A DNA stretch of 64,000 bases from an uncultured Methanoregulaceae archaeon (GTDB lineage Archaea; Halobacteriota; Methanomicrobia; Methanomicrobiales; Methanospirillaceae), in contig CAVTTL010000001.1 in assembly GCA_963737635.1 (NCBI GenBank), forward strand, positions 576,001-640,000, read 5' to 3'. Of this stretch, positions 1 through 64,000 are shown piece after piece. The stretch's first letter is position 1. Each line of letters begins with the position of its first letter. The position numbers were made by a program, and so were the translations under genes. The notes beneath the pieces were generated by a model that was given only the letters and a program-made list of their open reading frames with translations, was not told where the DNA came from and did no database searches.

Positions 1-162
1 CCGATAAACTGCGGTGCATCCGTGGTCGTGGAGAAAGTCATAAGATTTCCCGTATGCGAGAAAATTAACTGAATGTCCCTGCTGTTCCAGATAATGGCCG
101 AGGTGGATACACCGGGAAGAGTGCCCCAACCCTTCACCGCATACGACAAATAATATTTGCAT
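1..162 (-). CDS. Glycosyltransferase (GT-B, MJ1255/GT28-like), N-terminal part, runs off the window
   Basis: Manual translation from ATG at 162: MQILFVVCGEGLGHSSRCIHLGHYLEQQGHSVNF..., with the GxGxGHxxR motif; not in the ORF track. Confidence 0.8.
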   Translation of the reverse strand, partial: MQILFVVCGEGLGHSSRCIHLGHYLEQQGHSVNFLAYGKSYDFLHDHGCTAVYR

Positions 163-523
163 TTTTTGTTCCTCCTCAACGGGAGCCGGCTTCATAGCAC
201 AAGATCCGTGCACTGAACTGTAGCAAATTTAATCTCCCGCCAAATCCTGCCGATAATCTCCGGCATATCTTTCGCAGAAAATGGTGCGTTGTTATCGATT
301 AAGATGGTTGCCTTCGCGGTAAGGGGCTAATTCAGTTAACAGTCAACGAAAGTGCTCGAACGCTCCGGCCGGTTCAAAAGAACCGTGGTTATCGGGATCG
401 TTCCTCGCTCTGTGTTCTGGTAGGCCAAGAAGTATCATCATAGGTATTACATGGTGCGTCTGAACAGGCCGCCGGCGCACATAAATAGAGAAATAACACA
501 GAATAACCAAGTACTACTACCCG

Positions 524-1811
524 ATGACCATGAGAGATCCGAAGACAAACCGGGGCATCTCTGAGATTGCGGCTGAGATCCTGATCATCATCCTCGTAAT
601 CCTGATTGCCTCAATTGCCTATACTGCTTTTACCGGCGCACTCAATCCCTTGTTCACCAAAAAGAGCGTCTATGTTGGGGGAAGTGCCGGTATAGATACT
701 CTCCCTCAGCCCGGGGGCATTGCAGATGATGTACTGACGTTCCTGCCAAAAGCAGGAGATCCCTTCTATTTGACCGGGCAGACCTCTGGGGCGACTGGCA
801 CTCAGGTCACCCTGAAAGCGATCGGCCCTACAGGGCAGGTGCTATACCCGGATGCGAGCACCTTAAACGGGACACTGTACGGCAAAACGCTCTATATCTA
901 CCCGAATAATACACCGTCATCCACGCAATGCAATTACGCAATATCCCAGAATCCCCCGACCGGGACGCTCCGGCCCATGACCCTTGGCACCTGGACCATC
1001 CAGATGATCGACCAGAACGTGCATGTCATTGCAGGATCCTATACAGAGCGGGTGAAGAACGGTGCCACATCCCTGCCGGTAGCAGGTGGGTTTCTTGGCA
1101 ACGGGACCGGCCAATTCTATGATGTAAACTGTAATCCCGTTACCGAAAGTGTCAACGGTAACCTTGCCACCACGGCAACCGGGCCCGGGAATATGAGTAC
1201 CACTTATTTTAATGGCCAATCATCTATCACAATCCCGGACTCAACCGGATTGAACTTTACCGGGGATATGTCCATCTCCATGTGGTTCGACCCAAGTGAG
1301 GCTATCGCTAATACGTGGGGGGATGCGAGTGGTACTGGCTGGCAACAGCTTATCGGGAAAGGTGTAACCAACAGCGCCGGGAGCAGCTCATCCAATGAGA
1401 ACGACAATTACCAGATTTTCCAACTGGGAAACAGGTTATTATTTGAATGGAACGACGCTGTCACCGGTCAGCATTACCAAGCGATTACCACCACAACTCC
1501 TATTCAGGCAAACCAGTGGAATTACGTGACCGCTACCGTTTCCGGTGGCCAGCTGGCAATTTACGATGATGGTGTCTCCCAGCCCCTTGCTTATGATAAC
1601 AGCAATGTACCCTATAGTAACCCAGTGACCGGATCAGTGACGGTAAAGCTCGAGAACAACAATAACAATGTAAATGTAGGTGAGCAGAACTACGTATCGA
1701 ATCCAAGCGACGCATTCTACTATAATGGGTATATAGGATCTGTCTGCGCTTTACAACCGGGCCCTCACCTCACAGGAAATCGCTAATAATTACGCCGGCG
1801 ATACGGCATAG
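524..1811 (+). CDS. Archaeal type IV pilin-like protein with C-terminal LamG/concanavalin-like domain; +1 frameshift near 1745
   Basis: Class III signal peptide (NRG/ISEIAAEILII...), Thr/Gly/Asn-rich body, LamG-like motifs (SISMWF, WNYVTAT, IYDDG, YNGYIG); removing one base at ~1745 restores the typical ending VALYNRALTSQEI...*, stop at 1809-1811. Confidence 0.75.
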
Positions 1812-1899
1812 TGGAAACAATTTCCTTTTTAAGCAGCATTTCCGATCAAGAGGAAACATACCGGAAAACAGATATTACCGGGGATTCCTATTCTGACCT

Positions 1900-2169
1900 A
1901 TGGATGTCACCCAATTCATCACTATTTTCATCATCCTTTTTGAGTGCGCGATTGCGGTGCTCGCAATACTGATCGCGACCCGGCACAACAGGGGATACGG
2001 CTGGCTTATTGCCATAGCATTTTCGCTTTTTGCTCTTTTCGACGCAGTTCGCATCTTTTATCCGTCCGGGTTTCCCCGTTTGAATTCGGTCATCCTGCTT
2101 GTCGCTTGTGCATCGATGCTTTATGCAGTCTGGTTGCTTTATGCAGATACCGGGAAAAGCGGTGGATGA
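1900..2169 (+). CDS. Small three-TM membrane protein
   Basis: 89 aa, three hydrophobic segments; similar to 31811..32074 (YGWxxAxAFxLF). Confidence 0.65.
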   Translation: MDVTQFITIFIILFECAIAVLAILIATRHNRGYGWLIAIAFSLFALFDAVRIFYPSGFPRLNSVILLVACASMLYAVWLLYADTGKSGG

Positions 2170-2387
2170 GGGGAATCTGCTCAGTAAAGGAGCGTTGCAT
2201 TTCCGTACTGGCGGTCTGCAGGATTACAGATTGTATTCTTTTACTTTACATAAGGATTCACTAAAAAATCGCCTGGTGTTATAGATTTTCCGGGAGGATC
2301 CGTATTTTCGGGCCAGTAAATGTTAACCTACGACGGTCAATGGGCGGCATAAAAACGACACAAGAAAGCATTACTACTAAAAGGAGA

Positions 2388-2461
2388 TGGGCCCGCTGAG
2401 ATTCGAACTCAGGACCTCCGCCATGTCAAGGCGACGTCATAGCCAACTAGACCACGAGCCC
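2388..2461 (-). tRNA. tRNA-Val(GAC)
   Basis: Reverse complement GGGCTCGTGGTCTAGTTGGCTATGACGTCGCCTTGACATGGCGGAGGTCCTGAGTTCGAATCTCAGCGGGCCCA folds as a cloverleaf, anticodon GAC. Confidence 0.95.
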
Positions 2462-2604
2462 GCGTCGGTCTGATGCTCTATAACATCTGTCATCCTATTA
2501 TTAAAAAATAGTGTACCCATACCTGAAATATACACAAAAGGCATTCGAGCCGGTTATTTCAGTTAATTTATCATGCCGTATCCTAAAGAGACAATGTATA
2601 TTTT

Positions 2605-2949
2605 ATGACCGAAGGGACAACACCGGCAACAAACCAGCTCTTTACCTATGTACACGATGCAGGTCGTCTTGAGCTGCTCATCCGCATCGTCTATTGGTTC
2701 CTGATTGGGATCGTGGCATTCGTCTACAGTATTCTCGCCACAATCTGTCTGATCATCCAATGGTTCCATATCCTGATTTTCGGCAGGAGGCATCAAGGAC
2801 TCTCGGACTTCGCAAAGGGTTATCTTGAGTACCTGGTTCACGTGATGGAATATACGTACATCATGAGTGACAGACGGCCAAATATTCTGCCGGTGTCGGT
2901 CAGGATATATGAAGAAGAAGTGCAAAACCCAAATCAGCTAGTGAAATAA
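2605..2949 (+). CDS. DUF4389-like membrane protein
   Basis: RLELLIR...QWFHILIFGRR...Y...Y..SDRRP pattern. Confidence 0.7.
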   Translation: MTEGTTPATNQLFTYVHDAGRLELLIRIVYWFLIGIVAFVYSILATICLIIQWFHILIFGRRHQGLSDFAKGYLEYLVHVMEYTYIMSDRRPNILPVSVRIYEEEVQNPNQLVK

Positions 2950-3056
2950 GGGATTCTTCTCTCTTTTTTTTCATACAGTGCATGCATTGCTCTAACGAAG
3001 CTTGACATGCACATAATATTGTGCAAAAAGATACATTCGGTAAAAGATGAGAGAGA

Positions 3057-4661
3057 TTAGATCTTCTTTGATGATATTCTGGCAAACGTCGCGGAGAAGA
3101 TGCCTGGCATCGAGCGGATCTCTTTTATTACATCTATAGGTACTTCGCTGTCCACGTTAAGAACCATGAGCGCCTCTTCTCCAGGATTGATCCGGCCGAC
3201 CTGCATACCGGCAATATTGATGTTGCACTTCCCAAGAATCGTGGACGCCCTGCCGATTACGCCCGGCTTGTCGAGGTGCCGGGAGACAATGACATATCCC
3301 TCCGGGATCAGATCCATTGTATACCGGTCCACTGATACGATCCTGCTGCGACCCTTCACAAAAACCGTCCCACAGACCGTCTCTTCAGTCTTGTCAGTTT
3401 TTACCCGGATGGTGATGAGGTTTTTAAATCCGTGAGCCTCTTCAGTCACGGTCTCGCTCATAGAGATACCGCGCTCCTTTGCGACAAACTCAGCGTTAAC
3501 GATATTGACCGGTGTCTGGAGGATCGGGTCAAGCAGTCCCTTCAATACGAGCCTCGTCACAAACTTCATGCTTCCGGCATAAGCGGAAAGCTCGCCGCCA
3601 TAGATGCACTCGACCGAAGCAAGCCGGCCTTCGACAGTCTGGATCGCAAAACGCCCCATTTTTTCGGCGAGCTCGGCAAACGGCTCAAGTATTTCGGCAT
3701 GCTCTGTTGGTACAATTGGTGCATTCACGACATACTTTGCAGAACCGCCACTGAGAACCTCAATACACTGTTTTGCCACCGAGATCGCCACATTCTTCTG
3801 CGCTTCGACGGTACTCGCACCCAGGTGAGGTGTTACAATTACGTTGTCAAGAGTAAGGAGAGGGGACTCAAGTGGCGGCTCGGCCTCAAAGACATCGAGC
3901 GCTGCCCCGGCAACTTTACCACATTTAATTGCATCACAGAGCGCGGACTCATCGATGATTCCTCCTCGGGCGCAGTTGATGATCCGCACGCCATCCTTCA
4001 TCGTCGCAATGCTCTTGGCGTTGATGACATGTTTTGTCTCCTTGATCAAGGGGGTGTGCACGGTAATTACGTCAGCGACAGTAAAAAGTTCATCAAGCGA
4101 CATGACCTTCACACCGAGCTGGGATGCCCGCTCCTTGGAGATGAACGGGTCATAGGCAACACACTTCATATCCATCGCGTTTGCCCGCTTTGCAACTTCC
4201 CGTCCGATCCGGCCAAAACCCACGATGCCCAGCGTCTTCTCGTTGAGCTCCACACCCATGAACTTCGAGCGCTTCCATTCCTTCTTTTTCAGGCTCGCAT
4301 TGGCCTGAGGGATGTTGCGTGCAAGCGAGAGCATCATCGCCATCGTGTGCTCGGTCGCTGCAAGAGTGTTTCCCTCGGGTGCATTTGCTACGATGACACC
4401 CTGACGGGTTGCCGCATCCACATCAACATTGTCTACGCCGACACCGGCACGACCGATAAACCTGAGCTTTTTCCCGGCTCCAATCACCTTTGCGGTGACC
4501 TCGGTACCGCTCCGCACAATCAGGGCATCATACTCCCCGATAATCCCGCAGAGCTCATCCTCCTTGAGATCCGTTTTGACATCTACCAAGCAGGCCTCTT
4601 TGAGGATTGCAAGCCCTTCTTCCGCCAGCGGATCGCTGACGAGTACTCTCGCGTTTGCCAT
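3057..4661 (-). CDS. serA: D-3-phosphoglycerate dehydrogenase
   Basis: IGRAGVGVDNVD, GFGRIG Rossmann motif, TPHLGAST, C-terminal ASB and ACT domains; start set at MANARVLV. Confidence 0.95.
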   Translation of the reverse strand: MANARVLVSDPLAEEGLAILKEACLVDVKTDLKEDELCGIIGEYDALIVRSGTEVTAKVIGAGKKLRFIGRAGVGVDNVDVDAATRQGVIVANAPEGNTLAATEHTMAMMLSLARNIPQANASLKKKEWKRSKFMGVELNEKTLGIVGFGRIGREVAKRANAMDMKCVAYDPFISKERASQLGVKVMSLDELFTVADVITVHTPLIKETKHVINAKSIATMKDGVRIINCARGGIIDESALCDAIKCGKVAGAALDVFEAEPPLESPLLTLDNVIVTPHLGASTVEAQKNVAISVAKQCIEVLSGGSAKYVVNAPIVPTEHAEILEPFAELAEKMGRFAIQTVEGRLASVECIYGGELSAYAGSMKFVTRLVLKGLLDPILQTPVNIVNAEFVAKERGISMSETVTEEAHGFKNLITIRVKTDKTEETVCGTVFVKGRSRIVSVDRYTMDLIPEGYVIVSRHLDKPGVIGRASTILGKCNINIAGMQVGRINPGEEALMVLNVDSEVPIDVIKEIRSMPGIFSATFARISSKKI

Positions 4662-4798
4662 AAAACCCATACAATATCTGCACAATACCTAATCAGGATT
4701 ATTCTTGGTTCCGGTAAAAGATCGCTTGAGGGAACACCGGGAGGCTTAAGGATGATCATAATTAAAAAGAGAAAGGTGAGATCATAAGTGGTGTGAGC

Positions 4799-7087
4799 AT
4801 GAAAGATGTGCCCAATATTCTATGGCTCGAAGAGATCAGAAAGGAGGATATCGCATCAGTTGGCGGTAAGGGTGCGTCCCTTGGCGAGATGGCTTCGATT
4901 GGTCTTCCGGTGCCCCCGGCGTTCGTTGTTACTGCCCAGGCGTTCCGGAGATTTCTTGTCGAAACCGGCCTCGACCAGAAGATCTTCAAAGTGTCTGAAA
5001 ATATCGATGTAGAGAATAATGCGGTTCTTGAGAAAACTGCCGATACTATAAAAACGCTGGTTACAAAGGCCGAGATGCCTATGGCAATAGCGGCTGACAT
5101 TAAAGCATCGTACAAGAAGATGGCACAAAAGGACCTGATTGTTGCAGTTCGATCGAGTGCCACAGCAGAAGACCTTCCCGATGCAAGTTTTGCCGGCCAG
5201 CAGGAGACCTACCTCAATATTAAAGGTGAGGCCGCGCTTCTTTCAGCGGTCCAGAACTGCTGGGCCTCACTCTATGGGGCACGGGCGATCTACTACCGGG
5301 CAAAACAGGGATTTGAGGAACAGACGGTCAATATCGCTGTGGTGGTCCAGCAGCTGGTGCATTCGGAAAAAGCCGGGGTCATGTTCACCTCTCACCCAAT
5401 CAGCGGGGAATCGCTCACCATTATCGAAGGGTCGTGGGGGCTTGGCGAAGCTGTTGTATCCGGTTCGGTTTCACCGGATCACTACGTTTTTGACCAGCGA
5501 ACGGAGTCTATCGGGGAAAAGACAATCGCAAATAAGAAAGTCGAGATCATTCCCGACGGCTCTCATGGCACGAAACTGGTTGCAGTTGATTCGGTACGGC
5601 AGGATGTGCAGGTCCTCTCTGAAGGAGAGATTACCAAGCTGGCGATGTACGGCAAGATCGCCGAGAACCATTATGGAATACCGCAGGATGTCGAATGGGG
5701 TATTGTCGCCGGGTCGATATACATTCTCCAGTCCCGGCCAATAACTACGATAGGAAAGAAAGAGGCAAAAGGCATGTCAGGGCAGAACAAGGATGCAAAG
5801 ATTCTTTTGAAAGGTCAGGGAGCAGCCCCGGGTACAGCGACCGGGAAGGTGGTCATCATCCGGGATGTAAAGGACACAGGTACGGTAAAAGAGGGTGATA
5901 TCCTTGTCACCCGTATGACTAACCCTGATATGGTACCGGCGATGAGAAAGGTTGCCGCCATTGTAACCGATGAAGGCGGAATGACGTGTCATGCGGCCAT
6001 CGTAAGCAGGGAACTGGGCACCCCCGCTGTCGTCGGGACAAAGACTGGAACACAACAGCTGGTAAACGGTCAGCTTGTCACCGTAGATGGCGAGATGGGC
6101 GTTGTATATGAAGGTGCTGTCACATCCTTAACACAAGCCAAGGCAGGCGCAGCCGTACCGGTGGTGCAAGCCGGTAGCGCACCGATTATTACGGCAACAA
6201 GCGTGAAAGTGAACGTCTCGATTCCCGAGGCGGCAGCCAGGGCAGCTGCAACAGGCGCTGACGGCGTCGGTCTGCTCCGGATAGAGCATTTGATCCTCGG
6301 GCTCAATAAGACGCCCGGCTGGTTCATCTCAAACCACAAAGAAGAGGAGTTTGTAAAGGAGCTTTACGACGGTATAAAAATTGTTCTCGATGCATTCCCG
6401 GGAAAAACAGTCTGGGTCCGGACGCTTGATGCCCCAACCGATGAATTCCGGAACATGCAGGGTGGAGAGCATGAGCCCCACGAACACAACCCAATGCTTG
6501 GCTGGCGTGGCATTAGACGGGATCTCCAGAGCTTCGACCAGTTCAGGCTTCAGGTTGAGGCGTTTAAACGCCTCTGGAAAGCCGGTTACGAAAATCTCGG
6601 CGTCATGTTCCCAATGGTCTCCCATCCTGACCAATTCATAAAGGCAAAGGAAATGATGAGAGGCTGGGGAATCGATGTGGAGAACGTGACCCTCGGGATC
6701 ATGATCGAGATCCCGGCAAGCGCCATTATGATCGAGGACTTCTTAAAGGCCGGTATTAAGTTCGCTTCATTTGGGACAAACGATCTCATCCAATACACGA
6801 TCGCTATAGACCGGAACAACGAAAATGTCGCCGACATGTACAATCCCCAGCATCCGGCGGTTCTCACTCTTATCCACAATGCAATCCAGCAGTGCCGTGC
6901 TTATGGTGTCGAGTGCTCGATCTGCGGGCAGGCGGGATCAGATCCTAAAATGGCGATCTGGCTTGTGGAACATGGGATAACCAGTATCTCTGCAAACATC
7001 GATGCCATTGCAAAGATCAGGGAAGCGGTCGCAAAGACCGAGAAACGCATCATCCTTGAAGCTGCGAGAACCCGCGATGCTGAGTAA
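4799..7087 (+). CDS. ppsA: Phosphoenolpyruvate synthase
   Basis: VGGKGASLGEM, VRSSATAEDLPDASFAGQQETY, TCHAAIVSRE phospho-His motif, FGTNDL. Confidence 0.95.
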   Translation: MKDVPNILWLEEIRKEDIASVGGKGASLGEMASIGLPVPPAFVVTAQAFRRFLVETGLDQKIFKVSENIDVENNAVLEKTADTIKTLVTKAEMPMAIAADIKASYKKMAQKDLIVAVRSSATAEDLPDASFAGQQETYLNIKGEAALLSAVQNCWASLYGARAIYYRAKQGFEEQTVNIAVVVQQLVHSEKAGVMFTSHPISGESLTIIEGSWGLGEAVVSGSVSPDHYVFDQRTESIGEKTIANKKVEIIPDGSHGTKLVAVDSVRQDVQVLSEGEITKLAMYGKIAENHYGIPQDVEWGIVAGSIYILQSRPITTIGKKEAKGMSGQNKDAKILLKGQGAAPGTATGKVVIIRDVKDTGTVKEGDILVTRMTNPDMVPAMRKVAAIVTDEGGMTCHAAIVSRELGTPAVVGTKTGTQQLVNGQLVTVDGEMGVVYEGAVTSLTQAKAGAAVPVVQAGSAPIITATSVKVNVSIPEAAARAAATGADGVGLLRIEHLILGLNKTPGWFISNHKEEEFVKELYDGIKIVLDAFPGKTVWVRTLDAPTDEFRNMQGGEHEPHEHNPMLGWRGIRRDLQSFDQFRLQVEAFKRLWKAGYENLGVMFPMVSHPDQFIKAKEMMRGWGIDVENVTLGIMIEIPASAIMIEDFLKAGIKFASFGTNDLIQYTIAIDRNNENVADMYNPQHPAVLTLIHNAIQQCRAYGVECSICGQAGSDPKMAIWLVEHGITSISANIDAIAKIREAVAKTEKRIILEAARTRDAE

Positions 7088-8174
7088 AGGGCTCACAGAA
7101 GAAGATATCTTCTCTTTTTTATCCTCTAAAAAGAAGGAGGACATCGATCACCGGTTTATCTTAAGCTCCATGTGTACGCTCCCGCACCCGGTCGCTATAA
7201 AGGCTCACTGCATGTTCATAGAGACGAACCTTGGCGACCCCGGCCTTTTTCCTGGGACGGCGTCCTTGGAACGCCTGCTCATCGAACGTTTCGGCGCGCT
7301 CCTTCACCACCGGGAAGCTGGCGGGTACGCAACCTCGGGAGGTACCGAGTCCAACATTCAGGCGCTGCGACTCACAAAGGTAATTCGGCAAACCAAGAAA
7401 CCGAACATCGTCATTCCCGAATCGGCGCATTTTTCGTTTAAGAAAGCCTGTGATATCCTCTGTCTTGAGATGCGTACAGTCAGATCAGGTCCTGATCGCA
7501 GGATGGTGGCAGACGCGGCCGCCGAACTGGTGGACAAAAATACGATCTGCATTGTTGGCGTAGCGGGGACTACCGAGTACGGAATGGTTGACCCGATTGC
7601 GGATCTTGCAAAGATAGCATGCCAGCACGACGTTTTTCTGCATGTGGATGCGGCATTTGGAGGAATGGTGATCCCGTTCCTGGAAAAACCTATACCTTTT
7701 GATTTCGCTCTGCCCGGAGTGACCACCATTGCCGTCGATCCGCATAAAATGGGCATGAGTACGATTCCAGCCGGCATCCTCCTCACCCGGGAAACCGACA
7801 TGCTCGATGCACTTAATATCGATACTCCATACCTCACAGTGAAAAAGGAGTTTACTCTTGCAGGTACCCGGCCTGGGGCTCCGGTGGCAGGAGCCATTGC
7901 CGTCCTCGATTATCTCGGTAACGAGGGTATGAAGGCAGTTGTTGCAGGCTGCATGAAGAACACGAAACGCCTCATCGCGGGTATGGCGACCCTGGGCATC
8001 GAGCCGGTGGTCACCCCGGACGTCAATGTTGCGACCTTTCTCTGCAAAAATGCTCCTCCGCCCTGGAAGGTCTCGTGGACCCGGAACGGCCACCTGCGTA
8101 TTGTCTGCATGCCGCACGTGCAGCGCGACGACATAGAGGCGTTTTTGAAGGATTTTGGTGATATGAATGCTTGA
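7077..8174 (+). CDS. mfnA: L-tyrosine/L-aspartate decarboxylase (PLP-dependent, methanofuran/CoA pathways)
   Basis: ILSSMCTLPHP, NLGDPGLFPG, TSGGTESN, HVDAAFGG, VDPHKMG; start MLSKG overlaps the ppsA stop. Confidence 0.9.
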   Translation: MLSKGLTEEDIFSFLSSKKKEDIDHRFILSSMCTLPHPVAIKAHCMFIETNLGDPGLFPGTASLERLLIERFGALLHHREAGGYATSGGTESNIQALRLTKVIRQTKKPNIVIPESAHFSFKKACDILCLEMRTVRSGPDRRMVADAAAELVDKNTICIVGVAGTTEYGMVDPIADLAKIACQHDVFLHVDAAFGGMVIPFLEKPIPFDFALPGVTTIAVDPHKMGMSTIPAGILLTRETDMLDALNIDTPYLTVKKEFTLAGTRPGAPVAGAIAVLDYLGNEGMKAVVAGCMKNTKRLIAGMATLGIEPVVTPDVNVATFLCKNAPPPWKVSWTRNGHLRIVCMPHVQRDDIEAFLKDFGDMNA

Positions 8175-8716
8175 CAAGCTGGTAGAATCCCTGGAGACCT
8201 GTCCAATGGTGAAGCGGGGCGAGTATAACTATTTCATCCACCCCATCACTGACGGCGTACCGCTTATTGAACCTGCTCTGCTCCGCGATGTGTGCACCGC
8301 GATGATAAAGGTGCTCGATTTAAACGGCATTGATAAAATCGTTGTCGTTGAGGCGATGGGTATCCATATCGGTGCTGTGCTCTCGGTAATGACTGATATC
8401 CCTATCACTGTCATGCGCAAGCGAGAGTAACAGCTTCCCTATGAAGTACCGGTCCATCAGAAGACCGGCTGATTCGAAGGGGGAACTCTACCTGAATGGT
8501 GTCTACAAAGGTGATCGCGTAGTAATCATTGATGATGTTGTAAGCACCGGGGGTACGATGCGGGCGCTCCTCTCCGCTCTCGAGATTGCGGGTGCTGATG
8601 TGAAGGACGTCTGTATTGCGATCCAGCGAGGAGACCCTGATATCGGAAGGCCGTTCAAGTCACTCGTGAAGATCAATGTCACTGATAGGGTGCATGTAGT
8701 TGAGCGATATATCTGA
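8167..8716 (+). CDS. hpt: Hypoxanthine/guanine phosphoribosyltransferase; in-frame TAA at 8428 and a frameshift near 8470 (likely sequencing errors)
   Basis: [22 protein letters not shown] and the PRPP motif [12 protein letters not shown], split over two ORFs. Confidence 0.85.
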
Positions 8717-9646
8717 CCTGATCCGGACCTTGAAACTGAGCGGGGCTCGTACAGTGGCCCTCCAATTTCCCGAGGGGCTCAAACGGCAGGCGGCCGCTAT
8801 CTCCTCAGACCTGAAAACAGCAGGGTTCGATGTTATCATCAGCGGCGACCCATGCTATGGGGCCTGCGACCTTGCGCTTGACACCGTGACAGAAGGCAAG
8901 GCGGACGTGCTCGTGCATTTCGGGCACGCCCCCGTGCATGAACGCCCAGATGTCATCTTCGAACCGTGGACGGTCGATTTCGACGTATCAATTCTCGTGC
9001 AGGCCCTTCCTCTGCTCCGGGAAAAGACCGTTGGCCTCGTAACCACGGTTCAACACGCCCATCTTGTACCAAAAATGGAAGCATTTCTTACGTCACACGG
9101 TCACGAAGTACGGGTTGCCGAAGGCGCCTGCGGACACCACTCCGGGGGCAGGTGCTCGGGTGCAGTTTTGCCGCCGCAAAAGCGACCGACGCCCGTGAGA
9201 TCCTCTTTGTCGGGACCGGTGTTTTCCACCCGACTGGAATCGCCCTCTCGACAAAGGCCCGGGTGATCGCGCTTGATCCGCTCACCGGAACCGCGCAGGA
9301 AGTCAGCGCCGATTCACTCCTCCGCCGGTGATTCGCTGTCATGGAAAAAGCCCGGGGTGCCAAGCGCATCGGTATCATCCTCAGCACCAAGAACGGACAG
9401 CAGCGCCGGGCGCTCGCCGAGCGACTTGCAAAACTCGTACCCGGGGGGGTCATTATCACGATGAGAGAGGTGAATCCTGACGAACTGCTTAACCTCGGCT
9501 TTGACTGTTACGTGAACACCGCATGTCCCCGCCTTGCCTACGACGACCAAGTACGGTTTGGAAAACCTGTCCTCTCGCCACAGGAATTCGAAGTCCTCTG
9601 CGGTGTCAGGGAGTGGGACAATTACATGATCGACGAGATCGTATGA
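8700..9646 (+). CDS. dph2: Diphthamide biosynthesis enzyme Dph2; frameshift near 9125 and in-frame TGA at 9329
   Basis: [23 protein letters not shown] and NTACPRL motifs (three Cys ligands) spread across three ORF fragments. Confidence 0.85.
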
Positions 9647-10266
9647 AGCTCAGGCATCTGGAGATGGCGCTACAGCGCTGCGCCGGGTTTGAAAGACCCC
9701 GGGCATTATGGGAACAGTACCAGACGCCAGCCCCCCTTGCAGCCCGGCTTCTTTATGATGCGTTTTTAAACGAGGATATCGAGAAAAAGGCCGTCATAGA
9801 TCTGGGTTGTGGCACCGGGATCCTTGCAATAGGCGCTGCCCTCCTTGGCGCCCGGTCGGTTAAGGCCGTTGACACCGATCCGGACGCCATCAGAATCGCA
9901 GAAAAAAATGCAGTACTGCTCGGAGTCGACGTGGCGTTTATAGCTGGAGATTTGAGTGAGACGAACGCCACAAGCGTTCTTGCACAAAAGGTTGGTCCAT
10001 GCGATACCGTGGTCATGAATCCGCCTTTTGGCGCGCAGAAGGTTCACGCCGATCGGCCATTTATTGATTGCGCTCTTGCGACTGCCCCGGTTACGTACGG
10101 CATCTTCAACGCCGGCTCTACTCCTTTTGTAGAGGCTTATATCTCAGGGACGGCACAAATTACCGGACGGGTCTGCGGCACCTTTCCTATCAAACGGTCG
10201 TTTGCCTTTCACACAAAAGATGTACAGGATATAAGAGTCGAAATCCTCAGAATTAGACATAAGTGA
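9643..10266 (+). CDS. METTL5-family SAM-dependent RNA methyltransferase
   Basis: EQYQTPA, DLGCGTG, MNPPFG, F.FH motifs. Confidence 0.85.
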   Translation: MKLRHLEMALQRCAGFERPRALWEQYQTPAPLAARLLYDAFLNEDIEKKAVIDLGCGTGILAIGAALLGARSVKAVDTDPDAIRIAEKNAVLLGVDVAFIAGDLSETNATSVLAQKVGPCDTVVMNPPFGAQKVHADRPFIDCALATAPVTYGIFNAGSTPFVEAYISGTAQITGRVCGTFPIKRSFAFHTKDVQDIRVEILRIRHK

Positions 10267-10365
10267 CTGCGTACTTGAAAGAATAAGGGAGACAGCCCTT
10301 GTACGGACGTTTAAGGCAACACCCTTATATGATGTCATTCAGAAGATATATCGGAAGATCTGATT

Positions 10366-10545
10366 ATGGATAAGACGGGAATCGCTGCACTGGTTGTCGG
10401 TATTGTACTTCTGGTAATCGGGGGTTATGCAATCATAGAGTTCCTGCCCGACGTTATCGTGGCTGTTAAAGGCTTGATCGGCATTGTGGTTCTCCTCGCC
10501 GGCTTGATGTTCATTATTTTTGGGATCCTTATCTTCAAGGAATAA
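10366..10545 (+). CDS. Small two-TM membrane protein (59 aa)
   Basis: Manual translation MDKTGIAALVVGIVLLVIGGYAIIEFLPDVIVAVKGLIGIVVLLAGLMFIIFGILIFKE; TATA-like CTTATAT ~40 nt upstream; below the ORF-track cut-off. Confidence 0.7.
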   Translation: MDKTGIAALVVGIVLLVIGGYAIIEFLPDVIVAVKGLIGIVVLLAGLMFIIFGILIFKE

Positions 10546-10619
10546 AATATCCTCAACATTTTTTCAAAAATGGATGTGGCGCCGGTTATAAGATCACAGT
10601 GGACCGGTCAAAAAGCACA

Positions 10620-11363
10620 TTACACTTTCACGACTATACACTGTGACGCTGCAGTCTCGACTACCGGTTCGGGCTTATCCGCGAAGTACTCATCCACTGC
10701 TTTCCGTACTCCTGGTGCAGTGAGATAGTCATGGGAAACTATGACACCCCCGGCACTCATCCGGGGATAGAAGAATTCAAGGCACTTTTTTGTGCTCTCA
10801 TAGGTATCAACATCAAGATTGACAAACGAAAACTGCTTATCTTTTACCGGGGCCGACGTATCGGGGAAAATCCCTTTATAAAGGAACACATTTCTCTCCT
10901 GAGCCAGATAGGCTTTCACTTCGTCATAAGATGCAGCAAACTTCCCTTCATAAAACGGCCAGACCGTATCCACATCATCCACCCGGGGTAAGCCGGCAAA
11001 GGTATCGAAGAGATGGAGGGGCCGGTCGCCCTTGGCCGAACAGATGATCTTCGCGGACCCGCCCTTGTAGACCCCAACTTCTGCAATGTCCCCCGGGACC
11101 TTTTCGGTGATTTTTGCAGCCATGTAGATGTGGTAAGCCTCGATATCTTCCAAGAGGAGGTCAGTATCAGAACGAATTTTTTTCAGCTGGGATGCGAACT
11201 GCTTGCGCTCGGCGCAGCCATAGTGGGAAAGTCGTCCCCGCCGTGCAATGTCGTGCCCCATAAAAGGCTCTAAAACTGCCAGTTTCCTGAATTTGAGCAG
11301 ATATTTACTTGGCACTATTGTATCAAAACAATAAATAAGATTTTTTTTGGGGAACAGACTCAT
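10620..11363 (-). CDS. TylF/MycF/NovP-family O-methyltransferase
   Basis: VPGDIAEVGVYKGG, FDTFAGLP, LDVDTYEST, HDY motifs; start uncertain. Confidence 0.85.
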   Translation of the reverse strand: MSLFPKKNLIYCFDTIVPSKYLLKFRKLAVLEPFMGHDIARRGRLSHYGCAERKQFASQLKKIRSDTDLLLEDIEAYHIYMAAKITEKVPGDIAEVGVYKGGSAKIICSAKGDRPLHLFDTFAGLPRVDDVDTVWPFYEGKFAASYDEVKAYLAQERNVFLYKGIFPDTSAPVKDKQFSFVNLDVDTYESTKKCLEFFYPRMSAGGVIVSHDYLTAPGVRKAVDEYFADKPEPVVETAASQCIVVKV

Positions 11364-11399
11364 GACCGGTTATTTTTGTTGTGCCGGAATTTATATTGG

Positions 11400-11861
11400 T
11401 TAGATTCCCCGGCTATTATTTTTACGCCGCTGTGCCGGATCAATATCCACATCGAATTCGTCTAAAAACGGCATCATGCCGGTGATAACCGGTATGGAGC
11501 ATCCGGTTATAGGATCGCGCCGTTCGCTAAGGCCGACGATCTCAATCATAAGAAGAAATGTGTCAAGCGTGTGGGTAAAAGAAGGGTCATTTTCCTCTGT
11601 GAACTGGAGGAAACGGTTGGCCTTGACATATGGACGTTCGAACTCGGGAACCTCTTGGAACTCGTCTTCTACCTGATCAAGGGTACGAGTAGCAGCAAGA
11701 TCTTTTTCGAAAAAAAGATAAACATCGATCCCGTAATCACGGCCGATTGCATCAAGATTCCTGATCTCAACCATCCTGCCGTGCTCAACACCAATAGATG
11801 CCAATTTTTCCTGAAGGGCCACTCCACGAAGCGCGTCCCGGGTGGTCTCAGTATCAACCAT
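11400..11861 (-). CDS. Hypothetical protein
   Basis: Acidic ORF of ~153 aa from MVDTETT; no recognised motif. Confidence 0.6.
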   Translation of the reverse strand: MVDTETTRDALRGVALQEKLASIGVEHGRMVEIRNLDAIGRDYGIDVYLFFEKDLAATRTLDQVEDEFQEVPEFERPYVKANRFLQFTEENDPSFTHTLDTFLLMIEIVGLSERRDPITGCSIPVITGMMPFLDEFDVDIDPAQRRKNNSRGI

Positions 11862-12021
11862 AGGAAATGATGGGTGCAGAGAGTGGTATAAGTATTGTCT
11901 TTGCAACCAATAACTGAAGCTCTAAATTACGTTGCCCCGTCCAAAAATGACACTGCGTACATTTAATCAGAACTATGACACTGACCGATAGAGAGCAAGT
12001 CAAAATGGGATGGTTTTAGTT

Positions 12022-12681
12022 TTATCTCCGGGCACGAATATAGCCATATCCCGCTATTGACACTAAAAGTGCTGCCGGACCAGTGACCATAAAGAGCCCG
12101 GCGGACTGCGTGGGAGAGGGAGTCGCCGGTGGTGTATTGGCGGAAACCTGTGGATTGCCAGTGGTACCTCGGGATGTGGAGATGAGCGTGGCGCTAACGG
12201 TGAGACTGCTTCCGGGAACCGCTGTGCCGGCATTGTCGAGCTCAGTAGCTTGGAAAATAGTTACATTCGTCCCGACACCAAACGGAACGGTTCCGTTCAC
12301 ACCTACGACAAAAGACACATCACTGGTCGTCGGATATGAAAGAAGATAGCCATTGATAAACGCAGTGGTGCCGGATGCCGACTGTTGTGCGGCAGGAATG
12401 CCGTTCACGATGATCTGGATGCTCCAACGGGCATCCTTAAGTTCTGTCTGCATCTGAAGCGTGTGGTACCGCGAGAACGTCATGGCGCCTGACGGAATGA
12501 GCGTGATTGAACTCATTGCATTCTGCCCACTTCCGGCAGCCAGTGGGGGAATGGGAGAGAACACCTCTTTTGTCAGCACCAGCGTTGCGGCGGCAGGAGA
12601 ACCGATGAGGAGAGATACTGATGTCAGGATCAGTATAGCGGTTATTCCTCCACACATAAGGGATCTTCTGGTAAAGGTCAT
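12022..12681 (-). CDS. Secreted/cell-surface protein with Thr/Pro linker and C-terminal anchor
   Basis: N-terminal signal peptide, beta-rich Ser/Thr body, TPPATPSPTQS linker, hydrophobic segment and basic tail RARR. Confidence 0.7.
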   Translation of the reverse strand: MTFTRRSLMCGGITAILILTSVSLLIGSPAAATLVLTKEVFSPIPPLAAGSGQNAMSSITLIPSGAMTFSRYHTLQMQTELKDARWSIQIIVNGIPAAQQSASGTTAFINGYLLSYPTTSDVSFVVGVNGTVPFGVGTNVTIFQATELDNAGTAVPGSSLTVSATLISTSRGTTGNPQVSANTPPATPSPTQSAGLFMVTGPAALLVSIAGYGYIRARR

Positions 12682-12903
12682 ACCTGTGCAGGAGTTTGCC
12701 CCCGTTCGTTTTTAAGATGTCGGTGTTATGAAATCAAGAGAATGAATACGAAAAGCAAATCAAAACGCCTGAACAGGTAGATCTTTTCTTTCGTCCCGAA
12801 CCGGGCTCCTGAAATAAAAGAACTGCCATGTGCCAGATCGGGCAGGATGATATGGTGTTGGATCCCACGTTAGCATTGGGATATCAGTGAGGGCTCTAAA
12901 TAT

Positions 12904-13542
12904 ATGACGGCAAAAGAAACGACAATATCTCCGGAAAAAGAGGAGATTGCGGCCACGGCGCTGCATCTTGCAGGGGCAAAAACCAAAGGAGAACTGGGGG
13001 AGATTGTTGCTCAAGAGGCAAGTTCGTATTCCCTCGCCGATCTCCAAACTATCGGGGGTCGTCTCCTGTTTGAAATAAATGTCCTGCCTGAACCCTACCG
13101 CAGCCGTGTACGCCCGTTTTTTCACGAGCAGATCTTCGGTGCGCACCACAGGCTTCTCGTGATGTACCGATCCGGCACATTCCGGAAGAACCATGAATCG
13201 ATCCGGGACCGCGAAACCTTCGAGAGGTTCTGTTCAATGATCCCGGATGGCTGCTTTACCTGGGACGAAAACGCAGAGAGGACTCCGTTTCACTACTCTC
13301 CCCGGCACCGGCTCTTTTACTATCTCATGGCTGCGTTCACGATGTTTGTGCTCGATCAGCCGGGACATCCCGCGGGGATGCCATTTCCGGGTGGTTTTGC
13401 GGTCGAAGACCGGAACGGGATCTACTATTGTCTGATCCGGGACCGGGAAAAAGAAGTGTTCTTCTCTATCTGCAATTTCTGTCCGGCCCGGCAAACAGAT
13501 GAGAATGCGCCTAGGCATAACACTCCTCTCTACCCCCGGTAA
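12904..13542 (+). CDS. DUF2115 (UPF0305) family protein
   Basis: PGHPAGMPFPGGF...YYC...C..CPA motif. Confidence 0.8.
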   Translation: MTAKETTISPEKEEIAATALHLAGAKTKGELGEIVAQEASSYSLADLQTIGGRLLFEINVLPEPYRSRVRPFFHEQIFGAHHRLLVMYRSGTFRKNHESIRDRETFERFCSMIPDGCFTWDENAERTPFHYSPRHRLFYYLMAAFTMFVLDQPGHPAGMPFPGGFAVEDRNGIYYCLIRDREKEVFFSICNFCPARQTDENAPRHNTPLYPR

Positions 13543-13614
13543 CCGGAACGAAAATCCGGATTTGCCGGACCCGGATAGTTTCTGTGTTCATCACAAGGTT
13601 GCGAATCCGGAATC

Positions 13615-14442
13615 CTACCGGTCATCACCGGAAATCCCGGTCAGATCCTCGGCCATCTTCCAAAGCCGTTCCTGAACCGTTCGGTCGTACGAAAGTGCAG
13701 AAGACCGGATCGGACGCCGGTTGTCAAAATACCGGCCCGATACCTCGGCTATTTCCGGTGAGCGTGCGAGGTAAATCGAGGTCTGTGCTCCCTCTTCCGG
13801 CGTGATGGTGGCGATCCCGGGGGCCGCCGCATGGGACAGTTTTGTGTCCACGACACCGGGGTGAAGGCAGTTGGTAGTGACCCCGGTCCCTTCGAGATTC
13901 CGTGCGAGGGTGTAGGTGAACGTCACATCGGCAAACTTCGAGAGAGCATAGGCCTCCCAAGGATCATACCGGCGTTCCTGCGGCAGGTTATCCCAGTCGA
14001 TCCTGTCCACGTCCTCATGTGCGCTTGACGCAACGGTCACGATGCGGGCAGCAGGACTCTTCCGGAGAAGGGGCAACAAGAGGTGCGTAAGGAGGAATGG
14101 GCCAAGATAGTTAACAGCGAGGGTCATCTCGATCCCATCCTCTGTCGCATGCCGAGTTTTCTGGTAAGTTCCTGCGTCATTGATAAGAACGTCAAGTCGT
14201 GAATAGCGAGAAATAAGATCTGTCGCCATACGTCGGATTTGATCGTGCCGGGAGTAGTCAGCAATGATCAGATCGGGGCGATCTGTTCCGGCCTTTTGTG
14301 CCAGTTCCTGTTGTACCCGTTTCCCTTTTTTCTCATCGCGCCCGTGAAGGATCACTTCGGCGCCCTCGGCTGCCAGTTCCGTGGCGGTGGCTTTTCCGAT
14401 ACCGTCCGTTGACCCCGTAACAAGAATGAGTGGTTGTGTCAT
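13615..14442 (-). CDS. Short-chain dehydrogenase/reductase (retinol dehydrogenase-like)
   Basis: VTGSTDGIG, YALSK catalytic motif, LHPGVVDT. Confidence 0.9.
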   Translation of the reverse strand: MTQPLILVTGSTDGIGKATATELAAEGAEVILHGRDEKKGKRVQQELAQKAGTDRPDLIIADYSRHDQIRRMATDLISRYSRLDVLINDAGTYQKTRHATEDGIEMTLAVNYLGPFLLTHLLLPLLRKSPAARIVTVASSAHEDVDRIDWDNLPQERRYDPWEAYALSKFADVTFTYTLARNLEGTGVTTNCLHPGVVDTKLSHAAAPGIATITPEEGAQTSIYLARSPEIAEVSGRYFDNRRPIRSSALSYDRTVQERLWKMAEDLTGISGDDR

Positions 14443-14562
14443 GACAGTCGGGTATCGGAAATGCAACAAGAAAAAAATATCGATGGTGCTATATGGACTG
14501 GACAGATTCCGTTCCTCGGTTAATATTTTATCAAAAATGACGCCGTTGAAGAAGGATTAAAA

Positions 14563-14672
14563 GATAGCAACCGGGAATAGTTTCCCCTCAGGTACAGGTT
14601 CTTTCCGAGTGGCAGCTTAACTGCTGAGTTTGAAGACTACATGTGTCCCGCATCTGTGGCTGGCTATCACCA
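14563..14672 (-). pseudogene. Degenerate 5S rRNA-like copy
   Basis: Shares GATAGCA..., CCTCAG-TACAG, CAGCTTAACTGCTG, TCCCG and GCTATCACCACA blocks, in order, with the intact 5S ~245 bp away; internal deletion. Confidence 0.75.
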
Positions 14673-14807
14673 CAGATTTTGACTACGTATCATTCAGGTC
14701 GTGAACCTGCGGTATCGCATTTGCGGCGATAATGACAGAATTCTGTCGAGCGCAATCGCTCGTCAGTAAAAATTTCATCAGAACAGATCCATGTAAGAAG
14801 GAAAGGT

Positions 14808-14929
14808 GATAGCAGCTTGGTATGGTTCCCGGGGACTCGCGTACCTCAGTACAGCATACTACGTGTGTCAGCTTAACTGCTGGGTTCGGAATGAGACCAG
14901 GTGTTTCCCGACAGGCTATGGCCGCTATC
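14808..14929 (-). rRNA. rrf: 5S rRNA
   Basis: GATAGCGGCCATAG...CATTCCGAACCCAGCAGTTAAG...GTACTGAGGTACGCGAGTCCCCGGGAA...GCTGCTATC; ends approximate. Confidence 0.93.
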
Positions 14930-15020
14930 ACCACATGATTTGCTTTGTTTGTTGTTTGCAGCCGAAGAATTAGATGCTATTCTTCGTCAGACCGGTATTC
15001 CATTGCTGGAAACCGGTCCA

Positions 15021-15092
15021 AGCCAAGGTCCGGATTTGAACCGGAGTGTAGTTGATCTGCAGTCAACCGCGTGGCCGCTCCGCCACCTTGGC
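15021..15092 (-). tRNA. tRNA-Cys(GCA)
   Basis: GCCAAGGTGGCGGAGCGGCCACGCGGTTGACTGCAGATCAACTACACTCCGGTTCAAATCCGGACCTTGGCT cloverleaf. Confidence 0.95.
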
Positions 15093-15140
15093 GACCGTGT
15101 ACGATGATACCCTATCTTTTATGTCAAGGATATGATATAA

Positions 15141-18136
<2,996 letters not shown>

Positions 18137-18210
18137 TTACACGGCCTCGCAAAGTCATTGGTTTGACTTTCAGCCCTTCCCTCGTGATTCACATCTCGAG
18201 GTGCATCTAA

Positions 18211-18268
18211 ACAGCTCACTGGGAGTCGAACCCAGACGTGAATGTCACCTTATCTGACACTTGAGCCT
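18211..18268 (-). ncRNA. tRNA-like element lacking an anticodon arm, at the ITS tRNA-Ala position
   Basis: AGGCTCA AGTGTCA-GATAAGG-TGACATT CACGT CTGGG-TTCGACT-CCCAG TGAGCTGT: acceptor-like stem, one hairpin with GG in the loop, canonical T arm. Confidence 0.7.
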
Positions 18269-18295
18269 TCTCATGTTGACACCAGCAATTTTACA

Positions 18296-19875
<1,580 letters not shown>

Positions 19876-19976
19876 TCCGCATTGCCAGTATCAACGTCAG
19901 AACCAACTCCGGTCATGCCGGGTCTTGTTGGATCTCCATCAAAGATTTGCGTGTGTTCGTCGTGATTGTTCACTTG

Positions 19977-20255
19977 AACACGGGCTTATAACGTAGGCTT
20001 TTCGGTTATTTATACCTTTTTGCCTGCACGTTTATATTCGGAACCAGACCCTGAATTTCGGGTTTACCTGATTCTTCATCATACGTTTTTCGTCGTGTTT
20101 TTGGATTTAAACACGGGCTTATAACATAGGTCGCAGGATTATTTATAGTTTGTCTCCTGCTCCCACAATTTCAGACCCGACACCACGTTTGATGGTTTTC
20201 GTCGGGTCTTCATCAAAATTCGCGGATCACATTATTCGACAGACTAACATTTAAA
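19977..20255 (-). promoter_or_regulatory. Tandem rRNA operon promoters
   Basis: Minus-strand TATAAATAA at 20006-20014 and 20139-20147, each followed by the identical 16-mer (+ strand AACACGGGCTTATAAC at 19977 and 20110; 133-bp period); a possible third TTTAAA at 20250-20255. Confidence 0.7.
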
Positions 20256-20501
20256 GATTCCCCTCAATGCCCTCCAAAAAGACTATCGTTACTATCAGGG
20301 AAACAACAAATGTTTATCATCGTCATTTTTGAGAATTGTCGATAAATTCGTGGCAGTTTCGGGAAAATTCTGCATTTCAGATATTCATAACGGAGACGAA
20401 TTCCTGAAAATGATGGAGAGGATAATGGATTGACAAAATATCGGCGCTGATATAAATGGATAGGGCTGGAATATGTGATTGAGAACTTTGGCAGGATTCG
20501 A

Positions 20502-21545
20502 ATGAAACTGATTCTTACGGCTCTGATAATTGTTGCAATGCTATTGGTTACTGCAGGCTGTACTCAGAACGCTGGCCAGTTATCGGGTTCGGGAAACACT
20601 CAACAGGAAGCCACACCCGGGGGTACATCTGCCCAAGCGACCCCGACTATGTCTAACAGTAAAATAATCGCCGCGTATTGGTACCTCTACCCAGACCCCA
20701 ACGATGATACCTACAGCCTTGTGATGTCTGCGCAAGACCAGATCCCATGGAAGAAGATCAACCGGCTCTATATCGGATTCGCTACAGTAAACGATGGTAT
20801 TCTCACTGACTTGCCGACCGGAACGTCAGCAGACGATGCTACACAACGATCAGAGATGCAACGCAGGATCCGGGAGATTGTCACGCTCTGCCACGAGAAC
20901 AACCCGGATGCGGAGATCTTTATTACCTCGAACTTCGGTGGGAGCGATATCGACGATCAATACCTCGCGGCAGCGCAGGACCCGCAGAAGTTTGCCGATA
21001 GCGTCCTTGCTTATATCAAGGAATATAATCTTGACGGGTACGACATGGATTGGGAGAGCAGCCGGATTGACGATTACGCAACGCAACTAACGACTCTTCT
21101 TTCTACCTGCCACGGTACGTTTGCTACAGCAGGTACCAACCCTCATGGCTCCCCCTACTTGCTGACCCATACGGTCTGGCCCGGGGTGGAGTCGCCACAG
21201 ACTGTTGCAGGTTTAAAGGACAGTGTTGACCAACTCAACCTGATGACCTATGGGACCGGAGACAAGTATGATCTCGTTTCGTACGCTGACTCCTATGCGG
21301 CGGCAGGGTTTCCTTATGATAAGATGATCGGAGGTGTGGAGAGTGAAGCAGGGTACACCGATAATGGCGGCCCCGATACACAGGCTACAGTTACGGCAAA
21401 ATGCGATTATGTAAAAGAGCACAACCTTGCCGGTTTATTCGAATGGCGTGTGGATAATGACATGCGGCCTGACAACAGTCCTCCGACGTACCAGGTTACA
21501 GGGTGGATGTATGACTGCCTGTCAGGTAATTCACCTTTTTTGTAG
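20502..21545 (+). CDS. Glycoside hydrolase family 18 (chitinase-like) lipoprotein
   Basis: Lipobox LVTAGC, Thr/Gly linker, catalytic DGYDMDWE (DxxDxDxE), NLMTYG, GLFEW. Confidence 0.85.
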   Translation: MKLILTALIIVAMLLVTAGCTQNAGQLSGSGNTQQEATPGGTSAQATPTMSNSKIIAAYWYLYPDPNDDTYSLVMSAQDQIPWKKINRLYIGFATVNDGILTDLPTGTSADDATQRSEMQRRIREIVTLCHENNPDAEIFITSNFGGSDIDDQYLAAAQDPQKFADSVLAYIKEYNLDGYDMDWESSRIDDYATQLTTLLSTCHGTFATAGTNPHGSPYLLTHTVWPGVESPQTVAGLKDSVDQLNLMTYGTGDKYDLVSYADSYAAAGFPYDKMIGGVESEAGYTDNGGPDTQATVTAKCDYVKEHNLAGLFEWRVDNDMRPDNSPPTYQVTGWMYDCLSGNSPFL

Positions 21546-21640
21546 AAGAAACGGCCACTTTTTCAATCTCTCGCAGTCCTTGGTATCGCGTAGGACATAT
21601 GTGAGACGTCTCCGATGGCCCTGAATCTCTTCCGTCCACA

Positions 21641-22547
21641 CTATTCGTCTGCCTTTACTACTTGCACGTACACATCCCCAAAGAACTCCTCTTGTCGGAT
21701 CGAGCACCTCCCGTCCAGCACCAGAAAAAGCAGCGGGATATAGACATCAGGAAGACACCACCCAAGATCGGTGCAGAGCTCGGCAAGGGTAATCTCGGTA
21801 TCCGGGTCCGCGTTTGCTAAGCATTCCTCAATGAGCTGCCGAGCTGAGTCCTGGTACCCTTCCTCGTGTGCGATGCCTACGACGTCGTCTGCTTCGACCA
21901 AGAGATCTTCCGCCGGAGGGAGCCGGCGCCGCCTCCGCTCCTCCTTTTCGAGATTCTTTAACTCGATAATCAGTTCAAAGAGGGTGACCGGGCTCTTTCG
22001 CAAGCTCTTCCGGTCAAGCCGGCGCTGGATTTCCCGTTCCAGCCGTTCGATGGGGCCGAACCGGCCCTCATCTTCGAAATCAAGATCGCCCGCGAGGTCA
22101 AAATCCTCGCCATCCCCGGAATCGTCATAATCTTCCTCAGTTGATGCCAGATCAAGCTGTTCGGATTTCATGCGCAGGAGTATAGCTGCATAAAAGAGCG
22201 TGCGACCTGACATATGGAGATTAAGTTGCCGGCGCCGTTCTCAGCTCGGAGAGGAACCGGTCGGTTACTTCGATGATGTTGATGTTCCACGGATCGATCT
22301 CCCCCCGTTCTGCGAGGCCAACCAAGATCTCGACCGGATCCTCGACGTTCTCCGGCTCCCGCGTGGCCGGTGCATCTACGGTCACCGGAGATACTGCGGC
22401 GGCAACAGAATTGGGCACAGCGGCGACTTCCCCTATTTCTGTAGATCCGGTTTCAGGCTGCATCCCTTTCGGGATTTTTTCACCCGTTTTTTCAGTCTCC
22501 GGAGCCGGAATCGCCTGGTGCCTCCTTTTTTTGCGCCGGTCAGCCAT
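21641..22547 (-). CDS. scpA: Segregation and condensation protein A (kleisin); +1 frameshift near 22241
   Basis: GEIDPWNINIIEVTDRFL, SGRTLFYAAILLRMKS and LLFL...QEEFFG motifs in two fragments. Confidence 0.88.
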
Positions 22548-25500
22548 TGACCTTCACTCCGGTAACAAGCGTACTCTTGTCCGGCCGGATTGTGACACCC
22601 ATGATCCGTTGGGCCGCCTCGATCATGGGTTTACGCAGTGAGACGATGACAAATTGCGATGAAGGCGCGAGCTCTTTTATCATCGCCGCGATCCTTTCTA
22701 CATTCGCACCGTCAAGCGACATGTCCACTTCGTCAAAAGCGTAGAACGGCGCCGGGATGTGATGCTGGATTGAGAAGATAAAAGCAAGGGTTGTCAGCGA
22801 CTTCTCACCGCCCGAGAGAGATGAGAGAAGGTGGACTTTCTTGTCCCGAGGCTTCACTGCGAACGTGAGACCACCGGTAAAAGGGTCCTCTTCGTTTTCG
22901 AGTACCAGGTTTCCGCTTCCGCTCGTGAGCCGGGCAAAGATCTCCCTGAAATTTGTATCAATTGCCTTAAAGGCGGTCATGAATGCCTCGAACTTCATCT
23001 GCTCGTACTTCTCGATGCGTTCAATGAGGTTTGTCCGCTCTTTGGAAAGGGTATCTTTTCGTTCCGTCCGCTCTTCAACCTGCTTCTGGATCTTCTCGTA
23101 CTCCTCTATGGCGAGCATGTTTACGGCACCGATCTTGTGAAGCGCAAGTTCGGCATCTGCGATCTTTCCCTCGATCTCGGTGAGGGTCAGATCGGTCGAG
23201 ATCTCGCCAACAATGGCCACAAGGGCCGCGATCTCCGTTGCAAGGGCCAGCGCCCGTTCTTCAAGGGCGGTACGTTGTATCGTGAAACGTTCCTTATCGG
23301 CGTCGAACTTAATCAGTTTTGTTTCCGAGGAATGAATACTGTCGGATACATCGGCCCGTTTCTTCCGCAGAATTTCAAGTTCACCTGAGAACTGTTTCTG
23401 TTTCTCTTCGAGTTCGGCGATCACGGCTTTATGGGCAGAGATCTGCTCGTTTGACCCTGCCACTTCTGCATCGATCTGCCGGTTACGCTCGTCCAGCCGG
23501 GTGCGCTCCTCAGTTCAGCTCCCCAATCCGCGAATTAAAGTGCTGACGCTCTCGGGAGGCATCGTTCATGTCTGCTTCCTTATTGCGTAGGTGCCGTTCA
23601 GCCTCTTCGATCGCCTTCTTCCGCTTCTCCATCTGTTCGGTGAGGGCCGGAATGTTGGTGTCATCCAGCTTCTTTTTTATCCCATCAATCTGAGCGGTGA
23701 TCGCATTGATCGTCTCGGTGACCTTGTCCAGTTCCCCTTCGAGCGCAGCCAGCTCCCCCGCACTCGTACCAGTCTCCTCTTTCTGTCGGGCGACCGCCGC
23801 CTCGATAGTCTGCTTCTCGACCGTGATCGCGTCGAACCGACGGGAATATTCTTCAGTAACAGCCCCAGCCCGGGCCATGTCTTGATCGATCTCATTGCGG
23901 AGCGCCCGTTTGGCATCTACCTCTTCGGTCAAACGCTTGACCCCTGCCTCAAGCATCGCGGCCTCACCAGAAAGCTCAGCGAGGTGCGACCGAATCCGAA
24001 CAATTTCGTCGTCCACGGCGGCCCCAAATCCCTTCACCGGTTTCTTTGTTAAACCACCTGTCATCGCCCCGCTCCTCTCGAGCAGTTCGCCCTCGATAGT
24101 AACCATCCGGTATTTCCCGATCATTTTCCGGGCCCGTTCCAGCGTATCGACTACTACCGTCGCACCTAATGCAGTGGCAAGTGCCTTGTCGTAAACGGGA
24201 TCGTAATCAAGAAGATTCACAGCGTAGTCGATAACCCCGGGTTCTTTGACCGGAGGAAGCGTGGGGGGCTTAAGCTTGTTTAGCGGGAGAAATGTCACCC
24301 GCCCGAGCCTCTCATCTTTTAGGTACCGGATCGCATCGGCCGCAATCTGGTCGGTGTCGCAGACAACGAACTGAAGCTTATTGCCTGCCGCGACATTGAG
24401 CGCTGTCGAGTACTCTGGGGGGGCCCGCGCCAGCTCCGCGATTGTGCCGTGCACGCCCTCTATTGATTTTACAGCTTCGATCGCCCTTCCTCCAGACTCG
24501 CCTCTGGCCTGCTGGGCTGATTCGAGCCGGATCACGTCCTGCTCGGCGTCCTTTATCTCACCATTGAGCCGTTCGAGCGATGAGCGCTGGGCAAAAAGGT
24601 TGCTCTCGAGTTCGGAGAGAGTGCGATCGAGCTCTTTTTTCCTTTCGACGAGCTCCGCGACCGTCTGCTTGTTTTGGCTGAGCTGTTCCTGTTTTGCCGT
24701 GTACTCTTCGTCAAGCTGTTTCTGGAGCGCCGTCAATCGTTCGAGTTCGCTGGTCCGCATCCGACTCTTCTCTATGAGCATATCCTGCTGATGGAGGATC
24801 GCAGAACGCTCTCCCCTCTTTACCTCAGCCTCTTCCATCAGGGCGAAGAGTTTCTGTCGGGCTTCCTCTGTTTCTGCGGAGTACTGACAAATCTCATTCT
24901 CGATCTTTTCCAGCTGCGCACGTGAGGTCGCGATCTCCATTGCAATATTCGTACGATCGATAGATAGTGCACGAATCTGGTCGGAGAGCTCTGCTACCCG
25001 GGTCTCAGCCCGTTTGGCGTCCGCAAAGACCCGGTTGATTCCTTCGAGGTTCGATTCCTTGTCTTTTTTAAGCCTGGCAATAGTCTGCTCTGCAAGCTTA
25101 ATCCCACTCTTTGCTTCCTCGAGATCTGCGATCAGCTTCAGGTAGTCTGGCCCGCTCTTTTTGTTGATGAGCTCGTCGATATCCGCAAGGTCGGCCTTAA
25201 GGTAGGAGAGTTCGTTCTCCTCGATCCCCCGATCCGCTTCAATCCGGGTAATTTTGATCTTCTGCTCCTCGGCAGATACGAGGAGTGTGGCCCGTTCCTT
25301 CTCCTTCACATGGAGCTGGGCAGCGGACCGGCATCCCTGATAGAAACCGAGCCTCTTTTTGCCATTTTTGGTATTCGAGTGCGTGTTCGCGCTCTTTTTT
25401 AAGCTCGTTTGCTCGTTTGATAAGTTCAATGAGCAGGAGCTCCTCACGTTCAATCCGTTCCCTTACTACGTCGAGTTCAGAGAGCGCCTGCTGCTTTTTT

Positions 25501-25982
25501 GTATCGAACTCTGATACGCCGGCGATCTCATCTATGATCTTCCGGCGCTCGAAATCGCTCATCTCCATGATTCTCGTTACATCGCCCTGCATAACGACAT
25601 TGTAACCGTGGGGGATGATACCGAACTTTGAGAGATGATCAACGATATCGCTCTGTTTGCAGAGCCGGTCGTTGAGGTAGTTGTAGCTGTAATAGCCGCT
25701 TCCGGTACGCTTTATCCGGCGCCGGATCTTTGTTCCGTCGGAAAACTCGATGGCGACTTCGGCAGTATTCTTCCCGGAGTTGAGATTTATGAGATCAGTA
25801 AGTTTCTCGGCACGCAGGTTACGAGAACTTGAAAGAGCCAGAACAAAAAGAACAGAATCGATAATATTACTCTTGCCTGATCCGTTTGGACCGGATATTA
25901 CGGTGAAACCCTCTAAAAAGGGAATTTTTGTCTTTTTTGAAAAAGACTTGAAATTATCTATCTCGAGCTCTGTGATGTGCAA
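22540..25982 (-). CDS. smc: Chromosome segregation protein SMC; +1 frameshifts near 25352 and 23515
   Basis: NFKSF, Walker A GPNGSGKSN, hinge GRVTFLPL/GAMTGG, signature LSGGEKS, Walker B FDEVD; three fragments. Confidence 0.93.
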
Positions 25983-25999
25983 AGATCCGGCTCCCCGTC

Positions 26000-26557
26000 T
26001 TATTTCTTTGCTGCATCAGACTTGTCTTCTTCTACGGCATAGATCAGATCGCTTTGCTTGGGTTTGTTGGAAGAGACGCCTTTCTTGTTCCGGCCGTAGC
26101 CTGCCGATGCGACAATGTAGTTTTTGTCCCCGCGCCGGGGCTCAAGTTTCATAGTCCCATCTGGCTGCATGATCATGTCCATCGCAGGCTCCGCCGGAGC
26201 CTGTGGCTCAGCATCTGCCGGTCGGGCTCCCTTGCGTATCACGACTGTGCTGCCACTCTGGGGAGCTGCAACAGCGCCGGGAACCTGAGTCCCTTGGGCG
26301 ATCGGTTGGACGCGTTTGAGTTCCTGGCGACTGCGTTCCTCGGTCTGCTTGGACATCTTCATAGCTATGGATTTGAGGTCAAGCAGCTCCTGGGTGAGCC
26401 CCTTGACGAGTGCTTCCATCTCGTTAACCTTCTTTTCGAGCGCGGCAACGCGGTCTTCTCCAGAGCCGCTTCCTGAACTTTCCATCATTTTGACCATTTT
26501 CTCCTTTTCCTCAAGTTCGAACTCGAGATATCTGATCTTATCATCAGGTTGCACCAT
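26000..26557 (-). CDS. Hypothetical coiled-coil protein immediately upstream of smc
   Basis: Heptad segment RVAALEKKVNEMEALVKGLTQELLDLK followed by a low-complexity tail; ends 17 bp before the smc start. Confidence 0.75.
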   Translation of the reverse strand: MVQPDDKIRYLEFELEEKEKMVKMMESSGSGSGEDRVAALEKKVNEMEALVKGLTQELLDLKSIAMKMSKQTEERSRQELKRVQPIAQGTQVPGAVAAPQSGSTVVIRKGARPADAEPQAPAEPAMDMIMQPDGTMKLEPRRGDKNYIVASAGYGRNKKGVSSNKPKQSDLIYAVEEDKSDAAKK

Positions 26558-26825
26558 GCGATACCCGTATACTTTCTGATATATACTGGTGCGGCGCATT
26601 CCTTATTAATAATAGTAGTGATCTGCGGATGAGAAAAAAAGGTTTGTGCTTCTTTTTCCCTGAAAAACGGGTTTCAGACCCCAGATAACCGCCCGATCCG
26701 GGTGCAACGCGCCCTTTCCGGCAACTGCAAGACTTGAAAAATATGACGGTAATTCTGCTGATTTTACCATCCCTGCGCTCATCCTAAGAAAAGGTATTAC
26801 CTGATCCAAACGAATGTGTACCCGT

Positions 26826-28067
26826 ATGTCGTATCTTTCCCAAACTGATCCAGAAATAGCAGATATCATCGAGAAGGAACGGATCCGCCAGACAAACGGG
26901 CTCGAGCTGATCGCGTCAGAGAATATTGTCAGCTGTGCGGTGCTCGAAGCGATGGGGTCCATCATGACCAACAAGTATGCCGAGGGCTACCCGGGAAAAA
27001 GGTACTATGGCGGTTGCGAGTTTCATGACATGGCCGAGAACCTTGCCCGCGACCGGTTAAAAAAACTTTTTGGCGCCGAACATGCAAATGTCCAACCCCA
27101 CTCTGGCACCCAGGCGAACATGGCGGTTTATTTTGCGTACATGAAGCTGGGAGAGAAGATCTTAAGCATGAAGCTCAACCAGGGCGGCCATCTGTCACAT
27201 GGGTCCCCCGTCAGCTTCACCGGTAAGTTTTACCAAGTTGCCCAGTATGGTGTCGACCCCAAAACGGAGATGCTCGATTATGGGGAGGTCGGCGAGATGG
27301 CAAAGAGGGAAAAGCCTCAGATCATCGTCTGCGGTGCCTCAGCGTATCCCCGGACAATCGATTTTAAGGCATTCCAAGAAATTGCTGACGATGTCGGCGC
27401 GTACTGTATGGCAGATATTGCCCACATCGCCGGGCTGGTTGCGACAGGCATTCACCCGACATCTGTTGGCGTAGCCAATTTCACGACCACAACGACCCAC
27501 AAGACACTCCGTGGACCTCGCGGCGGCGCGATCATGTGCAACGACGAGTATGCCCAAGCTATCGATAAGGCAGTTTTCCCGGGAATGCAGGGCGGCCCCC
27601 TGATGCATACGATCAGTGCAAAAGCAGTATGTTTTGCGGAGGCACTCAGACCCTCTTTCAAGGAATACAATAAACAAATCGTCAAGAATGCCAAGGTCCT
27701 TGCCGAAACTCTGACCAATAACGGTATCCGGCTCGTCTCTGGTGGCACAGATAACCACCTGATGCTCATCGACCTCACCAACCAGCATCTGACCGGACTT
27801 GAGGCGGAAGTGGCGCTCGGTAAGGCCGGCATCACCGTCAACAAGAATACGATCCCGAACGAGACCAAAAGCCCGTTTGTCACAAGCGGCCTCCGGGTCG
27901 GTACTCCTGCCGTCACCTCGCGCGGCATGAAAGAGACAGAAATGCGCCAGATCGGTGCGTGGATCTCCGCCGTCGTAAAGGATATCACAAACGAAACGCA
28001 GATTAAAACGATTAATCGTGATGTCGCTGAAATGGCACAGAAATTTCCGATTTACCCGGTGACCTGA
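26826..28067 (+). CDS. glyA: Serine hydroxymethyltransferase (bacterial/THF type)
   Basis: [51 protein letters not shown]. Confidence 0.95.
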
Positions 28068-28087
28068 ACGTATGTGTGGGTGTGACG

Positions 28088-28921
28088 ATGACCACTATCC
28101 TTGACGGGAAAGCGGTTTCGGAAAAGCGGCTCGAACTCCTCAAGGAAGCAATCGGGGAATCAGGACTGTACCCCCGTCTTGCCACAGTGATCGTAGGGAG
28201 TGATCCGGCGTCGCAGATGTACGTGCGCATGAAACACCGGGCATGCGAACGGGTAGGCATCGGTTCGATCGGAATTGAGATTTCAGACGATACCAACACG
28301 GAGAAAGTGCTCGAAGCGATCACCCGGCTCAACCGGGACGCAGACATCAGCGGCATCCTCGTCCAGCTTCCGCTTCCAAAACAGATCGACACCGACCGCA
28401 TAATCGCCGCTGTGACGCCGGAAAAGGACGTGGACGGGTTCCACCCTACAAGCCTTGGCCTTTTGATGAGCGGCAAACCCCGTTTTGCTCCCTGTACGCC
28501 TAAAGGGATCATGACCCTGCTCGCAGAGTACAGGATCCCCGTTGCCGGCGCCCGGACGGTTATCGCCGGGCGGAGCATCGATGTTGGGAGGCCGATGGCT
28601 GCCCTCATGACGAACGCTGACGCAACGGTAACGATGTGCCATAGCAGGACCCGGGACCTTCCTGCGGAACTCAAGCAGGCTGATATTCTGGTCTCGGCGG
28701 TTGGAAAAGCGCATTTTATCATACCGGAGATGGTCAAACCCGGTGCGGTCGTCATCGATGTCGGTATCAACCAGCTCAATGGAAAACTGGTTGGTGACGT
28801 TGACTTTGACGCGGTAAAGGAAATCGCATCAGCGATCACCCCAGTCCCCGGGGGAGTAGGACCGATGACTATTGCAACGCTTATGGAAAACACCTTTGCC
28901 GCGGCTACGAGAAAATCATGA
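28088..28921 (+). CDS. folD: Methylenetetrahydrofolate dehydrogenase/cyclohydrolase
   Basis: [36 protein letters not shown]. Confidence 0.95.
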
Positions 28922-29730
28922 AACCCTGTCGTGTCAACAATCTGATGATAGGAGGAGATGCGCCACCCCGTGTGATGGGGGTCATAAACTGTAGCGGTGA
29001 ATCGTTCTACCTGGGATCCTACATCCCCATCAAGGAAGTTCATGCGACCGCTATCTCAATGATCGAACAGGGTGCCGACCTGATTGACATTGGAGCACGA
29101 AGCACGGCACCCAATACGCAACCGATCAGTGGAAAAACAGAGGCTGAACGGATAGATGCTGCCCTCAGGGAACTTGACGGAAGCGGGATCACGCTCTCAG
29201 TCGACACGATGATCCCGGGGGTGCTCGATGTATGCCTGAAGCATGATATTCACGCCGCAAACGATATCAGTGGTTTCGTTTCCGCTTCTTACGCTAAAAA
29301 AGTCGCTGACGCCGGCCTTCCTGCGTTTGTTATGGCGGCAAACCAACAGCCGGGTGACCCTGTCGGCGTTGATGCAACTCTTTCCTCTCTGGAAGGAGTT
29401 ATACATCGATGTGAAACGGCTGGTGTAAACGAGTACGTGATCGATCCCGGCATCGGTATCTGGACACCGCATCGCACTGTCAGCGACGATTGGGAACTCT
29501 GCCGGCACTTCGAAAAATTCCTGCGTTTCGATCGCCCGGTACTTGCAGCTGTCTCACGAAAGACCTTTATAGGCATGCTCCTTAACCGTGAACCAGAGGA
29601 CCGGCTGCCGGGCACCCTCGCCGTAACAATGAAACTTCTTGAGAAGGGCGCATCGGCCATCCGGACGCATGACGTAGCAGCCACCCGGGATGTAATAAAA
29701 GTGTATGAGGAGATGGTAAGAGCGGTATGA
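28918..29730 (+). CDS. folP: Dihydropteroate synthase
   Basis: [40 protein letters not shown]. Confidence 0.9.
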
Positions 29731-30497
29731 ATTCCTCTTTTACCGTCACCGGCCTTTCCACAGGCATTATCCGGCCCAATGATCCGTTCACCGACCGGAT
29801 CATTGCGGCTGCAGACGCTGCCTGCGGAGGATTTGTGGACGGGGATGTCCTTGTCCTCGCCGAAACTGCGGTCGCCACAGCCGAAGGGAACGTGGTCAGG
29901 CTCGATACAATAACCCCTTCCCCCCACGCAAAGGAACTGGCACAGCAGTACCACATGGATCCTCGCACCGTCGAAGTCGTCCTCGCCCAAAGCAACTCGA
30001 TCGTTGGGGGGATACCAGGTTTTCTTCTCTGTATGAAGCAGGGCACGCTCCTTCCGAATGCGGGTGTAGATGCTTCGAACGCCCCGCCTGGTTCTATTGT
30101 TCCTCTGCCGGTTGATCCCGACAAAAGTGCTGTGGGTATCCGGGACGAAATTGCACGACGGTGTCATGCACGGATTGGCGTTATTATCGCTGACAGCAGA
30201 ACACATGCCATGCGCCTTGGCTGCTCTGGGGTCGCAATAGGCTGTGCAGGTATCACTTCTGTTATCGATGACCAGGGACGATCTGACCTGTTTGGCCGGA
30301 AGCTCGAAGTGACCAAGCGTGCAGTTGCCGATAATATCGCCTCTGCTGCCGAAATTGTGATGGGTGAAGCAGATGAGTGCACACCAGCCGCGATAGTCCG
30401 GGGCCTTGGCATTCCTATCGGTGATCAGGTAGGGGTCGATACCATTGATGCAGATGAGTGTCTGTTCATGGGCGCCTTTCGCAAGAACCTGATCTGA
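29727..30497 (+). CDS. CofE-family gamma-glutamyl ligase (candidate FolC2-type dihydrofolate synthase)
   Basis: DGDVLV, NAGVDASN, DLFGRKLEVT, MGEADECTP; ATGA overlap with folP. Confidence 0.85.
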   Translation: MNSSFTVTGLSTGIIRPNDPFTDRIIAAADAACGGFVDGDVLVLAETAVATAEGNVVRLDTITPSPHAKELAQQYHMDPRTVEVVLAQSNSIVGGIPGFLLCMKQGTLLPNAGVDASNAPPGSIVPLPVDPDKSAVGIRDEIARRCHARIGVIIADSRTHAMRLGCSGVAIGCAGITSVIDDQGRSDLFGRKLEVTKRAVADNIASAAEIVMGEADECTPAAIVRGLGIPIGDQVGVDTIDADECLFMGAFRKNLI

Positions 30498-30537
30498 AGC
30501 CAGTGTATCCTGATCCATTCTTCGGGTTTTCTCATAC

Positions 30538-30918
30538 CTATACCTGATCAGAGATCACCGAAGAGGTAAAATTATAGGCACAGTCAAGGTCGGCGAACTC
30601 GGAAAAGGAGAATGTTTCAGTCATTTTTTGCCGGGGTAAAATCGACGGAATATTAAATGTCGCCGATTGGGAATGGCAGTACGCAGTAATCGGCATAAGT
30701 GTAACGTGTACTTCGACATTTTCGAATGTCCTGTTAGTCGGGTTCTCGATCCGAAAATCAGCGGTATAGAAATCAACCGAACCAACGTTTATTGTGGTAA
30801 ATGAGTCGAGATCGTTGCTTATAACCGTGATCTCGTTGTTTTGGGCCCGGGAAGAAATACAGCCAGCTCCAAGTACGCATGCGAACAACAGTAACAGGAT
30901 CCATAGGTACCACCGCAT
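30538..30918 (-). CDS. Small secreted lipoprotein
   Basis: Signal peptide with GAGC lipobox, beta-rich domain. Confidence 0.65.
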   Translation of the reverse strand: MRWYLWILLLLFACVLGAGCISSRAQNNEITVISNDLDSFTTINVGSVDFYTADFRIENPTNRTFENVEVHVTLMPITAYCHSQSATFNIPSILPRQKMTETFSFSEFADLDCAYNFTSSVISDQV

Positions 30919-31123
30919 ATCTGTTTCTCACCTTAGTTCATTGGCTATACCTTGTGCTGAACTATGTACCCGCATACAAAGAAAAAACAGATGGTCGGTT
31001 AGTGCCCACTAAAACAATATAGTTTAAGGCCACGTCTAAGCACACATGGGAGAACGGCCAGACGGGTCTGTTATGAACAGTTGTTTCACCTTGGACGTGC
31101 AATTGATTTTGTAAGGAAGAGCC

Positions 31124-31771
31124 ATGGGAGAGCCCCAACCCGAGAACGATCCGAACACGCCCGAACTCACCGGACCGCCCTTCTATCTGGAGGAATTCGA
31201 ACAATCTTATCGATACATCATCGACGAATACGAAATACAACCGAGGGATATCGCCATTTTCATACCTTGCGCAGTGAGAAAACCTTACAGTACAAGTCCA
31301 AGCCACCAGCTTATCCGGATGATCATCTCCCAGGTATTTGATGAGTCGAAGTACCATATTGTCATCTTTGGTACATGCGGAATCGTGCCTGCCGAACTTG
31401 AAACCATGTATCCCTATGCTCACTACAAGTATATGCTCGGAAAATGCAACGATGAGAAGATCAAAACGGACTTTCTTTCGATCGAGACCGATCGGATTGC
31501 AGGGTACCTCGAGAAGACACGGCACGCATACAAGTACCGGGTCGCCTATTGTATTGGTCTTTTCCGCGAAGCTCTGATTCAAGCCTCGAAGAAATCCGGG
31601 GTACCGATCGATCTTCTGCTCCCCACAAGAGACATGATTAACCGGGTGATCGAAGAAGAGGAATGCCGGTTCCAAGAGGGAAGTCTCTCAATGGACGAGT
31701 ACCTGGGCGAGTTCTGTGACAGCCTTATCCGGTTCAGGAATATGCATCCCGATCTTTCAAAAACAGAGTAA
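31124..31771 (+). CDS. DUF5591-domain protein (related to a domain of archaeosine synthase ArcS)
   Basis: FIPCAVRKPYSTSPSH and GIVPAELETMYPYAHY motifs. Confidence 0.75.
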   Translation: MGEPQPENDPNTPELTGPPFYLEEFEQSYRYIIDEYEIQPRDIAIFIPCAVRKPYSTSPSHQLIRMIISQVFDESKYHIVIFGTCGIVPAELETMYPYAHYKYMLGKCNDEKIKTDFLSIETDRIAGYLEKTRHAYKYRVAYCIGLFREALIQASKKSGVPIDLLLPTRDMINRVIEEEECRFQEGSLSMDEYLGEFCDSLIRFRNMHPDLSKTE

Positions 31772-31810
31772 CCGGATCATAGTTTCCCGATGAACGTCGA
31801 CATTTCTGCT

Positions 31811-32074
31811 CTACGATGGCAGCGACCGTATGACAAGGTAGAATGCACAGAGTGCGGCGACAAGACCTGCAACGGATAACGCCAGCACGGGAATAGGTTG
31901 CAGAATTACACCGTTATACTGCAGCACTTCTTTTATACCAAATAAAAAGAAGGCCAGTGCAAGGAACCAGCCATACGCCTTTTTCTTGTTAACAGCCGCA
32001 TGGAGTCCGTAGATCATCACCAGCACGTCAATCCCGATGAGAATCGGGCTAAACCACTCAGGAAGGATCATCAC
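31811..32074 (-). CDS. Small three-TM membrane protein
   Basis: 87 aa; KKKAYGWFLALAFFLF resembles 1900..2169. Confidence 0.65.
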   Translation of the reverse strand: MMILPEWFSPILIGIDVLVMIYGLHAAVNKKKAYGWFLALAFFLFGIKEVLQYNGVILQPIPVLALSVAGLVAALCAFYLVIRSLPS

Positions 32075-32206
32075 GTACAGATGGATACCAGACTTTTAAG
32101 AGATACCGGAATAAAAGTGGCTTTAGCGTAAATTGTGGACAATTTCTTTATGGAGATGTATAAATCTGTCATCCCACCATCCCTCATACCGGTGCACTAC
32201 GCCGCA

Positions 32207-32637
32207 TCACTTCACTACAAGCACCTTGCAGGGAGCTGAACGTATGATTTCTTCTGCCACGCTCCCAAGCAGGAGGCGCTCCAGTCCTTTTTTCCCTGCG
32301 TCCCGATTACGATCAGATCGATCTTTTTCTTTGCAGCAAACTTCACCATCTCAGCAGCGGGACGCCCCTCAAGAATGGAGGTCTCAACTTCCATGCCACC
32401 AGCCAGCAATCGTATCCGGGCAAATGCCTGCTCTGCCTCATCCTTGAAAACGCGATATGTATCCCCGAGAGGGATGTCCCCGGACATGGTTTAAAAGGTC
32501 CCTGTATCGATAACGTACGTTGCAAACACAGAAGCCCCACACACGCGCGCAACTTTTATTCCCTCTTCAAGGGCAGCCCGGTTCTTTTCCGAGCCATCCG
32601 TCGCAATCAGGATCCTCTCAAACAGTGGTTCAGTCAT
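32207..32637 (-). pseudogene. Universal stress protein (UspA) with an in-frame TAA and a homopolymer frameshift (decay or read error)
   Basis: ILIATDGS, EGRPA, DLIVIGTQG; the shifted frame gives GLERLLLGSVAEEIIRSAPCKVLVVK*. Confidence 0.7.
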
Positions 32638-32671
32638 CGGCGATCTACCTCCTCTTTTAGTGCGGATACAC

Positions 32672-33667
32672 CTACTTACCGTTCTCTCCTGATACTTCTT
32701 GCGGATCAGTGCTGGGGCTGTCGGTCCGGGATGCCCCATCGATCTCCTCAACGTATTTGTCGCCACACATTGCACAGAGCAGTGCGGCGATGAAAGAGAT
32801 CCCTGCTCCGATGTAGAGAGAGAGAGCCAATGAGGGCATAAATGCCCCGGCAAGCATCTTCGGGAACCAGATTGCACCGGTGAGTGTGGCAAGTGTTGAT
32901 GGAGAGATGCTCGAAAGCAGGGCGTAGGTGATACCGACGAGGAAAATAGTCAGGCCACCGATAAAGGAGAGGTTTCCCCAAATATCAATCTTCGGCAATT
33001 GTTTTTTGTACGCCGGCTCTTTGAGCTAGGAAGGCCCATATCGTCCCTACTACCCCAAACGGCACGCTGATCAGAAAAACGTATCTCCAGTTAACACCGC
33101 AAGGATCCCGCCTATCAGGAGGCCGACAAATTGTCCTGACAGTGCCGCCACCTGGTTGAGTCCGAGTGCTTTTCCCCGCTCATCCGGGGGAAACGTGTCG
33201 GTGAGGATCGCAGCACTATTAGAGAAAATAAACGCTGCTCCTACTGCCTGGACGAAGCGGAAACTGATGAGTTCGATTGCGCCGGCGTCACCAGTATCGG
33301 GGGTCGGGAAGAGAAGAAGCGAAACGGCCGTGAAAATAGCAAAACCGATGTTATAGAGCCGGACACGTCCGTAGATATCCGAAAGCCGACCAAAGCTGAG
33401 GAGAAGGGTGGCGGTCACAATCCCGTAGCCCATCAGGATCCAGAGCAAGTACTAGAATGATGTAAGTGGATTGATATTGATATCGTTGAAGATAGCGGGC
33501 AGGGAGATCAGAATGATACTCCCGTTTACCGCCGCCATAAACATGGCGATCGTTGTGTTCGAGAGCGCGATCCATTTATATCGGGGTTCCCGTGCAAGAG
33601 CTGCCGGTTCGGCGGCAGGTATCTGGGAACCTGATTCCGGTGGTTCTATTATATCCGAGGGTTTCAC
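32672..33667 (-). pseudogene. MFS (DHA2/EmrB-like) transporter remnant
   Basis: [12 protein letters not shown] motif A and FRFVQAVG; in-frame TAG at 33452, frameshifts, and a large internal deletion joining GITYAL to the C-terminal region. Confidence 0.75.
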
Positions 33668-33831
33668 CAGATCCAGAACATATCCCGGATAATTTCATCT
33701 GATACTCTATGTATAGAGCGCACTATACACTTTAGCATATAGTATCAGCGGGCACAGTGACATCTGGTGAAAGAGAAGCATCGCGGCTTACGGACCAAAG
33801 CCGGACGGCGGCAGCTAAAGAAAAATAATAA

Positions 33832-34533
33832 TTATTCGGGGAACTGTTTTTCCAGTGCCAATTTTGCTGCTTCCTGACAGGCTTCGGCGACGGTGTGGCC
33901 GGTGCCTTCGCCAAGAGGACCGGCATCATCGTATACGCCATACGTAAAAATGTACTTGTGTGGCGGACCTGCCCGTGATATCTCCCGGTAGACTGGTATT
34001 TCCTTTCCTTTTTTCTGGTACTGCTCCTGAAGACGCCCGATATAGTTTTTCGCGGGATCGTAGTGGTCGATCTCGCCTGCCATCAATTGATGCACGAAGG
34101 TGGATGTTGCCTCGTACCCGGTATACGCATACATTGCACCGATACAGGCTTCAATTGCCCCGCCTTTTATGGTATCTCCATAGGCCTTTTGTTGCCCAAT
34201 CTGCTGAGGAATGAGCCAAGTGTCATCAATACCACAGCGTTTGGCAATCTCCGCAAGGGAATCATTTGAGACAACACCCATCATCTTTGTCATTTCACCT
34301 TCCCGCTGGGGAGGGACGCGGCAAAAGAGCATGTTTGCTACGATGAGGTTTATGACACGATCTCCCAGAAACTCAAACCGCTGCCAATCCTCTTTTGAAA
34401 CATTCCAGGTAACCGGATTATCAAGGGAAGTATCTCCGTTATATATCCGGATAAATTCCCTGATTTTAGAGGGGACAGATGATGTAGGATCGTTGAGCGT
34501 CTGACAGATCGTTGAGCCGGTCTTAGTGTCCAT
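33832..34533 (-). CDS. rnc: Ribonuclease III with C-terminal dsRNA-binding domain
   Basis: QRFEFLGD signature, IEACIGAMY, dsRBD (LQEQYQ...PVY...GPPH...F...GTG...A.QEAA). Confidence 0.85.
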   Translation of the reverse strand: MDTKTGSTICQTLNDPTSSVPSKIREFIRIYNGDTSLDNPVTWNVSKEDWQRFEFLGDRVINLIVANMLFCRVPPQREGEMTKMMGVVSNDSLAEIAKRCGIDDTWLIPQQIGQQKAYGDTIKGGAIEACIGAMYAYTGYEATSTFVHQLMAGEIDHYDPAKNYIGRLQEQYQKKGKEIPVYREISRAGPPHKYIFTYGVYDDAGPLGEGTGHTVAEACQEAAKLALEKQFPE

Positions 34534-34542
34534 AAAAATGGA

Positions 34543-35187
34543 TCATGCCGGGGATTCCGGAGCAGTCTTTCGCTCTACAATAACTCTTCCGTTCTCAGCG
34601 GAAAGAACGAAACCAAGATCTTCGAGATACTTCCTACTCTTTCCCGTTCCGTGGGTAAGGAGTTCTACGAGATCCTCTTTCTCATCGATGTCTGTATGAA
34701 GCAAAAATGAATCTATCACTTCACATGAAAGCCCGGCTTCTTGTGCTATCCGCATGTGCTTTGAAAAACTCATTCCATAATAATCGACGTGGAATTTCGC
34801 GGGTTCGCTGACAAATATCGCATTTGTCCCTCCGCCCCTGCCGGGCACGATCGCGATGTCGCTTTTGGTAGAGATAACCCTGAGAATAGCCGGGCCGGTC
34901 GCAAGAGGAAGGTCGGCCATGAGGATGAGGACCGGTCCTGCCGCCTGTGAAAGTACTTCATTTAATGTGCCACTCAGGTCCTTATCGGCGATGGTAACTT
35001 GAGTTTCCTCACTATCGAAGAGCTCGGTGGCAATGATCACAGGGCGACAATTTGCATCTTTTGCTGCAGCAATAACGTCCTCGAGCATCACACGCGCAAA
35101 CATTTCCCGTTCGTCTATTGAAAGTACACCGGAAAGCCGGCTCTTAGGGCCTGCTGGCTTAAAAGGAATCAGTACATGGGGACACAT
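34543..35187 (-). CDS. cofC: 2-phospho-L-lactate/phosphoenolpyruvate guanylyltransferase (F420 biosynthesis)
   Basis: IPFKP..PKSRLS, MADLPL, GRGGGTNA, DIDEKEDL. Confidence 0.9.
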   Translation of the reverse strand: MCPHVLIPFKPAGPKSRLSGVLSIDEREMFARVMLEDVIAAAKDANCRPVIIATELFDSEETQVTIADKDLSGTLNEVLSQAAGPVLILMADLPLATGPAILRVISTKSDIAIVPGRGGGTNAIFVSEPAKFHVDYYGMSFSKHMRIAQEAGLSCEVIDSFLLHTDIDEKEDLVELLTHGTGKSRKYLEDLGFVLSAENGRVIVERKTAPESPA

Positions 35188-35398
35188 GTCGTACGTTCAT
35201 TTGCAGGACAATCAAAAAAAGATGCTGATATCATTCTCACGGAGTACTCCCGATACATTGTCAAAGATCGCAAAAGACGGTACCAATAGAGACGCAATAC
35301 CCTACTGAGACGGGTGTCCAATAAGATTGTTCGGCAGAATCCCTCACAATTCTAAGGTATGCAAAGGCGGGTGAACTAATAAAAAGACCTCCGGGGGT

Positions 35399-36444
35399 CT
35401 ACCCGGGTCCGGTGCCCTCTTTCCTGAACTTTTCGACGGGAATGCGAATCTCGAACCGTGCACCTTCGCCGGGAACCCCGGTTTCACTGATCGTCATGCA
35501 GGTAATCGCAAGAATCTCCCGGACCAGAAAGAGTCCCCAACCGGTATACTTGCCAAACCCGCGCTCGAATATCCGCTCTTTGTCAGCGGCAGGAATACCA
35601 TTGCCATCATCCTCAACGACCAGTACCGCATCTTTCTCTTCTTCATGAACGGATACACGGATGTTCGAGACTTTTTTGCCGTGGCGGACTGCATTGTCCA
35701 GCAGTCTGAGTTACCGCTTTTTCAAAAGAAAGATCTGCGAAGACCGCTGCATTTCCAGTGATATCTGTTACCGTGACACCATTTAAGGTGACAAGATCAC
35801 CGGCACGCCGGAACACTGATGAGAGCGTCTGCCAGACCGGAGGTTCAGTCCCAAGATTCTGGTAGTCCTTTGCGAACTGGAACTGTCGCCGGATTTTATC
35901 AAGGGCAAACCGTTCCTTTTCAATGTACGATCGCAGCTGCGGATCATCTGTTGACATCTCCAGCAGCTCGGTATAGCCGCTGACCGCGGTAAGCTGGTTG
36001 ACTACATCGTGACGGGTGACGCTTCCAACGATGTTGAGTTTTTTGTTCAGGAACGCAACTTCTTCCTCCATCCGGCGGTGTGTCAATACTTTTTCAACCA
36101 GCTGTCTTAGCACCGGGTACCATATATCCGAGGCACCCGACATGACCATATACTCTGCGTTGTTTGCTACCGAAATACCGAAAGTGTCAGGATCATACAC
36201 TTTCGCAAGGATAATTACCGGAAGTTCGATCCCTTGCACTCGGAGGTTCTTTAAGAACAGGATACCGTCCTGTCCTTGGTCCTGAACGGCAATCACCAAG
36301 CCTGGTTCGCCGGGCAAGACTCCGGCTGATAGTTACTTCGGGAGAGGCAGAGGCGATTACGCAATAGGCTCCGGTACCGGTAAGGTAGTCTTTAAGGGCA
36401 GCACTGCGGTCGGCATTTGCATCGATAACAATGAGAGGTATCAC
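35399..36444 (-). CDS. Sensor histidine kinase with degenerate N-terminal receiver-like domain; +1 frameshifts near 36319 and 35705
   Basis: H-box TRHDVVNQL; reconstructed N-box QLLDNAVRHG, DDGNGI, FERGFGKYTGWGLFLVREIL, GEGARFEI. Confidence 0.8.
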
Positions 36445-36585
36445 GGACTACCACCGAACAATTCTTGAACTCTATGAACATCTATTTCGCCGGGATCATA
36501 TAAATGCCATCCAGAGATAATGCATATCTGCGCATACACTTTCCTGCCGCTAGTTTTTAAAATGTTCAAAAAGGAAGCGTACTTT

Positions 36586-37575
36586 ATGCAGTCGCGGGTA
36601 ATCACCTTTACAAAAAACGTCTTTTTGCCGCTCACCAGCGTCTGCCGCAACCGGTGTGGGTACTGCTCATTCCGCACTCCTGTACGGGAGGGCTGTGTCA
36701 TGATGCCGAACGAAGTGGAGGCCATCCTTGTGCGCGGGAAAGAGGCGGGTTGTACCGAAGCGCTTTTTACTTTCGGTGAGCATCCGGAGGAAGAGAATGG
36801 GTTTGGCTCATACCTGAAAAAAACCGGTTATACTACTATTCTCGATTACTGTGAAGAGATGTGCCGTCTGAGCATACGGCATGGGATTCTCCCACACACA
36901 AATGCCGGCATCCTTACCTACGACGAAATGAAACGGCTTCGGACCGTAAATGCCAGCATGGGGCTGATGCTGGAGACTACTGCACGGATACCCGCGCACC
37001 AGGGATCAAAGGGAAAGGAACCAGAAGTACGCCTTGCAATGATAGAGGAAGCGGGAAAACTCAAAATCCCATTTACTACCGGCCTGCTCCTAGGGATCGG
37101 GGAGACGCTCGCTGATCGCAAAGCGTCCCTTGTGGCAATAAGAGATATTCACCGGAAATACGGGCACATCCAGGAGGTCATCCTCCAGAACTTTTGTCCT
37201 AAAAATGGCACTCCTATGGCGGCATTCCGGGTGCCGGACACACAGGAGATCTGCGATACGATAAAAACGGCGCGCCAAATCCTCCCACAGGAGATCGCCA
37301 TCCAGATAGCCCCAAATCTCATTGATGCGTCGCGGCTTATCCCATACGGAGTTGACGACCTTGGGGGAGTATCCCCGGTTACCATCGACTACGTGAACCC
37401 TGAGCATTCCTGGCCTGCGATTGAGGATCTTGAACAAATCGTGGGTAATGCGACGCTCTGCGAACGCCTCTGCATTTACCCCCGGTTTATTCATATGGGC
37501 TGGTATGACCCCGGCCTGCAACTCCTAATAAACCAGCTCGACCAAAATATTAGGATAAGGAGCAGGCAACCTTGA
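36586..37575 (+). CDS. cofG: FO synthase subunit CofG (radical SAM)
   Basis: LTSVCRNRCGYCSF, LPHTNAG, FTTGLLLGIGE, DDLGGVSP. Confidence 0.93.
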   Translation: MQSRVITFTKNVFLPLTSVCRNRCGYCSFRTPVREGCVMMPNEVEAILVRGKEAGCTEALFTFGEHPEEENGFGSYLKKTGYTTILDYCEEMCRLSIRHGILPHTNAGILTYDEMKRLRTVNASMGLMLETTARIPAHQGSKGKEPEVRLAMIEEAGKLKIPFTTGLLLGIGETLADRKASLVAIRDIHRKYGHIQEVILQNFCPKNGTPMAAFRVPDTQEICDTIKTARQILPQEIAIQIAPNLIDASRLIPYGVDDLGGVSPVTIDYVNPEHSWPAIEDLEQIVGNATLCERLCIYPRFIHMGWYDPGLQLLINQLDQNIRIRSRQP

Positions 37576-38345
37576 AACAACAAAACCTCCTCTATACCGG
37601 CAAAGCCAAATCGGTCTACTACACCGATGTGAAAGGAAAGCTGATTGTCGAATTTCGTGATGATATCACCGCTTTTGACGGGGGCAAAAAAGATACACTC
37701 AAAAACAAGGGCAGTTACAATGCCGGTGTCTCTGCATTCTTTTTTTCCCATCTGGAAAAAAACGGTGTAAAAACGCATTTTCTCGATATGCTGGATGAAA
37801 ACAGGATGGTTGTCCGCAAATTGTCCATGATACCTCTTGAAGTGATCGTCAGGAATTTCGCGGCTGGCTCAATCGTCAGGAACTACCCGTTTAAAGAGGG
37901 GAGCCCCTTGAAACCCCCGGTGATCGTAATCGATTATAAGGACGATTCCCGGCATGACCCGATGCTCAACGACGATCTTATTGTGGCGCTCAGGCTCGCG
38001 ACACCGGCTCAGCTCAAAAAAATAAAGGCGATCTCGCTGAGGATCAATACGCTTCTCTCAGGCCTGCTTGCAAAACAGGGGATTACCCTGGTGGATTTCA
38101 AGATGGAGTTTGGATGGCAGGGTAAAACCATCTACCTCGGTGACGAGATCAGCATGGACTCAATGCGCCTTTGGGACAAAAAGACCGGAGAATCTCTCGA
38201 TAAAGATGTGTACCGGTTCAACAAAGGGGATGTAATGGCGACGTACGACCGGGTTGCGGCGCGAATTATAAAGACAAAATCTCCTGCTTCGAAAAAAGAG
38301 CTCCCGAACAAGAGAAAGGCTAAAACTGCAAAGAAAGTAAAATAA
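37572..38345 (+). CDS. purC: SAICAR synthetase
   Basis: YTGKAK, FRDDITAFDG, IPLEVIVRN, LVDFKMEFG, DEISMDSMRLWD. Confidence 0.93.
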   Translation: MKQQNLLYTGKAKSVYYTDVKGKLIVEFRDDITAFDGGKKDTLKNKGSYNAGVSAFFFSHLEKNGVKTHFLDMLDENRMVVRKLSMIPLEVIVRNFAAGSIVRNYPFKEGSPLKPPVIVIDYKDDSRHDPMLNDDLIVALRLATPAQLKKIKAISLRINTLLSGLLAKQGITLVDFKMEFGWQGKTIYLGDEISMDSMRLWDKKTGESLDKDVYRFNKGDVMATYDRVAARIIKTKSPASKKELPNKRKAKTAKKVK

Positions 38346-38406
38346 AAATTTAGCAATATATATAATGACGAGTGAGTATTCATAACAGAAGATATGGTGG
38401 ACTAGC

Positions 38407-38688
38407 ATGGCTGAGGATCCGGAAAATGAAGCTGATACGCTCAAATGGGCCCAAGGAATTGCCCGCAAGAACAGGTGGGTACTCAATCCCGACGAAAATC
38501 ATCTTCAAACCGTGATCCGGGGGCTTGTACGGAACAAAAAGAAGTTCGGGAGACCTTACTGTCCGTGCCGCATTCGAAGTGGCGATGAGGAGCGTGATCG
38601 TGCCATAGAATGCCCGTGCATATACCACAAAGACGAGATCGCAAATGAAGGGCATTGTCACTGCCTGCTGTATTATAAAAAGACGTGA
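38407..38688 (+). CDS. Ferredoxin:thioredoxin reductase catalytic-subunit-like protein
   Basis: CPC...CPC...CHC motif triad. Confidence 0.85.
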   Translation: MAEDPENEADTLKWAQGIARKNRWVLNPDENHLQTVIRGLVRNKKKFGRPYCPCRIRSGDEERDRAIECPCIYHKDEIANEGHCHCLLYYKKT

Positions 38689-38721
38689 GAATGCTCTTTT
38701 TCTTTTATTGCTGGTTATCAT

Positions 38722-39216
38722 ATGATTACAACAGCGTCCGGTCCAGCAAAACATCACGGTCTCGACCCGATCTCAGGAAAGGATCCTGAAATTCTCATTC
38801 TTGGCAGTTATCCCAGCTGTCAGTCACTTGCAAAAGGCGAGTATTACGGTAATCCGCGGAACCAGTTCTGGAAGATTATGGAGGCATTGCTTGGGATCAA
38901 CAGTACCCTGCCATATACCGTCCGCACCTCCCTGCTCGCCGAGTACCGGATCGCTCTCTGGGATATCCTTTTTACGTGTACCCGTAACGGGAGCGCTGAT
39001 ATTACGATCCGGGAGCCAGTCCTCAACGATATCCGGGGGTTCGTTGCAGCTCACCCGACAATCCGGTGCATCGCGCTCAATGGAAATACTGCCGGACATT
39101 ACTTTAAGACACTGATCCCTGAATTACCTTGTATCGTCCTACCCTCGACTAGTCCTGCATATGCCCGCTTGACCCTGGCACAAAAAGCACAGCACTGGGC
39201 GTGTATCCTTACGTAA
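38722..39216 (+). CDS. DNA-deoxyinosine glycosylase (UDG superfamily)
   Basis: LILGSYPS, YYGNPRNQFW, ALWD, LPSTSPA. Confidence 0.85.
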   Translation: MITTASGPAKHHGLDPISGKDPEILILGSYPSCQSLAKGEYYGNPRNQFWKIMEALLGINSTLPYTVRTSLLAEYRIALWDILFTCTRNGSADITIREPVLNDIRGFVAAHPTIRCIALNGNTAGHYFKTLIPELPCIVLPSTSPAYARLTLAQKAQHWACILT

Positions 39217-39249
39217 CGCTCCGTTAAAAGAGATTTTGCCTTGATGTCA

Positions 39250-40906
39250 TCACCGTTCAAGGCGCAATTTCAGGAAGATGACGTGGTAGATCGCATAGAA
39301 CCCGCAAAGAACCGCCGCAGTATAACCGAGCACGGCGACCCAGATAACTTCCTTTGGCATGGTGATAGGCGATGCTTGTAGCACGAGCGATGACCCGACA
39401 ACGAGAGCAGCCACCACAAGGCCGATCATGATCTTGTCGCTAGCACGGTCAAGCGCCATCTGGAGTTTCTTTAAGTCAGTATCGACTACTTCCAGTCTGA
39501 CAGTGCCGGTCGAAAGACGCTTGAGCATCATGTTTACGTTGCGGGGAAGGTCAAATGCCGCGTCTACGGCATCAAGAAGTGAATTGGACGCCCGCTTCAT
39601 GTAACCGGCAGAAAGCACGTTGGAGTCGGCAAGCTTGCGTATGTAGGGGGTGATCTCTCCCCCAAAGCTGAACTTGGGATCAAGCCGTACAGCTGACATC
39701 AAAGACCATAACAAGGGTCTTTAAAAGGAGCATCAGGCTCATCGGAACCTTGAGATTATAACGCCGCATCACCTCAGTGAGCTCGTTTATCATGAGGCCG
39801 AAATTGAACTGGACGATCTCGTCCCCTCCGCCGAAATCGTGCATCATGATATAGAGATCATCACGGAGTGCCTCACGGTTTTCCTCGGCAACAAAGATCC
39901 CAAATCCTTCGAGCGCTTTTATGATCATATCGACATCGTCGGTGGTCAGAGCAAAGAGCAGATTGATGAAAAGCTGCTTCTTCTCAGGCCGCAATACCCC
40001 GACAATGCCAAAGTCAAGGAACACTAGGTCTCCCATCTCAGAAACGAGAAGGTTGCCGGGATGGGGGTCACCATGGTAAAATCCATCCTCGAAAATCATC
40101 TTAAGGTATGCATTGAATCCCCGGACTGCAATATCGTGCGTATTACATCCCTGCGCAGTGATCGCCTCAACGTTGTCTACCCGCACTCCCTTGATAAACT
40201 CCATGACGAGTAACCGGGGGGATGAATATTCCCAGTAAATTTTCGGGAAATGGATTCCGGGGACGTCGCGGAAGTTACGTGCCATCCGTTCCGCATTCCT
40301 GCCGTCGCGGGTGAAGTCCAGTTCTTTTCTTATCTGGGTGGCAAAATCCTGCACGAGTCCGGTTGGATTGTACATCCTGCTTTCCGGAAAAACGGCTTCG
40401 ATCCGTTCTGCCATGGACTGGAGAATAGCAAGGTCGTTCTCGATGAGTTCCGGGATCCCGGGTCGCTGAACCTTGAGCGCGACGACCGTTCCATCTTTGA
40501 GAACCGCACGGTGAACCTGACCGATCGATGCGGAGGCAACCGGGGACTCATCAATCTCACAGAACCAGTCTTCCAGTTTCGGGCAGGTTTCATTAATCAC
40601 ACCGACAACTTCAGAGAACGGCAGCGGTTTTGCATGATCCTGAAGTTTCTTGAGCTGTTCGATGAGCTCCGGGGGGAAGATCTCCGTTCTCGTGCTCATG
40701 ATCTGCCCGAATTTTACAAAAGTGGGCCCAAGTTCTTCAAGAGCTAGCCGCACCCGTTCATAAATCGTGGATCGATCCGACGCCTGTTCTGTGCCAGGAA
40801 GACGGAACCGGGTCTTGCCCGGGAAGGCTTTCTCCAATGCGATGCCAAAGCCGTACTTCCACAGGATATCGATGATCTGCGCATACCGCCGGATACGGGT
40901 GACCAT
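39250..40906 (-). CDS. ABC1/UbiB/AarF-family atypical kinase; +1 frameshift near 39694
   Basis: LGPTFVKFGQ, ASASIGQVH, KVQRP, HGDPHPGN, LDFG; C-terminal TM helices in the second fragment. Confidence 0.88.
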
Positions 40907-41034
40907 GGATACAGTTTGGCATTTGGGATACTTAACACTGGCTTTTCCTCTTCAATGCCGGACTATAGCACCGTAGTGATGCCGGGCTACAACTCAAAGG
41001 ACGAGCTGATTTACAAGAATCGCTATAAAGTGGA

Positions 41035-42273
41035 CTAGGTCTTGGAAAAGACCACTATCCGGTTCGTGTTTGTGCCGGATCGGTTATTGTCTATCCCCCA
41101 TATATGAGAAGTCTTCGAAAATGCCTGCTGGTTGATAATGATCCCTTCACAGGTAAACCCTGCAGCAACACCCAGTGGCATCACCTGCTCTTCGAGACGG
41201 ACCGTGTTCTTCCGGACCTCGCCAACTTCGAAGGCAACATAGCCACCGGGGGCAGTGATCCGAAAAAGCTCCCTGAATACGTCACCCATCACATCTCCCC
41301 AGTCCTTGATCGTTCTCGCCATCGTAATAGTGCGGCCTACCTCCTTTTCATCAAAGCCACAGAACCAGCACCGGAGCCAGTTGTCATCACGGTATTGGAC
41401 GACATCAAGGAACGGCGGTGATGTAACCGTAAGATTGATCGTATCAGAGCCAATTCCCGGGGTCGATCGAGCATCACAGGTAAGAAAACGGGCATCGGCT
41501 CCCGCACGGCGAAGATTATCAATGTCAGCCGATGTCAAGCCGGAGATTAGGCTCTTTGTTTTGCGCACGATGAGCCGGTGAGTGTCACGATATTCCGGCA
41601 CTTGACACCGCTTCCGGTTTATCCTCTCCTGACTTTTTTGCGATACCGCCTGGTTTGGCGGGAGGGTATATACCGAAAAAAAACCGCTCGAATGGCCAGT
41701 CAGGCGGTTAGTTGCCACCATTGCAATCCAGTGATCGATGGTATCCACATTATCATCCTCCTTTCTTTCGATCAGGTACTGGCGCAGTGCTACAATCTCG
41801 CGTTCGGTGTCCGGGTGATAGAACATCGAGAGATCGCGATCTCCCCTGTCACCATCCCGTGGGATGGTTGCAAGTCGCAAAGCTACCTCTTCTACGCTAG
41901 GTGGATGAAATCGTGGCTCGGAGAGAATCTGCGAGAGAGGGTTCGCATCATTTGCAATCACGCACCGGCAAAGAAGCCCGGCCTCGATTGCTGTAGTTCC
42001 ACGTCCGCTAAACGGGTCATACACAAAATTGCCCTTCTGGGTTAGGAAATCAATAAAAAACCTAGGTAGCTGAGGTTTGAAACAGGCACGATAGGAAATC
42101 TCCTGAATTGAAGAGGCTTGGCGCTGGCGGGAAGTCCAGAACTCCCCGGTGTATTGCTTGACACCGTGCGACCCAGCGATCTCTTCCTCAAGTATCGGTT
42201 CTCCCGATGGTCCCTTAAACCCTGCAAGAAACGCATGAAATGAAGGAACGTTTTTTTTGGACCGGCTTTTCAT
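41035..42273 (-). CDS. Amino (N4-C/N6-A) DNA methyltransferase, apparently orphan
   Basis: SAM motif I YDPFSGRGTT and motif IV VTSPPF; no adjacent restriction endonuclease ORF. Confidence 0.8.
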   Translation of the reverse strand: MKSRSKKNVPSFHAFLAGFKGPSGEPILEEEIAGSHGVKQYTGEFWTSRQRQASSIQEISYRACFKPQLPRFFIDFLTQKGNFVYDPFSGRGTTAIEAGLLCRCVIANDANPLSQILSEPRFHPPSVEEVALRLATIPRDGDRGDRDLSMFYHPDTEREIVALRQYLIERKEDDNVDTIDHWIAMVATNRLTGHSSGFFSVYTLPPNQAVSQKSQERINRKRCQVPEYRDTHRLIVRKTKSLISGLTSADIDNLRRAGADARFLTCDARSTPGIGSDTINLTVTSPPFLDVVQYRDDNWLRCWFCGFDEKEVGRTITMARTIKDWGDVMGDVFRELFRITAPGGYVAFEVGEVRKNTVRLEEQVMPLGVAAGFTCEGIIINQQAFSKTSHIWGIDNNRSGTNTNRIVVFSKT

Positions 42274-42402
42274 CAGGATCACTTTCGCAGAATACCGGTG
42301 TGCAGGACAATCGTATATCTCCTGTGTTCCGGAAAGGAGGCACAGAAAATAAGCGCCCCATTAGGGTTTGGCGAATCACCTCCGCTACGATGATGAAATG
42401 AC

Positions 42403-44094
42403 TTAAGTGTGGGTGAAGTATGCCCGAACGCCGCTTCTATCTACCTCGTCGATCCGGACAAAACCAATCCGCTCGAACTGAACGACATTTCCCTTTTCTT
42501 TTGCTACCGCAGGTTCGCACACGCCTTTTAGTTCACCCTCCATCGTTACGAGTGTGCAAGGCAGGGTCTGTTGTGCCGGTAGCCACTGGATGATATGCGC
42601 CTTTACTGCACGGGCATCGGCAAGAGCATCGCCACCGTATGCAAACGAAGAAACAGTTCCGTCCCAGGTAATCTTCACATTGAAGAGATCCTTGAGGCGC
42701 ACCATTGCCGCCCCAGGCACAATATCTGTTCCGGGGAGCATGACCGCCCCTTCAAACGAGAGCGCCCGGGTCCCTTTCGATGCATCGCCGGGATGGAGCA
42801 TCGCTTGGGCGATCCGGTGCGGAGCACCTCCAACCACGGCGCGCACCGGGTCCGGGACAAAGAAGTACCGGTTTGCCACAGGGTCGACAAGCTTCTTATT
42901 CTCGGCATAGAGATTATCCCATGAGAACGAAATATCAGTTTCGCCGATACCGATCGCAAGCATTGCGTTTTTGACCGCATCCGGGGTAATCCCCCTGCGG
43001 GCAAGTGCCCGGAGTGTTCCAAGGTGTATATCGTCCCATCCGGTATACTTCCCCTCAGTTATACCAAGACGCATCTGGGATGTAGAGAGCACCACGCCCT
43101 CGATGCCCATCCTGCCGTAGTGACGATAGACAGGCACCTTCCAACCGAAGTGATCGTAGATATATCGCTGGCGCCTGGTGTTGGCGATATGATCTTTTCC
43201 CCGGATCACATGCGTCACGCCAAGAAGGTGGTCGTCCGCAACCACCGAGAAGTTCATGAGCGGGTAGATGCGCGCATCAACCCGGGGGTGCTTCGGTGCA
43301 TCAAGGATCCTGAAGAGGGGGAAATCCCTCATTGCCGGATCCGGGTGCAGGAGATCGGTTTTGACCCGGACTGATGCTTCGCCTTCCTTAAACCCACCCT
43401 CAAGCATCTTCTCCCAGAGGGACAGCGCCATCTCTGCCGGCTGATCGCGGCAGGGACAGGCTTTTTTTGCATCCTTGAGCGTCTTGAAGTGCTCATTCTC
43501 GCACGTGCAGACATAGGCTCCCCCAAGGCCGATAAGCTGTCTGCAAAGATCATAATAGATTGGAAGCCGGTCACTCTGGGTGATCGTCTCGGTGATCCCC
43601 ATACCCAGCCATTTGATATCTTCCTGTACCATCTCATAGGCGTCAGGATCGACTCTTTTTGGGTCCGTATCCTCGATCCGGAGAATGTACCTGCCTCCGT
43701 ACTGTTTTACGTAAGCGTCGTTGAGCGCCGCAGCCCGGGCGTGCCCGATATGGAGGGGGCCGGAGGGGTTCGGTGCAAACCGCATGACCACACCATGATC
43801 CGCCCCTTCAAGATCGGGCAGTACTTTTTTGTGCTCATGCTTCTCACTGAGCGCAGCGAACATCTCAGGGGACAGCTCCTGGAGTTTTGCGATTCGCTCA
43901 TCCGGCGAAAGAGCCGCGACATCGGCAATCGATTCTTTTGCAAGGACGGCGACCTCCTTTGCTCGGCTGCGCAGCTCAGGACGCGCACCCATCACCATCC
44001 CGATAACCGCCCCGCTCTGCGGTACGCCTCCGTGTTTTACCGCATTCTGGAGGGCGCACAGGAACAGGGCGGCCCTGAAATCGTCCCCGGCCAT
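42403..44094 (-). CDS. gltX: Glutamate--tRNA ligase
   Basis: RFAPNPSGPLHIGH, HVIRGKDH, QFERIGF. Confidence 0.95.
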   Translation of the reverse strand: MAGDDFRAALFLCALQNAVKHGGVPQSGAVIGMVMGARPELRSRAKEVAVLAKESIADVAALSPDERIAKLQELSPEMFAALSEKHEHKKVLPDLEGADHGVVMRFAPNPSGPLHIGHARAAALNDAYVKQYGGRYILRIEDTDPKRVDPDAYEMVQEDIKWLGMGITETITQSDRLPIYYDLCRQLIGLGGAYVCTCENEHFKTLKDAKKACPCRDQPAEMALSLWEKMLEGGFKEGEASVRVKTDLLHPDPAMRDFPLFRILDAPKHPRVDARIYPLMNFSVVADDHLLGVTHVIRGKDHIANTRRQRYIYDHFGWKVPVYRHYGRMGIEGVVLSTSQMRLGITEGKYTGWDDIHLGTLRALARRGITPDAVKNAMLAIGIGETDISFSWDNLYAENKKLVDPVANRYFFVPDPVRAVVGGAPHRIAQAMLHPGDASKGTRALSFEGAVMLPGTDIVPGAAMVRLKDLFNVKITWDGTVSSFAYGGDALADARAVKAHIIQWLPAQQTLPCTLVTMEGELKGVCEPAVAKEKGNVVQFERIGFVRIDEVDRSGVRAYFTHT

Positions 44095-44095
44095 C

Positions 44096-45067
44096 CTAGA
44101 ATCTCCGCGTCACAAAAAATTTGCCGATATCCATGAGGAGCTGGCGCTCCTTTGTAGCCGGGAGCGCGCCGAGCAGCCGATCGCTGTCTGCTACCAGTGC
44201 AAAAGCCCTGTCTTTTACGGCATCGATGACCCCGGCATCAGTAAGCTCCTGAATTGCAGCCCTGATATCTGAAGGCGAAAGCTCATGCCTGTACTTAAGG
44301 AGATCGAGACCCTTTTTCCGCGCAAGAATCATAATGAGGGTCTGTTTTCCTTCCCGGAGATCCGACCCCTGATCCTTGCCGCTCTCTTCAGTAGGGGTGA
44401 GGAGATCAATGAGATCGTCTTGGATTTGAAATGCGATACCAGTATTGAGCCCGAATTTATAGAGCGCGTCTACCTGGTGCTCGTCTCCGCCAGCAAGGGT
44501 GCCGCCGATCGCAGCTGCAGCTGCATAGAGCACACCGGTTTTTTTCCCTACCATCTCCATATATTCTTCTTCGGTCACATCGGTCCTATGCTCAAAGGAC
44601 ATGTCCATGTGCTGGCCTTCGCAGATGTCAGCACACGCACGGGCAAGCAGCGCTGCTGCACGGACCTTTGCACCATCACCGGCCTTTACCTGACAAATGA
44701 ACTCAAATGCCCGGGCGTACAGAACATCCCCGGCAAGGATCCCGGTCGGCATATCCCATTTCGTGTGAACGGTCTGAACCCCTCGGCGGAGAGCGTCCCC
44801 GTCCATGATATCGTCATGGATAAGGGTGAATGTATGGGTAAGCTCAAGTGCGAGTGCCGCCGGCATAATATCTGCGGAACTACCCTGCCTGATTGAATCT
44901 GCGGAGAGCACGACCACTGCAGGACGGAGTCGTTTCCCCCCCGCACTAAGCAGGTGGGCAGATGCCTTGTTGAGTTCACCTTGATCATGGGCGAAATACT
45001 GATCGATCATGTCGTCAATCTTCTGTGCAACCGATTTCAGGTACGGTGATAGTTCCGACATTACCAT
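44096..45067 (-). CDS. idsA: Geranylgeranyl diphosphate synthase
   Basis: GGKRLRP, FTLIHDDIMD, FQIQDD, DLREGK. Confidence 0.9.
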   Translation of the reverse strand: MVMSELSPYLKSVAQKIDDMIDQYFAHDQGELNKASAHLLSAGGKRLRPAVVVLSADSIRQGSSADIMPAALALELTHTFTLIHDDIMDGDALRRGVQTVHTKWDMPTGILAGDVLYARAFEFICQVKAGDGAKVRAAALLARACADICEGQHMDMSFEHRTDVTEEEYMEMVGKKTGVLYAAAAAIGGTLAGGDEHQVDALYKFGLNTGIAFQIQDDLIDLLTPTEESGKDQGSDLREGKQTLIMILARKKGLDLLKYRHELSPSDIRAAIQELTDAGVIDAVKDRAFALVADSDRLLGALPATKERQLLMDIGKFFVTRRF

Positions 45068-45074
45068 TTCCCTT

Positions 45075-46412
45075 CTAGTTCAGTTTGAGCCGTTGTCCGT
45101 TGCGCATGACATGTACATCATTGCCCATCACGTACCCGAGGTCACCAGTGAACTCCGCGTATGTCGCGGTCATCCTGATATTACCGTGAGCCGGGATGAT
45201 GTGTTGTGGATTCAGGAGGCTGACAAATTCATAGTGATCCTCACGGTACGCATGCCCGCTCACGTGAAGATCCTGGAAGAGCCGGGCCCCTGCCATCTTC
45301 AGGTGCGCTTCGACCATGTACCGCTGCCCAAAATTCATAGGGTTCGGGATAACGTTAGCCGAGAAGAGGATCTTATCACCTTTTGCGATCTGGTAAGGGG
45401 TATCTCCCAACGCAACCCGGGTCAGGATCGAGCCCGGTTCACCTTGGTGACCGGTAATGATGGGGAGGAATTTCTCTTTTCCCGCCTTCATCATCCGGCG
45501 CAGAGTACGGTCAACCGTCCGTCGGTTTCCAAAGACACTGGTGTCCTGGGGGAATGAGACCATCTTCATCTGCTCTGCGGTGACCGAGTACTTCTCCATA
45601 GAGCGGCCCAGAAGGACCGGTTTTCTCCCTATTTCATGCGCACATTCCGCAATGGTCTTGACACGGGCGATATGGGACGAAAATGTTGAAACAATAATGG
45701 AGCTTTTATCATCCTCGTAACTGGTAATAGTATCCCGCACGAGATCCCGGGCGATTCTCTCGCTTGGACACCTGCCGGGCCGGTCGATATAAGTGCTTTC
45801 TACAATGAGAGCGAGCACCCCTTCCTTGCCTATCTGGCGGAACCGTGCAAAATCCGGGGGTTCTCCAATCACCGGTGTCCGGTCGAGCTTGAAATCACAA
45901 GCATAGACGATAGCGCCGTGAGGGGTATGGAGTACCGGGGTCACGGTATCTATGATCGAGTGCTGGGCCCTGACAAATTCAAGCACGAGGTGCTGCGAGA
46001 TCGTATACCTCTGCCCGGACCTGAGCGCGAAGAGCTTGTTGTTGACCCCGAACTTCTGTTCACCAGAGATTTGCTGCCGGATCAGTTCCGTCGCATAGGG
46101 TGACGCGATGATCGGCGCATTGTACCGGTGCGCGAGTTTCGGGATCGCCCCGATGTGGTCGAGATGCCCATGGGAGCAGACAATTGCTTTTACCGTTCCC
46201 TCGACCGAGTTCATCATGGTGTCGTCAGGTATTGCCCCGATCTTGATCAGATCCAGGGAATGCATATTCTCAAGCTCCGCATCCTCGTGAATCATAACCT
46301 GATCCAAGCGGAGCCCCATGTCAAAAATGACAATTTCTTTCCCGCAGCGGACAGCGGTCATATTCCGCCCGACCTCGTCGTAACCGCCCACTGCTATGAT
46401 CTCTATATCCAT
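45075..46412 (-). CDS. rnj: Ribonuclease J (beta-CASP)
   Basis: GGYDEVGRNM, SHGHLDHIG, HVSGHA, IPAHG. Confidence 0.92.
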   Translation of the reverse strand: MDIEIIAVGGYDEVGRNMTAVRCGKEIVIFDMGLRLDQVMIHEDAELENMHSLDLIKIGAIPDDTMMNSVEGTVKAIVCSHGHLDHIGAIPKLAHRYNAPIIASPYATELIRQQISGEQKFGVNNKLFALRSGQRYTISQHLVLEFVRAQHSIIDTVTPVLHTPHGAIVYACDFKLDRTPVIGEPPDFARFRQIGKEGVLALIVESTYIDRPGRCPSERIARDLVRDTITSYEDDKSSIIVSTFSSHIARVKTIAECAHEIGRKPVLLGRSMEKYSVTAEQMKMVSFPQDTSVFGNRRTVDRTLRRMMKAGKEKFLPIITGHQGEPGSILTRVALGDTPYQIAKGDKILFSANVIPNPMNFGQRYMVEAHLKMAGARLFQDLHVSGHAYREDHYEFVSLLNPQHIIPAHGNIRMTATYAEFTGDLGYVMGNDVHVMRNGQRLKLN

Positions 46413-46499
46413 GTTTTTTTCTCCTGGTTTATGTTGTCCCGCAGGTATTTTCTAAAACCTGATGGTGTTTTTTCGTTTTCGTAACGTGTACTTGGGTTT

Positions 46500-47583
46500 T
46501 CATGCTTTACGCAGGTTTGGCGCATCAATCATCTGTCGAGTTTTCCCCGTGATAAAGAACCGTGCACGGTACATATCGCGTACCCGTGCAGCTCCACACA
46601 AGAACATCGATGCCGCGAGTTCCTGGTGGATCATTTGGATTCTCGAGGCGAGTGCCTCGTCACCCTCAAGTGCCGGTTTCAGTAAGGGGAGCGCCATACC
46701 ACAGAGATCGGCACCGAGCGCAAGGGATTTTGCCATATCAATACCACTTCTGATACCGCCCGATGCGATCACCGGACTTCCCGTCCCTGCCACCTCGCTG
46801 AGGCTCACGACTGTGGGAATACCCCAGCCAGCAAAATCCTCACCAAGGGTCTTGAGGCACCTGTCCTGTGCATTCCGGCTCTCGTCGGCGCGGATGCTTT
46901 CGACTGCCGCCCAAGAAGTCCCGCCCAGGCCGCCGATATCGATGGCCCCGGCTCCCGCACTCCAACACTGGCAGGCAACCTCCCTCGAGATTCCGCATCC
47001 GGTCTTTTTGATAATCACCGGAGTTTTTATCTCCTCACAGAGTGCGGCGATCGCGGCGAGGCAGCCAACCGCATTGTGGTCACCCTCCGGCTGGATAGAT
47101 TCTTGGAGGAAATTGAGGTGGATTGCAATCGCGTTGGCGCCGATCATATCAATAGCCTGCTCGGCCCATGCAGTCCCGTGGTCCCGGAGCTGCACGGCGC
47201 CGAGATTTGCGACAAGGAATGCGTGGGGGGCCTCGTCGCGGACGATCGAGAACGTATCCGCAAGCGCCGGATTTTCAAGAGCAGACTCTTTGGGAACCCA
47301 CACCCATGCCAAGACCAAAGCGTTCGGTGATCCGGGCAAGACGGGCGTTTACCTCCTTTGTTCCCGGGTGGCCGCCGGTCATTGCCGAGATAAAGAGAGG
47401 GGACGACAGAGAATGACCGAAAAACCGGGTTGACAAATCAATCGAACGCATATCGCATTCCGGGAGCGCATTGTGAACCAGTCTGACATCAGCAAAGCCT
47501 GTGTCGCCGGATTCGACCTCCTTTTCAGCGCAGATACGCAGATGATCAAGCTTGCGCGATGAGGTCAACCGTTTATCTGCCAT
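46500..47583 (-). CDS. fni: Type 2 isopentenyl-diphosphate delta-isomerase; +1 frameshift near 47285
   Basis: RKLDHL, SAMTGG, GVGSQR, HLNFLQE.IQPEGD, GGTSWA, IASGGIR. Confidence 0.9.
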
Positions 47584-47588
47584 TTTCC

Positions 47589-48344
47589 TCACCCACCTCT
47601 CACTTTTGTCCCGCCATGATCCTTGCCGGCAAGGAAATCGCCAAGACGCGAAATCTCGAAGATATCCGCCCCGGTACCTGTTGTAGCAAGCTCGAGCAGT
47701 TCATCAATTTTCCCTTTCATTCCACCGGTTACATCGGTATGTGACGAGTTGCCGATCTGGAGAGTGTGCACGGTCTTCGGAGTGATCTCCGGGACCACGC
47801 GTCCTCCATCCAACACTCCCGGTACATCGGTGGCGAGTCCTACGCGGGTGCATTTCATCGCAACCGCAAGATAGCGCACGAGCTGGTCGCCCGACACTAT
47901 GCAGGCTCCACGTGAAAGGTCCATCACCACGTCACCGTGGATCACAGGAACCATACCAAGCGAAAGCATCTTGTCGAGATGCCTGGTCTCGAACGCGACC
48001 AGCCTGCCCTTGTCGGCAACACCCACATGAAGTGGGTGGATGCCGAGAGCCGGCACACCAGCGTCCCGGAGCGCACTGACCACCTCTGTATTAAGGGTAC
48101 TGACAACGCGATGGGTAATAGCGATCCCTTCAGATTGCCCGACCACGACACCCTGATCAAGCCGGTATCTCCGGGCCTCGGGGTGGCCGCAGGAGCCAGC
48201 ACCATGGACCACAATAAGACCTGAACCGGGTGCCCTGGCAACCGCCTCTGCGATGCCGGTTAACGCCAGATGGTTCACATGGCAGTCTGCACCCTTGTCT
48301 GTGATCACGCTGCCACCCAGTTTCAGAATGATGATGTCAGACAT
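47589..48344 (-). CDS. ipk: Isopentenyl phosphate kinase
   Basis: LKLGGSVITDK, HGAGSCGH, HGD, SGDQ, DVTGGMKGK; located between mvk and fni. Confidence 0.88.
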   Translation of the reverse strand: MSDIIILKLGGSVITDKGADCHVNHLALTGIAEAVARAPGSGLIVVHGAGSCGHPEARRYRLDQGVVVGQSEGIAITHRVVSTLNTEVVSALRDAGVPALGIHPLHVGVADKGRLVAFETRHLDKMLSLGMVPVIHGDVVMDLSRGACIVSGDQLVRYLAVAMKCTRVGLATDVPGVLDGGRVVPEITPKTVHTLQIGNSSHTDVTGGMKGKIDELLELATTGTGADIFEISRLGDFLAGKDHGGTKVRGG

Positions 48345-49206
48345 TCTTCTCCTTCCGGACCCCTTCAGTATCGATACCGGTAACAATCGCCCGCCCATCA
48401 CATGACTGAATTGCCTGTGCGACCCGGTGCCGGACTGGCTTTGCGCAGAGTGCAACCATGCAGCCCCCGCCGCCTGCCCCGGTTATCTTCGCCCCGAATG
48501 CCCCGGCCGATCGCGAAGCGAGCACCAGCCGGGAGAGCTGCGAATGACCGACGCCGAGAGCCTCGAGCAGCGCGTGGTTCATATTCATGTACCTGCCCAA
48601 TTCCTTCGGGTTACTTAAGTGGTGAATTGCGGCAAGGCTCACCCCTTCGATTGCGTTCAGAATCGGGTCGACTATCTCCGGGTTCTGTTTCTTTAAGTCC
48701 GCAACCTGTTCGACCATTTTTGCGGTGCTATGTGAAACCAGCGAATCTCCGATTACAATATGCATGTTCTGGGGTGCAAGACGCCTGCGTGATCCCCCGC
48801 AGATAAGTACGATCCCTCCATATGTGGAGACTGTAGTATCCGTGGGGCTGGCGCGCCCTTTCTGCACAGTTTTTTCGATTTCGAAAGCCATGTTTGCGAT
48901 GTCTTCCCTGCTTTTGCCGATAGTAAACTCATCGTTTATTGCCGAAAGAGTTGCGACCGTAACCGCCCCAGATGACCCAAGACCCGACGAACTGGGGATC
49001 TGCGAGTTGATATAGACGCTTCCGATTACGCCCATCGCATCAAAGCAACCGTCGATATAGGGGGATTTTGCACGCTGGGGACGCCGTGACTTTCTGACGG
49101 TTACGAAGACCCGGGGCTTGATTGCCATGGCGATGCCAGGCTTTCCGTATACTACTGCATGCTCGCCGAACAGAAATACCTTGCCCGGCGCACTCCACGT
49201 TGCCAA
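48337..49206 (-). CDS. mvk: Mevalonate kinase
   Basis: APGKVFLFGEHAVVYG, PSSSGLGSSGA, KITGAGGGG. Confidence 0.92.
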   Translation of the reverse strand: MATWSAPGKVFLFGEHAVVYGKPGIAMAIKPRVFVTVRKSRRPQRAKSPYIDGCFDAMGVIGSVYINSQIPSSSGLGSSGAVTVATLSAINDEFTIGKSREDIANMAFEIEKTVQKGRASPTDTTVSTYGGIVLICGGSRRRLAPQNMHIVIGDSLVSHSTAKMVEQVADLKKQNPEIVDPILNAIEGVSLAAIHHLSNPKELGRYMNMNHALLEALGVGHSQLSRLVLASRSAGAFGAKITGAGGGGCMVALCAKPVRHRVAQAIQSCDGRAIVTGIDTEGVRKEKNV

Positions 49207-49207
49207 C

Positions 49208-49996
49208 CTACATCACCGCAATGGCTGCATACCCCACGACTTCGTCACGGTCACCGGTAACATCACCGCTTGTCCCGTACCGGATCAGTCGCCCTTCCCG
49301 TGCCCCCAGGTACTGGCATACAGACACCATCACGCTGATCGGGCCGTACCCGCAGGCCGTCACGCGCTTCTCCCGGATCCGACGGTAGAATTCTTTTGTA
49401 TCGAGCAGGGTAAGCGCTTCGATTGCATAGAGATCCCCCTCCTTTGCTTGTGTCTCCGGCACGTAATGCGAGAAATCGCTTGAAGCAACGACACGGACGT
49501 CACGTTTTGTCAGCCTGTGGGCAGCAACAATCTTCTCAGCTAGTGCTGTGGCATGGGCCGGATCCTGCTCCCCCATCATGACAGGGACAACTCGTGACCG
49601 CGGAAACCGGTATTTGATAAACGGCATCTGCACTTCGATCGAATGTTCTTCTTTATGGGAAGGTTCGTCAATCGCAATATCAAGCGCATCGATAAATTCC
49701 GTATCTGTATCAATAATCCCAAGCGGGGTCTCCCATGGTATCGAAGAGGCACAGGTAAAATATCCGTGATGGGAGGGGCCGAGCACTACGAACGTACCGG
49801 AAAAATCCGGACTGATACTTGAAAATGCATGGGCTGCAATTTGCCCGGAATAAATATACCCGGCATGAGGACTGACGATCCCCAGTGCGTTTTTACCCGG
49901 AACAGCTCTTGAGAAGAAACCTTCCAGAAGTTGTCCAAGATCAGAAGGATCCCGGGGGTAGAACATGCCCGCAACTGCGCATGAACGCGTCTTCAT
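49208..49996 (-). CDS. MEMO1-family protein (AmmeMemoRadiSam protein B)
   Basis: AVAGMFYP, PHAGYIYSG, EHSIEVQ, SSDFSHY, CGYGP. Confidence 0.9.
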   Translation of the reverse strand: MKTRSCAVAGMFYPRDPSDLGQLLEGFFSRAVPGKNALGIVSPHAGYIYSGQIAAHAFSSISPDFSGTFVVLGPSHHGYFTCASSIPWETPLGIIDTDTEFIDALDIAIDEPSHKEEHSIEVQMPFIKYRFPRSRVVPVMMGEQDPAHATALAEKIVAAHRLTKRDVRVVASSDFSHYVPETQAKEGDLYAIEALTLLDTKEFYRRIREKRVTACGYGPISVMVSVCQYLGAREGRLIRYGTSGDVTGDRDEVVGYAAIAVM

Positions 49997-50065
49997 CGAA
50001 TCAACCCTCTGGTCGTTCTGTTATATCTAACGATCGATCCTAAAAGAGGATCGAAGGGAATTGCA

Positions 50066-50673
50066 TCAGAGCTCGGTTTCGAAATCTTCCTGCGTTAGAC
50101 CCGTCGCAATCCCCCTCAATCGTAGCATCTCTCTGGTGAGGAGGAAGTAGATCATTGACAGCGCTTTCCTGCCCTTATTGTTCGTGGGGATCACAAGATC
50201 GACAAACTTGGTCATGTTGTTGGTATCGCAGAGGGCAACTACCGGGATGCCACACTGGACAGCTTCGTTTATAACCTGGGCATCCCCAATCGGATCGGTA
50301 ACAACAACAACCTTGGGCTCGATATATCCATCGAGAACCGGGTTGGTGAGTAGGCCCGGGATAAACCGTCCGGTTGCGGACATCGCTCCAATGGTATCTG
50401 CAAACTTCTTTGCCGGGTACTGGCCGTACTGCCGGGAGGTAACGACAAGGATATCGGGTGCTTCATACTGATTCAGAAATTTCGCAACGGTCTTGATCCG
50501 GGCGTCGGTCTCGCGGATATCGAGAATATACAGGCCATCACCGCGGACACGGTAAATGAACTTCTTCATATCCTCGCTTTTCTGCTGGGTACCGATGTGG
50601 ACTCCGGCTGCCAGGTACTCCTCTACGGGGATAAGCGGTTCTTTTAATTCTATTTCCATCTCGTTTACTGGGG

Positions 50674-50677
<4 letters not shown>
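50066..50677 (-). CDS. rps2: 30S ribosomal protein S2
   Basis: [30 protein letters not shown]. Confidence 0.95.
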
Positions 50678-52049
<1,372 letters not shown>

Positions 52050-52090
52050 TCCTTGTCCTCAAAATGGTTCCGTTGTCTACAACTGGAAAA

Positions 52091-52165
52091 TGGGGTCGCT
52101 GAGATTCGAACTCAGGTCACTGCGTCCCGAACGCAATAGGATAGTCCAGGCTACCCCACGACCCC
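52091..52165 (-). tRNA. tRNA-Pro(CGG)
   Basis: GGGGTCGTGGGGTAGCCTGGACTATCCTATTGCGTTCGGGACGCAGTGACCTGAGTTCGAATCTCAGCGACCCCA. Confidence 0.93.
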
Positions 52166-52174
52166 TCGGTCATA

Positions 52175-52363
52175 TTACTGGTACGGGTTGAGCTCATCAA
52201 TGATCTCTTTATGGGTCAGAAGCATGCGCCGGCAGCAATATCGGGTGATACCGAGATCGTCGAGGATCTTTTTAGGATCCTCGCCTTTCTCCCGCCGGGC
52301 CTTAAATTCTTCCCACGCTGTAGAAATGGTTTTTCCACAAGTGAAACATCGTACGGGTATCAA
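52175..52363 (-). CDS. rpoN: RNA polymerase subunit N (Rpo10)
   Basis: [10 protein letters not shown]...RYCCRRM. Confidence 0.95.
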
Positions 52364-52392
52364 GATTTTCGACCTCTCATATTTCTTTTGGT

Positions 52393-52794
52393 TTAACGAT
52401 AAGACTTTTGGAATTTCTTGCGTGCGCCACGACCGTGCGGTTTCTTGGTCTCTTTCTGCCGCGAGTCGTTGACGAGAAGCGTCCTGTCGTAAGCAAGATA
52501 GATATCCTTGATAGCAGGGTCATTTGTCCACTCAAGGATGCCCCGGGCAAGCGCAGTACGCACCGCCTCGGCCTGTCCCATGACCCCTCCGCCAGATACG
52601 TCGATGGTCACGTCAATTTCACTAGTCGCAGCGGGGACAAGGAGGAGCGGCTCAGCGATCTTCATACGGGTGGTCTCAGTGCCGTATTTCTCGAGGGGCA
52701 CTGAGTTGACCCGGATAACACCTTTGCCGGCCTTTATGGTCGCCCGGGCGATTGCTGTCTTTCTTTTTCCACTTGTGTTTATGATCTTTGACAT
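52393..52794 (-). CDS. rps9: 30S ribosomal protein S9
   Basis: [23 protein letters not shown]. Confidence 0.95.
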
Positions 52795-52804
52795 AGTGAC
52801 CACC

Positions 52805-53227
52805 TTAGAACTTTGCCCCAAGGGCCGTGCAGACCGCTGCAAGCGTAACAAACTGCGGGTTGTTGAGCCGGTCCATATGGACGTCTTCGGGGACCTCCAT
52901 CGCCGCACCTGCAAACTGCACCGGGACACCCACGTAGCACCGGATGCGCTTCATCGCTTCGACGCCACGGGGGCGCTTATAGGGGAGCATGCCGCGAATC
53001 GTACGTTTTGTGATATGATCCGGTCGCCGGGGGAAGTATGGACCCCAGTCGGTTGACCCGCGCTCGCGCTTGTGGTAGTAATTGCCAAGCACACGTGCAC
53101 GGCTGCCAGAGATAATGATCTTTTCGACATTGACAATGGCGATCTCTTCCCCGGTAAGGGCACGCCGGGCCATTGTACTTGCAAGCCTTCCGAGGATGAG
53201 TCCGTCCCCATTAATTACGGTAACCAT
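52805..53227 (-). CDS. rpl13: 50S ribosomal protein L13
   Basis: [22 protein letters not shown]. Confidence 0.95.
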
Positions 53228-53234
53228 ATCTTGT

Positions 53235-53600
53235 TCACCTCAGGATCCGGACACCGCTTCCCTTGGGGTTGTCCTTTAAGAGCTGCTCAATCGTCATGCA
53301 CTGCCCTTTTGCGTCCCTGATCTTACTCGTCGCCGATTCCGAAAAATTCAGCGCAGCAATCTTTACAGACTGCTCCAGCACGCCGCTGCCCAGCACCTTT
53401 CCGGGTACAAGGATAATCTCGCCGTTGTGGGCATAGCGGTTGATCTTGGACAGGTTGACCTCTGCGTAGTTCCTGTTGGGGGTCTCCAGTCTGCCTGCGA
53501 TTTCGCGCCAGATTTTTGCCTCATTCTCCCGTGATGTGTTTTTCAAGAGCATAATGAGATTGGTAAGACGGGGGTTCGTCTTCTCAACATTTCGTGTCAT
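53235..53600 (-). CDS. rpl18e: 50S ribosomal protein L18e
   Basis: [23 protein letters not shown]. Confidence 0.95.
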
Positions 53601-54427
53601 TTCTTCTCCTCCCCTGAAATCTCGCTTGTCTGTCTCTCCAGCTCGTTTGCTTGCTCCCTGATGTAGGAAAGCGCCTGGATCATGATCTCTTTTGTGGGCA
53701 GCGACCCATCGCCCTCGACCGCAAAAATATACCGGTCGGGAGCAGCGGAAATCCTGATTGCGGGTTCATCCCCGATGCCGCTCGCGATGCAGGCTCGTTC
53801 ACAGAGCTTGCACATGGAGCAATCGGGAAGCTTGCCCTCGATAACTTCGACTTTCTTGCCTTTGACGGCAAGGATAGTGCGGGGACATTCGTCCACACAC
53901 ATCCCGCACGCGTCACAGGTCGGGCTAATCGTGATGATTGGATGGTTCTTGTACCCGCATACAAGAGTCGGCTGCCATTTTGCGTGCACTTTACCTTTGT
54001 TAAGTATGGCACGCGCTTCAATGACCAGTTTCTGCCCCTTCACTAGTTTCACGATGGGGATGTTCTCGTCCACGGGTGCAGCCTTGGGGTCCTGCGGAAT
54101 GAGGTCACTTGAGGTGACCAGTTTGGGGCCCTCAACGCTGAGCGTGTAGGTAACTGTGCAGGATGGGCAACCTGCCCCGCCGCACGAACAGTTTTCCTGA
54201 GTCGAATAACTGGTAAGATCGGTTCTGATCGGTATAAGCCCGAGGCGGTGAGCCAGCATTTCATCGAAGAGCGCGCTCGTATTATCGTAGATTCGCACAT
54301 CCTCGATAGCAAGGGTCGGCACCTCGCCGATCATTGCCCTGCGAAAGGCATTTGCAAAACCGGGCTTCGCTCCTGAGAGCGTGAATCGTGCAAGAGTGTC
54401 ATCCAGACTCGCGAATTCGATCTCCAT
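53597..54427 (-). CDS. rpoD: RNA polymerase subunit D (Rpo3) with ferredoxin-like insertion
   Basis: ANAFRR, DEMLAHRLGLIP, HAKWQP; two CxxCxxCxxxC motifs. Confidence 0.93.
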   Translation of the reverse strand: MEIEFASLDDTLARFTLSGAKPGFANAFRRAMIGEVPTLAIEDVRIYDNTSALFDEMLAHRLGLIPIRTDLTSYSTQENCSCGGAGCPSCTVTYTLSVEGPKLVTSSDLIPQDPKAAPVDENIPIVKLVKGQKLVIEARAILNKGKVHAKWQPTLVCGYKNHPIITISPTCDACGMCVDECPRTILAVKGKKVEVIEGKLPDCSMCKLCERACIASGIGDEPAIRISAAPDRYIFAVEGDGSLPTKEIMIQALSYIREQANELERQTSEISGEEKK

Positions 54428-54822
54428 CACACTCTCCTTCCCCGCCTGCCACCCTTAGGACGGCATGAGTCGTGCGGGACTGGCGTGACATCTTCTATCC
54501 TTCCGATGCGCATACCTGCCCGGGCGAGTGCACGGATAGCTGCCTGAGCACCGGGCCCGGGGCTGCGCTGTTTTCCCTGACCGGGTGCCCGTACCTTCAC
54601 ATGGACGCCGACAATACCCTTTTCACGGGCAACTGCGGCGACATTTGCCGCCATCTGCATGGCTGCATACGGGGAACTTTCATTCCGGTCCTGTTTGACG
54701 ACCATACCGCCGCTGCTTTTGGTAATGGTTTCAGCACCGGAAAGATCGGTAACCGTAATGATCGTATTGTTAAAGGAGGCAAAGATATGAGCAATGCCCC
54801 ACTTTTCCTTATCGTTTGCCAT
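54427..54822 (-). CDS. rps11: 30S ribosomal protein S11
   Basis: [25 protein letters not shown]. Confidence 0.96.
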
Positions 54823-54823
54823 C

Positions 54824-55381
54824 TTAGTTCACTCCTGCACCAGATGGCTTGGTGATCCTGGTTCTTTCTGCATGGGCAGCGTCTACGAACGGAGATGTTC
54901 CATAATAAGAGATCCCGGACTCTTCCCCGCGGGTTACAAGATATCCAGGGATAGTGACACGCCGGCCGCCAATCGCGATATGACCGTGGGTGACGAGCTG
55001 GCGAGCCTGCTTAGGTGAACGGGCGAGGCCTTTCCGGTAGACGAGAGTCTGGAGCCGCCGCTCAAGCTGGGCCGGGACCTTGAGTGCAAGGACATTGTCG
55101 ATGTCCGCATCAGGGCCAAGGAGTCCTGCACGTTGCATGTGGCTGATAAGCTCGATTTTTTTCGTTTCAAAGACTACATTTTCAGTGCTGCTGGACTTGA
55201 GTGCGAGCAGTTCACGTGCAGCCTTACGGTATCTCCTAAGATGGCTCTGTGCCTTCCAGACCTCTCGCTTGTTGCGTAGACCGTATTCAATAACGAGCCG
55301 GGTCTCTTCCTCGATCCGGGTCTTCTCGAAAGGTCGCTTGGGTGTCTGGTAGGACTTATGGTTCTTACCCGGGTATCCCAT
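54824..55381 (-). CDS. rps4: 30S ribosomal protein S4
   Basis: [27 protein letters not shown]. Confidence 0.96.
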
Positions 55382-55384
55382 GGC

Positions 55385-55846
55385 TTACTGGCCTCCTTCT
55401 TTGGTCTTCTTGACACCGACGGTCATGCCGGTTCTGCCGGTCGACTTGGTGCGCTGCCCGCGGACTTTTTGGCCGGTCTCGTGACGGATGCCCTTGTAGC
55501 AGCGGATCTTCCTCATCATGTTGATGTCTTCGTCACGGGCAAGCGCGACATCGCCACCGATGAGGTGCTTATTCTCACCAGTGTAGAGGTCTTTTGGCCG
55601 GTTTGCCATCCACATCGGGATGTTCCCGGCGTACTTCTCAACCGCGCCGCGGATCCGGTTAACAGACTCCTCATCAAGGAGGCCGAGCTTTGCGTATTCA
55701 TCAACATTTGCCATTCGGGAGATGACCGTGGAGGTATGCCTGCCGACACCCTTGATGCCAGTCAATGCTACCCGCACCGATTTCGTGCCATCCAGATCGG
55801 TCGTGCCGACCCGTACAAAATATCTTATTTCTTCTTCTTGAGCCAT
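55385..55846 (-). CDS. rps13: 30S ribosomal protein S13
   Basis: [25 protein letters not shown]. Confidence 0.96.
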
Positions 55847-55881
55847 CCAATCCCCTCGATTTTGAGATTATCTCTTTGAAG

Positions 55882-55966
55882 CGCTGAGGGAGGGATTTGA
55901 ACCCTCGAGTCCCAAGGGGACACAGGTTTAGCAAACCTGCGCCATACCAGGCTTGGCTACCTCAAC
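55882..55966 (-). tRNA. tRNA-Ser(GCT)
   Basis: GTTGAGGTAGCCAAGCCTGGTATGGCGCAGGTTTGCTAAACCTGTGTCCCCTTGGGACTCGAGGGTTCAAATCCCTCCCTCAGCG, long variable arm. Confidence 0.95.
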
Positions 55967-56333
55967 AGAGGAATCTCGCATCTTCTCAGACACTCGCAAC
56001 GGATAATCCGCTGCTCCATGAATGGTGCTTTATACTATGGTGGGGGAGGGATAATAAGTGTTGTGGGAGCTGACACTTCACCGAGCTCTTTTCGCACCTG
56101 ACGGGAAAACGTGTGTACCAGACCGACAATCTTGGAACAGTCCCCGAATTAGGTCAGAACGTCAGATGATTTCCATTCAACCGGTTAGTACTTTGAGATA
56201 CCTTAGAATAACCAATTTTGTCTTTTTTCTTGAGTCATTATATTCTTTCGTATGTTTTCTCAGTGATACTGATAAATTTCAGCAGCCCACACAATCCTTA
56301 TTAGCGCATCCTTACTGTCTTAGATGATCATCC

Positions 56334-56901
56334 ATGGAACATCCCGCACTGCTGATTATAGATATGCAGAACGATTTTGTCCGTGAGGGGGCACCGCTCC
56401 GGGTCGCCCAGGCAAACGACGTCATCCCGAAGATCCGGGACGTACTCGCCTTTTTCCGGTCAAAGAAGTTCCCGGTCTTCCATATCCTGAGGATACACCG
56501 GAGCGATGGGTCCGATGTTGAGATCACCCGGAAAGATCTTTTTCAGCCGGCACTCGTTCGCCGTTGCCGGGACACCGGGAGCGCAGGAGATCGATGAATT
56601 GACACCGATTTCAGGAGAATACGTAATCGAAAAAACCCGGATGAGTGCATTCATCGGAACCGAACTCGATCTCATGCTCCGCACTCTCGGCATTACTGTG
56701 CTGGTTGTGACCGGAGTCCAGACCCCCAACTGCATCCGTACAACGATTTTTGACGCCGTTGCATACAACTACCCAGCGATCCTCATAGAAGATGCGACGG
56801 GTGCACAATCGGAGGAGATCCACCGGGCAAACCTTCGCGATATAGCGAACATCGGCATCAGTGTCGTGAACGCAGAGTCGCTGATCAAGAGCCTGAAATA
56901 G
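56334..56901 (+). CDS. Isochorismatase-family cysteine hydrolase; frameshift in a T run near 56540
   Basis: [22 protein letters not shown] catalytic Cys. Confidence 0.85.
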
Positions 56902-56941
56902 TCAATCCTCGATACCTGCAAAACCACAAGGGAAATCTCGA

Positions 56942-57715
56942 ATGTTGTCTGGATCCGAACTTGCACTTGCAGGGCTTGCAGGCGCCGCTGCGGGCATGGC
57001 AAACGCCCTCGCCGGCGGGGGCACCCTGATCTCGTTTCCGGCACTCGTGGCACTCGGTGTCCCCGAGGTTGTGGCAAACATCACTAACACGGTCGCCCTC
57101 TGCCCTGGCTACTTTGGAGGTGCACTGGCCCAGAGGAAAGATCTTGTGGGACAAAAAAAAAGGCTGGTGTTGCTCATCCCGGCTGGGATCATCGGCGGAC
57201 TTGCCGGGGGCATTCTCCTCTTGTATGTCAGCGAACAGGTCTTCCACCTGCTCGTCCCGTTTCTGATCCTCCTTGCCGCCACATTGCTTGCGGTCCAGGA
57301 CCGGGTCCGCGATTGGATCCACCAGCATATCGGACACGACGGCACTGATTATAAAGGATGCAGGAATGCAGCCCTCCCTATCGGCCTCGCAGCAGTCTAC
57401 GGCGGGTATTTTGGGCCGGGGCTCTCCGTGATCAACCTCGCAGTGCTCGGACTCTTCCTCGATGACACGCTCACCCGGCTCAACGCGCTCAAGCAGTGCA
57501 TATCACTTGCCACCAATGTCGCCGCTGCAGTCTTTTTCCTCTTCTCCGGGCTCATAATCTGGCCGCTTGCGCTCGTGATGGCGGCAGGGGCCCTCTTCGG
57601 AGGAGCGATCGGCGGGAATGTGGCAGGCAGGATTGATCCGGGCCGGCTCCGGTGGACTATTGTCGTCATCGGAACAGCAGTTGGGCTCTATTATCTGATC
57701 CGGTTGTTCATGTAA
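56942..57715 (+). CDS. TauE/SafE sulfite-exporter family membrane protein
   Basis: [21 protein letters not shown] motifs; multiple TM segments. Confidence 0.85.
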
Positions 57716-57776
57716 GAATCGCCTGCCTGATCCCGCATTGAACGAAAGAAAGAAAAGGATGGGTCATACCTGCCAT

Positions 57777-58553
57777 TTAAAGGGCCTTGATCAGTGACCG
57801 ACGGGTCACCAGGCCGGCCAGCTTTCCATTATCGATGATCGGCACCGTGCTGATATTCTTTGCGACCATGAGGTCGACTATCTCATGATAACCTGCACCG
57901 GTCTTAAGTGAGATCAGCGGGGCGCTCATAATGTCCCGGACAAGCAGGTTGCGGATCTGGTGATCTTGGTAATGATCTTTTACCGTCTCCCGGAACTTCC
58001 GCATCGCAACCGCCACATCGGTCTCGGTCACCATCCCAGCGATCTTATCATTTGCGGTCACAACAAACCGGGAGATCGCATCGTCCAGCATCCGGCGCCG
58101 AAGATGGACGACCCGCTCCTCGGCATCAATCGTGACCGCCCGCTCAATCGCCCCCATTATACTGCCTTCGTACGGGTATTTCTTCAACAGGTCGATGGCA
58201 GTCACCTGACCGATCAGGTTGTGGTCACCGTCGTACACAACCACCAATTTGTACCGCTGGAGCAGGGGAACAAGCACATTTATACTCTCATCTGGATAGA
58301 CACTCGTGAAATCCTCTTCGACCACGCTTGCTACATGGAAGGCAGCCGGCGCGAGCGCCGTGTTTTGCTTGCTACCCAGCTTCTCAGCAATCGCCTCCCG
58401 GGATACCGTTCCGACAACAGACGTGTTGTTGAGCGCGATGAGAGGATCGATTCCTTCGTCCAGCATCTTGTCGAGCGCCTCGGTGATTTTTGCAGATTTG
58501 GATATGGTCGTTGGCTTTGCCATGATATCCTTAATAAACAGTTCTTTTGTCAT
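57777..58553 (-). CDS. CBS-domain protein (4 CBS)
   Basis: KDIM, GMVTETD, VPII...GLVTRR motifs. Confidence 0.85.
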   Translation of the reverse strand: MTKELFIKDIMAKPTTISKSAKITEALDKMLDEGIDPLIALNNTSVVGTVSREAIAEKLGSKQNTALAPAAFHVASVVEEDFTSVYPDESINVLVPLLQRYKLVVVYDGDHNLIGQVTAIDLLKKYPYEGSIMGAIERAVTIDAEERVVHLRRRMLDDAISRFVVTANDKIAGMVTETDVAVAMRKFRETVKDHYQDHQIRNLLVRDIMSAPLISLKTGAGYHEIVDLMVAKNISTVPIIDNGKLAGLVTRRSLIKAL

Positions 58554-58567
58554 TTCGCCACTTCCTT

Positions 58568-58881
58568 TTATGATACCATCACGTTTTGAAACCCCACAAA
58601 GGTGTTGTGTTCAACGACAGCAAGGTTATTGACCTGTTCGCTGTGCACCATGCGACCGCGTACTGAAGTGTACTCACCGGCGCAACCGTTACCACATGGA
58701 CAAGCGAGTGCCAGTGGTTGACTGTCACTGCATCCTCCATCACGTCCCGTACCGTACCACGCAGGCCGGAAACAGGGGCGGATTTCATCAGATCGCTTTT
58801 CGTTACTATACCGGTAACCATGCCATGATCCATTACCAAGCTGCTCATGATGTCGCTTGCAGTAAGGGTGGTGGCTGGCAT
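58568..58881 (-). pseudogene. Internally deleted CBS-domain gene remnant
   Basis: ASDIMSS joined directly to GIVTKSDL, then VRDVM and (shifted frame) NNLAVVE; ~310 bp versus 750-950 bp for its neighbours. Confidence 0.65.
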
Positions 58882-58886
58882 GAGAC

Positions 58887-59831
58887 TTACTCCTCGGAAA
58901 ATGCCCGCACGAGATCAAATTCTGTAACGAGCCCCACAAGGCGTGAGTTTTCGATAACCGGCAACGCTCCGATGTTTTTGTGGAGCATCTCGCGGGCAGC
59001 TTCGTTGATGGGCGTTCCCGGGGTGGTAGTGAACAGGCTGCCGGCCATAAGCGTGCGCACCGGGAGGTTCATGACCTCTGCGACATTCCCGGTGACGAGA
59101 CGGGAGAAAACCTCCCTGCTACCAAGATACCGCATAATGTCGGTTGCCGTGATGATACCAAAAAGCACGTCATCACTTACCACAGGAAGGCGGCGGAACC
59201 GGAACCGTGTCATGTCTTTTGTGACAACTGCTATCGGGCTATCCGGGTCGGTCACCCGAAGGGGAGAACTCATCACATCTCCGATTAAGAGTGGGCTGTG
59301 TTCGGCGGCAAGCATCCTGAGTACGTCCCTCTCCGTCAGGATACCGGTTAAGGTACCTTGGTTATCAACAATGGGCAGCCCACCGATCTTTTTGCCCACA
59401 ATAATCCTGAGCGCATCGACAATGTGGGCATCATGCGAAAGCACTTCGGGTTTTGCAGTCATAATCGTGCGAACGCTCTCATTGACCGCTGCAGGAAAGT
59501 TGCCGTTATGCCTGATACTGACGAGACGGTACTTGTCACCTCCACCCATGAAATTGATCACATCACCTGAGGTGACGATCCCCCGGAGCTTCTTTGTCCC
59601 GGCATCGGTGACGGGCAACCGGCGGAACCCGCATTCCGTCATCATCGCCACTGCGCTAATGATGCTTTGCGTCGGCGGCACGGACAGAACATCACGTGTC
59701 GCGATTGACATCACCTCGCCTTCCTGCTGTACTATATGGGATTTGAACTCGACCGGGCCCCGGTCGAGTTTTCCCCGCATTTTCAGAAGCCGGTCGCCCT
59801 GTTTGGCGGCAGCCTGCCCGTTCCGGTACAT
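58887..59831 (-). CDS. CBS-domain protein (4 CBS)
   Basis: FRRLPV x2, GILTERD, GLVTEFD. Confidence 0.88.
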   Translation of the reverse strand: MYRNGQAAAKQGDRLLKMRGKLDRGPVEFKSHIVQQEGEVMSIATRDVLSVPPTQSIISAVAMMTECGFRRLPVTDAGTKKLRGIVTSGDVINFMGGGDKYRLVSIRHNGNFPAAVNESVRTIMTAKPEVLSHDAHIVDALRIIVGKKIGGLPIVDNQGTLTGILTERDVLRMLAAEHSPLLIGDVMSSPLRVTDPDSPIAVVTKDMTRFRFRRLPVVSDDVLFGIITATDIMRYLGSREVFSRLVTGNVAEVMNLPVRTLMAGSLFTTTPGTPINEAAREMLHKNIGALPVIENSRLVGLVTEFDLVRAFSEE

Positions 59832-60067
59832 GAATAAACCCCTCTTTCTGCTTGCCCGGACCGAATAACATCCGCCTCCTCTTTAAAGAAAGGATGGTAT
59901 GCGTTCCAGCGAATACATCGCACTTTCTTCTTTTCCGGCCCGTGTGATTTTTGAAGTGCTTTTGTCCAAATTGTTTTCTGTACAAGGAAACTGATTAATG
60001 GGTTTGTACGGTTATGTTCGTTCCATACCAATCCCATCGTCTCCAGTTTTTCAGGACCGATGTCATA

Positions 60068-60817
60068 TCATATCAGTCCGGCAAGGATATCATGGCGGTC
60101 AATGATTCCGATCATGTCATCTTTTTCGATAACAGGAAGCCGGCTCACATCGTGATCGACCATAAGGCGTGCCGCTTCGGATAATGGTGCCCCACTTGCG
60201 ACCGCAATCACCTCTTTTGTCATCGTGTCTCCAACCGTCTTTGTGCCGTTCTGGGCAATAGCTGACCGCACGCCTCCTGACTTTATCAGGTCCCTGCGGG
60301 AGATAAGTCCCACGAGACGACGTTTCCTGATCACCGGGAATGCCGTGAACCCGCTTTCTACGATCTTTGCGTAAATCTGCTGGAGCGTGTCAGCTGGATC
60401 CGCGGTCGTAATCCGTGTTGACATGCGAGAGCGTACCAACCCGGAAAGCTCGTTCCTGGAGATAATAACCGGGAACAGATCGGATAAGAGTACCCCTCCC
60501 ATGATACGGCGGCATGAATCGGTTATCACTGCGCTGTCCGTGGAAAATTCCCGCATACCTTTTGCGAGGCACTCGATAGATGTTTCAGGCCCTGCGCTAG
60601 CAGCATCCTTGACAAAACCTTCAACAGTTATGTTCGATTTTGTCGCCGTCACCCGCAAAGCATCGGTTATATCGATATATCCCAGCAAGTCTTTTTTTAC
60701 CCCGGTGATGTAGATCTCGCGGAACCGGTCATCTCTTAAGATCTGCCGTGCCTTTGTTATCCCGTCATGATAGGTAAGCACAGGAATCTCAAGCATGAAA
60801 TCCCGTGCCGTTTTCAT
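60068..60817 (-). CDS. CBS-domain protein (4 CBS)
   Basis: FPVI, GLISRRD, SRLPV, GIIDRHD. Confidence 0.88.
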   Translation of the reverse strand: MKTARDFMLEIPVLTYHDGITKARQILRDDRFREIYITGVKKDLLGYIDITDALRVTATKSNITVEGFVKDAASAGPETSIECLAKGMREFSTDSAVITDSCRRIMGGVLLSDLFPVIISRNELSGLVRSRMSTRITTADPADTLQQIYAKIVESGFTAFPVIRKRRLVGLISRRDLIKSGGVRSAIAQNGTKTVGDTMTKEVIAVASGAPLSEAARLMVDHDVSRLPVIEKDDMIGIIDRHDILAGLI

Positions 60818-61380
60818 GTAAGGGTGTCCTCCTCCCGACAGCTGGGGCAGAGGAGGACACTATCCACCCGCTTAAGATCATCAGACATCTGACTGCATCG
60901 GCTGCACATACCCACTTCGATGTGGTCCTCGCGGTTAATCTCAATGAGATCGGTCAGGAGCTCATTTTGCTCGTTGGATATGGTCAGGAGGTCTCTCACG
61001 GTCACAATACCGATAACCTTACCTTTCTTATCGACCACGGGAAGTCTTCTGACCTTGTGCTTGACCATCATCTGGGCTGCGTCGACTACCGTCTTGTCCG
61101 CACTCACCGTGATGAGTGGCGTACTCATGATCGTACTTACCTGAACTGTGCTTGGCTTGAGATCCTTTGCCACCACTTTGCAATTGATATCCTCCTCGGT
61201 AACAATGCCGATTGGCTCGTTCTTCCGGAGGATGATTACGCTCCCGACTTCTTCACGGCACATGGCTCTTGCCGCTTTTGCTACATTTTCCTCTATGCTG
61301 ATCATGTTCGGGTTGCGTTTCATCACATCGCTCAACGGGACGCGGGTTTCAAACCGGATCGTGTTGGTTGTCTTTTTCAT
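60814..61380 (-). CDS. CBS-pair protein with C-terminal zinc ribbon
   Basis: GIVTEED, VRRLPV, C-terminal CSRC...CPSC. Confidence 0.88.
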   Translation of the reverse strand: MKKTTNTIRFETRVPLSDVMKRNPNMISIEENVAKAARAMCREEVGSVIILRKNEPIGIVTEEDINCKVVAKDLKPSTVQVSTIMSTPLITVSADKTVVDAAQMMVKHKVRRLPVVDKKGKVIGIVTVRDLLTISNEQNELLTDLIEINREDHIEVGMCSRCSQMSDDLKRVDSVLLCPSCREEDTLT

Positions 61381-61631
61381 GAGTCACCTCCTTGAAGTGC
61401 CTGGCTGATGATTACAATTAGCATCCTTTCCGCCCCTTGTATAAATAGAATGTGGCAGTGGCATATGCCCATGCGGCCGGGTAATAACAATGCAATTCCG
61501 GAGGGTACATTACACGAATCTCCAGACGGGCATTCACAAGAAACATAATAAAGAATCCTTTCCAAACACTACTAGCAGTTGGTGGTAAACCGGTTATACC
61601 GGCCTGCCGTTTAAACAAAAAGAGGGGCCCT

Positions 61632-62285
61632 ATGACGACATTTTCAAAGACATTGGGGAATGCAAAGAAGAGATTTTCCCTATTTCTCAAGCGGTTTTTC
61701 AAGAAGAAGCGAACCAGGATCGGGATTTACGGGCCGCCAAACGCCGGGAAAACGACTCTCGCAAACCGTATTGCCCGGGACTGGACCGGAGACGCGGTCG
61801 GACCGGTAAGCGAGATACCACACGAGACCAGAAGGGCACGCAAGCGGGAAGATATCGTAATCACCGGGGCAAACGGGCATACCGTAACTATCGACATTGT
61901 CGATACTCCCGGGGTAACAACTAAGATCGATTATCATGAATTTCTCGATTTTGGGATGGAGAAAGACGAGGCGATTATCCGGGCCCGGGAAGCGACCGAG
62001 GGGGTCGCGGAGGCAATGCACTGGCTCCGCGAAGATATCGATGGTGTTATCTACATGCTGGATTCGACGCTCGATCCCTTTATGCAGGTCAATATTATGA
62101 TGGTTGGAATCATTGAAAGCAGGAAGTTGCCGGTGATCATTGTTGCCAACAAGATCGACCTACCCGATGCAGCGCCGGCCCGGATTCGTAGCGCTTTTCC
62201 CCAGCACCCTGTCGTTGCAATATCAGGTCTTGAGGGCAGAAACACGGAAGAGCTGTACGAGAAGATGATTCAGAACTTTGCCTGA
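61632..62285 (+). CDS. Era-like GTP-binding protein (OapA-like)
   Basis: GPPNAGKT, PHETR, DTPG, NKID motifs. Confidence 0.85.
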   Translation: MTTFSKTLGNAKKRFSLFLKRFFKKKRTRIGIYGPPNAGKTTLANRIARDWTGDAVGPVSEIPHETRRARKREDIVITGANGHTVTIDIVDTPGVTTKIDYHEFLDFGMEKDEAIIRAREATEGVAEAMHWLREDIDGVIYMLDSTLDPFMQVNIMMVGIIESRKLPVIIVANKIDLPDAAPARIRSAFPQHPVVAISGLEGRNTEELYEKMIQNFA

Positions 62286-62300
62286 TTACGAGGGGAAATC

Positions 62301-62714
62301 ATGCCACACAAGTGCACCAAATGCGGCAGGGAATACAAGGACGGATCTACTGAGATCCTCAAAGGATGTGCAGACTGCGGCGGCAAGAAGTTCCTTTACG
62401 TAAAGGAATCCGAGATCAACAAGGATGTATTCGAAGAGAAGACGATCGAGGAGATTGCGGGAGAGTCAAAAGAAGAAGTACTCGAAGTTGTCGAACCCGA
62501 AATGAAGGGTAAGGCGAAAAAAGAAGTCGAGATGTTTGACCGTGTTGAGACGATCCGGATCGTCGGCCCGGGATCCTACGAGCTCAACATCGATAAGATG
62601 GCCAAGAGCGATGAGCGGATCGTGAGCGTTGGCGGCGAAGATGGCAGTTACATCATCGATCTTATGTCCATGGCAAAGGACGAACCAAAAAAGAAGAGGG
62701 CAAAGAAACGGTAA
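62301..62714 (+). CDS. Zn-ribbon protein (OapC/DUF2072-like)
   Basis: MPHKCTKCG...GCADCGGKKF, ETIRIVGPGSYELN. Confidence 0.82.
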   Translation: MPHKCTKCGREYKDGSTEILKGCADCGGKKFLYVKESEINKDVFEEKTIEEIAGESKEEVLEVVEPEMKGKAKKEVEMFDRVETIRIVGPGSYELNIDKMAKSDERIVSVGGEDGSYIIDLMSMAKDEPKKKRAKKR

Positions 62715-62757
62715 TATATCCCGGAGTAACCGGAACCTTTCCATTTTTAACCGGTGT

Positions 62758-63504
62758 TTACCGGCTCGCCAGTTCGTCCCGGATTCCCTCGTATGGGGCG
62801 GGAAGCCCAAGATCCCGGAAAAACCGGTCAGTAAACGACAGACTCGTTTTTACCGCCCATTCAGCACAACCATGCCCAAGGCACCGATCCGGGAAAAATG
62901 GAAGTTTTTTCGGAGCAAGAGGGTTTTCGGCAAACCGGTTTTTCAAAAGCCGTTCAAATTTTTCTGCGTGCGTCTCGTGATGGACACCAGCCGCCTGGCC
63001 GGTCTGGATGATCACCCATTCGCGCCGGTAGTGCATCAGGTAGTTTCGGATCCCGATCAGGTCCCTGATACCGGAGAAATCCGGGTCATCTTCTCCAAAC
63101 AACGGTTTTTGGCCTATCTCGAGGATCTTCTGGTATTTTTCCGGCAGCGGAGTCCGGTCAAAATAGTTCTCGTTCTTCCATTTCTCACCTATCGCCCGCA
63201 ACAAGGCCTCAGTTGAATTATCAGAAAAGAAGTACGCGTTATCCGCAGCGTCGGACCATAGTTCATTTATCGTAGATTCGAGGAACGCAACCGTAGAAAA
63301 AAGAGCATTGAGAATAAATGCCTCATGCCTGATGCGATGCTCTGAAGAGAGAGAGCCGGTCTTGGTAAATTCTTGTTCCAAGTTATACCCGAGCACGCAG
63401 AGAAGCGCTGCTGATTGGATATAACGGACTGAAAAACAGTCCCGGAACCGGATGACAATCCCCTCGGGAAGTTCCCGGTGTTGTCTTTCCATTGTACTTC
63501 CCAT
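62758..63504 (-). CDS. Hypothetical alpha-helical protein, possibly HEPN-like
   Basis: 248-aa ORF containing RNYLMH (Rx4H) and an upstream LES helix. Confidence 0.6.
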   Translation of the reverse strand: MGSTMERQHRELPEGIVIRFRDCFSVRYIQSAALLCVLGYNLEQEFTKTGSLSSEHRIRHEAFILNALFSTVAFLESTINELWSDAADNAYFFSDNSTEALLRAIGEKWKNENYFDRTPLPEKYQKILEIGQKPLFGEDDPDFSGIRDLIGIRNYLMHYRREWVIIQTGQAAGVHHETHAEKFERLLKNRFAENPLAPKKLPFFPDRCLGHGCAEWAVKTSLSFTDRFFRDLGLPAPYEGIRDELASR

Positions 63505-63649
63505 TTCTGTTTCGTACGGTAAAAAAGATACGGAGTCCGACGCGGATTCGGGTGGCCGGAGGCATCAGGGTGAAACTGCCCGGTTATAGATATCCTTAAT
63601 ATTTGCAGGAGTCAATAAGAGAATAGCACTTTTTATAGGGTGCTGACAG

Positions 63650-63744
63650 ATGTAAGTCCGACGTGCCATTTCAGGCACGGCCTCAAACATGGCTTTGGGA
63701 TTACAGAGAGTCAGTAAACGTACTGCACTTTTCTGGACTTACAT
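63650..63744 (+). promoter_or_regulatory. Structured 5' leader of rps15 (candidate S15 r-leader)
   Basis: ATGTAAGTCC (63650-63659) pairs perfectly with GGACTTACAT (63735-63744); inner hairpin CGTGCC-ATTTCA-GGCACG; TTTTATA box just upstream and GGAGGT RBS downstream. Confidence 0.7.
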
Positions 63745-63766
63745 TACCGTAACAGGAGGTATAATT

Positions 63767-64000
63767 ATGGCACGAATGCACGCCAGAAGAAGAGGAAAAT
63801 CAAGCTCTGTGCGGCCTGCGCGAAAAGAAGCGCCAGTGTGGTCCAACACGGACAAGGCAGCGATCGAGAAACTTATTGTCGATCTCCGCAAGGAAGGCAC
63901 ATCAGGCAGTATGATTGGTCTGATCCTGCGGGACCGCTACGGCGTCCCGGATGTCAAGATGATCACCGGAAAACGTATCGGCGATATCTTAAAAGAGAAC
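63767..64000 (+). CDS. rps15: 30S ribosomal protein S15 (5' part, runs off the window)
   Basis: Manual translation MARMHARRRGKSSSVRP...IGLILRDRYGVPDVKMITGK; GGAGGT RBS. Confidence 0.95.
   Translation, partial: MARMHARRRGKSSSVRPARKEAPVWSNTDKAAIEKLIVDLRKEGTSGSMIGLILRDRYGVPDVKMITGKRIGDILKEN

Follow-up and report, generated by a model that had tools for sequence, protein, structure and literature searches.

A conserved tRNA-like element without an anticodon arm in place of the spacer tRNA-Ala in Methanoregula rRNA operons

We identified a 58-nt tRNA-like element without an anticodon arm in the 16S-23S rRNA spacer of a Methanoregulaceae archaeon, on the minus strand at positions 18268-18211 of the window (the whole stretch of 64,000 nucleotides that was analysed). 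On the evidence of spacer alignments, the element is homologous by position to the spacer tRNA-Ala(UGC) of related genera and derives from it. The initial annotation had read the element on the rRNA strand from the letters of the window, and the sequence at 18268-18211 agreed with that reading letter for letter. The surrounding operon, which runs along the minus strand in the order 16S, spacer, 23S, tRNA-Cys, 5S, is the sole rrn operon of the 2.46-Mb, four-contig assembly. Its features, in window coordinates, are as follows.

19902-19835, minus strand: 16S processing stem, 5' strand (leader), with a candidate BHB bulge at 19876-19874 (RNAduplex prediction)
19802-18335, minus strand: 16S rRNA gene (RF01959, 1579.1 bits)
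18334-18103, minus strand: 16S-23S spacer, 232 nt
18332-18269, minus strand: 16S processing stem, 3' strand, with a candidate BHB bulge AAA at 18292-18290 (RNAduplex prediction)
18268-18211, minus strand: the whole tRNA-like element, 58 nt, a relic of spacer tRNA-Ala(UGC) by sequence, fold, homology and covariance model R1 (66.2 bits)
18267-18262, minus strand: acceptor-like stem, 5' strand GGCTCA
18260-18242, minus strand: central hairpin, D-arm-like, with stem 18260-18255 (GTGTCA) / 18247-18242 (TGACAT)
18254-18248, minus strand: central hairpin loop GATAAGG, ending in GG at 18249-18248
18240-18236, minus strand: linker CACGT from hairpin to T arm, in the stead of anticodon arm and variable loop (alignment with full tRNAs)
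18235-18219, minus strand: T arm CTGGG / TTCGACT / CCCAG
18218-18213, minus strand: acceptor-like stem, 3' strand TGAGCT, followed by G18212 and T18211
18207-18173, minus strand: conserved helix GATGCACC...GGGAAGGGC, found 3' of the spacer tRNA family-wide (26 of 33 columns invariant among 24 distinct spacers)
18176-18103, minus strand: 23S processing stem, 5' strand, with a candidate BHB bulge at 18116-18114 (RNAduplex prediction)
18102-15178, minus strand: 23S rRNA gene (RF02540, 2911.1 bits)
15174-15093, minus strand: 23S processing stem, 3' strand (trailer), with a candidate BHB bulge at 15158-15156 (RNAduplex prediction)
15092-15021, minus strand: tRNA-Cys
14929-14807, minus strand: 5S rRNA

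The element was predicted to form three helices. RNAfold gave this shape as both the minimum free energy (MFE) and the centroid structure of the element alone, in agreement with the three-helix fold lacking an anticodon arm that had been proposed from the sequence, and gave it again by both measures inside the 177-nt spacer fragment between the predicted BHB sites. The central hairpin has six base pairs and an optional seventh, A18261-T18241. At the end of the acceptor-like stem, A18268 stands opposite G18212 (tRNA positions 1 and 72) in a conserved A.G mismatch; because the acceptor stem thus consists of six pairs and a mismatch, the combined acceptor/T helix has 11 pairs, not 12. The stability of the fold in this single sequence was unremarkable (z = -1.18; 26 of 200 shuffles were equally good), so the case against chance rests on comparison with relatives.

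Several other RNA features were observed in the window and its genome. The tRNA-Cys(GCA) gene at 15092-15021 (minus strand) sits between 23S and 5S, not 3' of 5S, and three further tRNA-Cys(GCA) genes are clustered at G000:C1:536175-539137, about 55 kb off, making four Cys genes in a set of 50 tRNAs. ARAGORN called a 96-nt tRNA-SeC at 47973-48068 (minus strand); since this call falls inside a 288-aa ORF (47589-48455, minus strand) and Rfam gave nothing for it at E<=1, the call is most likely spurious. The same program reported a tRNA-His with anticodon ATG (G000:C1:1924866-1924940) and a 90-nt tRNA-Ile(TAT) (1664868-1664957), which are possibly intron-containing tRNAs or calls with a mistaken anticodon. 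An S15-Methanomicrobia ribosomal protein leader (RF03137, 75.9 bits) lies at 63625-63704 on the plus strand.

The element was not recognised as a tRNA. ARAGORN called no tRNA in the 16S-23S spacer of the window, and the Rfam tRNA model (RF00005) gave no match to the element even at E<=10. It lacks the four arms of a cloverleaf. A decoding tRNA carries an anticodon stem with a 7-nt loop and a fixed U33, and the element has one hairpin only between its acceptor stem and T arm. Across related short elements the central loop was 6-9 nt long in most, with no fixed U33-like base; the 4-nt loops of three sequences (L034, L037 and L039) reflect a register misparsed by our recount script. The pair G3:U70 is the identity pair for alanyl-tRNA synthetase. 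It is retained, by alignment, in the full spacer tRNAs of other genera, and position 3:70 was G3:C70 in all 26 distinct short forms. The best Rfam match of the element was to mascRNA-menRNA (RF01684), at 17.1 bits against a gathering score of 42.5 (E 0.47), and membership of that family was rejected because the score lies far under the family threshold.

What the element does possess is the outline of a t-element: an acceptor-like stem that stacks on a T arm whose T loop is canonical, placed inside a precursor beside another RNA, here between the predicted 16S and 23S processing stems. It shares with tRNA pseudogenes an origin from a tRNA gene, seen in its positional and sequence homology to spacer tRNA-Ala. 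Its covariation and wobble-only changes, described below, are not those of a neutral pseudogene evolving without structural constraint.

Its derivation was traced through the family. We sampled 101 family genomes (>=90% completeness), 35 of which had a spacer match, and extracted and aligned 30 spacers. The 16S-proximal and 23S-proximal parts were collinear across all 30. Eleven spacers had the short form (the window, nine genomes of the same genus, and G013 of genus g13), and the remaining 19, from other genera of the family, had a full-length tRNA at the same place. Between short and full forms, the 5' acceptor strand, T arm, 3' acceptor strand, GATGCACC...GGGAAGGGC helix and flanks all aligned, with a single hairpin and short linker replacing the D arm, anticodon arm and variable loop. 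When run on whole loci, ARAGORN called a tRNA in none of the ten relatives' short-form loci versus all 19 other-genus loci, counts that apply to whole loci, as the same program called only three tRNAs in the 30 excised spacers. The 19 full-length calls comprised 15 Ala(TGC), two 'Thr(TGT)', one with an 8-nt anticodon loop and one degenerate 'Ser(AGA)'. Two claims of the initial annotation are borne out by these data: that the element stands in place of the spacer tRNA-Ala, and that the helix downstream of it is the one that follows spacer tRNA-Ala in relatives. In genera g10 (L021, L023, L028 and L029) and g6 (L031), an extra GC-rich hairpin of 25-50 nt separated the spacer tRNA-Ala, at its 3' end, from the GATGCACC helix.

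The spacers of most euryarchaea are described as containing an Ala-tRNA gene (PMC8339473), and the element resembles the euryarchaeal spacer tRNA-Ala(UGC) in position, flanks, homologous acceptor strands and T arm. Unlike that tRNA, it has no anticodon arm, carries G3:C70, has one hairpin of 5-7 bp for the D and anticodon arms together, and escapes tRNA finders.

The short form was found throughout the Methanoregula lineage. A scan of species representatives for a T loop linked to the 3' strand of the short type and to the helix downstream returned 20 records, all named Methanoregula sp. or Methanoregulaceae archaeon, which identifies the organism of the window as a Methanoregula. Four of these were the same contigs as loci of the genome sample (11 loci), leaving 27 assemblies with 26 distinct sequences; all 27 Methanoregula-type assemblies seen had the short form, and several were single-contig. 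In a tree of 2003 flanking rRNA columns, from which the spacer was excluded, the 11 short-form rows made up one side of a branch with an SH-aLRT of 100, and G013 was nested inside them. Path lengths in rRNA within this clade reached about 0.07-0.13. One clade with such path lengths indicates one old origin followed by long maintenance.

We built a covariance model, R1, from 26 short-form sequences. The 31 short elements scored between 58.5 and 74.7 bits with this model, and full spacer tRNAs stayed at or below 20.1 bits. Across a 151-genome sample of the order and a 151-genome sample of the phylum, strong R1 matches occurred only in genus g1 (nine of the 12 genomes sampled, plus the window) and in G013 of g13, and the element was not found outside these among the genomes sampled. 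The three g1 genomes without a strong match were those without any spacer match. Weaker R1 matches (26-33 bits) turned up in a second family of the order and in further families of the phylum. They were considered as additional short elements of 49-58 nt and rejected, all those checked being the 3' parts of ordinary tRNAs.

A check proposed in the initial annotation came out positive: tRNA-Ala(UGC) is present elsewhere in the genome of the window, as are the CGC and GGC isoacceptors, all of them outside the spacer. The stand-alone tRNA-Ala(UGC) gene, at G000:C1:724123-724194, adjoins the CGC gene. Of the 101 family genomes, 99 had a match to it at 88-100% identity; among those with a full spacer tRNA, at least 14 had one at 97-100% (for example G055, G017, G026, G015, G004 and G021). 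A stand-alone gene was thus available across the family, and translation could do without the spacer copy even before the origin of the Methanoregula lineage.

Sister genera also had spacer tRNAs whose anticodon loop is spoiled. The loop was altered in four of the 19 full-length spacer tRNAs (UGU twice, one 8-nt loop and one degenerate), in two separate clades. In genus g5 (G004 and G021), all six spacer tRNAs had an alanine-type body (G3:U70, A73) with the threonine anticodon UGU, and ARAGORN called the loci (L024, L027 and L087-L092) as tRNA-Thr. Such a tRNA is either kept out of translation or would insert alanine at ACA codons, a Thr-to-Ala mistranslation. In genus g18, L026 (G041) had an 8-nt anticodon loop that ARAGORN gave as 'tgct', L019 (G091), from a sister species, had a degenerate anticodon arm called as Ser(AGA), and L017 was an ordinary Ala(TGC). 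The acceptor stem, D arm and T arm were intact in the spacer tRNAs of both genera.

Sequence variation among the short forms followed the predicted helices. In the model-fitted alignment 86.3% of cells were paired versus 78.4% in shuffles, with a covariation score of 0.318 versus 0.190 (0 of 500 shuffles as high for either), although these and the shuffle controls below overstate significance because the sequences are kin. When the 3' partners were slid by 1-3 columns as a control, pairing fell to 41-56%. The acceptor helix was 95.5% paired over 26 distinct sequences and varied at three pairs in pair-keeping ways only (GC/GU, CG/UG and UA/UG), the exception being the innermost pair, which was missing in seven of 26. 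The T stem was 96.2% paired; its two outer pairs covary, and one of its pairs was CG in 14 sequences, UA in 11 and AU in one, with zero unpaired cells. The T loop read TTCGA(A/C)(T/C) with G53:C61 kept, the GGG/CCC of the T stem was invariant, and 11 of the 17 T-arm columns were invariant among 24 distinct spacers. The D-loop-like GG noted in the initial annotation was likewise invariant in the short-form alignment.

The central helix reached only 65.4% in the alignment count because two sequence classes sit one column off register, a split present in both the MAFFT and the model-fitted alignments. A recount was anchored on the loop GG; it optimised each sequence before counting and misparsed three, and gave 126 of 130 cells paired, with 17 distinct 5-bp stems among the 26 sequences. 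A perfect 5-bp hairpin with a loop ending in GG was present in 22 of 26, versus a mean of 0.62 and a maximum of 4 in 500 shuffles of the same regions. The MFE fold had three helices in 24 of 26 sequences (L037 and L043 favoured another fold), and RNAalifold on the unfitted MAFFT alignment recovered the acceptor and T helices and only part of the hairpin. Linkers in relatives were mostly 4-8 nt long (parsed range 3-12). In a conservation profile of 24 distinct spacers, from which two of 31 (L035 and L044) were dropped when their 23S-side anchor pattern went unmatched, the mean majority fraction was 0.60 for the hairpin and linkers, the lowest of the spacer, 0.89 for the T arm and 0.97 for the 3' half of the spacer. 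That the sequence changes fast while its pairing is maintained is a pattern independent of the shuffle figures. Comparative sequence evidence thus supports the view that the stems are kept by purifying selection and not left to random decay, as had been suggested at the outset, the signs being covariation, wobble-only changes and confinement to one old clade.

The element occupies a defined place in the predicted precursor. RNAduplex predicted a 16S processing duplex of -63.9 kcal/mol and a 23S processing duplex of -57.8 kcal/mol, both with the layout of a 3-nt bulge, 4 bp and a 3-nt bulge that resembles a BHB motif. The element abuts the foot of the predicted 16S stem without a gap, about 22 nt past the predicted BHB cut. 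The genome also contains an RNase P RNA (209.8 bits) and a tRNase Z (306.9 bits), the latter encoded at G000:C1:2319192-2320076. RNA libraries were searched as Logan contigs, which cannot show RNA ends; at most 0.29 of the sampled words matched, and four runs were aligned. Their contigs carried the 23S flank up to 18236 and then the short-type sequence of relatives, with no joints and no cover of 18240-18271 at 90% likeness. Contigs from three libraries joined the T arm to the downstream spacer, and one of them continued into the short-type hairpin of a relative. These contigs show only that such spacers occur in RNA libraries.

The best explanation, in our judgement, is a somewhat probable one: that the element is a t-element derived from tRNA-Ala, a mimic of the tRNA elbow that RNase P and tRNase Z would cut at its borders. 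The elbow of a tRNA is made by G18 G19 and the T loop; together with the acceptor/T helix it is what RNase P, tRNase Z and the CCA-adding enzyme recognise, and they have no need of the anticodon arm. With a stand-alone tRNA-Ala(UGC) serving translation, the spacer copy of the Methanoregula lineage could cease to decode, and a single ancestral deletion took out its anticodon arm and variable loop. Left over were an acceptor stem, a T arm and one D-arm-like hairpin with a loop ending in GG; the alanine identity pair was lost too (G3:U70 to G3:C70). We infer an elbow contact between the loop GG and the T loop in this remnant. Purifying selection has held the shape since, most likely through continued recognition by the enzymes that process tRNA ends. 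RNase P would cut on the 5' side at about 18268 and tRNase Z on the 3' side at about 18211, and these cuts would either divide the spacer at a point between the processing stems of 16S and 23S or make the excised spacer accessible to turnover.

Several points count against the t-element reading: the unremarkable single-sequence stability, the dispensability of the spacer tRNA elsewhere, the rRNA-releasing BHB cuts, the 11-pair helix, the seven of 26 sequences without the innermost acceptor pair, and the kinship of the sequences, which inflates the shuffle statistics. The spacer tRNA-Ala of Methanococcus maripaludis is described as being released by RNase P and RNase Z, and two of the three rrn operons of that species are described as having no spacer tRNA (PMC10515664), so a spacer tRNA is not universally needed. 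Cuts at archaeal BHB sites by EndA are described by the same source as already freeing pre-16S and pre-23S (PMC10515664).

A more far-reaching version, which is possible but which we regard as rather doubtful, extends the t-element reading to the family: spacer tRNA-Ala would have changed its job from decoder to ribosome-biogenesis element, with intermediates in sister genera, most strikingly the alanine-type spacer tRNA with anticodon UGU of genus g5, and Methanoregula at the end state. There a minimal 'elbow-only' mimic would be required for normal pre-rRNA maturation or spacer clearance, and it would perhaps leave the transcript as a small RNA tagged with CCA or CCACCA. Small RNAs can receive such ends through a CCA/CCACCA tagging pathway.

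Among explanations that dispense with cutting by tRNA enzymes, a purely structural role is unlikely but survives best. The element would then be an insulator or hinge between the processing stems, or a docking site for a ribosome-assembly or tRNA-binding protein, and its tRNA look would simply be inherited. This would suit its gapless position against the predicted 16S stem, its independent folding inside the spacer fragment, the free variation of the hairpin sequence provided that pairing holds, and the supply of rRNA-releasing cuts by the BHB sites (PMC10515664). However, a generic hairpin needs neither an invariant T-loop sequence, nor the GGG/CCC of the T stem, nor the loop GG. These residues are the ones from which a tRNA elbow is built.

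We consider it improbable that the element acts in trans as a stable, released small RNA of ~57 nt, perhaps CCA-tailed, in the manner of mascRNA, a role that would be compatible with RNase P and tRNase Z cutting. Its best Rfam likeness is indeed to mascRNA-menRNA and its conservation extends over the whole element, beyond the borders, but the 17.1-bit score is far below the 42.5 threshold, and its least conserved parts are the very ones expected to hold a trans-acting sequence, namely the hairpin loop and the linker. mascRNA and MEN-beta (RF01684) share with it a tRNA-like fold and a reduced anticodon region; they differ in being 3'-end products of eukaryotic nuclear lncRNAs, with no homology to the element.

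Equally improbable is a neutral relic, a tRNA pseudogene that has yet to decay and owes its conservation to short divergence or to hitch-hiking with a constrained spacer. Other parts of the spacer are highly conserved (0.97), so some conservation is expected anyway, all carriers belong to one clade, and the fold of the single sequence in the window is unremarkable in stability. Yet the hairpin has changed at most positions and stayed paired (17 stem variants; 126 of 130 cells), acceptor changes were wobble-compatible only, the T stem switched from CG to UA with one pair free of unpaired cells, and no carrier has lost the element across rRNA distances of up to about 0.1. On this sequence evidence, covariation above all, the neutral relic is disfavoured. 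Finally, an assembly artefact or an odd but functional decoding tRNA has next to no chance of being correct, since, although the window comes from a four-contig assembly with one rrn operon, the same architecture in 27 assemblies, single-contig genomes included, rules out the assembly deletion that the initial annotation had named as a possible refutation, RNA-library contigs join the T arm to the downstream spacer and in one case reach a relative's short-type hairpin, and there is no 7-nt anticodon loop, the loop length differing among sequences.

The t-element reading has counterparts in other systems. The t-element of Haloferax was reportedly described by Holzle et al. in 2008 and 2012. Like it, the Methanoregula element is a tRNA-like, non-decoding structure within an archaeal rrn transcript. 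A tRNA-like t-element that precedes 5S in Haloferax volcanii is described as being cut by tRNase Z, and t-elements as substrates of RNase P and tRNase Z that are used as processing signals (PMC4326828, PMC3296008, PMC7714728, PMC5627344); tRNA enzymes are described as thereby defining the ends of the neighbouring RNA (PMC4326828, PMC3296008). The two differ in place, the Haloferax t-element lying in the 23S-5S spacer and the Methanoregula element in the 16S-23S spacer. They also differ in that the origin of the Methanoregula element from tRNA-Ala(UGC) is traceable through relatives, the missing part being the anticodon arm. Cleavage has been shown for the Haloferax t-element and is proposed for the Methanoregula element. 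In plant mitochondria, t-elements or tRNA-like structures are described as being cut by RNase P/PRORP and RNase Z (PMC1920247, PMC10941002). They too are tRNA-shaped signals that set the ends of neighbouring transcripts; they differ in serving organellar mRNAs, in depending on a protein-only RNase P and in their independent origin.

Our literature search found no description of the element, or of a tRNA-less or tRNA-like Methanoregula spacer, outside subscription journals, where an earlier mention is possible. tRNA-like processing signals are already known; what is new is to see a spacer tRNA-Ala in the course of becoming such a signal, with intermediate states in sister genera and a minimal end state throughout a genus. 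The element explains reports by tRNA finders of 'no spacer tRNA' in Methanoregula. It could serve as a minimal natural substrate in work on archaeal RNase P and tRNase Z, and as a native t-element for RNA-processing tools in methanogens, as is described for the t-element of Haloferax (PMC4326828).

The element also bears on the role of spacer tRNAs in general. Why tRNA genes lie in the spacers of rRNA operons is an old question, and a hard one because the tRNA is also needed for translation. Methanoregula separates the two roles, with decoding done by another gene and the elbow shape kept genus-wide, so that the non-decoding role of a spacer tRNA becomes directly testable in this lineage. The conserved tRNA shape suggests that spacer tRNAs do a job beyond decoding.
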